64,000 nt of DNA, taken from NCBI GenBank assembly GCA_964291265.2, contig OZ219747.1, positions 864,001 to 928,000 of the forward strand. Direction: 5' to 3'. The notes beneath the pieces are model-generated. The model had not been told where the DNA came from. It made no database searches and was given only the letters and a program-made list of their open reading frames with translations. Each line of letters begins with the position of its first letter. Positions within the stretch are counted from its first letter, which is position 1. Of the stretch, positions 1-64,000 are shown in pieces. A program made the position numbers and the translations under genes. This stretch comes from Alphaproteobacteria bacterium (lineage in GTDB: Bacteria > Pseudomonadota > Alphaproteobacteria > SP197).

Positions 1-785
1 GGACCCGCACCGTGCCAACCTCGCCGCGGCGCCCGCTGGTCCGCCCGGCCACGGTCCAGCCGGCGCAGTGGTAGCAATAGCCGCTGTGCTCCGCACCGAC
101 ATGAGTGTAGGCCGCCACCGGGCGCACCGCATAGCGGGCCTCCCAGTCGTCGGCGATGCGCTCCGCCGCCATGCGCAGGACCCTCAGACGCCAGTCCGTA
201 GACCCGAACGCCGGGAAGCAGGAGAAACCGATGACCGCAGATCACACGCTCGATGTTGGCGGCACGGGCGTCGGCGGACCATGCGATCCACTCATCCCGC
301 GCCCGCAGCTGCCAGGTCGCGGACCCGAAGCCGATCCCGCCGAGGGTGCCGTGGCGCTGCGAGCGGATCCAGTAGCGCACCTGGCCGCCGGGCGAGCGCG
401 TCCATCCCAGTGGGTGGTGCGTCGCCATCATCGCCTCCCAGAGACGGCGATCGTCGGCCTCACCCACCGGTTCGAGCGAGACCGGGCCGAGATCCTCCAG
501 CAGGCAGACCAGCTTGGTGTCGGGGACGTCACCGGCCGGGACGGCGGGCACGACGGTCGGATCGGGCACGCTCCGCGGCGGCGGAAGCTCGAACCCCACG
601 CGCTCGGCGAGCGCCGGCAGCACCTTCGCCGCCGCCGACAGGCACGGACGGCCGAGCGCGTTGCGCCAACCGGTGCGCTCGCAAAGCTCGCGTGCCAGAC
701 CGTGACGGGTGGCGTCGGCGGAGCGCAACGCGCGTCCAAACCAGTCAAGCGTCTGCGAATCGAAATGGCGGAGACCAACCTGCAT
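1..785 (-). mobile_element. DUF4338 (DruA-like) N-terminal region of an IS4/IS50-type transposase; frameshifted, runs off the window edge
   Basis: Manual minus-strand translation from ATG 785: MQVGLRHFDSQTLDWF...LARELCERTGWRNALGRPCLSAAAK...RRLWEAMMATHHPLG...GGIGFGSATWQLRARDEWIAW...RFLLLPGVRV. After a frameshift near 180 it continues ERIADDWEARYAVRPV. Absent from the ORF track because it has no stop in the window. Confidence 0.7.
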
Positions 786-843
786 GCCCGCAGCATGCAC
801 GAAACGAATCACCTATACAAGTCTGATACTTTGAAAGGGGGGG

Positions 844-2022
844 GTGAGCAGTTACCGCTTACCATTGTGGGGTAAGCGCCGGGCGGGCAAGACGACGCTC
901 GTCAAGAGCATGGGGGAAGCCGGCCGCACCTATGTCACGCTCGACGATCAGACAGTACTTGAGGCGGCCAGGTCCGATCCAGCCGGATTCATCCGGGGCC
1001 TGGACCGGGCCATCATCGACGAGATTCAGCGCGCGCCCGACCTGCTCCTGGCGATCAAGAAGACGGTCGACGAAGACTATCGCCCGGGCCGTTTTCTCCT
1101 CATGGGCTCGGCCAATGTGATGACCCTGCCACGGATCGCCGACAGTCTGGCCGGCCGGATGGAAACACTCCAGATGCTGCCGCTCGCGCGGGCCGAGGTC
1201 GAAGGAGGGACGCCTGGTTTTCTGGAGCGCCTGTTCGAAGGGAACCTGCACAATCAGCGCCAAGCGGTCGTCGGTGACGATCTCGTCCGGACCGTTCTGC
1301 TCGGCGGGTTTCCCGAAGCAATCGCCCGTGAAAGCGAGCGGCGGCGGCAGGATTGGGCACGATCCTACCTCACCTCGATTCTCACGCGCGACCTCAGGGA
1401 CGTCGCGGAGGTCGAGAAGCTCACCGAGCTTCCAAGATTCGTGCGGCTGCTGGCCGAGTATTCCGGCCAGCTGGTCAACTATTCGCAATTCGGGGCGAGC
1501 ATCAATGTCAGCCACAAGACGGGGCAGCGTTATGTCGGGCTGCTTGAACAGGTCTTTCTGATCGCAACGCTGCTGCCCTGGTTCACCAACGCCCTGAAAC
1601 GTATCGTCAAGACGCCGAAGCTGCACTTCCTCGATTCCGGCCTGCTGGCGAGCGCGCGCGGCCTGACCTTCGACAGGGTGAAGGCGGATCGCGGAACATT
1701 CGGGGCGCTGCTCGGGAGTTTCGTGTTTTCGGAAGTGCTCAAGCTGATGACGTCCTCGGATCTGCGATTGACGCCGCATCATTTCCGCGACCGGGACATG
1801 CGCGAGGTCGACATCGTTCTGGAACGCGACGACGGGATGATCGCGGGCATCGAGGTCAAGGCAGGCGCCACGGTCAGGTCCGGCGACTTCGCCGGACTCC
1901 AGGCGCTGGCAGAGCCGAGCGGCGATCGCTTCGCCTTCGGTGCTGTCCTCTATGACAATACGGATGTCGTGCCGTTTGGCGACCGGCTGGTGGCGGCGCC
2001 AGTGTCGTGTCTGTGGAATTGA
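844..2022 (+). CDS. AAA+ ATPase with DUF4143 / PD-(D/E)xK C-terminus, probably 5'-truncated
   Basis: GKRRAGKTT Walker A, IIDEIQR Walker B, SLAGR, GGFPE, KTPKLHFLDSG, EVDIVLE...IEVK. Only about 9 residues precede the P-loop. Confidence 0.85.
   Translation: MSSYRLPLWGKRRAGKTTLVKSMGEAGRTYVTLDDQTVLEAARSDPAGFIRGLDRAIIDEIQRAPDLLLAIKKTVDEDYRPGRFLLMGSANVMTLPRIADSLAGRMETLQMLPLARAEVEGGTPGFLERLFEGNLHNQRQAVVGDDLVRTVLLGGFPEAIARESERRRQDWARSYLTSILTRDLRDVAEVEKLTELPRFVRLLAEYSGQLVNYSQFGASINVSHKTGQRYVGLLEQVFLIATLLPWFTNALKRIVKTPKLHFLDSGLLASARGLTFDRVKADRGTFGALLGSFVFSEVLKLMTSSDLRLTPHHFRDRDMREVDIVLERDDGMIAGIEVKAGATVRSGDFAGLQALAEPSGDRFAFGAVLYDNTDVVPFGDRLVAAPVSCLWN
864..882 (-). repeat. Putative IS50-like terminal inverted repeat
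   Basis: Minus strand CCGGCGCTTACCCCACAAT resembles the IS50 outside end CTGACTCTTATACACAAGT. It lies just upstream of the transposase and overlaps the ATPase P-loop codons. Confidence 0.4.
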
Positions 2023-2199
2023 GCGGATGTATCGGCCTGAAAGCAACGGCAACTTCCGCATTGAGCGCGAAACCGAGCATTGGTGCGACCGCCCTCTGAT
2101 TGATCTTGAGACGCGCGTGGTCATATCGTTGTGACAAGAGGCGGTGATCCCGATCACCATCAGGGTTCCAGGAGCAGCGGTGATACGACAGGGGAGATC

Positions 2200-2509
2200 G
2201 TCGCGCGGGCCTTGAGACGCTTCCTTTCGGGCATGGAGGTGCTTCGCAAACGATGGCATCACGACATACGGGAGGTCGGCAGGTGGCTCGGGCGGGTCTG
2301 TCAAGGCTGGCTCAACGACATCGCCGTCCAAGGGATCGGCCCGCTCCCTGCGCCACCGTTTCGACTGGAGGCGAAGGGAGCGCATGACCGAGCTCCCCTG
2401 GCCGGGCCAGCGGGTCACCGTCAAGCATCCGATGCAGGAACCGGATGGATGAGCCTCCAGGTCCGGATCTGTGCGGGGGGTGCGCGGCAATGCGCAGTCC
2501 TGCCGCGAC
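2200..2509 (+). mobile_element. Degenerate group II intron 3' remnant (maturase domain X fragment plus domains V-VI)
   Basis: Peptides EVLRKRWHHDIREVGRWLGRVCQGWLNDIAV and VKHPMQEPDG*. RNA gaaccggatg...gtccggatctgtgcggggggtgcgcggcaatgcgcagtcctgccgcgac (2438-2509) matches the DV/DVI layout of RmInt1-like introns. Confidence 0.75.
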
Positions 2510-2660
2510 GGAAGGCATCAGGCTCCTGTCCCAGGCTGTCATCGCCATCCGGACCATGCAGGACCGGGACGGGAACCAGTCGCATTGAGAAGAAGACACG
2601 GACTTGAGTGTGCTGCATTGACAGCCCCCCGGACACCGGTCCAGGAGTGAGGGAGATCTG

Positions 2661-4703
2661 GTGTTGAACGCCTTCCCTGACCTGTTGTCACCCATCACGA
2701 TTCGCGCGCACACCTTCCGCAATCGCGTGTTCTCGAGCGCCCATGCACCGGGGTACGCGGTGGACGGGCTGCCGGGAGAGCGCTACCAGGCCTATCACGA
2801 GGCCAAGGCCAGGGGTGGTATCGGTCTCACCATGTTCGGTGGATCGTCGAACGTCTCGCGTGACTCGGGTTCCATCTACGGGCAGATCTATGTCGGCGAC
2901 GACAGGGTGATCCCGGCGTTTCGGGAGCTCTCTCGCCGCGTTCACCGTCATGGTGCCGGCCTGATGTGCCAGATCACTCACATGGGCCGCCGCACCACCT
3001 GGGATTCAGGTGACTGGTTGCCGACCAGGGGGCCTTCGGCATTCCGTGACCCGGCCCACCATTCCGTTCCCTATGCCCTTTCACCACATGAAATCGCGCG
3101 CATCGTCCGGGATTTCGGCGATGCGGCGCGGCGTTGCAGGGACGGAGGACTCGACGGGATCGAGATCCTGGCGTCGACTCACCTCGTGGGCCAGTTCCTG
3201 TCGCCGCTCTCCAACGGTCGCCAGGACGCCTACGGGGGCGACCTTTCCAACCGGGCGCGTTTCCTCTTCGAGGTCCTCGAAGCCTGCCGCGTGTCGGCGG
3301 GAGATGACATTCTCGTCAGCGTCAGAATCAATGCCGACGAGAGCAACGAGAACGGGCTCACGGCCGAGGAAGGGATCGAGACCGCACGCATGATCGGCCG
3401 CCACGGTGTCGCCGATATCGTCAACGTCAACGGAGCCTACGGCGGGACGGAGATGGGCCTGACGGAAACCATGCCGGGCATGGCCTGGCCGGTTGCCCCC
3501 TACATCGAACTGGCAGGCAGGGTGCGCGAGGCCAGCGGTCTTGTGACACTGCAGGCGGCACGACTCCCGGACCCGGCGACTGCCGACTGGGCCATCTCCG
3601 AGGGGTATGTCGACATGGCCGGCATGACGCGCCCGCACATGGCGGATCCGGACATCGTCAACAAGCTCGTGAGAGGTGAGGGGGAGCGCATTCGCCCCTG
3701 CGTCGGTGCGGGATACTGTCTCGACAGGATCTACGGCGGCCGGGACGCACTGTGTCAGCACAACGTTTCCACTGGCCGCGAGTCCTGGCTCGATCCCGGA
3801 ATCGAAAGGGCTGACGCACCCGGTCGGGCCGTGGTGGTGGGCGGTGGCCCCGCCGGCCTGGAAGCGGCTCGCGTACTGGCCCTTCGCGGTCATGCCGTCA
3901 CGCTCTTCGAAGCGGCCACGCGGCCTGGCGGACAGATCCTTCTTGCCGCGGCTGCAGGGTGGCGTCGGGACTTGATCGGCATCGTCGACTGGCTCGTCGC
4001 GGAGATCGGCCATGCCGGCGTCGACGTGCGCACCGGCACGTTCGTCGAAGGCGATGACGTCCTCTGCCACAATCCCGATATCGTGATCGTGGCCTCGGGA
4101 AGTGTGCCCGAGACCGACCTTGCGGAAGGCGGTGGCGAGCATGTCATGACGGTCCGGGATGCCCTCGAGGGAAGGCGGCGGCTCACGGGCCACATCGTCA
4201 TCGCCGATGCCACGGGCGGTCATGCCGCTCTTTCACTTGCCGGAACCCTTGCCGGATCGGCGGAATGCCTCACTTTCGTGACCTCGGACCGCCATGCCGG
4301 AAGGGCGCTCGGCGTTCAGAATGTGCCGGTCTACCTCAGCAACCTTGCCTCGGCCGGCGCCGTCATCCTCACCGACAGGTCGCTCGTCGGCGTCCGCCGC
4401 CAGGGCAATCGCGTCATGGCCCGTCTGCGTCACGCCTATACGCGCCAGGTCGAGGAGGTGGCGGGAGACCTAGTGATCGCCGATTCCGGAGTGCGCTCTG
4501 TCAGTGAGGTGTTCGATGACCTGCGGGACCGGTCATCCAATCTTGGTGAAGTCGATCACGAGGCCCTGGCCACCATCGCGCCGCAGGAATTGACGCTGAG
4601 TCCCGAAGGCAGGTTCCGCCTTTTCAGGGTCGGTGATGCCCTGGCGCCACGAGACATTCACGCCGCCCTGCTCGATGCCAACAGGCTGTGCCGGGTTCTG
4701 TGA
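2661..4703 (+). CDS. NADH:flavin oxidoreductase / old yellow enzyme family (N-methylproline demethylase StcD-like)
   Basis: TIM-barrel FMN domain (YHEAKARGGIGL, QITHMGRR, FLSPLSNGRQDAYGG), Cys cluster CVGAGYC...C, GGGPAGLEAA Rossmann motif. Confidence 0.88.
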   Translation: MLNAFPDLLSPITIRAHTFRNRVFSSAHAPGYAVDGLPGERYQAYHEAKARGGIGLTMFGGSSNVSRDSGSIYGQIYVGDDRVIPAFRELSRRVHRHGAGLMCQITHMGRRTTWDSGDWLPTRGPSAFRDPAHHSVPYALSPHEIARIVRDFGDAARRCRDGGLDGIEILASTHLVGQFLSPLSNGRQDAYGGDLSNRARFLFEVLEACRVSAGDDILVSVRINADESNENGLTAEEGIETARMIGRHGVADIVNVNGAYGGTEMGLTETMPGMAWPVAPYIELAGRVREASGLVTLQAARLPDPATADWAISEGYVDMAGMTRPHMADPDIVNKLVRGEGERIRPCVGAGYCLDRIYGGRDALCQHNVSTGRESWLDPGIERADAPGRAVVVGGGPAGLEAARVLALRGHAVTLFEAATRPGGQILLAAAAGWRRDLIGIVDWLVAEIGHAGVDVRTGTFVEGDDVLCHNPDIVIVASGSVPETDLAEGGGEHVMTVRDALEGRRRLTGHIVIADATGGHAALSLAGTLAGSAECLTFVTSDRHAGRALGVQNVPVYLSNLASAGAVILTDRSLVGVRRQGNRVMARLRHAYTRQVEEVAGDLVIADSGVRSVSEVFDDLRDRSSNLGEVDHEALATIAPQELTLSPEGRFRLFRVGDALAPRDIHAALLDANRLCRVL

Positions 4704-4708
4704 CGCCG

Positions 4709-6328
4709 TCAGTTGCCGCCCAGTTGGTCAAGATGGGCGATCAAACCGCGCGAGGAACTGTCGAGTTCCTCCGTTCCTGCCCCGTCCTGCAACATGGGCA
4801 GGACTTGCTGCGCCAGGTCCTTGGCGAACTCCACGCCCCACTGATCGAAGGGGTTGAGGTTCCAGATGGCGCCCTCGACGAACACCTTGTGTTCGAACAG
4901 GGCCACCAGGCGTCCAAGGGTCATCGCGTCGAGCCGACGATAGAGAATGGTCGTGGACGGGCGGTCTCCGGGAAGGGTGCGGTGGGGAACCAGACTGCGG
5001 ATGTCGTCTTCGGACGCCCCTGATGTCGCCATGGCCGCCTTGACGTCGGCCGCGGTTCTGCCGAAGGCAAGTGCCGCCGCCTGGGCAACGGCGTTGGCTG
5101 CCAGGATGGCATGATGGTCTTCCGGGGCTTCGTGGGGCCGGGCGGCAAGGAGAAAGTCGACGGGAACCGTGTCCGTGCCCTGGTGGAGCAGTTGGAAGAA
5201 GGAATGCTGGCTCGCCGTTCCGCATCCGCCCCAGACGACCGGCGCGCTCGGTCTCGCCAGAAGTGAGCCGTCGCGTCCCACTCCCTTGCCGTTGGATTCC
5301 ATTTCCAGTTGCTGGATGTAAGCGGGAAACAAGCGCAGACGCTGGTCATAGGGAATGAGGGCCCTTGTAGGCCAGCACATGGCATTGCGCCGCCAGATGC
5401 CGATGACAGCAAGGATGACCGGGAGATTTCCTTCAAGCGGCGCCGTGCGGAAATGTCGGTCCATCATGCGCCCGCCCTCGAGGAAGGAGCGGAATCTGTC
5501 GTCGCCGACAGCAATCGCCAGGGGGAGACCGATGGATGACCACAGGGAGTAACGTCCGCCGACCCAGTCACCGAAGCCGAAGATCCGTTCATCGTCGATT
5601 GCGACATCACGCGCCGCCGCCGGATGGCTTGTGACCGCGGCCATGTGTTGTCCGGCGGTATCGCCGAGCCAGGCGCGTGCGCTGCGGGCATTGGTCATCG
5701 TCTCGAGGGTGTCGAAGGTCTTGGAGGCGACGATGACGAGGGTCTTGCGGGGATCGAGTGGTTTCAGCGTGTCCGCGATGTCTGCGCCGTCGACATTGGA
5801 GACGAAATGGAGTCGTGGTCCGTCGTGGAAGGAGGCGAGCGCCCGTGTTGCCATCGCCGGCCCGAGGTGTGAGCCGCCGATGCCGATGTTGACGACATCG
5901 CTGAAGGGTTCGCCTGACGCGCTCGCGACACGTCCGTGCCGAAGGTCCCCGGCGAAGCCCAACATGCGTTCCCGCATCCGCAAGACCTCTGCCATGATGT
6001 TCCCGGCGGCCGTTCCGATGTCGTCATCACCGTCGCCTCTCAGTGCCACGTGGAGTGCGGCGCGGTGTTCCGTGACATTGACCTCCTCTCCCCGGAACAT
6101 TTCCTCGCGCCTGGCTTCGACACCGGCGGCCCGCGCCAGGGCAAGGAGGCTGGCCATGGCCCGGGGATCGAGTTTTTCCTTGGAGTGGTCGACCAGGATG
6201 TCGTCAAGGCGGACCGACAGGCGGTCGAACCGGTTGGGATCGATGGCGAAGAGCTGACGAAGGTGAAGCGGCTTCAGCCGCGCAGCCTCGCGATGCACGT
6301 CATTCCAGCATCTGCTGATGTCGGTCAT
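4709..6328 (-). CDS. pgi: Glucose-6-phosphate isomerase
   Basis: NIGIGGSHLGP, VASKTFDT, WVGGRYSLWS, QQLEMESNGK, FDQWGVE. Confidence 0.96.
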   Translation of the reverse strand: MTDISRCWNDVHREAARLKPLHLRQLFAIDPNRFDRLSVRLDDILVDHSKEKLDPRAMASLLALARAAGVEARREEMFRGEEVNVTEHRAALHVALRGDGDDDIGTAAGNIMAEVLRMRERMLGFAGDLRHGRVASASGEPFSDVVNIGIGGSHLGPAMATRALASFHDGPRLHFVSNVDGADIADTLKPLDPRKTLVIVASKTFDTLETMTNARSARAWLGDTAGQHMAAVTSHPAAARDVAIDDERIFGFGDWVGGRYSLWSSIGLPLAIAVGDDRFRSFLEGGRMMDRHFRTAPLEGNLPVILAVIGIWRRNAMCWPTRALIPYDQRLRLFPAYIQQLEMESNGKGVGRDGSLLARPSAPVVWGGCGTASQHSFFQLLHQGTDTVPVDFLLAARPHEAPEDHHAILAANAVAQAAALAFGRTAADVKAAMATSGASEDDIRSLVPHRTLPGDRPSTTILYRRLDAMTLGRLVALFEHKVFVEGAIWNLNPFDQWGVEFAKDLAQQVLPMLQDGAGTEELDSSSRGLIAHLDQLGGN

Positions 6329-6426
6329 GATGCTCTCTCGGTCACGTGGCGGGAGTGTATCGTGTCACGCCTGCAAGCGGCGAGGGCTCGGCATGTTCCA
6401 TTGGTGCGGGAGGCGATGAGGAGGGG

Positions 6427-8070
6427 ATGAGGCGCCGTTCACGTGTTCTGACTGTTGCCACACGGCCGATTGACGGACAGGAACCGGGCACGTCGGGTCT
6501 GCGGAAGACAACCCGGACGTTCATGCAGCCGGGCTACCTCGAGAACTTCGTCCAGTCCGTCTTCGACACCCTCGGCGGTGTGGCCGGCAAGACCCTGGTA
6601 CTGGGTGGAGACGGCCGCCACTTCACTGTCGAGGCTGCCCGGACCATCCTTTCCATGGCGGCGGCCAACGGCGCCGCCCGCATGGTGACGGGAAGGGAGG
6701 GGCTGCTGTCGACGCCCGCCGCATCGTGTCTCATACGCCGGCATGGCGCCGCCGCCGGACTCCTGCTCACCGCGAGTCACAATCCCGGTGGTCCGGATGG
6801 CGATTTCGGTATCAAGATCAACATGGCGAACGGCGGTCCGGCGCCTGTCGACCTGACGGCCCGGGTTCACGAACGCACGAAGACGATCGAGGCCTATCGC
6901 ATGACCAGGCACGCTGACATCAATCTCGGGCAGCCGGGAACGGACATGCTCGCCGACATGGCCGTGGAGGTGGTTGATCCGGTCGAGGACTACCGGGATC
7001 TGATGACGGGATTGTTCGATTTCGATGCCATCCGCTCCCTCTTCGAGAGCGGCTTCCGGATCCGGGTTGATGCCCTGAACGCGGTGACCGGCCCCTATGC
7101 CTGCCGGCTTCTCGAGGACGACCTGGGTGCGCCCAGGGGGAGCGTGGTGAATGCAGTGCCCCTGGCGGACTTCGGCGGTCTTCGTCCCGACCCCAATCCA
7201 CGGACCTGCCGCGCCCTCGTGGCCCACATGATGTCGTTGCAGGCGCCCGACCTTGCTGCGGCCGCGGACGGCGACGGTGACAGGGCCATGATTCTTGGTC
7301 GTGGCGTACGCGTGTCGTCAGGCGACAGTCTCGCCGTCCTCGCCGCCCATGCCGATCTCGTGCCGGGATACAGGGGAGGACTCTCCGGGGTCGCCCGTTC
7401 CATGCCGACGAGTCGGGCCGTGGACCGGGTAGCGGCATCCCTTGGTATCGACTGTCACGAGACCCCGACCGGCTGGAAGTTCTTCGGCACACTGCTTGAT
7501 GCTGGCAAGGTGACGATATGCGGTGAGGAGAGTGCGGGAACCGGCTCTTCCCACATCCGCGAAAAGGACGGTCTGTGGGCTGTCCTCTTCTGGCTCAACA
7601 TCATCGCCGCCCGCCGCCTTTCCGTCGCCGAGATCCTGCAGGATCACTGGCATCGTTTCGGGCGACACTACCATTCCCGCCATGACTGGGAAGATCTGCC
7701 GCCAGACATGGCTGGTGACCTCGTGGAATCCCTGCGTTCACGTCTCCCCCGCCTTCCCGGAAGCGTTGTGGCCGGACTGACGGTGACGGCAGCCGACGAG
7801 TTCCATCACACGGATCCAATCGATGGCTCGACAGCCAGGAACCAGGGATTGCGGATTGCCTTCGAGGGTGGGATGCGGGTCGTCTTCCGTCTCTCGGGAA
7901 CCTCCACGGGGCGTGCGATCCTCAGGGTCTATCTTGAGCGGTACGAGGCGGATGAGTCACGTCTTGATCTCGATTGCGAGGAAGCACTGGCGTCGCTCGC
8001 CGCCGCGGGCGATGCCATTGCCGGCATCAGGGCTCGAACCGGACGCAGGCAACCGGACGTGCGCACCTGA
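6427..8070 (+). CDS. pgm: Phosphoglucomutase
   Basis: PGTSGLRK, TASHNPGG, DGDGDR, ETPTGWKFF, CGEES, REKDGLWAVL. ATG 6427 follows a GAGG RBS. Confidence 0.95.
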   Translation: MRRRSRVLTVATRPIDGQEPGTSGLRKTTRTFMQPGYLENFVQSVFDTLGGVAGKTLVLGGDGRHFTVEAARTILSMAAANGAARMVTGREGLLSTPAASCLIRRHGAAAGLLLTASHNPGGPDGDFGIKINMANGGPAPVDLTARVHERTKTIEAYRMTRHADINLGQPGTDMLADMAVEVVDPVEDYRDLMTGLFDFDAIRSLFESGFRIRVDALNAVTGPYACRLLEDDLGAPRGSVVNAVPLADFGGLRPDPNPRTCRALVAHMMSLQAPDLAAAADGDGDRAMILGRGVRVSSGDSLAVLAAHADLVPGYRGGLSGVARSMPTSRAVDRVAASLGIDCHETPTGWKFFGTLLDAGKVTICGEESAGTGSSHIREKDGLWAVLFWLNIIAARRLSVAEILQDHWHRFGRHYHSRHDWEDLPPDMAGDLVESLRSRLPRLPGSVVAGLTVTAADEFHHTDPIDGSTARNQGLRIAFEGGMRVVFRLSGTSTGRAILRVYLERYEADESRLDLDCEEALASLAAAGDAIAGIRARTGRRQPDVRT

Positions 8071-8326
8071 TTCCACGACACATGCCGGACGGGAGGCTCG
8101 ATCCGCCCGGCGACAGCCGTGTCTGACGACATGGGTCGCTGGCGGTGACCGCGGCCGCGGAGGTTCCCGCAGAGGTCGTTCAGGTTCAAGGGCCTGACGC
8201 TGATGGTTCCGGATCCGGCGCAGTGCGAGATCTGGCACGGACAGCGCCGTGTCTCATGCTGCCTTCCCCAGGACAACGTCTGAGGGCCCTCATCGAACGG
8301 TCAGCACCGCTTGAGGGACAGGGGTT

Positions 8327-8385
8327 GGAGCCAGGTTCTCGGGCGCTGAGCAGGGGACCGGGGCAACCCGGTTCCCTAACGCGAT
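8327..8385 (+). mobile_element. Possible second group II intron 3' end relic (domain VI)
   Basis: ggagcc...ggggaccggggcaacccggttccctaacgcgat: GCAA-capped stem followed by a CCCTA.CGCGAT ending. Domain V is badly degraded. Confidence 0.4.
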
Positions 8386-8415
8386 GCGAGACCCGGGACA
8401 TGTGCGTGGTTGTCA

Positions 8416-8441
8416 CCGTCACCGTTTGACCGAACGCTTGC
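8416..8441 (-). repeat. Isolated IS66-type terminal repeat relic
   Basis: Minus strand gcaagcgttcggtcaaacggtgacgg matches 20/26 nt of the IS66 end starting at 63480. Confidence 0.5.
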
Positions 8442-8626
8442 GGTCCAGCGTTCCCGGCAGCGACACACTCGATTCTCTCGAACGTCAGGACATTCAAAGC
8501 GATGCGTCCCGGTGACTGGAGCTTCGGGGGAGAGGGCAGACGGTCCCGCATCGACTCCGGCGCAAGTTCCGGAGGAGTCCCGGCCAGCCATTGATCCGGA
8601 GGACGTCGTTGCGCTCGGCCGCAGCG

Positions 8627-9640
8627 CTACAGGTGGTGGCGACGGTCGAGTTCCTCGGCGACCTGCACGGCGTTGAGTGCTGCGCCCTTGCGCAGGTTGT
8701 CGGAGACCACCCACATCGAAAGGCCGTTTTCCACGGTCGGGTCCTTGCGGATGCGGCTGACGTAGACGGCATCCTCGCCGGCGCACTCGCGCGGTGTCAT
8801 GTAACCACCCGGTTCACGGTCGTCGACGACAAGGACACCGTCGGCCTCGCGCAGTTGCTCGCGGGCCTCGTCCTCGTCGAGCGGCCCGGCAAATTCGACG
8901 TTGAGCGCCTCGGCGTGACCGATGAACACCGGCACGCGCACGCAGGTGGCATGGACCCTGATGGCGGGATCGAGAATCTTCGCGGTCTCGGCCGCCATCT
9001 TCCATTCCTCCCTGGTCGAGCCATCCTCCATGAAGGAGTCGATGTGGGGGATGCAGTTGAAGGCGATATCCTTCTGGAACACTTCCGGGGCGTGAGGTTC
9101 GTTCCAGTACCGCTTCCTGGTCTGCTCGTAGAGCTCGTCCATGCCCTTCTTTCCGGCGCCGCCCGTGGCCTGGTAGGTGGAGACGACGATGCGCCGGATG
9201 GGGACGAGGTCGTGCAGCGGCTTGAGGGCGACCACCATCTGGATCGTCGAGCAGTTCGGGTTGGCGACGATGTTGCGGCGCGACGCCATGTCCAGGTGAT
9301 GGGCGTTCACCTCCGGAACGACGAGCGGCACATCATCGTCGTAGCGGAAGCGCGACGTGTTGTCGATGACCATGGCGCCGGCTTCGGCGGCCCTTGGCGC
9401 ATGGCGCCCGGAGACCTCTGCCCCGGGCGAGAAGAGGGCGATGTTCCAGCTGTGGAAGTCGAAGGTCTCGAGATCCCGGCAGGTGAGCGTGGCATCACCG
9501 AAGGAGACATCCTTGCCCGCCGAACGGGACGAGGCCACCGCAGCCACCTCGTCGACCGGGAACTCCCGTTCGGCGAGCGTCTGCAGCATTTCGTGTCCGA
9601 CGGCGCCGGTGGCGCCGACGACGGCAACGCGGTAACCCAT
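8627..9640 (-). CDS. asd: Aspartate-semialdehyde dehydrogenase
   Basis: VVGATGAVG, IVANPNCSTIQ, TCVRVPVFIGH, DNLRKGAALNAVQ. Confidence 0.97.
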   Translation of the reverse strand: MGYRVAVVGATGAVGHEMLQTLAEREFPVDEVAAVASSRSAGKDVSFGDATLTCRDLETFDFHSWNIALFSPGAEVSGRHAPRAAEAGAMVIDNTSRFRYDDDVPLVVPEVNAHHLDMASRRNIVANPNCSTIQMVVALKPLHDLVPIRRIVVSTYQATGGAGKKGMDELYEQTRKRYWNEPHAPEVFQKDIAFNCIPHIDSFMEDGSTREEWKMAAETAKILDPAIRVHATCVRVPVFIGHAEALNVEFAGPLDEDEAREQLREADGVLVVDDREPGGYMTPRECAGEDAVYVSRIRKDPTVENGLSMWVVSDNLRKGAALNAVQVAEELDRRHHL

Positions 9641-9643
9641 GAT

Positions 9644-10750
9644 TCAGGCCCGTTTCTCGATTTCCCGGACGAGAGCCCTCGCCATGGCGGTGGTCGTCAC
9701 CTGGCGGGCCCCGTCTTCCATGATATCGGCCGTTCTGAGGCCACTCTCCAGGACGGCTCCGATGGATGCCTCCACGAGGGCCGCTTCATCCTGCAAATCG
9801 AAACTGTAGCGCAACATCATGGCGAAACTCGAGAGCATGGCGAGCGGATTGGCCCGATGGGTGCCGGCAATGTCGGGGGCCGACCCGTGTACCGGCTCGT
9901 AGAGAGCCGGGATCCTGTCTCCGGAGCGGGCGCCCAGGGAGGCCGAAGGCAGCATGCCAAGCGAGCCTGTCAGCATGGCGGCGCAGTCCGACAGGATGTC
10001 GCCGAACATGTTGGTCGTGACCATGACGTCGAACTGGCGGGGGTCGCGGACAAGCTGCATGGCCGCATTGTCGGCCAGCATGTGGGTGAGTTCCACATCC
10101 GGATACTCCTCGGCCCCGAGGCTGGTCATCTCCTGGCGCCACAGCAGTGTCGACTCCAGGACATTGGACTTGTCGACGGAGCACACCCGGCCGTCGCGCT
10201 TGCGGGCGAGTTCGAAGGCCACGCGCCCGACGCGCAGGATCTCGTGAGTCGTGTAGACGAGGGTGTTGACGCCCCGGCGTTCGCCGCCGCCGGCATCCTC
10301 GATGCCGCGCGGCTCGCCGAAGTAGATGCCGCCGGTCAGTTCGCGCACGATCATGATGTCGAGGCCCGAGACGATGTCGGGCTTGAGCGACGAGGCGTGC
10401 GAGAGGGCAGGATAGACCACGGCAGGGCGCAGGTTGGCGAAGAGTCCCATCTCCTTGCGCAGGCCGAGGAGGGCCCGCTCGGGCCGCATGGCAAAGTCGA
10501 GGTCGTCCCAGCGCGGACCGCCGACGGCGCCGAAGAGAACGGCGTCAACCGATTGTGCCCGTTCAAGGGTGTCGTCGGTCAGCGGGGTGCCGTGGGCGTC
10601 AATGCTGGCGCCACCGACGAGGGCTTCCCCGATGTCGACGTTGAGACGGTTCTCCCTGTCGAACCAGTCGATCACGCGCCTCGTGGCATCCATGACCTCC
10701 GGTCCGATCCCGTCGCCGGGCAGAAGCAGCAATGACCGGTTTGCGGTCAT
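9644..10750 (-). CDS. leuB: 3-isopropylmalate dehydrogenase
   Basis: [41 protein letters not shown]. Confidence 0.97.
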
Positions 10751-10766
10751 CGTCCCCGCCTCCCGC

Positions 10767-11372
10767 CTAGAGCCATGGCTGCAGAGCGGCGCGGCGCTCC
10801 TCGAAGGCGGTGATCTCGACCTCCCTGGAAAGGCTGATGCCGATCGGATCGAGGCCGTTCAGGAGCCGGTGCCTGATCGACTCGTCGATGGAGAAGGCGA
10901 TCCGGCTGCCGTCGGGACGTGTCACCGTCTGGCTCTCGAGATCGACAGTCAGCCTCGCGTTGTGCCCGGCCCGGGCATCGTCCATCAGCCGCCGCATGTC
11001 CCCGTGCGGCATGGTGATGGCAAGGATGCCGTTGTTGACGCAGTTGCCGAAGAAGATCTCGGCGAAACTCGGGGCGATGACGCAGCGGATACCGAAGTCG
11101 AGGAGGGCCCAGGGCGCATGCTCGCGGCTCGATCCGCAGCCGAAATTGTCCTCCGTCACGAGAATGGATGCCTTGCGCCACGGTTCGCGGTTGAGGATGA
11201 ACTCCGGGCGTTCGCGGCCCTGCGCATCGTGGCGCATCTCGTCGAAGAGATGGCGGCCGAGTCCGGTCCTGCGGATGGTCTTGAGGTACTGCTTCGGGAT
11301 GATCTTGTCGGTGTCGACATTGATCATGGGCAACGGCGCGGCGATCCCGGTCAGCGTGGTGAACCGTTCCAT
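10767..11372 (-). CDS. leuD: 3-isopropylmalate dehydratase small subunit
   Basis: [38 protein letters not shown]. Confidence 0.97.
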
Positions 11373-11376
11373 GGTC

Positions 11377-12786
11377 CTAGCCCCCGAACCTGCGGACATC
11401 GGTGAGCGTGCCGCGGACCGCGGCGGCGGCGGCCATGGCCGGACTGACCAGGTGGGTGCGTCCGCCGCGTCCCTGGCGACCCTCGAAATTGCGGTTGGAG
11501 GTGGAGGCGCAGCGTTCGCCGTCAAGCAGTCGGTCGGCGTTCATCGCCAGGCACATCGAACACCCGGCCTCGCGCCAGTCGAATCCTGCCTCCGTGAGGA
11601 GGCGGTCGATCCCCTCGTCTTCTGCCTGCCGCTTCACCAGTCCGGATCCCGGCACCACCATGGCATGCACGCCGTCAGCCACCCTGTGACCCTCCACGAC
11701 ATCGGCCACGGCGCGCAGGTCCTCGATGCGGCCATTGGTGCAGGAACCGATGAAGACCCGGTCGATCGGGATGTCCTGCAGCCGGGTTCCGGGCTCGAGA
11801 CCCATGTAGTCGAGGGAGCGCTCCATCGCCGCGCGCCGCTCGTCGTCCGTGACCTCTGCGGGATCGGGGACGACACCGGAGATCGGCAGGACATCCTCGG
11901 GGCTGGTTCCCCAGGTGACCTGCGGTTCGATGTCATCGGCCTGGATCACCACCTCCCGGTCGTAGGTGGCGCCCGGGTCCGACACCAGGGCCGCCCACCA
12001 GGCCACGGCCCGGTTCCAGTCGTCGCCCGCTGGCGAGAAGGGCTTTCCCTCGAGCCAGGCCATGGTCTTGTCGTCCGGCGCGATCAGGCCGGCGCGGGCC
12101 CCGGCCTCGATCGACATGTTGCACACCGTCATGCGTCCGGCCATCGAAAGGCCGCGGATCGCCGCACCGGCATACTCGATGACATGTCCGGTGCCACCGG
12201 CCGTGCCCACGGCACCGATGATTCCAAGGATGAGATCCTTGGCCGTGACTCCGGGGCCCGGCTCGCCCTCCACGGTGATGCGCATGTTGCGCGAACGCTT
12301 CTGGACCAGCGTCTGCGTGGCCAGGACATGCTCCACTTCCGAGGTGCCGATGCCGAACGCGAGAGCGCCGAAGGCGCCGTGGGTGGCGGTATGGCTGTCA
12401 CCACAGACGATCGTCATCCCGGGCTGGGTGAATCCCTGTTCGGGCCCGACGATGTGAACGATCCCCTGTCGCGGATCGTCCATCCCGAAGAGAACAATGC
12501 CGAAGCGCTCGCAGTTCTCCGCCAGGGTGTCGACCTGGATCCGGCTTTCCTCGTCGTCGATCCCCTGACTGCGGTCCGTTGTCGGCACGTTGTGGTCGGC
12601 AACGGCCAGCGTTGCCGCCGGCCGCCGGACCTGCCGGCCGTTCCGGCGCAATCCTTCAAAGGCCTGGGGGCTTGTCACCTCGTGGACGAGATGGCGGTCG
12701 ACATAGATGAGAGTCGTGCCGTCTCCCATGTCGGCGACAACATGGCTGTCCCAGATCTTGTCGTAGAGTGTCTTGGGTGCGTTCAT
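11377..12786 (-). CDS. leuC: 3-isopropylmalate dehydratase large subunit
   Basis: [55 protein letters not shown]. Confidence 0.97.
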
Positions 12787-12818
12787 GGTCGAAAGATGCC
12801 GTCTTCCGGCGCCAGGGG

Positions 12819-13205
12819 TCAGGACTTTCTGGCTGCCTTCGCCCTGTCGTCTCGCTTTTCGGGGATGCGCGCCGCCTTGCCGGTGCGTCCGCGCAGGTAG
12901 TAGAGCTTTGCCCGCCGCACGGCGCCGCGTCGCACGACGGTGATCGATGCGATGCGCTGAGAATAGAGCGGAAACACCTGCTCGACGCCCTCGCCGTAGG
13001 AGATCTTGCGAACCGTGAAGGAGGAGTTCAGACCGCGGTTCTTGCGCGCGATACACACACCTTCGTAGTTCTGGATGCGTTCGCGCGTCCCCTCGACCAC
13101 GCGCAGGGCGACCCGCACGGTATCCCCGGGCGCGAATTCGGGAATTTCCCTCGTCTCCAGAAGTTTCGCGATCTGCTCCTGTTCCATCGTCTCCAGAACG
13201 TTCAT
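12819..13205 (-). CDS. rplS: 50S ribosomal protein L19
   Basis: [32 protein letters not shown]. Confidence 0.98.
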
Positions 13206-13951
13206 CCCTCTCGTCCTCCACTGGCCGGCGTCAGCCCTTGCTCTCTCGATGCCTGGTATCGGGACCAGAGGTCAGGCCTGCGCTCCCGGGTTGTCTGTTC
13301 AGCCTTGTCATGCCGCCACTGGCGCACCTTCTCGTGGTGCCCCGACAGCAGGACTTCCGGTACCGTGCGGCCTTCCCAGGTGCCGGGCCGCGTGTAGTGC
13401 GGATACTCCAGCAGGCCGGTCTCGAAACTCTCGTCAAGAAGCCCTTCGGGTGCGTGAACCACTCCCTCGAGGAGTCGCACGCAGGCGTCCACCAGCACGA
13501 TGGCTGCCGGCTCGCCGCCCGACAGGACATAGTCACCGATCGAAATCTCCTCGAGGCCGCGTGCCTGAACCACGCGCTCGTCCACCCCTTCGAAACGTCC
13601 GCAGACGACGACCAGGTGCCGCCGCCCGCAGAGCCGGCGCACGCGCCGCTGGGTCAGCGGCGTGCCGCGGGGCGTGAGAAGGATCCGTGTTTCGTCTTCA
13701 CCTCCAGTGGTCGTTGAGTCGATGGCGCGCGCCAGGACATCGGGGCGCATGACCATGCCGCTGCCGCCGCCGAAGGGCGCATCGTCGACGGAGCGGTTCT
13801 TACTACACGCATATTGGCGAATGTCTACTGTTTCAAGTGCCCACAGGCCCGAATTCAGCGCATGGCCCGGCAGGGACGCTCCCAGAGGACCGGGAAACAT
13901 CTCCGGAAACAGGGTGAGGATGGTGGCGGTCCATGGTGCGGCCACGGTCAC
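13202..13951 (-). CDS. trmD: tRNA (guanine37-N1)-methyltransferase
   Basis: [44 protein letters not shown]. Confidence 0.97.
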
Positions 13952-14496
13952 CCCTCCCGTCTCGCGAGAATGCCGTCGGGCGGGTCGACGATGACTCGGC
14001 CGTGCTCGAGATCGACTACCGGAACATTGCTCTCGGTGAAGGGCACCAGGAAGTCGTTCCCGGGCGCCTCCCCACTGATTTCCATGGTGTCGCCGGCTCC
14101 CCAGTCATACATGGCGCGCACCTGGCCAAGTGGTGAGCCGTCGACATGGAAGGCGGCAAGGCCAATCAGGTCGTGGTGATAGAATTCGTTGGCGGAAACC
14201 TCCGGCATGCGCGAACGCGGAACGCAGAGACGGGTGCCTGAAAGGGCGGCAGCGGCCTGCCGGTCCGTGACTCCGTTGACGGCCACCACGAGGTGCCCAT
14301 GCCGGGGGTGCTCGAGGACGGTGAGATCAAGGGTGCGGCCACCGGGTTCCGCGTGCATCGGGTTGTAGCTGGCGATGGCAGCCGGGTCCTCGGCAAAGCA
14401 CGAAAGACGGACGGCGCCCCGAATCCCTTTCGGCGCGCCCATGACGGCCAGACAGACCCAGTCCGGGTGGATGTCAGGAGTCGTCCCCTTCCGCAT
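13948..14496 (-). CDS. rimM: Ribosome maturation factor RimM
   Basis: [25 protein letters not shown]; lies between rpsP and trmD. Confidence 0.95.
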
Positions 14497-14785
14497 CGTC
14501 CGTCACCTCGCTGCCGCCGCGGCGCTCCGGCATGGGAATGACATCGGCCTTGCCGAGAAAGACCGCGACCCGGTCCGTGGGCTTGGCGCCCTGTCCGAGC
14601 CAGTAGCGAATCCGGTCCTGATCCATGATGACGCGCTCGGGGTCATCGGCAGGCAGCAGCGGCCGATAGACGCCGACACGCTCGATGAAACGGCCATCGC
14701 GCGGTGAACGCGAATCGGCAACGACGATTCTGTACATGGGGCGCTTCTTGGCGCCGCCACGTGACAGGCGAATCTTCAGGGCCAT
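14474..14785 (-). CDS. rpsP: 30S ribosomal protein S16
   Basis: [43 protein letters not shown]. Confidence 0.98.
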
Positions 14786-15002
14786 GAACCAGAACCTCCG
14801 GGAGGCTGCATCGCGAACGAGGGACCGCAGGAGACGCCGCTGCCGGATCACCGACCGCCGTCATCAAGAGAGAAGGCGCTGAGGCGTCGGCGCCACTACG
14901 TAATGGCGACAGGCACGGTTGGCAAGTCCAGATTGATCTTTACGACTGCGGGAGGTCTGCCAGAATGGTGCAACGGGCCAATCAAGCAGGACACGGAACA
15001 TC

Positions 15003-15959
15003 ATGCCGGGTGAAGGATCGTTCAAGCCTTTCGATTCGGGGACTGTCCCGCGCTACCAGGAACCCGCGAGTTTCATGCGCGCCCGGCGTCACCCGGTCTC
15101 CCGTCGCATCGACATCGCCCTTGCGGGCGTGCCGTTCGACACCGGCCTCACCTTCCGTTCAGGCGCCCGCCACGGTCCGGCAGCGGTGCGCGAGGCGAGC
15201 CGGCTCATCCGGGCGGTCAATCCGGCGACCAGGGTGGCGCCCTTCGATCTCTGCAACATCGCCGATATCGGGGATGCGCCGACCCATCCCCTCAAGGTCG
15301 AGGAAAGCTGCGACATGATCCAGGCCTTCTTCGCCGGGATCCATGACGCCGGCGCCTGGCCCCTTTCCATCGGCGGCGATCACACGGTGCCGCTTCCCAT
15401 CCTGCGCGCCATTGCCCGTGACGAGCCGCTCGGCCTCTTCCACGTCGATGCCCATGCCGACACCTTCGACAGCTTCATGGGGACGAAGATCAATCACGCC
15501 ACCTTTGTCCGCCGCGCCGTCGAGGAAGGGTTGGTCGACCCGGCGCGGACTGTCCAGGTGGGCCTGCGGGGCACCCGTTATGGCGATGACGACATCGACT
15601 ACGGCAACGAGGTCGGCATGACCATGGTGCCGATGGACGAGTACGAGGCGATGGGGCGGGAGAGTTTCATCGACCTCGCCCGCAGCGTTCTTGGCGACGG
15701 ACCCTGCTACATGACCATCGATATCGATGGCCTTGATCCTCGGGACTGCCCGGGAACCGGGGTTCCGGAACCGGGCGGCATCTCCATGCGGGACATGCAG
15801 GTCATCCTGCGCAGCTTCACCGGGCTCAATGCCGTTGGCGGTGATGTCTGCGAGGTGTCCCCGCCTCACGACCCGATCGGCATGACCTTCGTCAATGTCG
15901 CCAACCTCATGTTCGAAATGGCATGCGTGATGGCCCGCAACAGGAAGAGGAGCCCATGA
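15003..15959 (+). CDS. speB: Agmatinase / ureohydrolase family protein
   Basis: GVPFD, GARHGP, GGDHT, DAHAD, DIDGLDP, PGTGVPEPGG. Exact substrate is uncertain. Confidence 0.85.
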   Translation: MPGEGSFKPFDSGTVPRYQEPASFMRARRHPVSRRIDIALAGVPFDTGLTFRSGARHGPAAVREASRLIRAVNPATRVAPFDLCNIADIGDAPTHPLKVEESCDMIQAFFAGIHDAGAWPLSIGGDHTVPLPILRAIARDEPLGLFHVDAHADTFDSFMGTKINHATFVRRAVEEGLVDPARTVQVGLRGTRYGDDDIDYGNEVGMTMVPMDEYEAMGRESFIDLARSVLGDGPCYMTIDIDGLDPRDCPGTGVPEPGGISMRDMQVILRSFTGLNAVGGDVCEVSPPHDPIGMTFVNVANLMFEMACVMARNRKRSP

Positions 15960-16693
15960 TGCAGGCATGGAATGTCGAAGGCCGCAGGATCGTCAACTGG
16001 AAGACCTGCGACTGGCAACCCTATCCCGGGCTTGACGGAGTCGAACCCGGTCTGTCCTGGTGCCCCATCCGCGCCAGGCCCGGAAGCGGCGACGGCTATT
16101 ATCTCCTGAAGGCCGAACCAGGCTGCGGCGCCGCGTTGCATCTCCACAGTGCCCGGGAAGAGTTCATCATGCTCGAGGGTGAACTCGTCGACGGCGATGG
16201 CACCGTGCTGCGGGAAGGCGACTGCGTGAGCTATGCGCCGGGAACCCGCCATCGCACCCGCTCGCCCGGGGGCTGCACCCTTCTTGCCGGCATCAAGGGC
16301 CCGATCTCCACGATCGAGGGAGATGATGAGCTGGAGACCATGCGCGAGGGCCGCACGATCGTGAACTGGCGCGACGGCGGCTTCGTGCCCTATCCCGCGT
16401 TGCCTGATGATTCCGATGCGATTCGGTGGCTGCCGGTGCGGGCGAAGGCCGAGACCGGGGAGGGGTTCTATCTTGTCAGGTTCGAACCCGGCGGCTGCTC
16501 GGCGCCGCACGAGCATACCGATTTCGAGGAATTTGCCATGCTCCAGGGAACCCTGACCGACTGCGACGGAACGACCTATGTCGAGGGCGACTGCATCAGC
16601 CTGCCTGCCGGAAGTTCGCACTCTTCCCGTTCGACCGATGGCTGCACCGTCGTGGACATGATCTCCGGCCCGTTGCGCCTACTCGAACAATAA
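15956..16693 (+). CDS. Tandem ChrR-like (cupin_7) bicupin protein
   Basis: Two homologous halves: HLHSAREEFIMLEGELVD...GTRH and HEHTDFEEFAMLQGTLTD...GSSH. ATGA overlap with speB. Confidence 0.85.
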   Translation: MMQAWNVEGRRIVNWKTCDWQPYPGLDGVEPGLSWCPIRARPGSGDGYYLLKAEPGCGAALHLHSAREEFIMLEGELVDGDGTVLREGDCVSYAPGTRHRTRSPGGCTLLAGIKGPISTIEGDDELETMREGRTIVNWRDGGFVPYPALPDDSDAIRWLPVRAKAETGEGFYLVRFEPGGCSAPHEHTDFEEFAMLQGTLTDCDGTTYVEGDCISLPAGSSHSSRSTDGCTVVDMISGPLRLLEQ

Positions 16694-16731
16694 CCGGCTC
16701 CCGTTGTCATGGACCCGGTGACGAGGGCCTG

Positions 16732-17238
16732 ATGCCCCTGTTCCTGAAGCGCTACGTCCTCCTTGTCGAGGCGACAAGTCGTCGGGTCGGCGAGGCGGCG
16801 ATGTATCTTATCTTCGTCCTCATGGCCATTCTCCTCTATTCCGTGTTCTCCAAGGCCTTTCTCCTGCCGGCGCTGTGGACGCTCGAGATGGCGCAGTTCA
16901 CCATGGTCGCCTACTACATCCTCGGCGGACCCTACTCCATGCAGCGGGGCGAACACGTTCGCATGGACCTCCTCTATGCGACCTGGTCGCCGCGCGCGAG
17001 GGCGACGATCGATGTCGTCACCGTGCTGTTCCTGCTGTTCTACCTTGGCGTTCTCCTCTACGGCGGCATCAACAGCACGACCTACGCTCTCGTCGTGGGC
17101 GAGCGCAGCTACTCGGCCTGGGCGCCCTACATGGCTCCCATCAAGATCCTCATGTGCCTGGGTGTCGTGCTGATGATCCTGCAGGCCACGGCGGTCATGC
17201 TGCGCGACGTTGCCAGCGCCCGCGGAATCGAGTTCTGA
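16732..17238 (+). CDS. TRAP transporter small permease (DctQ)
   Basis: 4 TM segments, HVRMDLLY motif. Confidence 0.92.
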   Translation: MPLFLKRYVLLVEATSRRVGEAAMYLIFVLMAILLYSVFSKAFLLPALWTLEMAQFTMVAYYILGGPYSMQRGEHVRMDLLYATWSPRARATIDVVTVLFLLFYLGVLLYGGINSTTYALVVGERSYSAWAPYMAPIKILMCLGVVLMILQATAVMLRDVASARGIEF

Positions 17239-18560
17239 TGGACTACGAACTCATCGCCGTCCTCATGTTCTCGAGCATGATGGTCATGCTGATGACGGGT
17301 CAGCGCGTCTTCGGCGCGATCGGGTTCGTGGCGGTCGCCGCGGCACTGGCGCTCTATGGCACGGGCGGCGGAGAGTTCGGCTTCTCCGCGGCGATGAAGC
17401 TGATGAAGTGGTATCCCCTCATCACGCTGCCACTCTTCATCTACATGGGGTTCATCCTCTCCGAGTCACGCCTTGCGGACGATCTCTATTCCATGTTCCA
17501 CGTGTGGATGGGACCGGTCAGGGGCGGTCTGGCCATCGGCACCATCCTCCTCATGGTGGTGATCTCGGCGATGAACGGACTGTCGGTGGCCGGCATGGCG
17601 ATCGGCGCCACCATTGCGTTGCCGGAGCTGCTGCGACGGTCCTATGACAAGATCATGGTGACCGGGGTCATCCAGGCGGGCTCGTCCCTGGGCATCCTGG
17701 TGCCGCCCAGTGTCGTCCTCGTGCTCTACGGCATGATCGCCCGGCAGCCGGTCGGCCAGCTGTGGCTGGCAGGCGCCGTGCCGGGGCTGATGATGGCGGC
17801 GCTCTTCATCATCTACATCGCCGTGCGCTGCCAGGCGCAGCCCCACCTCGGACCGCCCCTCGCCGCGAAGGACCGTCGGGTCAGGCTGACCGAGAAACTG
17901 CGCCTGCTGAGGGCCGGCATCCTGCCCTTCTTCATCTTCTTTTCGATGACGGGCCTCTTCCTCGCCGGCATCACCTCGCTGGTCGAGAGCTCGGCGGTCG
18001 GCGCCGTCACCACCACCATCGCCGCGTTGATTCGTGGCCGTCTGACACGCGAGGTCCTGCAGACGAGCCTGAAGAAGACCCTGGGCGTGTCCTGCATGTT
18101 CATGTGGATCATCATGGCGGCCCTGTGCTTCGGCGCCGTCTTCGATGGCCTCGGAGCGGTGCGGGCCATTGAGGGATTCTTCCTTGACCAGCTGGGACTG
18201 GGACCCTGGGAAGTCCTCATCCTCATGCAGCTGTCCTTCATCCTGATGGGGACCTTTCTCGACGACACCGCGATGCTGGTCATCGTCGCCCCGCTCTATG
18301 TGCCGCTGGTGCGGGCCCTGGGCTTCGATCTCATCTGGTACGGCGTGCTCTACACGATCACCTGCCAGATCGCCTACATGACGCCGCCCTTCGGCTACAA
18401 CCTGTTCCTCATGCGCGCCATGGCGCCGCCGGAGATCCGCCTCATCGACATCTATCGCTCGATCACCCCGTTCGTTCTCGTGATGATCCTGGCCCTGGCC
18501 CTCGTCATGGCCTTCCCGCAGGTCGCTCTCTGGCTGCCTGGCCAGGTCTACGGCAACTGA
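17238..18560 (+). CDS. TRAP transporter large permease (DctM)
   Basis: LPLFIYMG, LGILVPPSV, TPPFGYNLF; about 12 TM segments. Confidence 0.94.
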   Translation: MDYELIAVLMFSSMMVMLMTGQRVFGAIGFVAVAAALALYGTGGGEFGFSAAMKLMKWYPLITLPLFIYMGFILSESRLADDLYSMFHVWMGPVRGGLAIGTILLMVVISAMNGLSVAGMAIGATIALPELLRRSYDKIMVTGVIQAGSSLGILVPPSVVLVLYGMIARQPVGQLWLAGAVPGLMMAALFIIYIAVRCQAQPHLGPPLAAKDRRVRLTEKLRLLRAGILPFFIFFSMTGLFLAGITSLVESSAVGAVTTTIAALIRGRLTREVLQTSLKKTLGVSCMFMWIIMAALCFGAVFDGLGAVRAIEGFFLDQLGLGPWEVLILMQLSFILMGTFLDDTAMLVIVAPLYVPLVRALGFDLIWYGVLYTITCQIAYMTPPFGYNLFLMRAMAPPEIRLIDIYRSITPFVLVMILALALVMAFPQVALWLPGQVYGN

Positions 18561-18579
18561 CGGGCGCCGGGGCCAGCGC

Positions 18580-18784
18580 AACCGTCATGCCGGCGCCGAA
18601 GTCGACCTCGTGCTCGAACACGGCGACAGCGCCCCCGGGCCGAGGAGATCAGTCGCTCACTCTGCGCCCGGGTCGGCCGCGGTTTCCCTGTCGTCTGCCG
18701 GGAACTGAAGCAGGAGACGACCGCTATCCGGTGTCGCGAAGCATCGAGGCCATCAGTGTCCACCGCATGGCCACGCTCTTCTGA
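18580..18784 (+). pseudogene. C-terminal relic of a DUF4143 AAA ATPase
   Basis: Broken frames read HAGAEVDLVLEHGD...ARVGRGF...AGDDRYPVSRSIEAISVHRMA*. Confidence 0.55.
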
Positions 18785-18896
18785 ATGCCGCACGCCTCAT
18801 GCCAACTCCAGCGGTTGTTGATGCGCCGCCGCAGAGAATCGGGTACATCATTCCCCTTGAAAACCACGAACCCACCACAGACGGGGGATCTACATC

Positions 18897-19949
18897 ATGA
18901 CCAGATCGAGACGTTCCTTCCTCAAGACCGGCGCCACGGCGACGGTCGGCGCCGGCGCCGTTGCCCTTGCCGCACCCGCCGTGCATGGCCAGTCGATGAT
19001 TCGCTGGCGGCTCCAGACCTATGCGGGTCCGGCCCTGGCCGAACACGTGATCAAGCCTGCGGTCGACGCCTTCAACGAGGCCGCCAACGGCGAGATGGAG
19101 ATTGAGCTGTTCTTTGCAGACCAGCTTGTGCCTACGGGAGAACTCTTCCGCGCCATGCAGAACGGGACGATCGATGCGGTGCAGTCCGATGACGATTCCA
19201 TCGCCGCGCCCACCGACGTGTCGGTCTTCGGTGGCTATTTCCCGCTGGCGCTGCGTTACAGCCTCGATGTTCCGGTGCTGTTCAGTCAGTACGGTCTGGG
19301 CGAGATCTGGGATGAGGCCTATTCTGAGGTGGGCGGCGTCAAGTGGCTGTCCGCCGGGGCCTGGGATCCCTGCCATTTCGCTACCAAGGATCCGATCCAC
19401 TCCCTCGCGGACCTCGAGGGCAAGCGGGTCTTCACCTTCCCGACTGCCGGCCGCTTCCTGCAGAAGTTCGGTGTCGTTCCGGTCACCCTTCCCTGGGAGG
19501 ACATCGAGGTCGCGGTGCAGACCGGCGAACTTGACGGGGTCGCCTGGTCCGGCATCACCGAGGATTACACGGTGGGCTGGGCGGATGTGACCAACTACTT
19601 CCTCACCAACAACATTTCCGGGGCCTGGATCGGCCACTTCTTCGCCAACGAGGACCGCTGGAACGAGTTGCCGGACCATCTGAAGGCCATCTGGCGCCTT
19701 GCCATGGATTCGTCTCACTATTATCGCCAGTACTGGTACTGGGGCGGCGAGGCGCACCTCAGGACACAGGGCACCAAGATGTCACTGACCACCATTGCCG
19801 ATGACGAGTGGGCCCAGGTCGAGGCCGAGGCCGTCAAGTTCTGGGACGAGATTGCCGCGACCAGCGAGCGTGCTGCCCGCGTCGTCGGCATCTTCCGTCA
19901 GTACAACGAGGTCATGGCCCAGGCGGGCAAGCCGTACCGCTACAGCTGA
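18897..19949 (+). CDS. TRAP transporter substrate-binding protein (DctP/TakP-like) with Tat signal
   Basis: SRRSFLK twin-arginine leader, IRWRLQTYAG, AVQTGELDG. Confidence 0.94.
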   Translation: MTRSRRSFLKTGATATVGAGAVALAAPAVHGQSMIRWRLQTYAGPALAEHVIKPAVDAFNEAANGEMEIELFFADQLVPTGELFRAMQNGTIDAVQSDDDSIAAPTDVSVFGGYFPLALRYSLDVPVLFSQYGLGEIWDEAYSEVGGVKWLSAGAWDPCHFATKDPIHSLADLEGKRVFTFPTAGRFLQKFGVVPVTLPWEDIEVAVQTGELDGVAWSGITEDYTVGWADVTNYFLTNNISGAWIGHFFANEDRWNELPDHLKAIWRLAMDSSHYYRQYWYWGGEAHLRTQGTKMSLTTIADDEWAQVEAEAVKFWDEIAATSERAARVVGIFRQYNEVMAQAGKPYRYS

Positions 19950-19963
19950 TCTGCGAACGGCAG

Positions 19964-20004
19964 GGCGCACACCCCTTGCGCTACAGGCTCAAGGGGTGTG
20001 CGCC
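19964..20004 (+). terminator. Perfect 15-bp inverted repeat (terminator or REP-like hairpin)
   Basis: ggcgcacaccccttg-N11-caaggggtgtgcgcc, 15 nt after the dctP stop; no U-tract. Confidence 0.55.
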
Positions 20005-20463
20005 GTCACGGGACAGTCGAGCGCCTCTCCTCCCTTCCCTCGAGATCAGGCGCAGGACGCGGCCCTCTTGAGTGGTTCCGCTTCATCTCGGTAATCCAGT
20101 GAGCGAGACGCAGCGGTGCGGGATCACGGTGTTCTCCGACCATGCAGGCGCCCGGACCGTGGGTGTGATCCGCCGTGATCGACCTCGTCTTGCGTATCCG
20201 GATTCTCGACCACGGGCTCGCTTGTCCGCTCTTCATCACCGAGTTGCTGCGCACGCTTAGCGCGTGTTCCGGCGCCGACGCGGTCGTTGCCGCTGTCGCC
20301 CTGTCCGGTCCTGTGGGTGCCGAAGGTCGGCGTACCGAGGTGAGGGGACCTCGGGCACCCGTTCCGGGACCGGTCCTGCGTTGGCGTCTCACTCGGACTG
20401 CCACTCCTTCCCCACCTGCGGGAACGCAGCCCGCACGAAGGGTCGGGGAGCGGCCACGAGGAA

Positions 20464-20769
20464 TCAGGCCCGGCCGGTTGCCTTGCCGTCATCGAAGAGT
20501 TTCGATCCCCGCTCGTCGATGATCTGCTTTCCCTTGCGAACCGTATGGGTTACGGCATCCTCATGCGTCGTGAACGTGTCGGCGCGGGTGAAGGTGCGTT
20601 TCGAGGCACCATCCTCGCGCTGCCTGACGATGGCGCCGGCGATGCGCCATTGCTGTCCTTCGCGTTCGGGCGCCGGGTGAATCTCAAGGGCCTTGTAGGC
20701 CACGGTCTCGACGCTTCCGCCGGGCTGTCCGGCGAGGCGCTCGAGAAAGCGCGATACGAACGACGCCAT
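20464..20769 (-). CDS. HlyU-family (alphaproteobacterial PF10115-type) small protein
   Basis: YKALEIHPAPEREGQQWRIAGAI...FTRADTF...RKGKQIIDERG..LF. Confidence 0.8.
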   Translation of the reverse strand: MASFVSRFLERLAGQPGGSVETVAYKALEIHPAPEREGQQWRIAGAIVRQREDGASKRTFTRADTFTTHEDAVTHTVRKGKQIIDERGSKLFDDGKATGRA

Positions 20770-20959
20770 GATCGGCATCCCTGTTGTCCCGAGGTCCAGC
20801 GAACCACCTGACCGAGGTGAAGTCCACAATCTTCAGCCGGGGTCCCGACGGCATGCCGTTCGAACGGGGACCGACATCGGCGGGCTCCCCGTCGGTCCCG
20901 GGACCATCAGACGGGGCGTCGATCGACGCACCGGCCGGCGCGATCGAAGCCTGACAAGA

Positions 20960-22483
20960 TCAGTCGAGTTCGCCTGCGACCAGTTCGGCAAGGGCGCCGC
21001 CGCGCACCATCGCCGAGACCGCTTCGATGTCCGGCGCCATCTCGCGGTCCTCGTCCCAGAAGGGCACCCGTTGCCGGACCATCTCGTGCGCCCGCGCCAA
21101 GGTCTTCGAGGTGCGGAGCGGCCGGCGGAAATCGATCCCCTGGGCCGCTGCCAGCAGTTCGATGGCGATGATGTCGGCGAGGTTGTCGTTCATGTCGGCG
21201 AGCCGCCGGGCCGCATGGGTCGCCATGGACACGTGATCCTCCTGGTTGGCCGAGGTCGGCAGGCTGTCGATGGAGGCTGGCACCGCCTGATGCTTGTTCT
21301 CGGCGGCAAGAGCGGCAGCGGTGACATGGGCAATCATGAAGCCCGAGTTGACGCCGCTGTCCTCGACCAGAAAGGACGGCAGCGAGCTCATGCTCCCGTT
21401 GGTGAGCAGCGCGGTGCGACGTTCGGACATCGATCCGATCTCGGAGAGCACCAGGGCTAGAATGTCGGCGGCCATGGCCACCGGCTGGGCATGGAAGTTC
21501 CCGCCTGAAAGCACGTCGCCTTCGTCGCAGAACACCAGCGGGTTGTCGGTCACCGCGTTGGCCTCGCGCAGCAGCACGTCGCCGACCGATCGCAGATGAT
21601 CGAGGCAGGCGCCCATGACCTGGGGCTGGCACCTCAGCGAATACGGGTCCTGTACCCGATCGCAGTCCTCGTGCGACCTGCGGATCTCGCTGCCGCTCAG
21701 GAGGCCATGGTAGACGGACGCGACCCTGGTCTGTCCCACCTGCCGGCGTGCCGCGGAAATGCGCGGATCGAAGGGAGTGTCGGAACCGAGCGACGCATCG
21801 ACCGAGAGGGCGCCGGCGACCACGGCTGTGGCAAAGTTGCACTGCGCCCTGATCAAGCCATCGAGCGCCAGCGCCGCCGAGACCTGCGTCCCGTTGAGCA
21901 GCGCCAGGCCTTCCTTGGCGGCAAACGCCAGGGGCTCGAGGCCGATCCGCCCGAGCGCCGCGGAGGCCGGCACCGTCTCGCCATCCATGCGCACCTCGCC
22001 GTAGCCCATGAGAACGGCGCTGAGGTGAGCCAGGGGAGCGAGGTCGCCGGACGCGCCAACCGATCCCTTGGCCGGAATGACGGGGAGCGCATCGTGGTTG
22101 TAGAGTCGGACCAGCGCCTCGATTGTCGTTCGCTGGCATCCGGAAAGGCCAAGGGCGAGCGCGTTGATCTTGAGCGCGAGAACCAGCCGCACGATGGGAT
22201 CGGGCAGGGGAGCGCCGGTTCCTGCCGCGTGGCTCAGGACGATGCGTCTTTGCAGGTCGTTGATGCGGTCGCGCGAGATCGCAGTCCGCGCGAGGCTGCC
22301 GAATCCGGTGTTGATGCCGTAGACCCGGGCGTCTCCCGCGGCAACATCGAGCACGAGCCTTGCAGAACGCTCGACTTCGGCCCAGGCCCGCTCGTCGACG
22401 GCCATGGCAAGCCCACCCGAGCGAAGGCGCTCGATGTCCGGGAGCATCAGCGCACCCGGCATCAGGGTCAGGGTCTCGGGCAT
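20960..22483 (-). CDS. hutH: Histidine ammonia-lyase
   Basis: VYGINTGFG, GSVGASGDLAPLAH (MIO-forming ASG), QDPYSLRCQPQV, GGNFH, SANQEDHVSM. Confidence 0.96.
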   Translation of the reverse strand: MPETLTLMPGALMLPDIERLRSGGLAMAVDERAWAEVERSARLVLDVAAGDARVYGINTGFGSLARTAISRDRINDLQRRIVLSHAAGTGAPLPDPIVRLVLALKINALALGLSGCQRTTIEALVRLYNHDALPVIPAKGSVGASGDLAPLAHLSAVLMGYGEVRMDGETVPASAALGRIGLEPLAFAAKEGLALLNGTQVSAALALDGLIRAQCNFATAVVAGALSVDASLGSDTPFDPRISAARRQVGQTRVASVYHGLLSGSEIRRSHEDCDRVQDPYSLRCQPQVMGACLDHLRSVGDVLLREANAVTDNPLVFCDEGDVLSGGNFHAQPVAMAADILALVLSEIGSMSERRTALLTNGSMSSLPSFLVEDSGVNSGFMIAHVTAAALAAENKHQAVPASIDSLPTSANQEDHVSMATHAARRLADMNDNLADIIAIELLAAAQGIDFRRPLRTSKTLARAHEMVRQRVPFWDEDREMAPDIEAVSAMVRGGALAELVAGELD

Positions 22484-22537
22484 GGGTTCCTCCTCGGGCT
22501 GCGGCAAGCGCCGTGTTCACGCCTGCGCCTCGATTCC

Positions 22538-22735
22538 ACTCGCTCATGGCGAAACGATCCCACCACAGGCAAGCTGCCGGACCACAATGATCCGGCGACC
22601 ACGCTCAGGTACACGCATCTTGCCGATGACACAGGTCACGGGCCGCTGAATTCCCTCTTTCGGTCCCGGGCGGGAGGGTCGGGGCATGCAGCGAAAGACG
22701 CGGTTGAGTGACCGTGCCATCGCCCGCCTTGCGGC
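22538..22735 (+). pseudogene. Relic of a tandem tyrosine-integrase junction
   Basis: GKLPDHNDPATTLRYTHLADD followed by MQRKTRLSDRAIARL. This mirrors GRLLGHNDPATTLKYTHLADG / MNRRKKLTDTLVRNL at 54940-55100. Confidence 0.7.
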
Positions 22736-22783
22736 GATGTCCGGCTCGATTGACAGGGCGCAGCCCGTCCCGCGACGGGCGCC

Positions 22784-22975
22784 TCAGGCGCCGCCACCTT
22801 TCGTCTCCTCGGGCGACATCGCCTCTCCCGCCAGCACCGGCGCGATGTCGGTCTGCGCGAAGCCGGCGCCCTTGAAGAGCAGGGGTTCGCCGACCGTTTC
22901 GGCGAGGGCGTAGACGAGGCAGTCGGCGAAATCCAGGCCGGCCGGATGGTGGCCCTTGCCGACGCGTCGCCGCAC
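22784..22975 (-). pseudogene. VapC (PIN) toxin C-terminal fragment
   Basis: GKGHHPAGLDFADCLVYALA...EPLLFKGAGFAQTDI; no N-terminal half and no antitoxin. Confidence 0.8.
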
Positions 22976-23040
22976 GGTGTCTGGCCGGCGAGACCGCAGT
23001 CCTGACGATGGCCGCCCGGTGGAGTTGAAGGCGCGGGCGG

Positions 23041-24183
23041 TCAGATCGGATCCATCAGCGAGATGGCCTCGGCCATGGCGATGGTCTCCAGCTGGTAGGC
23101 GAGGTCCGAGGCACTGTCGTCCTCGAGGACACTGAAGAACGCTACCACCGTCCCGCTGTCCGGATCAACGAAGAGAAACTGGCCGCCCCAGCCGCCGTGG
23201 CCGATCCAGCGGCCGTTGGTGCGCATCTGGTTGCCATAGGTGATGTGGTCGGCCGGTGGCGTGTAGCGCGGACCGGTCTGGGCACGGGTGGCCCTGATGA
23301 AGGCCTCGCTGCCGATCTTCTGGCCGCGGATGCCAAGGCCGCCGCGAACGAAGATGAGACCATAGCGCGCCAGGTCGCGGGCGCTCAGCGAAACGCCGCC
23401 GTTGAGGTTGGGTACGCCGTCGCGGTCGCACGACAGCCAGAGCGCGTCCTCGATGCCCGCACCCTCGACGATGTCGATGAAGTGATGCCTCAGCGGCCTG
23501 TTCTCCACCCTCTCCGCGACCCAGCCGACGACGTCGGTGTTCGCCGACTTGTACTGCGGTTCGCCTGAAGTGTTCGCGATATCATCGCTGGCAATGCCGC
23601 GAAGGAACGACCTGTTGGCGAGCTCTTCCCGGCCGCCAGCCGGGAGCCGCCAGCCCATGGCTATTCCATGGTCGGCGAGAGCCGTCGTCAGTGGATCGGA
23701 GTAGTCCTCCGCGTAGTCGTTGACGATGTTCATGTCCATGACGTCCTGGACCGTCGCCTCGGCGTAACCGCTGCCGATTTCCGGCAGGTGATCGCCGACG
23801 CGCGAGAGCATGTCGAGGCGTCCTTCCTCGACGAGGCGGCCGATCAGCAGGTTCATGGCCGTCTTCGAGATGGACATGACCGTGTGGGGACGATCGGGAC
23901 CGAAGTCGGGAGCGTAGGCTTCGAACACGAGCTCGTCGTGGCGCAGCACCACCATGGCGGAGAAGAAGGTCGTTCCCGTCAGACGGCGGACCTCGGGCAT
24001 GTCGCCGATTCGCCGGTCGATTCGCCGGTTGAGCGTCAGAACGTTCGGACTCCTGAGGAAGAAGCCGTAGCGCGTCAGTCGCCACAGATTGTGGAAGCCA
24101 TGGCGCCGGTGGCTGGAGGTGACCCATGCTTCCCGCTGGTCCGGGCCGACAACGAGATCGGGATTGGCCTTGACGGCGCTCAT
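23041..24183 (-). CDS. Serine hydrolase, beta-lactamase fold (NylB / 6-aminohexanoate-dimer hydrolase-like)
   Basis: MSISKT (SxxK), YKSANTD, SARDLARYG, HGGWGGQ. Confidence 0.88.
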   Translation of the reverse strand: MSAVKANPDLVVGPDQREAWVTSSHRRHGFHNLWRLTRYGFFLRSPNVLTLNRRIDRRIGDMPEVRRLTGTTFFSAMVVLRHDELVFEAYAPDFGPDRPHTVMSISKTAMNLLIGRLVEEGRLDMLSRVGDHLPEIGSGYAEATVQDVMDMNIVNDYAEDYSDPLTTALADHGIAMGWRLPAGGREELANRSFLRGIASDDIANTSGEPQYKSANTDVVGWVAERVENRPLRHHFIDIVEGAGIEDALWLSCDRDGVPNLNGGVSLSARDLARYGLIFVRGGLGIRGQKIGSEAFIRATRAQTGPRYTPPADHITYGNQMRTNGRWIGHGGWGGQFLFVDPDSGTVVAFFSVLEDDSASDLAYQLETIAMAEAISLMDPI

Positions 24184-25142
24184 CGAATGGCTCCTCTCGG
24201 GATCACTTCGTGGCCCGGTTTTTCCGGTTCGTCATCGATCATCTCCGCCGGAAAGCCGGGAGCGCGAACCGAGACGTCACAGGCATCCTCGAGCCTGCGG
24301 ATGATGTTGGGCGACCATTCCCTCGGGCCGTAGCGTGCCTCGCCATCCCGGAAGATCTCGACCAGCTTCGGCGCGATTTCGACAGGCACCCCGGCCCGTT
24401 CGGCGATCTGCTGGAAGATTCCGATATCCTTCGACACCAGGTCCATCGTGAAGTTGATGTCGCGGCTGCCGTTGAGGATCACCTGGCTTTCGGTCTCGTG
24501 CACGAACGAGTTGCCCGAGGAGATGCGGATTGCTTCGTAGGTGGTGGAGAGATCCATGCCGGCCATCTTGGAGGTGACCAGAGCTTCCGAGAGGGAGACG
24601 AGATTGGCCGTTGCCAGGTAGTTGGTGACCACCTTGAGAATGGATGCGGATCCCAGCGGGCCGGTGTGAAGGATGCGCCGCCCCATTGCCTTCAGCAGGG
24701 GCAGCATGCGCTCGAAGACACCACGTTCGCATCCGGCGAAGATGGCGATGTTGCCGGTCGCCGCCCTGTGACATCCACCGGAGACGGGACAATCGACCGC
24801 GTCTGCGCCCTCGGCCTCGACAAGCGCTCCGAGACGGCGGACCTCCGCTTCGTCGGTCGTGCTCATTTCCGCCCAGATGCTTCCCGCCCGAAGGCCGGCG
24901 AGAACCCCGTCCTCCGCCTCCATGACCCTGGCCGAGGCGGCAGGAGACGGCAGGCACGTGATCACCACGTCGCATGCACGGGCCATCGCTCGTGGGCTCT
25001 CCGCCCAGGCGGCGCCGTTCCCGAGGAAGGGGTGCGCCGCATCGAGGTCGAGATCCCTGACCACGAGCTCGAACCCGTTGCGCTGGAGGCTTCCCGCCAG
25101 CTTTCCTCCGACATTGCCCAATCCGATGAAACCGACCTTCAT
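24180..25142 (-). CDS. NAD(P)-dependent oxidoreductase, 3-hydroxyisobutyrate dehydrogenase family
   Basis: MKVGFIGLGNVG, DCPVSGG, KVVTNYL. Confidence 0.92.
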   Translation of the reverse strand: MKVGFIGLGNVGGKLAGSLQRNGFELVVRDLDLDAAHPFLGNGAAWAESPRAMARACDVVITCLPSPAASARVMEAEDGVLAGLRAGSIWAEMSTTDEAEVRRLGALVEAEGADAVDCPVSGGCHRAATGNIAIFAGCERGVFERMLPLLKAMGRRILHTGPLGSASILKVVTNYLATANLVSLSEALVTSKMAGMDLSTTYEAIRISSGNSFVHETESQVILNGSRDINFTMDLVSKDIGIFQQIAERAGVPVEIAPKLVEIFRDGEARYGPREWSPNIIRRLEDACDVSVRAPGFPAEMIDDEPEKPGHEVIPRGAIR

Positions 25143-25312
25143 GACAGGGAGCTCCGCGCCGCATTCGCGAAATCCTGCACCGCCGGCAGACCGGTGTCGA
25201 GACGACCTCCCTGCTGTCGTTCCCTTGCACCATTGCGGACCCGCCTCCCTTGACCGGCCGAGGAGCGGACCGCGACAATGGCCGCTGACATGAACGGCTC
25301 CGGAAGGGACCG

Positions 25313-26296
25313 GTGAGCGACGAACGCGACATCTTCTGGGACGAGCGGGACCTCCCCGGACCCACACGCGACCCGTCACGGCTCAAGCGCGACATGGACC
25401 GGTGGGGGTACTGCATGATTGCCGAGGCGGTGCCCGCCGACACGCTGCGGGTCATGCGTGAACGTCTCGAGGAGCTCGCCGAGACCGAGGCGGCAATGGG
25501 CGGCCATGTCTTTGCCGACCGGGTCAACGCCGCCGACAGCAACAACCAGTGGGTCCTCATGCTCGTCAACAAGGGAGAGGTCTTTCTGCGCACCGTCGAT
25601 CACCCCGACACCCGGCCGGTTCTCGAGCACCTTCTGGGCCCCGAGTACCTGCTGAGCGAGTCGTCCGCGCACCTCACCCGCCCGGGCAATCCGGCCATGG
25701 CGCTGCACACGGACCAGTGGTGGATGCCGCCTCCCGTGATGCCGGGAGAACATCATCGGCCTGCTGGCACGATCACCCGCGAGGGTGCGACTCAGGGACC
25801 CTTGAGGAAGGCGACGCAGGCGATCGCGGCGCCCATGGTCGCCCAGACCATGCTCTTCGTCTCGGATTTCACGGAAGCCAACGGCGCCACCCGCCTGGTG
25901 CCCGGGAGCCACATGACCGGCAGCCAGCCGGACCAGTCCGTGCCCCACGTGGTTCCCTCGGTCGCCGCAGAAGGACCTGCCGGAACGATCGCGATCTGGG
26001 AGGGCCGCACGTGGCACTCGGCGGGCCCCAATACCTCGAACGAGACGCGATACGGAATGCCGACGCTCTACGCCGCACCCCAGATGCGGACACTCATGAA
26101 CTTCACGCTCGGCACGCGATCCGGAATCGTCGATGACGCACCGGATCGCCTGCGCCGGCTGCTCGGGTTCAGGATATGGAGCGGTTACGGTTCGACCGGC
26201 GAAATGGGCGCCCTGTGGGCCCGTTCAGGCGACGCCATCGCCGCCGACATGGACGACAGCAGCACCGGTGAACCCGTTGCCGCCCATCCGGACTGA
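25313..26296 (+). CDS. Phytanoyl-CoA dioxygenase (PhyH) family Fe(II)/2OG oxygenase
   Basis: LHTDQ, DFTEANGATRLVPGSH, WHSAGPN...R. Confidence 0.9.
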   Translation: MSDERDIFWDERDLPGPTRDPSRLKRDMDRWGYCMIAEAVPADTLRVMRERLEELAETEAAMGGHVFADRVNAADSNNQWVLMLVNKGEVFLRTVDHPDTRPVLEHLLGPEYLLSESSAHLTRPGNPAMALHTDQWWMPPPVMPGEHHRPAGTITREGATQGPLRKATQAIAAPMVAQTMLFVSDFTEANGATRLVPGSHMTGSQPDQSVPHVVPSVAAEGPAGTIAIWEGRTWHSAGPNTSNETRYGMPTLYAAPQMRTLMNFTLGTRSGIVDDAPDRLRRLLGFRIWSGYGSTGEMGALWARSGDAIAADMDDSSTGEPVAAHPD

Positions 26297-26413
26297 TGCA
26301 GCGGCCCGGTGTTGGCCACAGGGCTGTGGGTGGATTCGCGTTCGTCGGTCCTTTCGTGTGCGACAGGTACGCCCCGGTCCTTTACACATGGACAGTCAAC
26401 GCAACGGACGAGA

Positions 26414-27175
26414 ATGATGCCGCAGTCCGCGCTGCAACCTGCCGAGGAACTGGGTCGCACGGCCCCCGACCTCTTTTGCGCCACCGTCTATTCCGGCGAG
26501 CGTACCATCGAGGCACCGGCCATCGATCTGCCGCCGGCCCTGCAGCCGAACACGCGGCTCCGGATGGATGGCCTCGAGTTCCTGTCGAAGATTCCTTCGG
26601 GTGTGATGCCCGTTGCCTTCTTTGATCCGCAGTACCGGGGAGTGCTGGACAAGCTGGCCTACGGCAACGAAGGCAAGCAGCGCGGCAAGAAACGGGCCGC
26701 ACTGGCGCAGATGCCGGAAGACGTCATAGGCCGTTTCATCCGTGGCATCGACCGGGCCCTGATCCCTTCCGGCCACCTGTTCCTGTGGGTGGACAAGTTC
26801 CATCTGTGCCAGGGAATCGAGCGATGGCTGGACGACACGAGTCTCGGCATCGTCGATCTTGTCACGTGGGACAAGGGCACGTTCGGCATGGGATATCGAA
26901 CGCGGCGGCGGGGCGAGTACTGCATCGTGCTGCAGCGCGAGCCCCGCAAGGCAAAGGGGGTATGGAAGACCCACAACATTCCCGATGTCGTTCGTGAGAA
27001 GATCACGCAGAAGAGCCATACCCATGCCAAGCCGGTGGATCTCCAGGGAGAACTGTTGTCCGCCGTCACCAACGAAGGCGACTACGTGATCGATCCGGCT
27101 GCCGGCTCGTTTTCCGTTCTGACCGCAGCCGTGAGCCGTGGCCGCACCTTCCTTGGCTGCGATTTGAACGGGTAG
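26414..27175 (+). CDS. Orphan amino-DNA methyltransferase (N6_N4_Mtase, beta order)
   Basis: FFDPQY catalytic motif, HAKPV, VIDPAAGSFS SAM-binding motif, FLGCDL. Start codon is uncertain. Confidence 0.85.
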   Translation: MMPQSALQPAEELGRTAPDLFCATVYSGERTIEAPAIDLPPALQPNTRLRMDGLEFLSKIPSGVMPVAFFDPQYRGVLDKLAYGNEGKQRGKKRAALAQMPEDVIGRFIRGIDRALIPSGHLFLWVDKFHLCQGIERWLDDTSLGIVDLVTWDKGTFGMGYRTRRRGEYCIVLQREPRKAKGVWKTHNIPDVVREKITQKSHTHAKPVDLQGELLSAVTNEGDYVIDPAAGSFSVLTAAVSRGRTFLGCDLNG

Positions 27176-27426
27176 GGGAACACGCCGCGAGACTCTCCGG
27201 TGAGATGAGCGCATCAACGCCCTCCCGTCAGCTGGCCCGGGGCTGATCACCGCACGCCCCCGGCCAACCGCGAGCGGCACGGCGCCCGCGCGATCAGCCG
27301 GACAATGCACATGTTTCGCAACTCGTGCTTCTTGTTCCGAGGATGTCAGGCCGCCCCGGGCCTTGCTTCCCTGTCGATGACATGCCGTAGCGTGCATCTT
27401 CAGACGTCCTGACCTCGGCTTCGATG

Positions 27427-27664
27427 TTTCGGGCGCAGTCGCCGGAGTGGGTCTCGACGTGTCCGATCCCGAACCACCTGCGCCGGACGACCCCTTCCTC
27501 GCGATGTCCGGGTCATCATCACCCCGTATGTTGGCGCCGGAACGGGCGAGACACGCGAAATGATGTGCGGTCTGGCAGCAACCAACCTCATCGAGAGCCT
27601 GGCCGGGCTCCGGCCTGCCGCAGTCGTCAACCAGATGGACCTTCAGTTGGCGCCGGACGCCTGA
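27427..27664 (+). pseudogene. C-terminal relic of a D-2-hydroxyacid dehydrogenase
   Basis: SGAVAGVGLDVSDPEPPAPDDPFL / VIITPYVGAGTGETREMM...VVN, with one frameshift. Confidence 0.7.
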
Positions 27665-27676
27665 AGGCCGTTGTCT

Positions 27677-28594
27677 TCAGCGTGACTCCGTCCGCGTCAC
27701 CGGTGGCGCCGTGTCATCACGTGAACGGTGCCTGCGGGGCAGGAAGGCCTGGAACGAGATGGCTGCCATGATGACGGCGCCGCCGATGATGGTGAGGAGG
27801 GTCGGGATCTCGTTGAGGAAGAGGAAGACCCAGAAGGGCGACAGGACCGATTCGACCATGGAGAGAACGGTCAGTTCCGCGGCGGGCAGGTGCCGTGCGG
27901 CAAGCGTGAAAAGGCCGTTGCACACGGCGCTGATGAAGATGCCCTGGGTCATGCACAGCGCCAGATCGTGGAACGAGATGAACAGGTGGTCGGCTGTCAG
28001 GGCTGCTGCCGCGCACGCTATCATGCCCGAGACGGCAACGGTCGGCACCATGTCCCGTCCCCGGCCAAAGCGGCAGGCGACGACATAGAACGAGGAGAGG
28101 AGGGCGCAGGACAGTGCCAGAAAATTGCCTTCCCAATTGCCACCGGCAAATCCTTCCCAGACCATGAGGGCGACACCCGACATGGCGATGGCCGATGCCA
28201 GGATGGTGCGTCGGCCCATCGGTTCACGCATCACGATCCAGGCGAGAGCGCCGACGATGAAGGGTGCGGCGGCAATCAGGAAACTGATGTTGGCAATGGT
28301 CGTGCGTTCCATTGCCATGATGAACGTGACGGCGGCGAATCCCAGACCGACGCCACCGACAACTCCGGGCCAGCCGATGGCCCTGAAAGCGCGCAGCGTG
28401 TTGAGGCGGTACCTGAAGACGACAAAGGACGTGATGGCCGAAGCAAGGCCAAGGCTGCGGTAGAACACGACCTCGAGAGCTCCGGCCTCCTCGATGAGAC
28501 GGAAGACGAGACCTGTCGTGCTCCAGCCGGCGGCAAGGGCGAGAGCGAGAATGACCCAGAGAAGACGGTTTTCTGACCGGAACCAGACCAGCAT
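27677..28594 (-). CDS. DMT/EamA family transporter
   Basis: About 10 TM segments in two EamA repeats; ESVLSPFWVFLFLNEIP. Confidence 0.92.
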   Translation of the reverse strand: MLVWFRSENRLLWVILALALAAGWSTTGLVFRLIEEAGALEVVFYRSLGLASAITSFVVFRYRLNTLRAFRAIGWPGVVGGVGLGFAAVTFIMAMERTTIANISFLIAAAPFIVGALAWIVMREPMGRRTILASAIAMSGVALMVWEGFAGGNWEGNFLALSCALLSSFYVVACRFGRGRDMVPTVAVSGMIACAAAALTADHLFISFHDLALCMTQGIFISAVCNGLFTLAARHLPAAELTVLSMVESVLSPFWVFLFLNEIPTLLTIIGGAVIMAAISFQAFLPRRHRSRDDTAPPVTRTESR

Positions 28595-29437
28595 GCCGCC
28601 GCACCTTCATGCCGATTGCGGATCCTTGCGAACATTCGGGAGGCAGTCCGCACGCCATCTCAAGGTCAAAAGCCCCCTGACGTCCAGATGCCTGGGCGAA
28701 AAAAGGGGAACTGTGTCGTGGCGAAGTGATCGGACAATGCGCGTGCCGTGGTCTGTGGTCATGCGGACCTGAATGAACATCCGCAACATCGGGCGTCGAG
28801 GACTGGCGCATCTGCACGGGGAAGGAGCGTTGCCGTCAGGCGCTCCGATGATCCGTGAAACGGATCGGAGACTGGCGGCATGAGCCTTTCAGTCAACAGG
28901 AGGTGCGCAAGGGTCAGCGTGCGGTCACAGGGTGACGATGATGAGGATGACGGCGGCGACTGCGCACATGTCCCGTGTCTCGCCCGCATGCGCTCGGTTG
29001 TTGATGCCCCTGTCACTGCGTGACCGAACGCTTCACGCGCAAGGCATGATGCAGTGGCGTTGCCGCTCATCCGCGAGGCGCGGGCGACCAGGCCGGAAAT
29101 CGCCGCCTGGCTCAACGAGCTCAGCCGCGACCGTGTTCCGCGGAGCGGCGGCCGGGCGGGACGGCTGCCGCCGGGCGAGTTGTCGCTCGGGCGGATGACA
29201 GCAGACGCCCGATGGCAGGGCCGTGCATCGGTGCGGACCGCGCAAGGCGTCCTGATGCTGAGAGAACGGGTGCATCCCGCGATCCGGACGATGCGCGCCT
29301 GCAACCGCGGAGCGGGCGTGCCTTCACCAGGGCGGTGAGCGCGCACATCCGTGCCAGGGTCTGGACCAGGATCGCTTATGTGGCGGATCGACAGGCGTCA
29401 CGGCATTGTGGGCGGCAGGTGCGAAGGAGTGCGACCC

Positions 29438-29638
29438 ATGGTCGAGAACGTCACGAACGATCTGCTTCTGGTGCGTCTCAAGCAGATTCAGGGCAAGCTC
29501 TCGGAGCATGATGAACGATTTTCCCGCATCGAGAGTGAGCTGCGCGCCATCAGGGCGCACTTGGCGGGTCTCGTCCAAAGCGATCTGACGCGGGCCGCGG
29601 CGCCAGGCGCACGCGAAGATTGGCCGGAAACATCGTGA
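29438..29638 (+). CDS. Small coiled-coil protein, probably 3'-truncated by the P450 segment
   Basis: AAGGAG RBS; MVENVTNDLLLVRLKQIQGKLSEHDERFSRIESELRAIRAHLAGL. Its tail overlaps the P450 3' end. Confidence 0.55.
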   Translation: MVENVTNDLLLVRLKQIQGKLSEHDERFSRIESELRAIRAHLAGLVQSDLTRAAAPGAREDWPETS

Positions 29639-30995
29639 AGGCGAGGCGCTCCTCGACGCCGCTTCCGGACGGGCGGATGTCGAAGTTTCGCACCAGCATG
29701 GCGAGCACCGTGCGGATCTGGGCAAGAGCGATGTTGCGGCCCGGACAGAGCCGCGGGCCAGCGCCGAACGGGAGGAAGGCGCGCGGGTCATGGGGTGAAG
29801 GCCTGTCCCCGGCAAGCCAGCGTTCAGGCTCGAAACGGCCGGCGTTGGCGAAATGATCCTCGCGGGTGGCTTCGCGGCGGACCAGCATCATGATCGTCGT
29901 GCCGCGGGGAACGTGGCAGCCCATGAGTTCGACGTCGCTGACCGGCTCCAGGACATGAAGGGGCGCCACTGGCTTGAGGCGCATGGATTCGTTGTTGAAG
30001 GCATCGATGAATGGAAGCTGTTTCGTCTGTTCCAGGGTTTCGATGGTGTGAGCCGGTGCGATGACCCTGTCGACTTCCAGGCGTGCCCGCTCGAAGTGCT
30101 CCGGATGCCGCAGGAAGTAGTGAACGGCCCAGCCGGTGGAATTGGCGGTCGTGTCCTCGCCGGCCAGCAACAGCGTTCCGGCGTTGGCAAGGATCTCCGC
30201 GTCGGTGAAGCCCGATCCCTCCTCCTCCACGGCAGCAAGAATGGCTTCGATGAAATTGGTCGGCTCCGGTTTCGCCGCCATGCGCTCCCTTGCGGTGCGG
30301 ACCATGGCGTTCACTTCCTCCTCGAGACCATCGAGTGCCCGGTCGAGCGCCCGGTCCGACGGCATCCGCAGATAGCGCCAGTAGGGAAAGGGTGCATTGA
30401 CGCGCCGATGTAGCACGGGGAACACCTTGTCGAGATGGCGCTGGATCACGGGCCCGGGGGTTTCCAGCGTGTTGGCGTCGATACCGAAGGCAAGGCTGAT
30501 GGTGACGTCGACCGTGAATCGCATGAGATCGCTGCAGAGATCGATTGCGTCGCCTCGATCGGCTGCCCGCTGCCAGCGCCGGCGCAGGCGTTCGGCCGTT
30601 GTGACAAGGCGCGGGAAGAAGTTCTCGAGATGTGCGCGGTTGAGAGCGGCGGCAACGATCCTGCGCTGACGCTTCCAGTCGTCTCCCTCGGCGGCAAAGA
30701 CGCCCCTCAATCTCATTTCCGTCGCCACCGATTCCAGCGCCCGCGTGCGCCGGAACGCCTGCGGGCGCTGGACGAGGAGTCTCTGGATCGTGGCCCGGTC
30801 CGACACCACGACGACATCGGAAGGCCCGAATCGGATTCTGAAGAGTGGACCGTAACGATCCGCCCATGTCTCGAGATCCAGATGCAGCCTCGAGAACCGG
30901 ATCTGGTGAAGGTTGCCGATGAGCGGGAGGCCTCCCGGTCCGGGGAGATCCCGGATGCCGGACGGTTGCGAGACGGTGTTGCTCATCTGCGTCAT
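29550..30995 (-). CDS. Cytochrome P450
   Basis: PGPGGLPLIGN, LAGEDTT (I helix), ESMR (ExxR), PERW, FGAGPRLCPG heme ligand; GGAGG RBS. Confidence 0.95.
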   Translation of the reverse strand: MTQMSNTVSQPSGIRDLPGPGGLPLIGNLHQIRFSRLHLDLETWADRYGPLFRIRFGPSDVVVVSDRATIQRLLVQRPQAFRRTRALESVATEMRLRGVFAAEGDDWKRQRRIVAAALNRAHLENFFPRLVTTAERLRRRWQRAADRGDAIDLCSDLMRFTVDVTISLAFGIDANTLETPGPVIQRHLDKVFPVLHRRVNAPFPYWRYLRMPSDRALDRALDGLEEEVNAMVRTARERMAAKPEPTNFIEAILAAVEEEGSGFTDAEILANAGTLLLAGEDTTANSTGWAVHYFLRHPEHFERARLEVDRVIAPAHTIETLEQTKQLPFIDAFNNESMRLKPVAPLHVLEPVSDVELMGCHVPRGTTIMMLVRREATREDHFANAGRFEPERWLAGDRPSPHDPRAFLPFGAGPRLCPGRNIALAQIRTVLAMLVRNFDIRPSGSGVEERLAFTMFPANLRVRLAPRPASDRFGRDPPSAP

Positions 30996-31200
30996 GGCGA
31001 CCTCCTGCGTGCGAAGAACAAGGTGTCGAGTGCCGGCAGCAACAGCACTGCCTCCGCCATGCTGACGACGAACATGAACGTCAGGATGGCGCTTACCATG
31101 TCGGCCTGGAACCGGAGCGGTGCGAAGATTGAGGTCGCCACGCCCGTGGCGAGCGTGAACCCCGTGAACATGACGCCGCTTCCCGATGTGGCAGGAGTCC
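30992..31200 (-). pseudogene. C-terminal fragment of an MMPL/RND-family transporter
   Basis: GSGVMFTGFTLATGVATSIFAPLRFQADM...LTFMF...AVLLLPAL; ATGA-coupled to the P450 start. Confidence 0.65.
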
Positions 31201-32361
31201 CTATCCCACGGAGGCTTACAGGGGAAAGTTGACATTTTACTCTATTCGGTGGTGCGGTATGCGCTTTCATGCTATATATAGAGCTCCATTGCATTCCTCG
31301 GTGTGGCAGCGCAGGGCGACACTCCGTTGGCCGCTGTTGTCCGGCTCCCCGTCCGCGCGGCGCTGAACCGACAGGAAACGAGATTCATGGGCCGCCACGC
31401 TGGAGGGCGGAAGTCCGCATTGATGGCGTGTGCCGGGAGACCGAACATGCGGCCCCGTTCGGTGATGCCGGCGCCGATTTCATTCTTCTGCCACGGGAAC
31501 CGGTAGAAACCCTCGACCGGGAGACTGGTGGAGGCACCAAGATTGATGCCATGGACACGGGGACAGACCCGTCGTGCAACTCCTGGCCCGGTGTCCGGAA
31601 GAGGTCGACATCGAACGGATCGATGACACCGACGCCGTTGCGGAGGAATGTGCTCTCACCCCGGTTCGGCACCTGGTTGCCGGCGTCGACAGTCGTGGCC
31701 GCGCAGAGGTCGAGAACCCGGCCCGCGACATTCCTGGAGCCATCGGTGCGTGATATCTGGTTCAGCGCTCGGCGCTGGTTCTCGAAGTCGACGAAACCGT
31801 GGGTGAGGGCAAGGATATCGAGCCTCTCGGCGTTGGCCTTGAATTCCGCGGCGATGCCCTTGCCGTGGTGCCGTGCGCCGTCATCGGAATTCGCGCCAGT
31901 CGAGGTCGTGCCTGCCGATTCCACGCGGAAGGTCGCGTTGTGCGTGACCGTCACGCCGGTGTGCATCTCGATGTCGCCGACGTTGGCGACCGCGGCACCC
32001 GGAAGAAGGGCCGCGGACACAGGCGCCAGACTGATCGGCACGATGCGATACTTCAACCTTCTCATCACGCAGTCCGTTGACGAAAGACGGTCAACACCAG
32101 CATCCTTGAATGAAGCCAATAGTGCACAGATGAGCCAAGTTTTCAGCATGCATTCAGGCGGCAAGGGTCTGTCCCTCCCGGAGTCCTGAGGGGCTTGTAG
32201 CGTTGACTGAAGGGCTCGTGCCACCAGTCTCCGACCCGTTTCACGGATCATCGGGGTGCCTGGCGGCAACGCTCCATCCCCGTGCAGATGCGCCAGTCCC
32301 GTCTTCGGCCAGGCGCGCGATTGTGTGCCTCCCCCGTCGATGCCTGGTGCGGTGATCCGGA

Positions 32362-32526
32362 CTACATGCGGATGAGGATGCCGAGGAGAGCGACAGCGGC
32401 GATCATCAGGCCGACCATGGTGACGATCAGGCGTGTTTCCCGCTTCGCTGCGTCTTCAGCCAGACGCGCGATGTCGGTCTTGTACTCGGCATGCCGGGTG
32501 TTCATCCGCTCCTCCAGTGTCGCCAT
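32362..32526 (-). CDS. Small coiled-coil protein with C-terminal TM anchor (54 aa)
   Basis: Manual translation MATLEERMNTRHAEYKTDIARLAEDAAKRETRLIVTMVGLMIAAVALLGILIRM*. Below the ORF-track cutoff; possibly 5'-truncated. Confidence 0.65.
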   Translation of the reverse strand: MATLEERMNTRHAEYKTDIARLAEDAAKRETRLIVTMVGLMIAAVALLGILIRM

Positions 32527-32542
32527 CTTCGCGACGAGCGGA

Positions 32543-32806
32543 TCAGGGGATGAACTTCAGGACCGTAACAATCAGTCCACCGACACCGACCTGGAGGCCG
32601 GCCATGCGCCAGGTCAGGCGTGTCTCCATGGCAACGAGACGTGCTTCCATGGCGGCGAGGCGAACCTCCAGGTTGGCCTTCTTGGCCAAGTGCTCCTGGC
32701 GGTGATCAACCGCGGTCTGGATCGCAGCCGCGTGAGCCTCCGCCACGCTGCGCTCGACACCTGCCGCCTCCAGGAGGTGAACGATCGCCAGTGTGTCAGC
32801 CGCCAT
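32543..32806 (-). CDS. DUF1640/CCDC90-like coiled-coil membrane-anchored protein
   Basis: DTLAIVHLLEAAGVERSVAEA head, coiled coil, METRLTWRM followed by a TM segment; GGAGAG RBS. Confidence 0.75.
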   Translation of the reverse strand: MAADTLAIVHLLEAAGVERSVAEAHAAAIQTAVDHRQEHLAKKANLEVRLAAMEARLVAMETRLTWRMAGLQVGVGGLIVTVLKFIP

Positions 32807-33047
32807 TGGGTGTCTCTCCCATTGATACCTCGTGCGGTGATCTGGACCATATGCTCATCTGGATGAGGATGCCGTGCATGTTGTTGAGGAGAACGACAGC
32901 GATTGCGATGCCAACGAGCGTGATGCCGATCTGCCATCGCAGACCGTTGCGGATTTTGCGTTCGAGGCGCGCCTCCCGCTCGGCCTGCCGGGTGTTGATG
33001 CGCTTCTCCAGTGCCGCCATCTTCGCGGCGAGATCACTGTCCATCAT
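32796..33047 (-). CDS. Small coiled-coil protein with TM segment
   Basis: MMDSDLAAKMAALEKRINTRQAE...LRWQIGITLVGIAIAVVLL; ATGA overlap with higA. Confidence 0.65.
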   Translation of the reverse strand: MMDSDLAAKMAALEKRINTRQAEREARLERKIRNGLRWQIGITLVGIAIAVVLLNNMHGILIQMSIWSRSPHEVSMGETPNGG

Positions 33048-33319
33048 GCCGGCTGGTGGCGCCGCACATGGATCTCGTCGATCCGCGCGCGCATCTGGGT
33101 CGCATCGTACCATGCCCGCATCCGCAGCAGTAGATCCATGCTGATGCCGAACGCCTTCTCTACCCGCATCGCCATTTCGGGCGAAAGCGTCGCACGGCGC
33201 ACGCCGAGAATCCGCGCCGCCGCCGAAACGCTCAACCCGAACTCCTCGAGGGCCTCGATCCGGATGAAGGCTCCGGGATGCGGGGGCGCCATCCCCATCT
33301 TGATGCCGGGGATGTTCAT
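33044..33319 (-). pseudogene. higA: HigA-family antitoxin with an internal deletion in the HTH
   Basis: PPHPGAFIR...GLSVSAAARILGVRRATLS/PEMAMRVEKAFG...LLRMRAWYD. The usual xLxNGKAxLS segment is missing. Confidence 0.8.
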
Positions 33320-33610
33320 CAATGGTAGTCCTCCAGGTTGACTCGCTCGATTCCGCCGTCCCGTTCCTCGAAGGTGATCCGCCAGTTCCCCGACACCGAC
33401 ACGCTCCACTCGTTGCGGCGCTCGCCGGACATCCGGTGGACGCGCCATCCGGGAGCCGCCTCGCGGATGACACCCTCCATGGTCTCTGCCATGGCCAAGC
33501 GCCGCCAGGATGCCGCGTACGCGCTCAACGAGGTCCTGTTTCAGCAGCCGGGACGAATTGTTCTCGTAGAGCTGGCGCAGTCCCCGATGACGACTGGAGC
33601 GGACGATCAT
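33319..33610 (-). pseudogene. higB: HigB (RelE-like) toxin, frameshifted near 33495
   Basis: MIVRSSRHRGLRQLYE...GILAAL, then in another frame PGWRVHRMSGERRNEWSVSVSGNWRITF...NLEDYH*. Confidence 0.85.
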
Positions 33611-33656
33611 GTGGCGTGTGTGTGTACGGCAATACCGTACAATTTGCATGAGGCCT

Positions 33657-33881
33657 TCAGCGCCGCCGGCGGGTCAACCGGTGGAGCTGCTGACGGCAAC
33701 GGTTGCTGCAGGTCAGGGCCTGCGGGCGGTTGAGATCCGCGCCGCAGATGACGCAGGCGATGCCGGGCCGGAGCGGCCCGCGGCGGATCTTCTCGGCGCA
33801 CTCCGGGCAGATCGCGGGTGGGTGCCCAGGTCGACCGGCATGGCGAATCTCGCCGCGACAAGAGCGGCAGGTGGCGGGCAA
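33657..33881 (-). CDS. Small Cys-rich zinc-ribbon protein
   Basis: CRSC, CPEC, CVIC, CSNRCRQ plus a basic tail; typical of mobile-element small proteins. Confidence 0.6.
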   Translation of the reverse strand: MPATCRSCRGEIRHAGRPGHPPAICPECAEKIRRGPLRPGIACVICGADLNRPQALTCSNRCRQQLHRLTRRRR

Positions 33882-34171
33882 AAGCGAGCCTCACGCAATA
33901 GAGTAACGATTTTGCCAGACCACGCCGCCGCAATCAAGAGCGGACCGGGACCACCGCCGATGTGGCGGCCATGATCGCCCGACGTCGACCAGCTCGAGCT
34001 TGAGCTGGCGAGCCTTGGCCTGATCGGTGTCATGTGTCTTGCGGAGCAGGTGCGTGCCGATGGTCGGATCATGTAATACCGTGCACCGCAGACGGAACAG
34101 CGGGCTCAAGTCCTCTTTCTCACGCGATGCCTCTCGTCGGTCCGAGGCATGGCCTCATTGGGATTGTGTGT

Positions 34172-35149
34172 TCATCGCAGCAAGACGGCAGTTTCATCGG
34201 CCTTGAGGGGGGAAGATCGGGGCGTGACGGTCCATCGTGCATGATCGGACTCGGCCCTGACCACCTGTCGGATCAGTCGTGCGGCCTCGCGCCAGAGAGC
34301 GGACACCGGCCGGTTCCTGGCGATGGCGAGCGAAAGTGTCCTCGCCATGACGGGCTCGATGATCCTGGAGGCGCCGAGGGTTGCGGGCTTTCGGCGGACA
34401 AGGCTGAAGGGCAGGATGGCGAAGCCTTCACCGGCCTCGACGAGGTCGATCAGCGGACCGTTGGCGTCTATCTCGATGGCGACATCGGGGATGAGGCCGC
34501 TTGATGCGAAGGCCTTGTCCATCACCGCCCGGAAGCTGCCGGGAAGGGCGTTGAGGATGAGCGGCAGCCGGGCCACTTCGTCGAGCGTGATCATCGGGCG
34601 CTCCGTCTCCGGCGCATCCGCTGGCCCGACAAGGTAGAATTCCTCGGTGAACAGCGCCTCGACATTGCCGGCTGGCCGTGGATGGGTGTCGGCGACGATG
34701 CCGAGATCGGCGACGCCGGTGCCGAGCATGCCGGGAATGCTGGAACTGTGGGCGGCGATGGTGCGCACGGCAGCTTTCCCGTGGCGTTCCCGGAACTGTT
34801 TCACGAGCGGCGCGAAGATGACGGAGCCGACGCTTTCGGGGGCGGCGAGCCGGACCTCGCCGACAAGTGTCTTCCGCAGTGTCTGGAGTTCATCGAGAGC
34901 GTGGTCATGGAGGCGGAGAACCTGCTCGGCATTCTCGAGGAAGTGCTGCCCGGCGATGGTCAGGGAAACGCCGCGGCCGGAACGGATGAGCAGAGCGGTG
35001 TCGGCGAGGACTTCAAGGCGCTTCACGAGACGACTGACGGCTGGCTGAGGCAGCGACAGAGCGTTCGCAGCCCCCGTCACGCTCCCGTGCCTCGCGACGG
35101 CGACAAAGCCCCGCAGCTGGTTGAACGTGATATCGGGCCGGCGCGGCAT
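34172..35149 (-). CDS. LysR family transcriptional regulator
   Basis: QLRGFVAVARHGSVTGAANAL..PQPAVSRLVKRLE HTH plus substrate-binding domain. Confidence 0.95.
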   Translation of the reverse strand: MPRRPDITFNQLRGFVAVARHGSVTGAANALSLPQPAVSRLVKRLEVLADTALLIRSGRGVSLTIAGQHFLENAEQVLRLHDHALDELQTLRKTLVGEVRLAAPESVGSVIFAPLVKQFRERHGKAAVRTIAAHSSSIPGMLGTGVADLGIVADTHPRPAGNVEALFTEEFYLVGPADAPETERPMITLDEVARLPLILNALPGSFRAVMDKAFASSGLIPDVAIEIDANGPLIDLVEAGEGFAILPFSLVRRKPATLGASRIIEPVMARTLSLAIARNRPVSALWREAARLIRQVVRAESDHARWTVTPRSSPLKADETAVLLR

Positions 35150-35301
35150 GGTGGAGGAGTGACCGTGACGCCAAGCTGTCCAAGGAAGTCGTGGCGAACC
35201 ACCATACCCTCAACGGCATCGTGAATATACCTCCGAGGACAGATGCAAGTGTGTCGATTGCGGGCTTGACTGTTGCCATCCGGAAAGGGAATGGAGCAGT
35301 C

Positions 35302-36516
35302 ATGGGCACCGACGCGCATTCCGGTCCCGGTGACGTGTCCGAAGACTCCCTGCGCATCGGCGGACTTTCTCGCGGGGAGCGCGGGCTCATCCTGCGCTGG
35401 CAGGACGGTTCGGAGAGTTTCTTTCACCACATTTGGCTTCGCGATTGCTGTCACTGCCCGGCATGCGGCGACTGCTACTCGAGCAACCGCTGGATGGTGC
35501 CGTGCGATGTTCCGCTCGACATCACCCCCCGCGGCGTGCGAATCGATGCTGGCGGCGGTCTCGTTGTGGAATGGGAACCGGACGGTCATGTTTCCCGCTA
35601 TGCGGGCCACTGGCTCCATGAGAACCGGTACGATCGTTCCGCGAGGGAACGTCGTCGCTTCCGGCCGGTGCTGTGGGACAGCCGGACCCAGGGTCAGCCG
35701 CCCACGTTCGATTTCGCCGGTGTGAGGGATTCGGACGTGACACGCCTCGCCCTCTATCGGGCGCTGCGTGATTGCGGCTGTGCCTTCATCACGAATGGTC
35801 CTTGCCGGCCGGGCGCCGTCGAGGATGTGGCGTCACTGGCGGGTGGACTCGGGGAGTCGGCCTACGGCCCGATCTTCGATCTCTCGCCGAAGGGGAATGT
35901 CCGCACCGCCGGAAACACCACGAGACCGGTTCCGCCGCATACCGACGAGGCGTATCGCTATTCACCTCCCGGGCTGATGGTCCTTGGTTGCGTGCACCAG
36001 GCAAGCGAGGGGGGTGACACCGTCCTGGTCGATGGTTTCCGGATCGCGGCGGTGCTGAAGGACGAGGATCCGGACGCGTTTTCGCTGCTGGTTCGCCATG
36101 AACAGAACTTTGTCCGGATTCACGAAGGGGCGCTGAACCAGCAGGTGCGAGCGCCGATGATTGCACTCGACAGCGATGGCGAGGTCTGCGGTGTGAGGAT
36201 TCACACGCGGTCGTCGGGACCTCTGGACCTCCCCGCTGATCTGGTGGAGCCCTACTATGCAGCCTACCGCCATCTCACCCGGTTGATGATGGCGCCCGAA
36301 CATCAGGTGCGTCGCGTCCTCGCTGCCGGCGACTTCGTCATGTTCGACAATCACCGCACGCTGCATGCACGCACGGGCTTTGCCGATACCAGAAGACACT
36401 TGCAGATTTGCAACGTTCCGCGCGAGGCGCTCCATGAACGCCTGCGTCTTCTGGCGGCGGCGAACGGTTGTGGCGATGAGGCGCGGATGGCTCTCCCGGC
36501 CGGCGCCGTTCGCTGA
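35302..36516 (+). CDS. Gamma-butyrobetaine hydroxylase-like TauD/TfdA dioxygenase
   Basis: WLRDCCHCPAC...DGHVSRY zinc domain, HTDEAY, GGDTVLVDGF, FDNHRTLHAR. Confidence 0.9.
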   Translation: MGTDAHSGPGDVSEDSLRIGGLSRGERGLILRWQDGSESFFHHIWLRDCCHCPACGDCYSSNRWMVPCDVPLDITPRGVRIDAGGGLVVEWEPDGHVSRYAGHWLHENRYDRSARERRRFRPVLWDSRTQGQPPTFDFAGVRDSDVTRLALYRALRDCGCAFITNGPCRPGAVEDVASLAGGLGESAYGPIFDLSPKGNVRTAGNTTRPVPPHTDEAYRYSPPGLMVLGCVHQASEGGDTVLVDGFRIAAVLKDEDPDAFSLLVRHEQNFVRIHEGALNQQVRAPMIALDSDGEVCGVRIHTRSSGPLDLPADLVEPYYAAYRHLTRLMMAPEHQVRRVLAAGDFVMFDNHRTLHARTGFADTRRHLQICNVPREALHERLRLLAAANGCGDEARMALPAGAVR

Positions 36517-36562
36517 CGTTCGAAGACCTGGGGCGCCCTGCCGTTTGATCGTCCCTGTCCGG

Positions 36563-37804
36563 TCAGGCATCGCAGCAACGCCGGCCCGGAAGTGGTGACC
36601 CGGACGGGTTCCGGGCGGCCTCTTCGAGCGCCGTGCCGAGGAAGCGGATGGCCTCGTCCACGCCGCCTTCGCCGTGGTCCACCTTCAGCGCGGCCATCGC
36701 GGTTTCGATCACCGAAAGCGTCCCGAGCACCATCGGGGCATTGACATGACCCATGTGGGCGATACGGAACGCACGGCCCGAGAGTTCGGGCCCGATGCCG
36801 ATGCCTATGGTGACGCCGCAGACATCGCGGCAGAAGGCGATCAGGGGTGCCGGGTCCATGTCGATTGTGCGCACGGTTGTGACGGAATTCGCGCGTTCGC
36901 CGGGCTCGGTGACGTTGAACTCGAGAACATCGCTGCGGCACCACCGGGCAACCGCCGTCCTCACGGTTTCGGCGAGCAGGCGATGTCGTTCGATGACGTT
37001 CGCAAGTCCCTCCTCGAAGAGCATTGTCAGGGACTCATCCAGGCCGAAGAGGAGGTGTTCGGGCGCCGTGCCGCAGTATTTCATGTAGTGCTCGGGTCCG
37101 TCGCGGAACTCCCAGTCCCAGTAGCGTGTGACGAGGCCGGCGGTGCGGCGGCGGTCCCTGGCCCTGCTGCCGACACCGTTGAACGCCAGGCCCGGCGGGG
37201 TCATCAGTCCCTTCTGCGATCCGGCCACCGCGACATCAACGCCCCAGGCATCCATCTCGAACGGCATGGAGCCCAGTGAAGCGATCGTGTCGACCATGAG
37301 AAGGGCATCGTGGCCAGCCATGTCCATGGCCCGGCGAAGCGCCGGAATGTCGTTGACGACACCGGAGGCGGTGTCGACCTGCACCGTGAGCACTGCCTTG
37401 ATGCTGTTCGATGGGTCGTTGCGGAGCCTTTGTTCGAGGGCGTCGGCATCGACGGCCCGTCGCGGGTGCCCGGACATCACCTCGACCTCGATTCCCAGGA
37501 CCTCGGCCATGCCTCCCCAGGTGACGGCAAAGAGGCCGCACTCGAGAACGAGAATCCTGTCGCCGGCGCTCAGGCAATTGCTGAGGGCCGCTTCCCAGGC
37601 GCCGTGGCCGTTGGCGGCGTAGATGTAGGCATTGCCCGTGGTGCCCAGTACCGCGCGCAGGCCCTCCAGGCAGTTCTTGGTAATGTTCAGCAGCTCCCCG
37701 TCGTAGATGTCGACGGCCGGACGGTGCATGGCGGCAAGGACCCGGTCCGGGACGGTGGTGGGGCCTGGAATACTCAGGAATTCGCGGCCGTTGCGAACGC
37801 TCAT
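36563..37804 (-). CDS. Serine-glyoxylate / alanine-glyoxylate aminotransferase (class V PLP)
   Basis: IPGPT, VDTASGV, VDTIASL, GSQKGLMTPPG, FRIAHMGH. Confidence 0.92.
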   Translation of the reverse strand: MSVRNGREFLSIPGPTTVPDRVLAAMHRPAVDIYDGELLNITKNCLEGLRAVLGTTGNAYIYAANGHGAWEAALSNCLSAGDRILVLECGLFAVTWGGMAEVLGIEVEVMSGHPRRAVDADALEQRLRNDPSNSIKAVLTVQVDTASGVVNDIPALRRAMDMAGHDALLMVDTIASLGSMPFEMDAWGVDVAVAGSQKGLMTPPGLAFNGVGSRARDRRRTAGLVTRYWDWEFRDGPEHYMKYCGTAPEHLLFGLDESLTMLFEEGLANVIERHRLLAETVRTAVARWCRSDVLEFNVTEPGERANSVTTVRTIDMDPAPLIAFCRDVCGVTIGIGIGPELSGRAFRIAHMGHVNAPMVLGTLSVIETAMAALKVDHGEGGVDEAIRFLGTALEEAARNPSGSPLPGRRCCDA

Positions 37805-38010
37805 GACCAGCCTCCCTCCGTTCGCGAATCGTGCCAGCGACCGTCGATGATATCATGACGTCCCGGACGGGTCTGCATGGCGCGGTGACCGCCCAAGGCC
37901 TTCCCACGCTGGAATTCGCTTGATTTCACTTGACGTCAGGCGTTCGTATGTTGCACGCGCGCGGACATTTTCCGCTGGCCATCCCGCTTGGGATGTGCGA
38001 CGGTCCGGTC

Positions 38011-39545
38011 ATGTTGTCGATTCGCAAGCGCATGGAAGCTGTCCCGATCCATCAGGAAGCTCCTGAAGGTTTTTCCCTGTCTGAGGTTGAGGTTCGCCTG
38101 ACGAGGCCGGAGGAGCGTCCGCTGTGGGACGCGCTGATGAACAAGCACCACTATCTCGGCTTCCGTCGCCTGGCGGGTCGCGGTCTGCGCTACCTTGCGA
38201 CCTTCAGGGGCCATTGGCTGGGTCTGGCGGCGTGGCAGAACGGCGCCTTCAAGTGCGCTCCCCGCGACCAGTGGACCGGCTGGAAGCCGGAGCAGCAGTT
38301 CCAGCGGCTCTCGATGGTGGCCAACAACACGCGGTTCTTGCTTCTCTCCAAGCCCGGGGTGTTTGCGAACCTTGCTTCTGAGTTTCCTTGCGTGCATGAC
38401 GCGCCGGCTCTGTGACGACTGGCTGAAGGTGCACGGCCACGGGGTGCTGCTGGCGGAGACGTTGAAGCGATCCGGAGATCTTTGCCGGCACGATGTTGAA
38501 GGCTGCGGGCTGGACGTGTCTGGGTGAGACCAAGGGGTTTGCCCGCTCCAACGGGCGTTATACCGATCCCCACGGCAAGCCCAAGGATATCTACGTTACG
38601 GCACTGAGGCGCGATGCCCGGGCGCTGCTGTCGAGCCCGCTGCCGCTTCCCCCCGACGTGGCGCCGCCCTCATGCCCCGAACTGGCGCCCCGGGACCCCA
38701 AGGTGCTGCGCTCGCTCTACGCTTAAGCGCGGCCATTCCCGACTTCCGCCGGGCGCAGGGAAGGAAGCATACCGCGGCATCGGTGCTCACCGTGCACGTG
38801 CTCGCCGAGTTCGCCAACATGAAGGGCTGTGTCGCCGCCGCGCAGTTCGCGCGGTCCCTGTCCCAAGAGGAGTTGGAGGCCATCGGCGCCTGGCTTAACC
38901 CGAAGACGGGGCTTCGCGAGCCCGTCTCCAAGTCCACCATCCACCGGGTTATCCAGTCGATCGACACCGAGGCTCTGGAGGATGTGCTCGCCCGCTGGTC
39001 CCGGCCGCGGCTTCACCTCGCCCGTGCACTCGCCGCCGACGGCAAGCGCATCCGAGGCGCCAACCGCAACGGCGATGGCCGTCTGAGAGACCGTGGCCCT
39101 TGTCGACCATGAGACCGGCGCGCCCTTTTCCCTCCTGAACTTCAACGACGAAGGCGGCGAACTGGCGGCCATGCACGATCTCCTGGAGCGCAGCGACATC
39201 GGCGGCAAGGTGATCACCCTCGACGCACTGCAGACGACACGCCATACCGCAAAGCTGATCACACAACGCGCGGATTACGTCTTCGTCGTCAAGGGCAACG
39301 CTCCGGAGACCTTCGCCATCCTCGATGAGCATCAATTGGCAAAAAGACGCTACCGGCCACTTCACGGAGCCGTTCGACAAGGCGCACGGTCGACTGGAGC
39401 AGCGTTCGATCAGCGTCCTCGTCCCGCCCGCACGGTCTGATCAACTATCCGGGCGTCCGTCAGGTCGCCCGCATCACCCGCTATCGGGAGCCGTGGAAGA
39501 AAGGCTCCGGCGATACCGGGAAGGGGATCCCGGAACGCTGCCAGA
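38011..39545 (+). mobile_element. ISAs1-family transposase with N-terminal DUF4338 domain, multiply frameshifted
   Basis: LWDALMNKHHYLGFR...CAPRDQWTGW...NNTRFLLL; then PDFRRAQGRKH, SKSTIHR, AADGKRIRG, ITLDALQT, DYVFVVKGN, HGRLEQR. Confidence 0.88.
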
Positions 39546-39880
39546 ACATCAAGAACCAGGCATCCGGGCCGAAAACGCTGCCGGTGTCGCCATGCGGGCG
39601 GCACTGAAGCCACGGAATCCGTCCAGGACATCCCGATTCGGCCTCGATTCGTCGGCCTCGCGAAAGATCAGATGGCCGATTCGGGCGCGATTCATCGGCT
39701 TCCCGAAAAATCAGCCGTAGCATAGGAAAGTCCTGGTGACCGCCCGCCCTCTCCCTGAAACAAGGGAGCTCCCGGAAGGAAGGTGGTCTGCCATGTCGAT
39801 CCCGCCACGAAACGACGAGCTGCCATGACGGTATCCTCCCGATACACCACCACCTTCGTTCCGCGGAGCACACCTAGCTC

Positions 39881-41094
39881 GTGCCCGCCCGGAAATGCCC
39901 GTTTCGGCCGACCTTTCGGCGAAGCTTCGGGTTTGATCGTCTCCCGGAGCCGCCGAGCGCTCCGTTTTCGAGGCTTGTTCCTGCCGATTCACGGCGGCAT
40001 CGGGGCGAGCGGATCCGTTCCCGCTTGAGCGGGCTTCGTGCGGATAGGGTCTATTGTCGAGCTGCCGTCAGGCGGCGCGTCTTCGTCGTCGTCGGGACCG
40101 GGCCCGGACTTCCCTGTGCAGCAGCAGCCCGATGCGGTGGACATTGAAGGCTACCATGGACAGCGCCACCATCCGCGCAAAGCCGTCCGCTCCATAGGAT
40201 GAGGACCCGGTCCATGCCGCGTTGCTCGAGATTGTTGATCGCGGCACCCACGGCCGGATGCTGCCGGCGCATCTCCCGGAACGTCGTCTCAGCTTCCCGT
40301 TCCCGGTCCGCCCGAGAGAGCTTCCCCTTCTTCGCAAGCACGTTGTGATCCAGCAGTGCGTCCAGGGCGACCCGGTTGGAAGGGCTGTGGAACCCCTTGT
40401 CGAAACTGCACAGGCGCAGATCCGGGAAGCGCGCCTGCGCTTCCCGGATCACGGGTACGGCATGGTCCACGTCACTGCCTTCCCACAGGATCCGGTGGTG
40501 CAGGAGAAAGCCGTGCTGATCCTCCAGCACGGCCACCGGCACACCGAGTTCCACCGGCACACCGGTCTTGCCCTTCACGCACCAGCGCGTGTGCTCCTCG
40601 AAGATCGAGAACACCTTCTCGTTCTGCGGAATCGTCTCGCCTTTCAGCAGGCGCTGGTCCACCTGGTCGATCCGCCGGCGGGCATGCTCGAGGTGCGACT
40701 CGATCCTGATAACCGCGGGGCCCCCGACGCCGCGCTCCACAAGCAACGGAATCGTCTCCTGCGCCCGCCGGACCAACTCCCGGCCGGTGTCAAGGTACGC
40801 CTCGACATCCTCCGAAGAGGCCCGACGGGTCGCCGTACACGCGCTGAATTCCGCGCAGCATCGGCGGAATGTGGTCCCGCGGATGCTCGGTGAAATCGAT
40901 CTCCTCGATCGCAACCTGTCCCACCTCCAGCTGAGGGTGGACGACGTCTCGCATGGCCATTATCGCGAAGTTTTCCGAAAATCCGGCTGATTCGAGACCA
41001 AACCGGACGATTCCCGTCCCAAAGCGGGATTCTTCGTCTCCTATCCACAATTCAGGTATTCCAGTCAAATGGTTGCACTTTCTCGGGCAGGCAC
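39881..41094 (-). mobile_element. Internally deleted ISNCY/IS5-like element with terminal inverted repeats
   Basis: Ends gtgcccgcccggaaatg (39881) and minus-strand gtgcctgcccgagaaagtg (41094). ORF 40051-40914 has EKVFSIFEEHT, KGKTGVPVELG, SFDKGFHS, RQHPAVGAAINNLE. Confidence 0.82.
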
Positions 41095-41098
41095 GAAT

Positions 41099-41178
41099 TA
41101 CCAGCACTTTCTCAGACGATTGTCAGGAAGCCCCAAAACCAACCAAAATCAGCCATCATCGCACGGCCGAACGCTTGC
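41099..41178 (-). repeat. IS66 left end (80 bp), truncated by the ISNCY element
   Basis: Reverse complement is highly similar to 63480-63559. Confidence 0.85.
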
Positions 41179-41637
41179 CGGCATGGTGCGGGCCTGGAAG
41201 CGGTTGAGTACGGTGGAACGCGCCTTCCGCAGCCTCAAACCCGTGGATCTGAAGGTCCGCCCCGTCTGTCACCGCACCGAACCCCGGGTCCGCGCCCACG
41301 TCTTCCTGTGCATGCTCGCCTACTACGTTGAATGGCACATGCGCCAGAAACTGAAGCCCATGCTGTTCGACGACGAGGATGCCGAAGGCGCCGAGGCCCG
41401 GCGGTCTTCCGTCGTGGCGCCGGCAGAAGTCTCGATAAGCGCCCGGGCCAGGGCGGCAACCAAGAGGACGCCCGGAGGTGATCCGGTGCACGGCTTCTCC
41501 ACCCTCATCGGCGATCTCGCGACCATTACCCGCAACACCGTGGCGCCTCGCCTTGCGGGCGCCAAACCCTTCCAGGTCGCCACGCGGCCCACGTCGCTCC
41601 AGAAAAGGTCTTGGACGACCTCGGCGTGCGCCTGTAG
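41179..41637 (+). mobile_element. IS1634-family transposase C-terminal fragment
   Basis: KRLSTVERAFRSLK.VDLKVRPV.H....VRAHVFLCMLAYYVEWHMR, PVHGFSTLIGDLATITRN. Confidence 0.88.
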
Positions 41638-41685
41638 TGTTCCCAAGCGGACAGGTTTTGCGCTGACAGCTTGAGGGAAACCATC

Positions 41686-44600
41686 ATGAGTGGAAGGACA
41701 ATCTGGGGAACTGGCAGCGACGACGCGCTGGTCGGCGGTGCCGACGACGACACACTATACGGCCGTGAAGGCGATGATACGCTGGAAGGCGAAGCTGGCG
41801 ACGACACGCTCGAAGGTGGCGCCGGCGACGACATGCTCGACGGTGGCGCCGGCGACGATGTGCTGGAAGGCGAAGCTGGCGACGACGAACTGCAAGGCTC
41901 CGCTGGTGACGACACGCTGAAAGGCGGTGAAGGCGACGACGAACTGTGGGGCGATGCCGGCGCCGACACGATTGTCGGCGGTGCCGGCGACGACACCTTT
42001 GCGTTTCGCGTCGGCGACGGCCGAGACGTGATTGCCGACTTCGCGGATGGCGACATCATTCGATTTTACGGTGTTCGTTTCGGGTTTGACGATCTGGACA
42101 TTCGGCAGGACGGCAACGATGCCGTGATTTACTACGGCGGCGGTGACAGGATCACGCTGTCCAATGTGAAGGCCTCTTCCCTGGATGCGGGCGATTTCCG
42201 GTTTACCCGTGATAGTCTTTACGGCGGCGGCGGCGACGACACGCTGGTCGGCGATGCCGGCGACGACACGCTATACGGTGACGCCGGCAACGACATGCTC
42301 GATGGCGGTGAAGGCGACGACTGGCTGAGCGGCGATGCCGGCGACGACGAACTGTGGGGCGATGCCGGCGCCGACACGCTGGTCGGCGGTACCGGCGACG
42401 ACACCTTTGTGTTTCGCGTCGGCGACGGCCGAGACGTGATTGCCGACTTCGCGGATGGCGACATCATTCGATTTGATGGCGTTCGTTTCGGGTATGGTGA
42501 TCTGGACATCCGTCAGGACGGCAAGGACACCTTGGTTTCCTACGGCGGCGGCGATGACAGGATCACGTTGTCCAATGTGAAGGCCTCTTCCCTGGACGCG
42601 GGTGATTTCCGGTTCATCGGTGTCAGGCTGTCCGGCACTGAAGGCGACGACACCTTGTCCGGCGGCGCCGGCGACGACGTGCTGTCCGGTGGTGCTGGCG
42701 ACGATCGGCTGGAAGGCGGCGGCGGCGACGACTGGCTGTATGGCGATGCTGGCGACGATGAACTGTACGGTGGTACCGGCGACGACAAGCTTTACGGCGA
42801 TGCTGGCGACGATGAACTGTACGGTGGTGCCGGGGACGACAAGCTTTACGGCGATGCTGGCGACGACACCTTTGCGTTTCGCGTCGGCGACGGCCGAGAC
42901 GTGATTGCCGACTTCGCGGATGGCGACATCATTCGATTTGATGGCGTTCGTTTCGGGTATGGTGATCTGGACATCCGGCAGGACGGCAATGACGCCTTGG
43001 TTTCCTATGGCGGCGATGACAGGATCACGCTGTCCAATGTGAATGCCTCATACCTGGGTGCGGGCGATTTCCGGTTCATCGGTGTCAAGCTGTCCGGTAC
43101 TGAAGGCAACGACACGCTGCGCGGCGGCGCGAGCGACGACACACTGTCTGGTGGTGCCGGCCAGGACGAACTGTTCGGCGGTGCCGGCGACGACATGCTC
43201 GATGGCGGTGAAGGCGACGACACGCTGCGCGGCGGCGCGGACGACGACACGCTGTCTGGTGGTGCCGGCCAGGACGAACTGTACGGTGGTGCCGGCGACG
43301 ACACGCTGTCCGGTGGTGCCGGCGACGACACCTTTGCGTTTCACGTCGGCGACGGCCGGGACGTGATTGCCGACTTCGCGGATGGCGACGTCATTCGATT
43401 TGATGGTGTTCGTTTCGGGCATGGCTATCTGGACATTCGGCAGGACGGCAAGGATGCCGTGATTTCCTACGGCGATGACAGGATCACGCTGTCCAATGTG
43501 AAGGCACCTTCCCTGGATGCGGGCGATTTCCGATTCATCGGTGTCAGTCTGTCCGGCACTGAAGGCGACGACAGGCTGTCCGGCGGTGTCGGCGACGACA
43601 CGCTGTCCGGTGGTGCCGGCGACGACACGCTGATCGGCAAGGACGGCGACGACACGCTGTCCGGCGGTGCCGGCGACGACATCTTTGCGTTTCACGTCGG
43701 CGACGGCCGAGACGTGATTGCCGACTTCGCGGATGGCGACATCATTCGACTTTATGGCGTTCGTCCCGGGCATGACGGTCTGGACATCCGGCAGGACGGC
43801 AAGGATGCCGTGATTTACTACGGCGGCGATGACAGGATCACGCTGTCGAACGTGAAGGCCTCTTCCCTGGATGCGGACGATTTCCGGTTTACCGGTGTCA
43901 GTCTGTACGGCGGCGCCGGCGACGACACGCTGTCCGGTAGCGCCTTCGACGACACGCTGATTGGCGAAGCCGGCGACGACACGCTGTCCGGCGAGGCCGG
44001 CGACGACATGCTGTACGGCGGCGCCGACGACGACACCTTCGTGCTTCGCGTCGGCGACGGCCGGGACGTGATTGCCGACTTCGCGGATGGTGATGTCATT
44101 CGATTTGATGGCGTTCGTTTCGGGTATGACGATCTGGACATCCGGCAGGACGGCAGGGACGTCTTGGTTTCCTACGGCGGCGGCGATGACAGGATCACGC
44201 TGTCCAATGTGAAGGCCTCTTCCCTGGATGCGGGCGATTTCCGGTTCATCGGTGTCAGACTGTCCGGCACTGAAGGCAACGACACGCTGCGCGGTGGCGC
44301 GAACGACGACACGCTGTCTGGTGGTGCTGGCCAAGACATACTGCACGGCGGCGCCGGCGACGACACGCTGAAAGGCGGCAAATGGAACGACTGGCTGTAC
44401 GGCGATGCCGGCGACGACACGCTGACTGGTGGTGCTGGCCGAGACGAACTGTACGGCGGTGCCGGGGACGACACGCTGGACGGCGGTTCCGGCTACGACT
44501 GGCTGGAGGGCGATGCTGGCGTTGACACGCTGGAAGGCGGCGGCGGCGACGATGATCTGGAAGGCGGCGACGGCGACGACGAACTGTACGGTGGTGCCGG

Positions 44601-45573
44601 GGACGACACGCTGTGGGGCGACGCCGGCGACGACTTGCTGTTCGGCGGCACCGGCAACGACTGGTGGATGTACGGCGGCGCCGGCGACGACGAACTGCAA
44701 GGCGGTGCCGGCAAAGACTCGCTGGAAGGCGGCACCGGCGACGACTGGCTGGAGGGTGGCACCGGCGACGACAAGCTGTACGGCGGCGTCAAAGACGGAG
44801 AGCCGCTGTCCGGCGGCACGGGCGACGACACCTTTGTATTTCGCGTCGGCGACGGCCGAGACGTGATTGTCGACTTCGCGGATGGCGATGTCATTCGATT
44901 TGATGGCGTTGGTTTCGGGTATGACGATCTGGACATCCGGTGGGACGGCAAGGATGCCGTGATTTACTATGGCGACGACGACAGGATCACGCTGAAGGGC
45001 GTGAAGGCTTCTTCCATGGACGCGGACGATTTCCGGTTTTCCGCCGGCATTGACCTGAGCGGCGGGGCGGACCACGACACGCTCCGCGGCGGCGTCGGCA
45101 ATGACACGCTGACGGGCGGCGACGGCAACGACAGGCTCAGTGGCGGCGAGGGCGCCGACACGATCAACGGCGATGCCGGCGACGACACGCTCCGCGGCGG
45201 CGTCGGCAATGACACGCTGACGGGCGGCGACGGCAGCGACATGCTCAGTGGCGGCGAGGGCGCCGACACGATCAACGGCGATGCCGGCGACGACACGCTC
45301 CGCGGCGGCGTCGGCAATGACACGCTGACGGGCGGCGACGGCAACGACAGGCTCAATGGCGGTGACGGCAATGACACGCTGACGGGCGGCGACAGCAATG
45401 ACAGGCTGTTTGGCGGCGTCGGCAATGACACGCTGACCGGTGGCGCCGGCGACGACTGGCTCCAGGGCGGTGCGGGAACCGACATGATGACCGGCGGAGC
45501 CGGCAACGACACCTTCCTCTACAACGGATGGGGCGATGACACCATCTCGGACTTCGCTGCGGAGGAACATTGA
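41686..45573 (+). CDS. RTX (hemolysin-type Ca2+-binding) repeat protein with seven internal modules
   Basis: Dozens of LxGGxGDD nonapeptides plus 7 copies of DTFxFRVGDGRDVIADFADGD...ITLSNVKASSLDAGDFRF. Confidence 0.93.
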   Translation: MSGRTIWGTGSDDALVGGADDDTLYGREGDDTLEGEAGDDTLEGGAGDDMLDGGAGDDVLEGEAGDDELQGSAGDDTLKGGEGDDELWGDAGADTIVGGAGDDTFAFRVGDGRDVIADFADGDIIRFYGVRFGFDDLDIRQDGNDAVIYYGGGDRITLSNVKASSLDAGDFRFTRDSLYGGGGDDTLVGDAGDDTLYGDAGNDMLDGGEGDDWLSGDAGDDELWGDAGADTLVGGTGDDTFVFRVGDGRDVIADFADGDIIRFDGVRFGYGDLDIRQDGKDTLVSYGGGDDRITLSNVKASSLDAGDFRFIGVRLSGTEGDDTLSGGAGDDVLSGGAGDDRLEGGGGDDWLYGDAGDDELYGGTGDDKLYGDAGDDELYGGAGDDKLYGDAGDDTFAFRVGDGRDVIADFADGDIIRFDGVRFGYGDLDIRQDGNDALVSYGGDDRITLSNVNASYLGAGDFRFIGVKLSGTEGNDTLRGGASDDTLSGGAGQDELFGGAGDDMLDGGEGDDTLRGGADDDTLSGGAGQDELYGGAGDDTLSGGAGDDTFAFHVGDGRDVIADFADGDVIRFDGVRFGHGYLDIRQDGKDAVISYGDDRITLSNVKAPSLDAGDFRFIGVSLSGTEGDDRLSGGVGDDTLSGGAGDDTLIGKDGDDTLSGGAGDDIFAFHVGDGRDVIADFADGDIIRLYGVRPGHDGLDIRQDGKDAVIYYGGDDRITLSNVKASSLDADDFRFTGVSLYGGAGDDTLSGSAFDDTLIGEAGDDTLSGEAGDDMLYGGADDDTFVLRVGDGRDVIADFADGDVIRFDGVRFGYDDLDIRQDGRDVLVSYGGGDDRITLSNVKASSLDAGDFRFIGVRLSGTEGNDTLRGGANDDTLSGGAGQDILHGGAGDDTLKGGKWNDWLYGDAGDDTLTGGAGRDELYGGAGDDTLDGGSGYDWLEGDAGVDTLEGGGGDDDLEGGDGDDELYGGAGDDTLWGDAGDDLLFGGTGNDWWMYGGAGDDELQGGAGKDSLEGGTGDDWLEGGTGDDKLYGGVKDGEPLSGGTGDDTFVFRVGDGRDVIVDFADGDVIRFDGVGFGYDDLDIRWDGKDAVIYYGDDDRITLKGVKASSMDADDFRFSAGIDLSGGADHDTLRGGVGNDTLTGGDGNDRLSGGEGADTINGDAGDDTLRGGVGNDTLTGGDGSDMLSGGEGADTINGDAGDDTLRGGVGNDTLTGGDGNDRLNGGDGNDTLTGGDSNDRLFGGVGNDTLTGGAGDDWLQGGAGTDMMTGGAGNDTFLYNGWGDDTISDFAAEEH

Positions 45574-45636
45574 TGGGGTCACCGCGTTCGGCGACATCAC
45601 CGTTGATTCCACGGAAGGCGGCTTCGAGATCTCCTT

Positions 45637-45795
45637 CGGTGACGGCAGCGCCGACATCCTGACCGTCACGTCCAGCTTGCAGGCACTCGAAGCCGACTTC
45701 CCTTGAGGACACCACACGGTGACGGCAGCGCCGACATCCTGACCGTCACGTCCAGCTTGCAGGCACTCGAAGCCGAACACTTCGACTTCCCTTGA
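45637..45795 (+). repeat. Direct repeat, two copies with 80-bp spacing, encoding an RTX-like C-terminus
   Basis: 45637-45696 is identical to 45717-45776; both copies end gacttcccttga. Confidence 0.9.
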
Positions 45796-46139
45796 TGCGT
45801 TTCGTGCGCAGGGCCGCTCCCGTCGCCTGCCCATAGTCACAAATTCAGACATCCTGACCTCGTCCAACGTCAAGTGAAACGATTTTGGAGTGTGGCGCCG
45901 TGGATGTTGGACGAAGGCCGAGGTTTGTTCCCGGATAGACGGTCCTGGTTTGGTTGAGGGTGCCACGGCGAGCGAATGCTCGCAACGCTCGAAGCAGGCA
46001 CTCCGGCGATGGCACGGGCCTGCCACGATGTCGAGGGGCGCCTGTCGGCTTCCACGGGGGGGGATGATGGAGGAAGCCTCTCCCCGCTTCGACACGAAGG
46101 CTCTTGCGGTCGAGAGGCGGGGTCCTTGCGGCCCTGCCG

Positions 46140-46323
46140 ATGTTGCTGCGGGACGACAAGAGTTTCCCGCACATCCCGATCGCGCGGGACCACGAATGGC
46201 CGTGCATCCTCAAGTACCGGGGCGCACGCTCGCGGCTGGGCGAATATCTCGGCCCCTTCGCCTCGGCGGTTGCGGTGAACCGGACCCTGACCGCGCTCCA
46301 GCGCGCCTTCCTGCTCAGATCCA
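46140..46323 (+). pseudogene. uvrC: Internal fragment of excinuclease ABC subunit C
   Basis: [11 protein letters not shown]...[42 protein letters not shown]. Confidence 0.85.
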
Positions 46324-46480
46324 CCGGATCGTCACAGCGGAAGGTGTCGATCGCCCGGCGGTTGAGATCTATGCCGATGCTGTGCAGCGTCGGCGGTAAG
46401 CGCTCCATGATCGCCCCGCCTCCCAGGTGCAACTCGATGGACACGTCATGCGGCGGCATGGCCGCGACGATCACCTGGCT
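46312..46480 (-). pseudogene. N-terminal fragment of a D12-class DNA adenine methylase-like gene
   Basis: [27 protein letters not shown]...SIGIDL. Confidence 0.7.
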
Positions 46481-46800
46481 TGAGACCCGTCGTTGCCTTC
46501 GATCCGTACCATGCCGCCATCAACGCCTCCGATCACCCCGACGGTCAGCCCATGGAATGTCACTCCTGCACTACAGTGAGATCGAGCGCCGCCGCGGATG
46601 CCTGCATCGTGGACTTCCTCGAGGCACTGCAGGAACACTGGGATCCACCCGAAGACGATGGCTGGCCCGAGCTCGATACCGCGAATGCCTGGATCGTGGG
46701 CGGTCCGGACCCGTGCTGCTTCGGCATCGCCCGGGACCGGGGTCGGACGAAACGCGGTGAACGAGGAGCGCCAAGGGAAGGTCGAAGGGACGAGGTGTCC

Positions 46801-47922
46801 TCACGCGGGCCGGGCCGCGGCCAGATGATTGTCCCAATGACAGGGTTCGGGGAAGCCGGTGGGGAACTCTTGCCGGGTGTGCCGGTCCAGCATGAACACT
46901 CCTCCCTCGCCGCCGCTTGCCAGGAATTCCCCGTCCCGTGTGCCCGGGGCGAGGCCGCAGCCGTCCCTCAAGCACACGGAATGGAGAAATTTCCCTTCCA
47001 TGCCGTCCCAGAGGGTCACGAGGTTGCCGCGTGGGGCGCTGACGGCAAACCGGACACCTGCCCTGTCGAAGCACACGTCGCCGCAATGGTGCTTCATGGC
47101 GGCGAGGACCGGCGCCGGGGCTTCCAGCAGGAGGAGGGAGCTTGCGGACCGGCAAAGGGCGACCAGCGGCACCCTGTCTCCCGCGGGCCCTTCATACTGC
47201 ATGGCGACTGCCACCTGGCCCCCTTCGCTCACGGCGAGATGGCGAATGCCGAGAAAACGCAGGTCGCCCGCGAGGTCGAGGCGTTGCTGCAGGTCGCCCG
47301 TCTGGCTGTCGACGAAGCAGAGTGACGGCTCCATCGCCGGAAGGTTGAGCTTCGCCCTCGGATAGTCGGGGTGGGTGTGGATGCCTCCGTTGGCGACCGC
47401 CAGGGTCCTTCCGTCGGGCAACAGCCGGATGTCGTGCGGGCCGATGCCATGAGAGGAGAGTTCCCCGAGCCGATCGAATCCGGAGCGGGCATCATAGATG
47501 CCGACGGCGCCGCGCCCGGCTGCAAAATCGTTCTCGGTGGCGTAGAGCAGGCGTCCGTCGGCACTGAAGACGCCATGGCCCTGGAAGCGGCGGTCTGCCG
47601 GAGGCGCGAACCAGTGCATCACAAGACCGCGTCCGGGATCGAGTGCAAGCGCGAATTCCCCGGGGCGCCTGGCGAAGTGCACGGCCCGGCGGTTGTCGGG
47701 GCTGACGGCAAAGGCGTGCCCGCGCGCCGGGAGCGCGTGGTCGAACAGCACCTCTCCGGTCACCGAAAAGGCGCGCAGGCGATAGCGGCCGGGTGCCGTG
47801 GCGGCCGCTGAAAGGTAGACATCTCCCGCTGCCCCGGCGGCAGCCCTCGTCTCGACAGGCGCCGCGAGACCGGCGGCGAGCAGCCGCAGCACCCCGCGCC
47901 GGTCAATCACCGTCGAGGGCAT
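46801..47922 (-). CDS. DUF1513 domain protein (Tat-exported beta-propeller)
   Basis: DRRGVL leader, LPARGH, FARRPG, FQGHGVFS, GIGPHD, ANGGIHTHP, terminal WDNH. Confidence 0.92.
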   Translation of the reverse strand: MPSTVIDRRGVLRLLAAGLAAPVETRAAAGAAGDVYLSAAATAPGRYRLRAFSVTGEVLFDHALPARGHAFAVSPDNRRAVHFARRPGEFALALDPGRGLVMHWFAPPADRRFQGHGVFSADGRLLYATENDFAAGRGAVGIYDARSGFDRLGELSSHGIGPHDIRLLPDGRTLAVANGGIHTHPDYPRAKLNLPAMEPSLCFVDSQTGDLQQRLDLAGDLRFLGIRHLAVSEGGQVAVAMQYEGPAGDRVPLVALCRSASSLLLLEAPAPVLAAMKHHCGDVCFDRAGVRFAVSAPRGNLVTLWDGMEGKFLHSVCLRDGCGLAPGTRDGEFLASGGEGGVFMLDRHTRQEFPTGFPEPCHWDNHLAAARPA

Positions 47923-49003
47923 TGAAGCCGATGGGGAGATCAAGGGCCGTGGTCAGGCGGTTGCGCACGATCTGGCGAAGGGCCCGTACCCGGATCAGGA
48001 GCTTCTCCACGAGGCCGCGCCGCGCCGGGTCGGCGGCCGCTTCCTCCAGCGGCCCCTCGATCGACCGGGCCGTTTCGAGGATGGCGCGGAACCCCTTGCG
48101 AATCAGCTTCTCGAGCCTGTCTTCCGATTCCGGCAGCAGAGAGCCCAGGCCGGGTCCGGATCCACCCGTGTAGAGGTCGTGGAGCGCTTCGAGATTGAGG
48201 ACAATGTTCCGCAGTGCCCGGGCGCTGAGACGGGATTCCGCCAGGCGGGGACGGGCAGCGTCGATGTCATGGCCGACAACCGGCGCGAGCTTCAGATCGG
48301 CGATTCTCTGCAGTCCGCCGTGGAGGCTCGAGAGCAGCGTCAGGGATGCCTCGTCGTGGCTTGCGTAGTACGGGTTGTCGGAGCCGGGCCCGACAAAGAG
48401 CGTGACAAACGAGCGTTCACCTCTCCACCAGTCCCTGTCCATTCCTTCGGCCATTGTCCGCATGTTGACGGCAATGGCTCGCAGAAGACGACATCCGGTG
48501 GCGGATCCTCGCGGTTCCGATTCCGTGGCCTCCTGCCCGAAGAGCAGCGCTTCCGCGGCCATCAGCCCCTGGCCTGCCGCACTCGCGTCCTCGATGCGTG
48601 ATGGCGAGATGTCGGCCCCATCTGTCAGCAGCCCGGCCACGACCTTGTCCACCTTGCCGCGCGCTTCGGGCCAGAAATGGAACCTGCTGGTGCGCAGGAA
48701 CAGTTCGGCTGGTCCGAAACGGAGATGCTCGACATCCATCCATGCGTCCATGAGGGCATGAAACGCCGACCGCGCTTCATGCATGGTCATCGGTCCGGGC
48801 CGCGTGCAAAGGCGCTCGGCTGCGCCCTCGAACTCCGTCGCCCGCAACAGGAGAGTGCCGTAGCGGGGACGTACGTGGTTGTCGGCGAGTGCCGCATTGA
48901 CGTGTGCGAAGGACTCCGGCGATGGCCTGTCATCGGAAGCGGCGGGGACGCAGCTGACGGCAATCGCCAGTGCCATGGCTGGAAGAGTGGACGTGTGTGG
49001 CAC
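47903..49003 (-). CDS. Imelysin family protein
   Basis: Signal peptide, HLRFGP, FWP, GLMAAEALLF, terminal GFNALDGD. Confidence 0.92.
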   Translation of the reverse strand: MPHTSTLPAMALAIAVSCVPAASDDRPSPESFAHVNAALADNHVRPRYGTLLLRATEFEGAAERLCTRPGPMTMHEARSAFHALMDAWMDVEHLRFGPAELFLRTSRFHFWPEARGKVDKVVAGLLTDGADISPSRIEDASAAGQGLMAAEALLFGQEATESEPRGSATGCRLLRAIAVNMRTMAEGMDRDWWRGERSFVTLFVGPGSDNPYYASHDEASLTLLSSLHGGLQRIADLKLAPVVGHDIDAARPRLAESRLSARALRNIVLNLEALHDLYTGGSGPGLGSLLPESEDRLEKLIRKGFRAILETARSIEGPLEEAAADPARRGLVEKLLIRVRALRQIVRNRLTTALDLPIGFNALDGD

Positions 49004-49027
49004 CCCTTGACCTCCGGTTTCGTTGCC

Positions 49028-50491
49028 TCACAGGGAACGCAGAAACGCCAGAAGCGCTTCGCGTTCCCCGTCGGTCATGCGCACGACCGCGCGTTTCGCA
49101 TTCTCCGCTTCACCACCATGCCAGAGCACGGCCTCGAGAAGGCCGCGTGCGCGGCCATCGTGGAGAAACAGGCGATGGCCATTCACGGTGTGCGTGAGTC
49201 CGATGCCCCACAGCGGCGCAGTCCGCCATTCGCGCCCGGTCGCTTCGCCTTCGGGCCGGTCATCGGCGAGGCCCGGGCCCATGTCGTGGAGCAGCAGGTC
49301 CGTATAGGGCCAGATCAGCTGAAACGACTGCTCCGGCCCGAGGGAATCACGGCGGGTCACGAACTTGGGCCTATGGCAGGCGGTGCAGCCCGCTTCGTAG
49401 AACAGGCGCTTGCCGCGCAGGACCTCGGGATCGTCCACGTGGCGCCGGGCCGGTACGGCAAGGTTCCGGGCATAGAAGGCAAGGACATCGAAGAGGATTT
49501 CACCTGCTTCGACGCCCGTATCGTGGTCGTCGCCGTCTCCGTGAGGAGCGTCGAGACAGGCTGTCTGCGCCGGTGTGCAGTCGCCATGGGGCACTGGATA
49601 GAGCGGCGTCGAGATGCCGATATCGTTGCGAAACGCCGCGGCAGCCTGCTGGGAGACCGTCGGCTGGCCGGCCTTCCAGCCGAACCGTCCAATCATGAAG
49701 CGCCGGTGTTCGTCGCTCCACACCCGGTTCGGCCGCCCCGAGACTCCGTCGCCGTCCCGGTCATCCGGGTCGGCATGGGCGAGGATGTCATCGGCGAGCA
49801 CCGCTTCAAGCAGGCCGACGCCGATCATGGCTGGGGCCGTACGCGGTGATATCCGCAGGTCCGGGGCATGTGGCCCGTAGCCCGGATCGGTGATGCCGTA
49901 GCGGGGCTGACGCAACCATGCCGTGCTGCCGCCGGCCAGACGTACGGGAATCTCCTCCCATTCGACGGTCATCCGGCCCTCGGCCGGCACTCCCTGTACC
50001 GAGTGATTCTGAAGCTGGCTTCCGTACACCGGGTCCGGGTCGCGTCCGTCCGGTCCCGTGGCGAGGCGAAGAACCATGGAGACCGCCTGATTTCCAGGCG
50101 CCGGTGGCCGTCCTCGACCGTCCTTGACGTGACAGCTCTGGCAGGACCGCGCGTTGAACAGGGGACCAAGTCCGTCAGACGAACGGGTCGAACTCGGAGA
50201 GGAGACCCAGATCCTGACGAACACGCCGTCGCCAACCTCGAAGTCGAGTCGTCGTTCGAAGGACATGTTTGCAGACGGATGCGAAAAGGCGTCGCGGTTC
50301 GGCGTTGCGAACGACGTTGCGGCTCCAGCGGAGCGCCGTTCATGGGGCTCCGCAGCGGAGAAGTCGGATGTCAGGCGTGTCACCGCCTCCGCTCGTGCGC
50401 GGTCTGCACCGTCCTCGACGGGCTGCACGATGTCCGGGACGCACAGGACCAGAATCGCAACCGCAACGGCACAGAACCTGAAACCGGTCAT
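49028..50491 (-). CDS. Di-heme oxidoreductase family protein (DUF1111)
   Basis: DGLGPLFNARSCQSCH, GRFGWKA, GCTACH, DLLLHDMG, WRTAPLWG, LHDGRAR. Confidence 0.93.
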   Translation of the reverse strand: MTGFRFCAVAVAILVLCVPDIVQPVEDGADRARAEAVTRLTSDFSAAEPHERRSAGAATSFATPNRDAFSHPSANMSFERRLDFEVGDGVFVRIWVSSPSSTRSSDGLGPLFNARSCQSCHVKDGRGRPPAPGNQAVSMVLRLATGPDGRDPDPVYGSQLQNHSVQGVPAEGRMTVEWEEIPVRLAGGSTAWLRQPRYGITDPGYGPHAPDLRISPRTAPAMIGVGLLEAVLADDILAHADPDDRDGDGVSGRPNRVWSDEHRRFMIGRFGWKAGQPTVSQQAAAAFRNDIGISTPLYPVPHGDCTPAQTACLDAPHGDGDDHDTGVEAGEILFDVLAFYARNLAVPARRHVDDPEVLRGKRLFYEAGCTACHRPKFVTRRDSLGPEQSFQLIWPYTDLLLHDMGPGLADDRPEGEATGREWRTAPLWGIGLTHTVNGHRLFLHDGRARGLLEAVLWHGGEAENAKRAVVRMTDGEREALLAFLRSL

Positions 50492-50531
50492 CGAAAAACT
50501 TTCCGCGACAGGGGTTGACAGTCGGCATGAT

Positions 50532-50555
50532 AATAGGAATGGTTCGCATTCGCAA
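50532..50555. promoter_or_regulatory. Putative Fur-family operator in the divergent promoter
   Basis: AATAGGAATGGTTCGCATT(CGCAA), an AT-rich imperfect 9-1-9 palindrome between iron-uptake genes. Confidence 0.6.
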
Positions 50556-50577
50556 CAACTGTCAGTGGAGTGAGTCC

Positions 50578-51885
50578 ATGAAGAATCAGGGAATGCTGGC
50601 CGCGCCGCTCGGCGTTTGTCTCCTCGTGACGGGCCTGGTGGCGACGATGGTCGCAGGCACCACGAGGGCCGCAGCGGACACCGCGAGCCCGGAGGGCGAC
50701 GTACTCTCGCACTATGCGGCGATGGCCCATGCGGTCTACGAGGATTCGCTGATCACCGCTCAGGCGCTGTCACATGCGGTGGACAGGCTGATTGCCGCGC
50801 CCTCCCGGGACACGCTCTCCGAGGCGCGTGCCGCATGGCGGGCTTCCCGGGTGCCGTATCAGCAAAGCGAGGTCTATCGCTTTGGCAACGCCGTGGTGGA
50901 TGACTGGGAAGGCAGGGTCAACGCCTGGCCGCTCGACGAGGGCCTGATCGACTACGTCGACGCGAGTTATGGCGACGCGTCCGACGAGAATCCCGGATAC
51001 GGTGCGAATGTCATTGCCAATGCGGTGTTCACGTTCTCGGGCGAGGACATCGATGCGTCCGTGATCGACGCCGCGCTGCTTGCCGACAGGCTTCATGAAC
51101 TCGGAGGCGTGGAGGCGAATGTCGCAACCGGTTATCACGCCATCGAGTTTCTTCTCTGGGGCCAGGACCTGAACGGCACCGGACCCGGTGCCGGAGCGCG
51201 TCAGGCCAGCGATTTCGACACCGCCAACTGTACCGGCGGACACTGCGATCGCCGCGCTTCCTATCTCGAGGCTGCCGTGGACCTGCTGTTGGATGACCTG
51301 ACCTGGATGACGGCGCAATGGGCGCCCGACGGGCCTGCCTCCGGGGCGTTGACGGAAGGCGGCATGGCCGAAGGCCTTGCGACCATCATCACGGGCATGG
51401 GCAGCCTTTCCTACGGGGAACTCGCCGGCGAACGCATGAAACTGGGTCTGCTGCTGCACGATCCCGAAGAGGAGCATGACTGCTTCAGCGACAACACCCA
51501 CAACTCGCACTACTACAACGCGCTGGGCATCAGGAACATCTATCTCGGCGAGTACACGCGGACAGACGGCACCATGGTTGCGGGCCCCGGTCTTTCGTCG
51601 CTGGTTGCGGCCGTTTCACCGGAAGCCGACATGGAATTGCGGGAGCGGCTTGACGCCACCATGGCGGCCATGGGCGCCATGGTTGAAGCGGCCCGGGGAG
51701 GCGAGGCCTACGATCAGATGATCGCAGAGAACAATGCGGCGGGCAATGCGCTCGTCGAGGCCGCCATCAATGCGCTGACCGAGCAGACCGACGCGATCAC
51801 ACATGCCGCCGGAGCACTCGAGCTGACGGCCCTGGAGTTCGAAGGGTCCGACAGTCTCGATGACCCGGAGGCCGTATTCCAGTAA
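50578..51885 (+). CDS. Imelysin family iron-regulated protein (IrpA/IcmP-like)
   Basis: VNAWPLDEGLIDYV, ATGYHAIEFLLWGQD, GELAGER, EEEHDCFSDNTH. Confidence 0.93.
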   Translation: MKNQGMLAAPLGVCLLVTGLVATMVAGTTRAAADTASPEGDVLSHYAAMAHAVYEDSLITAQALSHAVDRLIAAPSRDTLSEARAAWRASRVPYQQSEVYRFGNAVVDDWEGRVNAWPLDEGLIDYVDASYGDASDENPGYGANVIANAVFTFSGEDIDASVIDAALLADRLHELGGVEANVATGYHAIEFLLWGQDLNGTGPGAGARQASDFDTANCTGGHCDRRASYLEAAVDLLLDDLTWMTAQWAPDGPASGALTEGGMAEGLATIITGMGSLSYGELAGERMKLGLLLHDPEEEHDCFSDNTHNSHYYNALGIRNIYLGEYTRTDGTMVAGPGLSSLVAAVSPEADMELRERLDATMAAMGAMVEAARGGEAYDQMIAENNAAGNALVEAAINALTEQTDAITHAAGALELTALEFEGSDSLDDPEAVFQ

Positions 51886-51921
51886 CGGCAGGGGGTCTCT
51901 CCTCCTAGCCACCCCTTGCCG
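51886..51921 (+). terminator. GC-rich hairpin after the imelysin gene
   Basis: cggcagggg...ccccttgccg directly after the stop; no U-tract. Confidence 0.35.
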
Positions 51922-52092
51922 CTGGAGCATGGACGGCGCGACCGCACCTGCGCCGTCCATGCATTTTCTGCCATCGGGTCAGCCCGTCAGCGTTTCGGCG
52001 TGGCGCCGCAGGCCTGCCGGAATGTCCTTGATAGCGGGTTTGCCGACGGTGATGATGACCCCGGTTTCTGACCCGCCGGAGAGGATCACACC

Positions 52093-53751
52093 ATGCGCCA
52101 TGCACCCAACGCGCCTGTTCTGGCTCCACGGGGGCCGGAGCTCAACACGAAGGGCTGGCCCCAGGAGACCGCCTATCGGCTGCTGATGAACAACCTGGAG
52201 GTGGCCGAGGACTGGAAACGGCTCATCGTCTACGGCGGTCGCGGCAAGGCGGCGCGCGACTGGGACTCCTATTTTTGCATCGTCGACATGCTCGAGACCC
52301 TGGAAGGCGACGAGACCCTTGTCGTGCAGTCGGGCAAGCCGGTCGCCATTTGGCCGACCCATGAGTGGGCGCCCCGGGTGCTGATCTCGAATTCCATGCT
52401 GGTGCCTCACTGGAGCACGCTCGAGCACTTCAACGAACTCGAGGCGAAGGGTCTCATGATGTACGGGCAGATGACGGCGGGCTCGTGGTGCAACATCGGC
52501 TCCCAGGGCATCGTCCAGGGGACCTACGAGACCTTCGCCACGCTTGCTAGGATGAAGTTCGGCGGCACGCTGGAAGGGCGCGTCACGATCACCGGCGGGC
52601 TCGGCATGTTCAGCGGCATCATGCCGCACTGCATCACGCTCAATGGCGGTGTGAGCATCGGTGTCGAGATCGACCCGGAACGAATAGCCCGCCGCCTCGA
52701 TCTCGGGTTTGTTCACGAGGTCCTGGATGACCCGGACATCGCCTGGCAGAGGGCGAGGGAGTGTGCCGACCGGGGTGAAGCCCGCGCCTTCGCCCTCCAC
52801 GGCAACATGTCCGATGTCCTGAACGGCTACCTCGAGAACGGGGTCCCCTTCGACATCGTGACCGACCAGACGTCGGCCCACGACATGCTCGAAGGTTATG
52901 TTCCCGGTGGCATGACGCTGGCCGAGGCGCTCGACCTGCGCCGGAAGGACCCCGCCACCTACATCGAGCGGGCCCGCGACACGGCGGTCCGCCAGGTCCG
53001 CGCCATGGTCGAGTACCAGAGACGCGGCGCCATGGTGTTCGACTACGGCAACAACATCCGCCAGGAGGCCTACAATCACGGCTGCAAGGATGCCTTCGCC
53101 TTCCCGGGGTTCGTGGAAGCGTTCATCCGGCCCCTGTTCTGCGTGGGACGCGGTCCCTTCCGCTGGATCTGTCTTTCCGGGGAGGAAGGCGACCTGCGCA
53201 AGACAGAGGAAGCGGCCCTTGACGAGTTCGGCGACGACGAGGTGTTCGCCAACTGGGTGCGCCTTGCTTCCCAACACCAGCCCATCGAGGGCCTGCCGGC
53301 GCGCCTCGGCTACCTGGGATACGGACAGCGTGCCCGCTTCGGCCGGATTCTGAACGACATGGTGCGCTCCGGCGAGCTTGCCGGGCCTGTTGCAATGAGC
53401 CGCGACCATCTCGACACCGGTTCCGTGGCTTCGCCGAACCGGGAGACCGAGGGCATGATGGATGGCAGCGATGCGGTGGCCGACTGGCCCATCCTCAACG
53501 CCCTGCTCAACACCGCCTGCGGCGCCACCTACGTGGCGGTCCACAACGGCGGCGGCGTGGGTATCGGCTATGCGACCCACGCCGGACTGGTGGTTCTGGC
53601 TGATGGCACGGACCTCGCCGAACGCAAGATCGAACGCTGTCTCACCGTGGATCCGGGCATGGGGATCGTGCGCCACGCGGACGCCGGCTACGACCTGGCG
53701 AAGGATGCCGCGCGCAGGCACGGTCTGCGCATGCCCATGCTTGAGACCTAG
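52093..53751 (+). CDS. hutU: Urocanate hydratase family protein (divergent)
   Basis: LMNNL, VYGGRGKAAR, GQMTAGSW, GSQGIVQGT, TDQTSAHD, FDYGN, GRGPFRW, RDHLD, GGGVGIG, RHADAGY. Confidence 0.88.
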   Translation: MRHAPNAPVLAPRGPELNTKGWPQETAYRLLMNNLEVAEDWKRLIVYGGRGKAARDWDSYFCIVDMLETLEGDETLVVQSGKPVAIWPTHEWAPRVLISNSMLVPHWSTLEHFNELEAKGLMMYGQMTAGSWCNIGSQGIVQGTYETFATLARMKFGGTLEGRVTITGGLGMFSGIMPHCITLNGGVSIGVEIDPERIARRLDLGFVHEVLDDPDIAWQRARECADRGEARAFALHGNMSDVLNGYLENGVPFDIVTDQTSAHDMLEGYVPGGMTLAEALDLRRKDPATYIERARDTAVRQVRAMVEYQRRGAMVFDYGNNIRQEAYNHGCKDAFAFPGFVEAFIRPLFCVGRGPFRWICLSGEEGDLRKTEEAALDEFGDDEVFANWVRLASQHQPIEGLPARLGYLGYGQRARFGRILNDMVRSGELAGPVAMSRDHLDTGSVASPNRETEGMMDGSDAVADWPILNALLNTACGATYVAVHNGGGVGIGYATHAGLVVLADGTDLAERKIERCLTVDPGMGIVRHADAGYDLAKDAARRHGLRMPMLET

Positions 53752-53929
53752 CCCGGTTCCGTCACCCAAGGGCGCCCCTCCACATTCGTTCGTAAGCCCA
53801 CACCACGGGACGCACCTGTGGTGCTAAACAACTGAACTAACGCCGTATTTTCTCTCTCGATCCTGCAACTGCGGGCGATTGCGCGAACGGAATCTCCCGT
53901 TCCTGCAACTCGCATTCGAGGGAGACTCC

Positions 53930-55057
53930 ATGGCTGCAAAACATCTCACCGAGAGCCGCATCAAGGCCCTTCGTCCTCGCAGGACTGCCCGGGACACCCG
54001 TGACGCCCATCTCAAGGGATTCGGCATCCGTGTCTACCCATCGGGGCGCAAGCGCTACTTCATCCATACCCAGCATGATGGACAGAGGATCTGGAAGATC
54101 GTCGGTGACGCTGCCGGGATCGGTCTCGCCGAGGCCAGACAACGCGCACAAGCCATGCTGACCGCCATCAGAAGCGACGCTCCCGCTTCATCCGACGAAA
54201 CCCTGTTCGAAACGGTCGCCGAGGAGGTCTTTCGCCGGTACGGGCGAACATGGAAGTCCAGCACACTCGAGGTCAACCGGAACTACTACCGCAATCAGAT
54301 CCTGCCGTGGTTCCGTGGACGCCAGATCGCGGAGATCGTGCGCGGCGACGTTCAGGAGTGGTTCGCCTCCCTGCACGCGACGCCGGTCGCGGCCGACCGG
54401 TCGGCTCCGGTTCTCTCCGTCATCATGGCCCGTGCCGAGGACTACGGATACCGGCCTGAAGGCAGCAATCCGTGCCGGAGCATCAGGCGTTATCGACGGC
54501 AGGGACGGGAACGTTTCTGTTGCGTGGAGGAGGTCCGCCGGCTCGGGCGCGTGCTGCAGGACCATGAAGCGCACTTCCCGGCACAGGTAGCGATCATCCG
54601 CCTCCTGCTCCTCACCGGGTGCCGAAGCCAGGAGATCCTGTCGCTGCGCTGGGCGGACTACCGCGAGGGTCATCTCCATCTCGCGGATTCCAAGACGGGG
54701 CCACGCATGGTCTGGCTGTCGGCTCCCGCCCGGAAGATCCTGACAACGTTGCCTCGTCGTTCGCCTTGGATGTTTCCATCGCCAAGGACCACCGCCAGGT
54801 CCATCTCGCAAGGCGCCATCGGATACTTCTGGATGCGTGTGCGCTCCGCAGCGGGCCTGGAGGATGTGCGCCTTCACGACCTGCGTCACACCTACGCCTC
54901 CCTTGCCGTCATGCACGGAGAGAACATTCTCACCGTCGGTCGACTGCTCGGTCACAACGATCCCGCCACCACTCTCAAGTACACGCATCTCGCCGACGGC
55001 ATGATGGCTGAAGCGGCAGAGGCCGTGGGCTCCGTTCTCGGAAGGACTGACGCATGA
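53930..55057 (+). CDS. Tyrosine recombinase/integrase with arm-binding domain (first of a tandem pair)
   Basis: GFGIRVYPSGRKRY, LLTGCRSQE, HDLRHTYAS, LLGH...TLKYTH; GGAG RBS. Confidence 0.93.
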   Translation: MAAKHLTESRIKALRPRRTARDTRDAHLKGFGIRVYPSGRKRYFIHTQHDGQRIWKIVGDAAGIGLAEARQRAQAMLTAIRSDAPASSDETLFETVAEEVFRRYGRTWKSSTLEVNRNYYRNQILPWFRGRQIAEIVRGDVQEWFASLHATPVAADRSAPVLSVIMARAEDYGYRPEGSNPCRSIRRYRRQGRERFCCVEEVRRLGRVLQDHEAHFPAQVAIIRLLLLTGCRSQEILSLRWADYREGHLHLADSKTGPRMVWLSAPARKILTTLPRRSPWMFPSPRTTARSISQGAIGYFWMRVRSAAGLEDVRLHDLRHTYASLAVMHGENILTVGRLLGHNDPATTLKYTHLADGMMAEAAEAVGSVLGRTDA

Positions 55058-56193
55058 ACCGCAGGAAGAAGCTGACAGATACCCTCGTGCGCAACCTCAA
55101 GCCGCGACCCCGGGAGTACACGCTTCGCGATACCTTCGTTCCCTCTCTCGGGGTTCGCGTCCACCCGTCGGGAGGCCGCGGCTTCGTCCACATCGACGGC
55201 GGAAGAAGGACATCGCTTGGTCCGGTCGCCTTCAAGACGGTCAAGGTGGCCCGCAGGGAGAGCCTCGAAAGACTGGCAGCCGGTCACGACGACAGGACTT
55301 CGGCCCCGTTGTTCAGGGACTTTGCTGTCGGCGCATGGCGCGACTCCTGGATCCATCGGTGCAAGCCCGGGACGATCCAGTGGCGCGACAGGTACCTTCA
55401 ATCCCGCCTGTTGCCGACATTTGGTTCCCGATGCCTGGACCAGATCACACCCGCCATGGTGCACCGCTGGTTCGACGACTACAGCAGAACGGCGCCCGGC
55501 GGGGCCAATTCATGCCTGAAGGTCCTTCGCCACATCCTCAATCACGCCATGGCCTGCGGCCACATCACAGCGAACCCGGCAAGGTCGGTGAAACCCAACC
55601 CGCGCAGGAAGCTCACCCGCTTCCTCTCGCGCGAGGAACTTCATCGGCTGCATGGCGTGCTGGACCGCCACGACAATCTCCAGGGGATCAGTCGATCACG
55701 CCGAATGCAGATCGACATCATCCGGCTTCTCATGCTTACCGGGTGTCGCAAGAACGAGATCGTCCGCCTGCAGAAGCAGGAGGTGCTCGGCGACAGTCTC
55801 CGGCTCCGCAACAGCAAGGTCGGACCGCGTACGGTCGTTCTGAATGCCCCGGCCCGGGCCATCATCGAGCGCCGTCTTCCCGGCGACAGCGCATTTGTCT
55901 TCCCGTCCCCCCGCGATCCCGGACGGGCGCTCAACGACGACCTCCCACTGTGGTACGTCGTCCGCAGGGAGGCCGGCATCGAGGATGTCAGGCTCCATGA
56001 TCTGCGCCATACATTCGCCAGCCATGCCGTCATGCAGGGAACGCCGCTTCCCGTCGTCGCAAGGCTTCTCGGTCACGCGCAGACGACCATGACCCTGCGC
56101 TACGCCCACACGGGTGATCGCGAAACCGAAGTCGCCGCCGAGCGGATCGGAACGGCAATCTCGGACATGCTCGGGTTGGACGCGACTGCCTGA
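55054..56193 (+). CDS. Tyrosine recombinase/integrase (second of a tandem pair)
   Basis: LGVRVHPSG, LTGCRKNE, HDLRHTFAS, LLGH...TLRYAH; ATGA overlap with the first integrase. Confidence 0.93.
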   Translation: MNRRKKLTDTLVRNLKPRPREYTLRDTFVPSLGVRVHPSGGRGFVHIDGGRRTSLGPVAFKTVKVARRESLERLAAGHDDRTSAPLFRDFAVGAWRDSWIHRCKPGTIQWRDRYLQSRLLPTFGSRCLDQITPAMVHRWFDDYSRTAPGGANSCLKVLRHILNHAMACGHITANPARSVKPNPRRKLTRFLSREELHRLHGVLDRHDNLQGISRSRRMQIDIIRLLMLTGCRKNEIVRLQKQEVLGDSLRLRNSKVGPRTVVLNAPARAIIERRLPGDSAFVFPSPRDPGRALNDDLPLWYVVRREAGIEDVRLHDLRHTFASHAVMQGTPLPVVARLLGHAQTTMTLRYAHTGDRETEVAAERIGTAISDMLGLDATA

Positions 56194-56699
56194 CAATCAT
56201 GGGGTCTGCGCCATCGTCAAGTCCGGTCTGCCAGAGACCCGAGCACCCCGAGGACCATGTCAGCTGCTTGCTCAACTTCCATGTCTGTTGAGAATCAACC
56301 GAAACAGAAGCGGATCGATTCATCACACTCCATCGCATCAAGGCCAATGGCAGTTAAGCATATGCGACGGTTAAGCATGAGCAGGACGTGCCGATAACGG
56401 TGCAGCGTGAAGCAGGAATACCGTGCAGTTTCAACCGTGCTCGATTGAAAGACGTCCTGTCAAGACGTCCCAAGAGTCTTTCAGAAGCTTGGTAGTCTTC
56501 CGATCAATGCCTTCGAACTTTCTGAACACTAAACATAGTTTCGCATGAACCCCAACAACTCGTCGATCCACCGGAAGGATCCCTCCACACCACTCAATTG
56601 ACTTTACTTCGGCTTCGTGACATAAAGGCCGGTCTCCGACGCTAGGCAAAACCGTAAACCGTTTACCCTCCACCGTCTGAACCAAGCCAAGGCTCTCTC

Positions 56700-59600
56700 A
56701 TGGACCGCTCTCTCGCCCCCGCCGAAATCATAGAATCGACCATCGAAGACTATTCATCCGGATTGATGGACTGTAGCACTGCCAGAAAAAGGATACGCCA
56801 CACCTTGCTTCAGTTAGCTGAGATGCCGGATGACACGTCTCTTTCCTTCTCCAACATTTTTGAGCGCCTCGCAACGACAACGTCTTTGCCAAGAATCAAG
56901 GAATTCAGCACACTCACTATCCGCCTTGTCTCATGCAACGGCCTACTGCCGGAATCCATCGAGAGGTCGGCCAATCGACACTTGGTGAAACTCATCGAGC
57001 AGGGCAACGATACAATTACCGAGATCTTGCCTGACGGAAAGAAGTCGCTAAACCACGCGCGCCTTGCTGCCTACGCAAGATTCCACTCCGATGCGTGCCA
57101 GAGCCTGCAGATCCTGATTCAACCGATCTCGGGACTTCACGATCTAGTCGGCCGCCGCCAGTCCCTTATGCAGACGTTGAACCACGGCCATCTCAAGTCG
57201 TATCTCAACCCTCTCGGATTTCAGGCCCCAATCACGTCAGTCAACAGCATTCTCAAGCTTGTCGATCAAACCGATAAATCACATGGCAGAGAGCTTCAGA
57301 CCAACCTGCAAAATTTGTTGGAAACAGTAAGTGAGGAAATTGACCAACTCGAACTCAACCCAGTTTTTTTGTTAGACACTTTATTCTGCCTTTTCTGCGT
57401 AATGTTCAAATGGCAATCGACTTGCATCGATCTAACATGGCAGAAAAATTCGATTGCGTCATTGCTCCACCCGCCCACCTTTACGAGATACCAAAGAAAT
57501 ATCCCTTGCATGTTGTCAATAAGCCGTTCGAGCTCCACATCCCCCTGGAGAAAACAGGACCAGGCGTGGCCCTCAACGTACGCGCTTGCTGTATCGCGGA
57601 CAATTGCGAGGTCCTTACTGACGATACCAATCTCGGGGACATCGACTCAGACTCATTCATCCTGACACTACATCTCTCTCTCGATGCTCCCACCGACGGC
57701 TTGGAGGTTGATGTCAGCATCGAATGGGACGTTCTCGGCAAAACTGCGACCCGAACCTGCGATTTCACCTTACGCGTTCTGGCCCAGCGGACAGACCTCG
57801 ACTGGAAGGCGCTGTCCCAAATGCAACCATACCGTCTAGAGGTTGCCCATGACGAGCACTTCTACGGCCGCCGAGACGCCCTACGTAGATTGATGCACAG
57901 CTTGGATCCCCACTCCATGCAGTCCTGCTACATCACGGGCCAGAAACGGGTCGGCAAGAGTTCCCTAGCCCGTGCAGTCGAGGCAGGGATAAAGAACGCT
58001 CCGCACGATGGCGCGTATGAGTATGATGTCCTTTACTTGGAGTGCGGTGAAATCCGCCACGCCACCGGACCAGATACACTCCAGGAGCTCGGACAGCGAC
58101 TGGAGGTTTTCCTGTCAAATTTGTTGCCACGCCACGTCGAATGGGCTAATCAAAACTACTCTTCATCGCTAGTACCCCTCAATCGTCTCCTTCTTTCTCT
58201 GAACCGCGAAGTACCCGATGTCCGCGCGGTCGTCATTCTCGACGAATTCGACGAAATAAACGAAGACTTGTATCGCTATGGGGAACTAGCCAATACGTTC
58301 TTTTTAAATCTGCGCACCTTGTCCTCGAAATCAAACATTGCGTTCATTTTAGTAGGTGCAGAAAAAATGCCTTATGTAATGTCGTCGCAAGGTGATAAAT
58401 TAAACCGCTTTGCGCGCGAATCCCTTGACAGCTTTGATATGTCGTCGGAATGGACTGATTATCGTGACTTGGTTGAAAAACCTATCGCATCCAGTATCAA
58501 AGTGCATGAGGCCGCCATTCGCAAGCTTTTCGAATTGACCAATGGACACCCATATTTCACAAAAGTTCTGTGCAATGCCTTGTACGAACGAGCAGTCCAG
58601 CACAACGATGCCGAGATCTCCCGTGCCGAGGTGGACAAAGCCGCGGAACGCATAATAGACGGGATCGACATCAACTCTTTCGCCCACTACTGGCGCGACG
58701 GCATAAGAGGCGGTGCAACCGACGTGGAAATCGTATCTTTGAACCGCTGTCGCCTCCTTGTTGCCTGGGCGAGAGCTGCAAGAGCAGGATTATCTCCTAC
58801 TCACGAAAACATTTCGAGGAACCTTTACTCAAGCCAATTGCCAACCGGCGATGTGCTGCCTCTGCTAGATGACTTCTGCCGACGCAACGTGCTTCGACAG
58901 AAGGACGATGCCTACTGTCCAACCGTCAGCCTGTTTGCAGACTGGTTGCGCGAGGGCGGATTTTCCAAACTGGTTAGCGACCAGCTCGGCGACGAACTGG
59001 CAGCCGCAAAACAAAGCCGCGAAGACAAGGCGTATGTCCATGCGCATGAGATCAAAACATTGGTCGATCGCTGGGATTTGTATCAAGGCCGTCAGATTAC
59101 TTCTGATGACGTAAGAGCCTGGTTCGAACAGGTGGACAGCAATGTGGATCGGCGAATACTGTTCAAGATACTTCAAAATGTAAGATTTCTGCGGGAACTT
59201 GAAATCAGAGAAAAACTTGCACAGGCACATCGGCGAATCCGTTCGAAGCTGCCTGACTTCGTAAAACGGTCCCGGGCGCAGCGGCGTGACGATATTTTTG
59301 TTACATATGGCGATAACCTCGGAAAAAGCGGTGCTCACTATGCAAGCATGTATGCAGCCGTGAATGAAATCGCCACCTCCAATATCGTGATACCAGGGGA
59401 AGTCGTGTCTGCCGTAAGCTCGGTAAAGTTAAACAAACAAGTTGGTGTCGTCCTGGTCGATGACATGCTTGGCACCGGCAACAATATGATCGAGAGACTG
59501 TCCAACCTGAGCGATACCTTTCAGGACGGCGGGATTGGGACGAAGGTTCCCTTGTCGGTAGTGGTCTTGTGCGGAACGTCGAACGGCGAGGCCGCTGTGA

Positions 59601-59905
59601 GAGCTCTTTTGGAACGTGAGATGGAGAACGCCGATCTGGAAGTTTGCGAGACCATCGGTGAGGATAGCTTTGCGTTCCCGGATGGGCTCGGATTCTGGGA
59701 GTCCAATGAGGAAAAGAGCACGGCCAAAACTCTAGCGCGCAACCTTGGGGCGCGCGTTCAAAAAAGAGCCCCCCTAGGATACGGAGAACAAGGCCTACTA
59801 GTGACTTTTTCACGAAATTGTCCCAACAATTCACTGCCAATTCTTCACGGCACAGGTAGGGGTGAGACAAACTGGCATCCAATTTTTCCTCGTCAGATTT
59901 CATAG
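56700..59905 (+). CDS. Large STAND-like P-loop NTPase fused to a C-terminal PRTase-like domain; 1-nt frameshift at about 57358-57370
   Basis: ORFs 56700-57665 and 57410-59905 join across cccagtttttttg. Motifs: QPY..HFYGR, GQKRVGKSS, ILDEFD, LTNGHPY; then GKSG, VVLVDDMLGTG, PLGYG, FSRNCPNNSLPILH, WHPIFPR. Confidence 0.8.
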
Positions 59906-60318
59906 GGCAAGACCGTTTGCGCTTTTGCGGTATGTATCTGTCAGGGCGAGGGAGCGATTCTCATACGGGGTAATTTTGTTTAATGTTTCCCAAGTGTTTC
60001 ATCATATGGACCATGCCGCCGTCCTTCCCGGAAACATCTATGTAAGTGCCTCATAAATGGCTTTTTTACAGTCATCGGAACACCTTTGAACCAATAGTGA
60101 TGATGAAACGTAGCCGTGATAGCAACCACCGGTATGGGTCAAATTAAGTCCGAATATGCGTCCAATTCCTGAATTTTGATACAGCACTCAGAACAACGTG
60201 GGCAGATACTCGGCAGAGTGCGTACGTTCCAAGTACATAAGAGGTACTAACGATGAACATGTTACCCCGTATGAGAACCACACCCCAGGGCGATCTGCTG
60301 AGATACTGCCGAAGTCGT

Positions 60319-60492
60319 TCAATCCTGGTTGCGCTTACAGTCGATGTGGATGGTCCTGACGAACACCTTGGCGAGGTCTTCGGGTGTGTCTTCGGCAAAC
60401 TCTACCTCTTCCTTGAACACGGCTTTCGACGGCTGATAGATTGACTTAACAAGTGTAACTCGTAATGGCTCTTTGCGTTTTTGGTTAGTCAC
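60319..60492 (-). CDS. Hypothetical 57-aa protein
   Basis: GGAGAG then GTG: MTNQKRKEPLRVTLVKSIYQPSKAVFKEEVEFAEDTPEDLAKVFVRTIHIDCKRNQD*. Confidence 0.35.
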   Translation of the reverse strand: MTNQKRKEPLRVTLVKSIYQPSKAVFKEEVEFAEDTPEDLAKVFVRTIHIDCKRNQD

Positions 60493-60588
60493 GGAGGCTC
60501 TCCGTTGCTGCGGTTGTAGTGAGTGGGACTACATGCTCGGCGGAATCAACCCGCGATTTAGATGTCGCTCTTCTTGTTGGTCATGGCA

Positions 60589-61457
60589 TTACCTCTGGCG
60601 AATATGCCCAAGTGTTGCTATACGCTCATCAACGGTCAGCCGGGTTGCGTCAAGCATGGATCGAATGGCGTTCAGGAGGTGCTCAAGCACATCCACGTAG
60701 ATAGGGTTTGTTGCGGTACCGGTTTTTTCCGGCGCTGCTTGCGGAGAACATAGATGTTATCGATGTCGGTGGTTTCGATGTCCACGTCCTTGCTGACATC
60801 GTAGGTCTCCGTCACCAAGAAAAACAAGCAGTACGGATTGCCTGTCTTAATCTTTGTTGCCGTGGCAACACTGCCTTCGTACATCGTCTTGTCGAGATAC
60901 GTCTTGCACTCAATGCAGACAATAGGGATTGAGATTCGGTGTGCCCCGCCAGTGCTACTGGTCAGCATTTCTTCTTTATAGATGCCAACGTCTTGATCTT
61001 TGACGTTCAGTTTAATCTCGACCCCTTCCTTGAAAGCCGCCTTGTCGGTGTAGGAGAAATACAAGCTGCTGTAAGCTGACACGGAGCCGTACTGCAGCAC
61101 GTCATTCCCAAACTCGTGTTTCAATATCCTGCAAAGGAACTCCTCAATAATCGTGGGGGCAAATTTCGATTGAGATGAGTAAACATTGTGCTCTTCTACG
61201 TAGTCCTTGTAACGATTCAGCGCGTCAACGGCGACTTTCAACCATTGGCGACTTCCATTCGGTTTCGCCGATGCCCGCTGAGCATCACCGATTTCCCCAG
61301 TAATGCCGCCTATGGCGTCGCTAAAACTCATGTACTCACCAATGAAATTGCTAATCCGCGGGTCCTCCTGCTTGCGTAGGATGTTGCTGGCATGACGTCC
61401 ACCAGCCTTCTTGATGCCCTCCAGATAGTCGATTTGTGCGCGGTCTAAATAAGACAT
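60589..61457 (-). CDS. Bpu10I-family type II restriction endonuclease; frameshift in an A-run near 60725
   Basis: PTIIEEF, DQDVGI, PIVCIECKTYLDKTMYEG, KTGNP, IYVLRKQRR. The shifted frame continues NPIYVDVLEHLLNAIRSML...QR* to 60589. Confidence 0.85.
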
Positions 61458-62332
61458 CTCTTGATCCTGTCTCGCGCGACTCTGTTGTACTTGGCTGACA
61501 AATCAATCCCGAGATACCGCCTGTTGTTCTGATGCGCAAGAAGAGTCGTGGTCCCCACGCCGTTGAATGGGTCCAGCACAACATCCCCGCGGAAACTGAA
61601 CAACTGGATTACTCGTCTTGCCAGCTCTTCGGGGAAGACGGAGGGGTGATCAAACTCCTTCATGCGCCTTTCTGGTGCGATCGACCACTTGGCATAGACC
61701 CATTTCTTGAAGTCGTCTCCTGATATATCGGCATTTTCTGCGCAGCCTTTTTTCTTAACGGATCCCTTGCAGAAAACCTCGACAAATTCCCATGTGTATT
61801 TGAGGTAGGGACTAGAAGGACTTTTCCAGCTACCCCAAGCAGTATATTTGCAGTTGTAGTTGTTCTTCTCCCACAGTATCTCCCCCTTCCAAATCAGCCC
61901 TCTGTCAAACAGATGGTGGGAGATTACATGGTGACTGGGGATGTAATCGGAGAAAAGCGGCTGCACATTGATGATTAGCCGCCCACCGTGTTTGAGGACA
62001 CGAATGCACTCATCGAGGATGCTGAACAACTGTGCAAAAAAATCCTTCCAAACGACTGTGTCGTCCTCCGCCTCGTAGTCCAGACCAAAGTTGTAGGGCG
62101 GCGAGGTAAACACTAAGTCGATGCAGTTGTCCGGTAGTTTCTTGAGTACGACAAGACTATCCGCCGTAATGATCTTGTTCTGGAACTTCTCAGGTAGTGG
62201 ATTGATCTCCGACGTAAACACATTGGCGTAGTGGTGCTTGCCTCTTTTCGTTTCCTTTTCCTTCCGACCGGTGACCTTTCTTTCTTTGTTTAGTTCGGCA
62301 TGTCTCGGGAAAGGTACTCCGACAGGAGCCAT
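61445..62332 (-). CDS. Site-specific DNA methyltransferase, beta class, likely N4-cytosine
   Basis: DLVFTSPPYN, HPSVFPEEL, VLDPFNGVGTT, YLGIDL. Overlaps the REase start; the 5' end abuts IS1595, so the true start is uncertain. Confidence 0.92.
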   Translation of the reverse strand: MAPVGVPFPRHAELNKERKVTGRKEKETKRGKHHYANVFTSEINPLPEKFQNKIITADSLVVLKKLPDNCIDLVFTSPPYNFGLDYEAEDDTVVWKDFFAQLFSILDECIRVLKHGGRLIINVQPLFSDYIPSHHVISHHLFDRGLIWKGEILWEKNNYNCKYTAWGSWKSPSSPYLKYTWEFVEVFCKGSVKKKGCAENADISGDDFKKWVYAKWSIAPERRMKEFDHPSVFPEELARRVIQLFSFRGDVVLDPFNGVGTTTLLAHQNNRRYLGIDLSAKYNRVARDRIKRCLI

Positions 62333-63170
62333 TACAATCGCGCTCCGTTGTCGAGACCGTTTAATGCGATCAAGTCCTCATACCGGACACGCTTGCCCTC
62401 CATGCCGGATGCAACCGTGGCCATGATGTTGACGGTGTGTTTCTCGCGCAGGTTGTGCTTGACCGCGAACACCTGAACGTAACGGTCCAGGTGCTTCGCG
62501 GACAACTTGTGGCATGTGCCTTTGTGCGCCCTCTTGAGCATCGCCCAGAAGGAGTCGATGTCGTTCGTATATGCCTGCCCCCGGACGTATTCGGAGACGT
62601 CATGCTCGGCCGCCTCATGGCCGAAGGTCTGGGTTAGTCCAATATAGGCACTGGCGTCGTCCGTGTAGACCATCGCCCCCTTCTCCAAGTTATCACGCAC
62701 GAAACCTAGCAACGTCTTGGCGGCGGTGTCATCCACAGCTTTGGCCGTGACCTTGTTGGTGTCTCGGTCCTTCGTGTCCACCACGGCAGTCTTGACGACT
62801 GCGCCACGGCCCGTGAGCTGCTTGCGCTTGCTCTTTGGCATGTTCTTGCGGATACCGCCTACATAGGTTTCGTTGACCTCAACCGGCCCGGAGAACAGCG
62901 GGTTCTTGCTGCCATAGGCGGTGCGGAGCCGGTGCATAAGGTGCCATGCCGACTTCTGCCTGATCTCCAAGTCGCGGTGCAACTTCATCGAAGACACAGA
63001 CTTGAAGCACGTCATCGAGAGATAGATGGCTTTGGCCCAAGTCTGATAGCCGAGGTTGCTGACTTCCATGACCGTGCGGGTCTTGGCCGAGAACCGCTTG
63101 CCGTATTATACTTCTCGCGGCACCGGAAGCGCATGGTCTTGTGCTTCGCACCCGACTGGACGTTCCCCCT
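62332..63170 (-). mobile_element. IS1595-family transposase, degenerate
   Basis: SSMKLHRDL..QKSAWHLMHRLR, VEVNETYVGG (D to N), VYTDD, TNDIDSFWAMLKR, KHLDRY. The zinc-ribbon N-terminus is broken. Confidence 0.9.
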
Positions 63171-63270
63171 TGATGGCTGTCATAGCAAAGGAGTGTCGAC
63201 TGAAAAGGCCCTGTAGGCTGAGCGAAAGCCTCGTCGTGGGCATTGCGGCCTTCGCGCCAGCGCGAGACGG

Positions 63271-63479
63271 TCATGAACCCTCCCCGGCCTCGACGGCTAT
63301 GATCGCCGCCAGCACTTGCCAGACGTTCCCCCGGCGGCATGGCCTCGTAGCGCCGGCCCCAGTTGGCCGCCTTGCGCTTGATGCGCTGGCGGGCGGTGAA
63401 GTTCCGCCCCGCGTAGCGCGACCAGTGCACCCGGTCGGGAGCAAAGTTGAACCATACCACCTCGGTCCGCACCTGGGCC
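63271..63479 (-). pseudogene. C-terminal fragment of a D12-class methylase-like gene, cut by IS66
   Basis: RTEVVWFNFAPDRVHWSRYAGRNFTARQRIKRKAANWGRRYEAMPPGERLA begins right at the IS66 end. Confidence 0.65.
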
Positions 63480-64000
63480 GTAAGCGTTCGGCCGTTCGGT
63501 GATGGCTGATTTTGGTTGGTTTGGGTCTTGCTGACTATCGTCTGAGAAAGTGCTGGTAAACTCGTTTGGTCTCGATTATGGTCGAGGCCATGAAGACTTT
63601 TGCCGAGACGCGCGGAGCGACACAGCAGCTGACGGGAGGTGGTGACGGCCTATGTCGGGCGTCAGTGGCCTTGTCATGCGAGGCGCCTGACTGGCGTGCG
63701 CTCTATGAGACGGAGCGGGTTCGTGCGGATGCGGCGGAAGCGCGTATGCGTGACCTGCGCCGTGCGAAGAATTCTGCCCGTGCCCGTGCGGGCACATTCA
63801 AGTTTCATCTCGACCGCACTCGTGATCAGCTCAAGGAGGCTCGCCGGGAGGTGAAGCGTGGACAGGCCCGAGCGGAGGCGCTGGAGCAGGAAAGGGACGC
63901 TCTGAAGCTCAAGAACGCTGAACAGGCGAGCGAGCTGAGGAATCTCCGCGGGACGCGTGCCAAGCACGCGACGGCGCGCTTCGGGTCGAAGAGCGAGAAA
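63480..64000 (+). mobile_element. IS66-family element: left end and transposase N-terminus (continues beyond the window)
   Basis: GTAAGCGTTC terminus. Open frame from ATG 63590 with DWRALYETER, a coiled coil and RFGSKSEK. Confidence 0.88.

What the first reader, a model, noticed from the sequence alone, without database searches (positions are those of the whole stretch)
56700..59905. Candidate new defence protein: STAND-like NTPase with a C-terminal phosphoribosyltransferase-like effector
Seen: once one homopolymer indel is repaired, a ~1070-aa protein emerges with four parts. (i) A helical N-terminal region. (ii) A beta-rich Ig-like stretch (FELHIPLEKTGPGVALNVRA...LEVDVSIEW). (iii) A STAND-type NTPase (PY..FYGR, GQKRVGKSS, ILDEFD, TNGHPY GxP motif). 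(iv) A C-terminal domain with a PRPP-binding-type loop VVLVDDMLGTG plus GKSG, GYG and PNNSLPIL motifs. It lies in lower-GC DNA between an integrase pair and an RM system. Established: STAND NTPases are the sensors of Avs/bacterial NLR immunity, usually with an N-terminal effector and a C-terminal repeat sensor, and PRTase-fold effectors occur in other conflict systems such as type III retrons. Inference: this is an inverted-architecture NLR-like system (N-terminal sensor, C-terminal PRTase acting on nucleotide pools) that I cannot match to a named system.
Basis: partly seen in the sequence, partly recalled or inferred. Interest (0 to 1): 0.85.

Follow-up and report, generated by a model that had tools for sequence, protein, structure and literature searches.

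The report
Back-to-front STAND–PRTase immune protein, frameshifted
This is a frameshifted copy of a widespread single-gene bacterial family that joins an immune-type ATPase switch to a phosphoribosyltransferase-like domain at its far end, and it likely defends against phages by draining the nucleotide precursor PRPP, with sensor and weapon likely in the reverse order to known bacterial NLR proteins.

Summary
Two frames joined at a T7 run (57364-57370) give a 1068-aa protein: helical bundle, Ig-like beta-sandwich, STAND NTPase with winged helix, and a PRTase-CE domain (PF24390, E 1e-42). Intact single-ORF relatives are common (89 of 120 listed hits are 1040-1100 aa). The break is probably real: a 60-fold contig of the one public run holding this DNA carries it too, the neighbouring restriction nuclease is also frameshifted, and 4 of 11 related genome loci are disrupted. 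The gene is accessory cargo of a ~35-kb relaxase/integrase island, absent from 22 same-genus genomes, with no conserved partner and no retron RT. The PRTase domain is already catalogued and is the same family as type III-A retron effectors. New here: a sister group keeps the NTPase but loses the PRPP-loop acidic pair and gains a C-terminal HEPN-like or Schlafen RNase, at least twice. That supports the C-terminus as the effector end. Phage defence by PRPP drain is likely (0.6) but untested. I could not read the paper that named PRTase-CE, which may already show this fusion.

The parts
56700..57371 (+). ORF1 part: N-terminal all-helical bundle (residues 1-224 of about 250); the most variable region, candidate sensor or inhibitor
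57364..57370 (+). T7 run where the frame shifts (one base short)
   Evidence: same run in the Logan contig
57464..57790 (+). Ig-like beta-sandwich, candidate sensor
57827..58489 (+). STAND nucleotide-binding domain (Walker A GQKRVGKSS, Walker B ILDEFD)
58490..59029 (+). STAND helical domain (GxP motif) and winged helix, then linker helix
   Evidence: GxP in 119 of 119 full-length representatives
59030..59905 (+). PRTase-CE domain with PRPP loop VVLVDDMLGTG and G-x14-PNNxxP motif
   Evidence: PF24390 E 1.1e-42; PADLOC PRTase_III-A E 2.9e-31; motif described for retron effectors in PMC12746101
53879..56193 (+). Tyrosine integrase pair, left edge of the ~35-kb island (an inverted pair lies at about C2:950,650-952,950)
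59950..60285 (.). MITE-like element with 24-nt terminal inverted repeats, multi-copy; not part of the system
60672..62332 (-). Neighbouring type II RM pair: intact N6/N4 MTase (61445-62332) and Bpu10I-type REase frameshifted at an A6 run near 60722-60727

Best explanation
The gene is a frameshifted, probably inactive copy of a single-gene family whose intact members join a STAND ATPase switch to a C-terminal PRTase-CE domain and likely act as an abortive-infection defence that drains PRPP. Shown: the domain order, the conserved NTPase and PRPP-loop residues, the mobile-island setting and the patchy spread. Inferred: the variable helical and Ig-like N-terminal region binds a phage protein; the STAND module swaps ADP for ATP and oligomerises; this brings the PRTase domains together and switches them on; PRPP or nucleotide pools collapse and the infected cell arrests. 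In sister proteins the same trigger would instead assemble a HEPN-like or Schlafen RNase mounted on a catalytically eroded PRTase.
For: Architecture conserved in a large family: 119 of the best 150 50%-identity representatives are at least 1000 aa, all with E below 1e-188. Walker A in 117 of 119, GxP in 119 of 119, PRPP-loop acidic pair in 119 of 119 (105 by pattern, 14 by eye: 13 DD, 1 ED). The PRTase is the retron III-A effector family. Retron-Eco11's PRTase halves PRPP on activation (PMC12746101 section 30), and ShosT's DD mutant abolishes toxicity (PMC11961720 passages). Identity is lowest at the N-terminus: helical 32%, Ig 41%, NBD 61%, PRTase 49%. An Ig-like domain is a proven phage sensor in pSlfn5 (PMC13056530 passages). 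Effector swap: of 113 hits with a PRTase region, all 74 with a tail over 90 aa lack the acidic-pair pattern; 34 of 39 without a tail have it and the other 5 are partial proteins. Tails are Schlafen (E down to 2e-15) or carry RxxxxH (70 of 74). Two origins are forced by the tree; one clade is rejected at p-AU 0.009. Accessory: 0 of 22 same-genus genomes; island with relaxase, two RM pairs and AbiEii; 4 of 11 genome loci disrupted.
Against: No phage, toxicity or enzyme data. 11 of 20 intact-type loci show no clear defence or TA neighbour within 5 kb, and L004, L005 and L006 sit among housekeeping genes (ORFs were picked greedily, so genes may be missed). Low N-terminal identity may be plain relaxed constraint. 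The HEPN call is weak: 4 of 10 tails hit HEPN families at E 0.001-0.04, all below the gathering score, and no solved HEPN was hit. The two-origin result involves a long branch and a quick tree. The best fold matches include DNA-binding Cdc6/Orc1, so DNA could be the trigger. No match in 72,556 plasmids or 50,697 phages.
Confidence: 0.6

Rival explanations
1. It is a defence protein, but the roles are the usual way round or DNA-driven: the PRTase fold binds PRPP or a nucleotide alarm as a sensor or brake, or the Cdc6-like winged helix reads phage DNA, and the output is the N-terminal helical bundle or DNA binding.
Against: The acidic pair and PNN motif are kept across the intact group. The helical domain has no recognisable enzyme fold or invariant catalytic set. 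RNase effectors are added at the C-terminus, not the N-terminus.
Confidence: 0.2
2. It is a conflict gene aimed at other mobile elements, or an addiction or exclusion module of the integrative element, and not at phages.
For: It rides a relaxase/integrase island. A related integrase pair lies next to homologs in L001 and L008, and a type IV secretion cluster lies next to L010.
Against: No antitoxin or conserved partner in the 24 intact-type loci compared. Many loci are chromosomal without transfer genes.
Confidence: 0.1
3. It is a non-immune signalling ATPase that couples nucleotide salvage or PRPP status to metabolism.
For: Several loci are flanked by metabolic genes. Non-defence STAND clades are interspersed with defence ones (PMC13581612 section 5).
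Against: Neighbours are never conserved. The gene is missing from all 40 relatives searched. The PRTase is the conflict-effector family, not a salvage family. RNase fusions make little sense for metabolism.
Confidence: 0.07
4. On the break only: the T7 frameshift is a sequencing or assembly error, or is bypassed by slippage, so this copy is functional.
For: Both breaks in the island are one-base losses in homopolymers. A housekeeping sulfite reductase gene elsewhere in the genome also has a one-base gap. The run may be the assembly's source. U-UUU-UUG is a possible -1 slip site.
Against: The contig at depth 60.8 shows no alternative allele. A/T runs of 8 are not depleted genome-wide (172, 35 and 12 runs of 6, 7 and 8). 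Relatives have no T run here and there is no strong downstream structure (z -1.05), so a programmed shift is unlikely.
Confidence: 0.3

Closest known systems
PRTase-CE conflict effectors (Pfam PF24390; named, as I recall, by Nicastro et al. 2023, PMC10681802, not held and not read)
   Same: Full-length HMM match above the gathering score; PRPP loop intact.
   Different: Fused behind helical, Ig and STAND modules in one gene. I cannot say whether that paper already shows this fusion.
Type III-A retron PRTase effectors (Retron-Eco11, PMC12746101)
   Same: PADLOC PRTase_III-A match; PRPP motif and G-x14-PNNxxP motif; likely the same chemistry.
   Different: No RT or ncRNA; control likely comes from a fused STAND switch.
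Avs and bacterial NLR proteins (PMC13581612; bioRxiv 2022.07.19.500537)
   Same: Single large STAND protein with effector and variable modules; likely pattern-triggered oligomerisation.
   Different: No C-terminal repeat sensor and no N-terminal effector. The enzyme directly follows the winged helix. Kibby et al. note rare C-terminal effectors, but after repeats. PRTase does not occur in the Lee et al. main text or 7 held supplements (three large files not readable).
Archaeal-type STAND ATPases PAB2304 (2qen) and SSO1545 (2fna); Cdc6/Orc1
   Different: Those are about 350 aa, without the N-terminal region or the PRTase.
ShosTA / DprA-PRTase, Ophion OpnC, DS-32
   Same: PRTase-type anti-phage effectors.
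   Different: Different partners and architecture; the DS-32 model scores 30 bits against a cut-off of 250.
pSlfn5 (Schlafen plus Ig-like sensor, PMC13056530)
   Same: Ig-like domain of complement/macroglobulin type; Schlafen RNase occurs in sister proteins.
   Different: pSlfn5 has no STAND or PRTase; fold likeness does not show the same ligand.

Membership tests
PRTase-CE (PF24390) | HMM match above the gathering score over the whole model | tested here: met
   147 bits against 27, positions 1-253 of 253
PRTase-CE (PF24390) | PRPP-binding loop with acidic pair and G-x14-PNNxxP motif | tested here: met
PRTase-CE (PF24390) | Binds or consumes PRPP | not testable with these tools
   needs biochemistry
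STAND NTPases | Walker A/B, GxP helical domain and winged helix (definition recalled from Leipe et al. 2004) | tested here: met
Avs / bacterial NLR | N-terminal effector and C-terminal repeat sensor | tested here: not met
   PRTase follows the winged helix; no repeats in the model
Avs / bacterial NLR | Match to a curated Avs model | tested here: not met
   no Avs model among PADLOC or NCBIfam hits; the PADLOC copy dates from 2023 and predates Avs7-21
Avs / bacterial NLR | Phage-protein-triggered oligomerisation | not testable with these tools
   needs a trigger screen
NACHT | PF05729 above the gathering score | tested here: not met
   13 bits against 26.7
Type III-A retron | Adjacent RT and ncRNA | tested here: not met
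   no RT family among 227 neighbour ORFs of 33 loci; no Rfam hit of note in 53000-64000; an RT lies about 29 kb away, outside the island
ShosTA / DprA-PRTase | DprA-like antitoxin partner | tested here: not met
   no DprA family among the neighbours scanned; no conserved partner
DS-32 | NF053875 above the cut-off | tested here: not met
   30.1 bits against 250
Methylase-PRTase-CE-ORC/CDC6-like-CARF cassette (earlier AI notes) | Separate PRTase and ATPase genes with conserved methylase and CARF partners | tested here: not met
   fused gene, PF24389 not among the hits, no conserved neighbour
HEPN RNase (sister-group tail) | Helical domain with R-x4-6-H motif and HMM match | tested here: inconclusive
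   motif in 70 of 74 tails; HMM hits below the gathering score; no PDB hit

The most novel reading that the evidence does not exclude
A widespread, untested class of back-to-front bacterial NLR: an N-terminal helical and Ig-like sensor triggers STAND oligomerisation that switches on a C-terminal PRPP-draining enzyme, and this enzyme has more than once been demoted to a scaffold carrying an RNase warhead.
Probability: 0.4. Interest if true: 0.75.

Novelty: new variant of a known kind. Interest (0 to 1): 0.55.

Why it matters
A recent survey of defence STANDs catalogued sensors from the C-terminal region only (PMC13581612 methods), so families that sense at the N-terminus would be mis-read or missed. 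A one-gene, STAND-gated PRTase would be a simple handle on an open question: what defence PRTases actually make or destroy (ShosT's substrate is unknown; Eco11 shows only a 50% PRPP drop). The dead-PRTase-plus-RNase sisters give a natural experiment on effector replacement.

Tried and rejected
Sequence search of the PDB found nothing for the downstream piece and only E above 0.1 for the family profile. No homologs in the plasmid or phage collections. The ESM Atlas gave only weak unnamed hits (0.76) for the helical domain. No RNA holder was listed, so expression was not examined. A programmed frameshift was rejected. No sigma-70-like promoter was found upstream. No obvious ribosome-binding site precedes the ATGs at 57410 or 57437 (by eye). 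The PRTase domain was not fold-searched on its own, because the NTPase filled the whole-model lists; its fold rests on HMMs and predicted secondary structure. A homodimer prediction of the PRTase domain was not available. Paper searches found no description of a STAND-PRTase fusion, but Nicastro et al. 2023 is not in the library, and bioRxiv supplements and three large Lee et al. supplements were not readable. Earlier findings by sequence or place showed nothing.

Full report
Observation. The window holds ORF1 from ATG 56700 and a second frame open from 57344 to the stop at 59905. The frames meet at a T7 run, 57364-57370; read through, the protein is 1068 aa. The fusion is real in relatives: of 120 listed homologs of the downstream piece (164 found), 89 are 1040-1100 aa and 104 also match the upstream piece. 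GC falls from about 0.65 to 0.51-0.54.

Is the break real? Probably (about 0.65). A 3813-nt Logan contig at depth 60.8 matches 56166-59978 with no difference or gap, and flanking core contigs are at 64-69. The run may be the assembly's own source, so this is not independent. The adjacent Bpu10I-type REase is also frameshifted, at an A6 run, with the same read support, while its MTase is intact. Four of 11 genome loci with close homologs are disrupted, two by insertions and two by frameshifts. Against this, both breaks are homopolymer losses, and a housekeeping sulfite reductase also has a one-base gap; 2 of 23 other control matches were split, not counting the two rows that hit this gene. A/T runs of 8 are not depleted. 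A programmed shift is unlikely.

Family and context. The best 150 of the 50%-identity representatives all score below 1e-188, and 119 are at least 1000 aa. Among those 119, Walker A is found in 117, GxP in 119 and the acidic pair in 119 (14 by eye). The ESM Atlas holds two clusters of 133 and 125 members with this architecture and a 714-aa AAA/PRTase-CE form. Named members span Alpha- and Gammaproteobacteria, Binatia, Cyanobacteria and Bacteroidota. The gene was not found in 22 same-genus genomes or 18 other relatives. In a phylum sample, 1 of 400 other genomes gave a partial match. Here it is the first cargo of a ~35-kb island bounded by inverted integrase pairs, with two RM pairs, AbiEii, a TrwC relaxase, NikA-like genes and IS66/IS1595. 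Of 20 intact-type loci, 9 have a defence or TA domain within 5 kb (RM in 3; ThiF+DUF6527, SLATT, AAA_21, PIN, BrnA, MazF); 11 do not. No partner is conserved and no RT was found. I ran no background control for these counts.

The sister group. More distant relatives keep the Ig, STAND and winged-helix modules and the same Walker A, but their PRPP loop is eroded and about 150 residues are appended. In a search seeded with one of them (114 hits, 113 with a PRTase region), all 74 with a tail over 90 aa lack the acidic-pair pattern; 34 of 39 without a tail have it, and the other 5 are partial. Tails are Schlafen AlbA_2 (L031, L048, L050, and 3 hits) or carry an R-x4-6-H motif (70 of 74, one of them a Schlafen protein). 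HEPN HMM hits are weak (4 of 10 tails, below cut-off). These rows are kin, so the counts are not independent events. A quick tree of 62 NTPase cores needs two origins, and an AU test on 29 of those rows rejects one clade (p 0.009), with a long branch in play. Nine of 13 such loci have RM, BREX, TIR or nuclease neighbours.

Mechanism. Most likely (0.6) the intact protein is an abortive-infection switch. Mean pairwise identity is 32% in the helical part, 41% in Ig, 61% in the NBD and 49% in the PRTase, which fits an N-terminal recognition region. An Ig-like domain sets phage specificity in pSlfn5 (PMC13056530 passages). STAND oligomerisation on sensing is established for Avs proteins (PMC13581612 abstract). 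Defence PRTases kill through the DD loop and lower PRPP (PMC11961720 passages; PMC12746101 section 30). The RNase swap marks the C-terminus as the output end. Every step from sensing to PRPP drain is inferred. Rivals: PRTase as sensor or DNA as trigger (0.2), anti-element or addiction role (0.1), metabolic regulator (0.07).

Comparison and novelty. It works like an Avs/NLR with a retron-type effector but fails membership of Avs, NACHT, type III-A retrons, ShosTA and DS-32 (see Membership tests). Ten literature searches found no account of the fusion. PRTase is absent from Lee et al. 2026 (abstract, sections 5 and 15, term search of the text and 7 supplements), from the Kibby et al. preprint (passages), the BREX survey (passages) and Kaur et al. 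2021 (passages). Also seen as passages only: Ophion, Rousset et al., DefensePredictor and the SPIRE retron survey. The paper that I recall naming PRTase-CE (Nicastro et al. 2023; citation seen) was not held and may already list this architecture. Verdict: a real, widespread, untested variant built from known parts, represented here by a probably broken copy. Interest 0.55.

Noticed in passing
window 60672-61457 (-): The Bpu10I-type REase is frameshifted near its C-terminus at an A6 run while the MTase is intact; the same allele is in the Logan contig.
   Followed up: partly
window 59950-60285: MITE-like 336-bp element with 24-nt inverted ends; at least 6 further copies in the genome and many variant copies in the three runs.
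   Followed up: partly
G000:C2 about 917,900-953,000 (L092, L093): About 35-kb mobilisable island bounded by two inverted copies of a tandem tyrosine-integrase pair; related pairs lie next to homologs in L001 and L008.
   Followed up: partly
L093:17897-19630 (+): 578-aa reverse transcriptase just outside the right integrase pair; type not determined.
   Followed up: no
L026, L029, L034, L038, L043: A RecD-like SF1 helicase gene abuts the sister-group STAND gene within about 13 nt in 5 loci, often with GmrSD nearby; possibly a two-gene system.
   Followed up: no
L031:1530-4399, L047:447-3288: A conserved TIR protein plus an unknown ~510-aa gene lie upstream of sister STANDs with different tails (Schlafen in L031, HEPN-like in L047).
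   Followed up: no
L051, L053, L067, L074: Related STANDs of 1088-1259 aa with long unknown N-termini, ending at the winged helix with no effector.
   Followed up: no
L026:1479; P0338, P0343: Some sister proteins begin with an S4 RNA-binding domain.
   Followed up: no
G000:C2 about 2,483,300: One-base gap in a sulfite reductase beta-subunit gene; error or pseudogene not resolved.
   Followed up: partly
window 41671-45573 (+): 1300-aa glycine-rich RTX-type repeat protein with tandem larger repeats.
   Followed up: no
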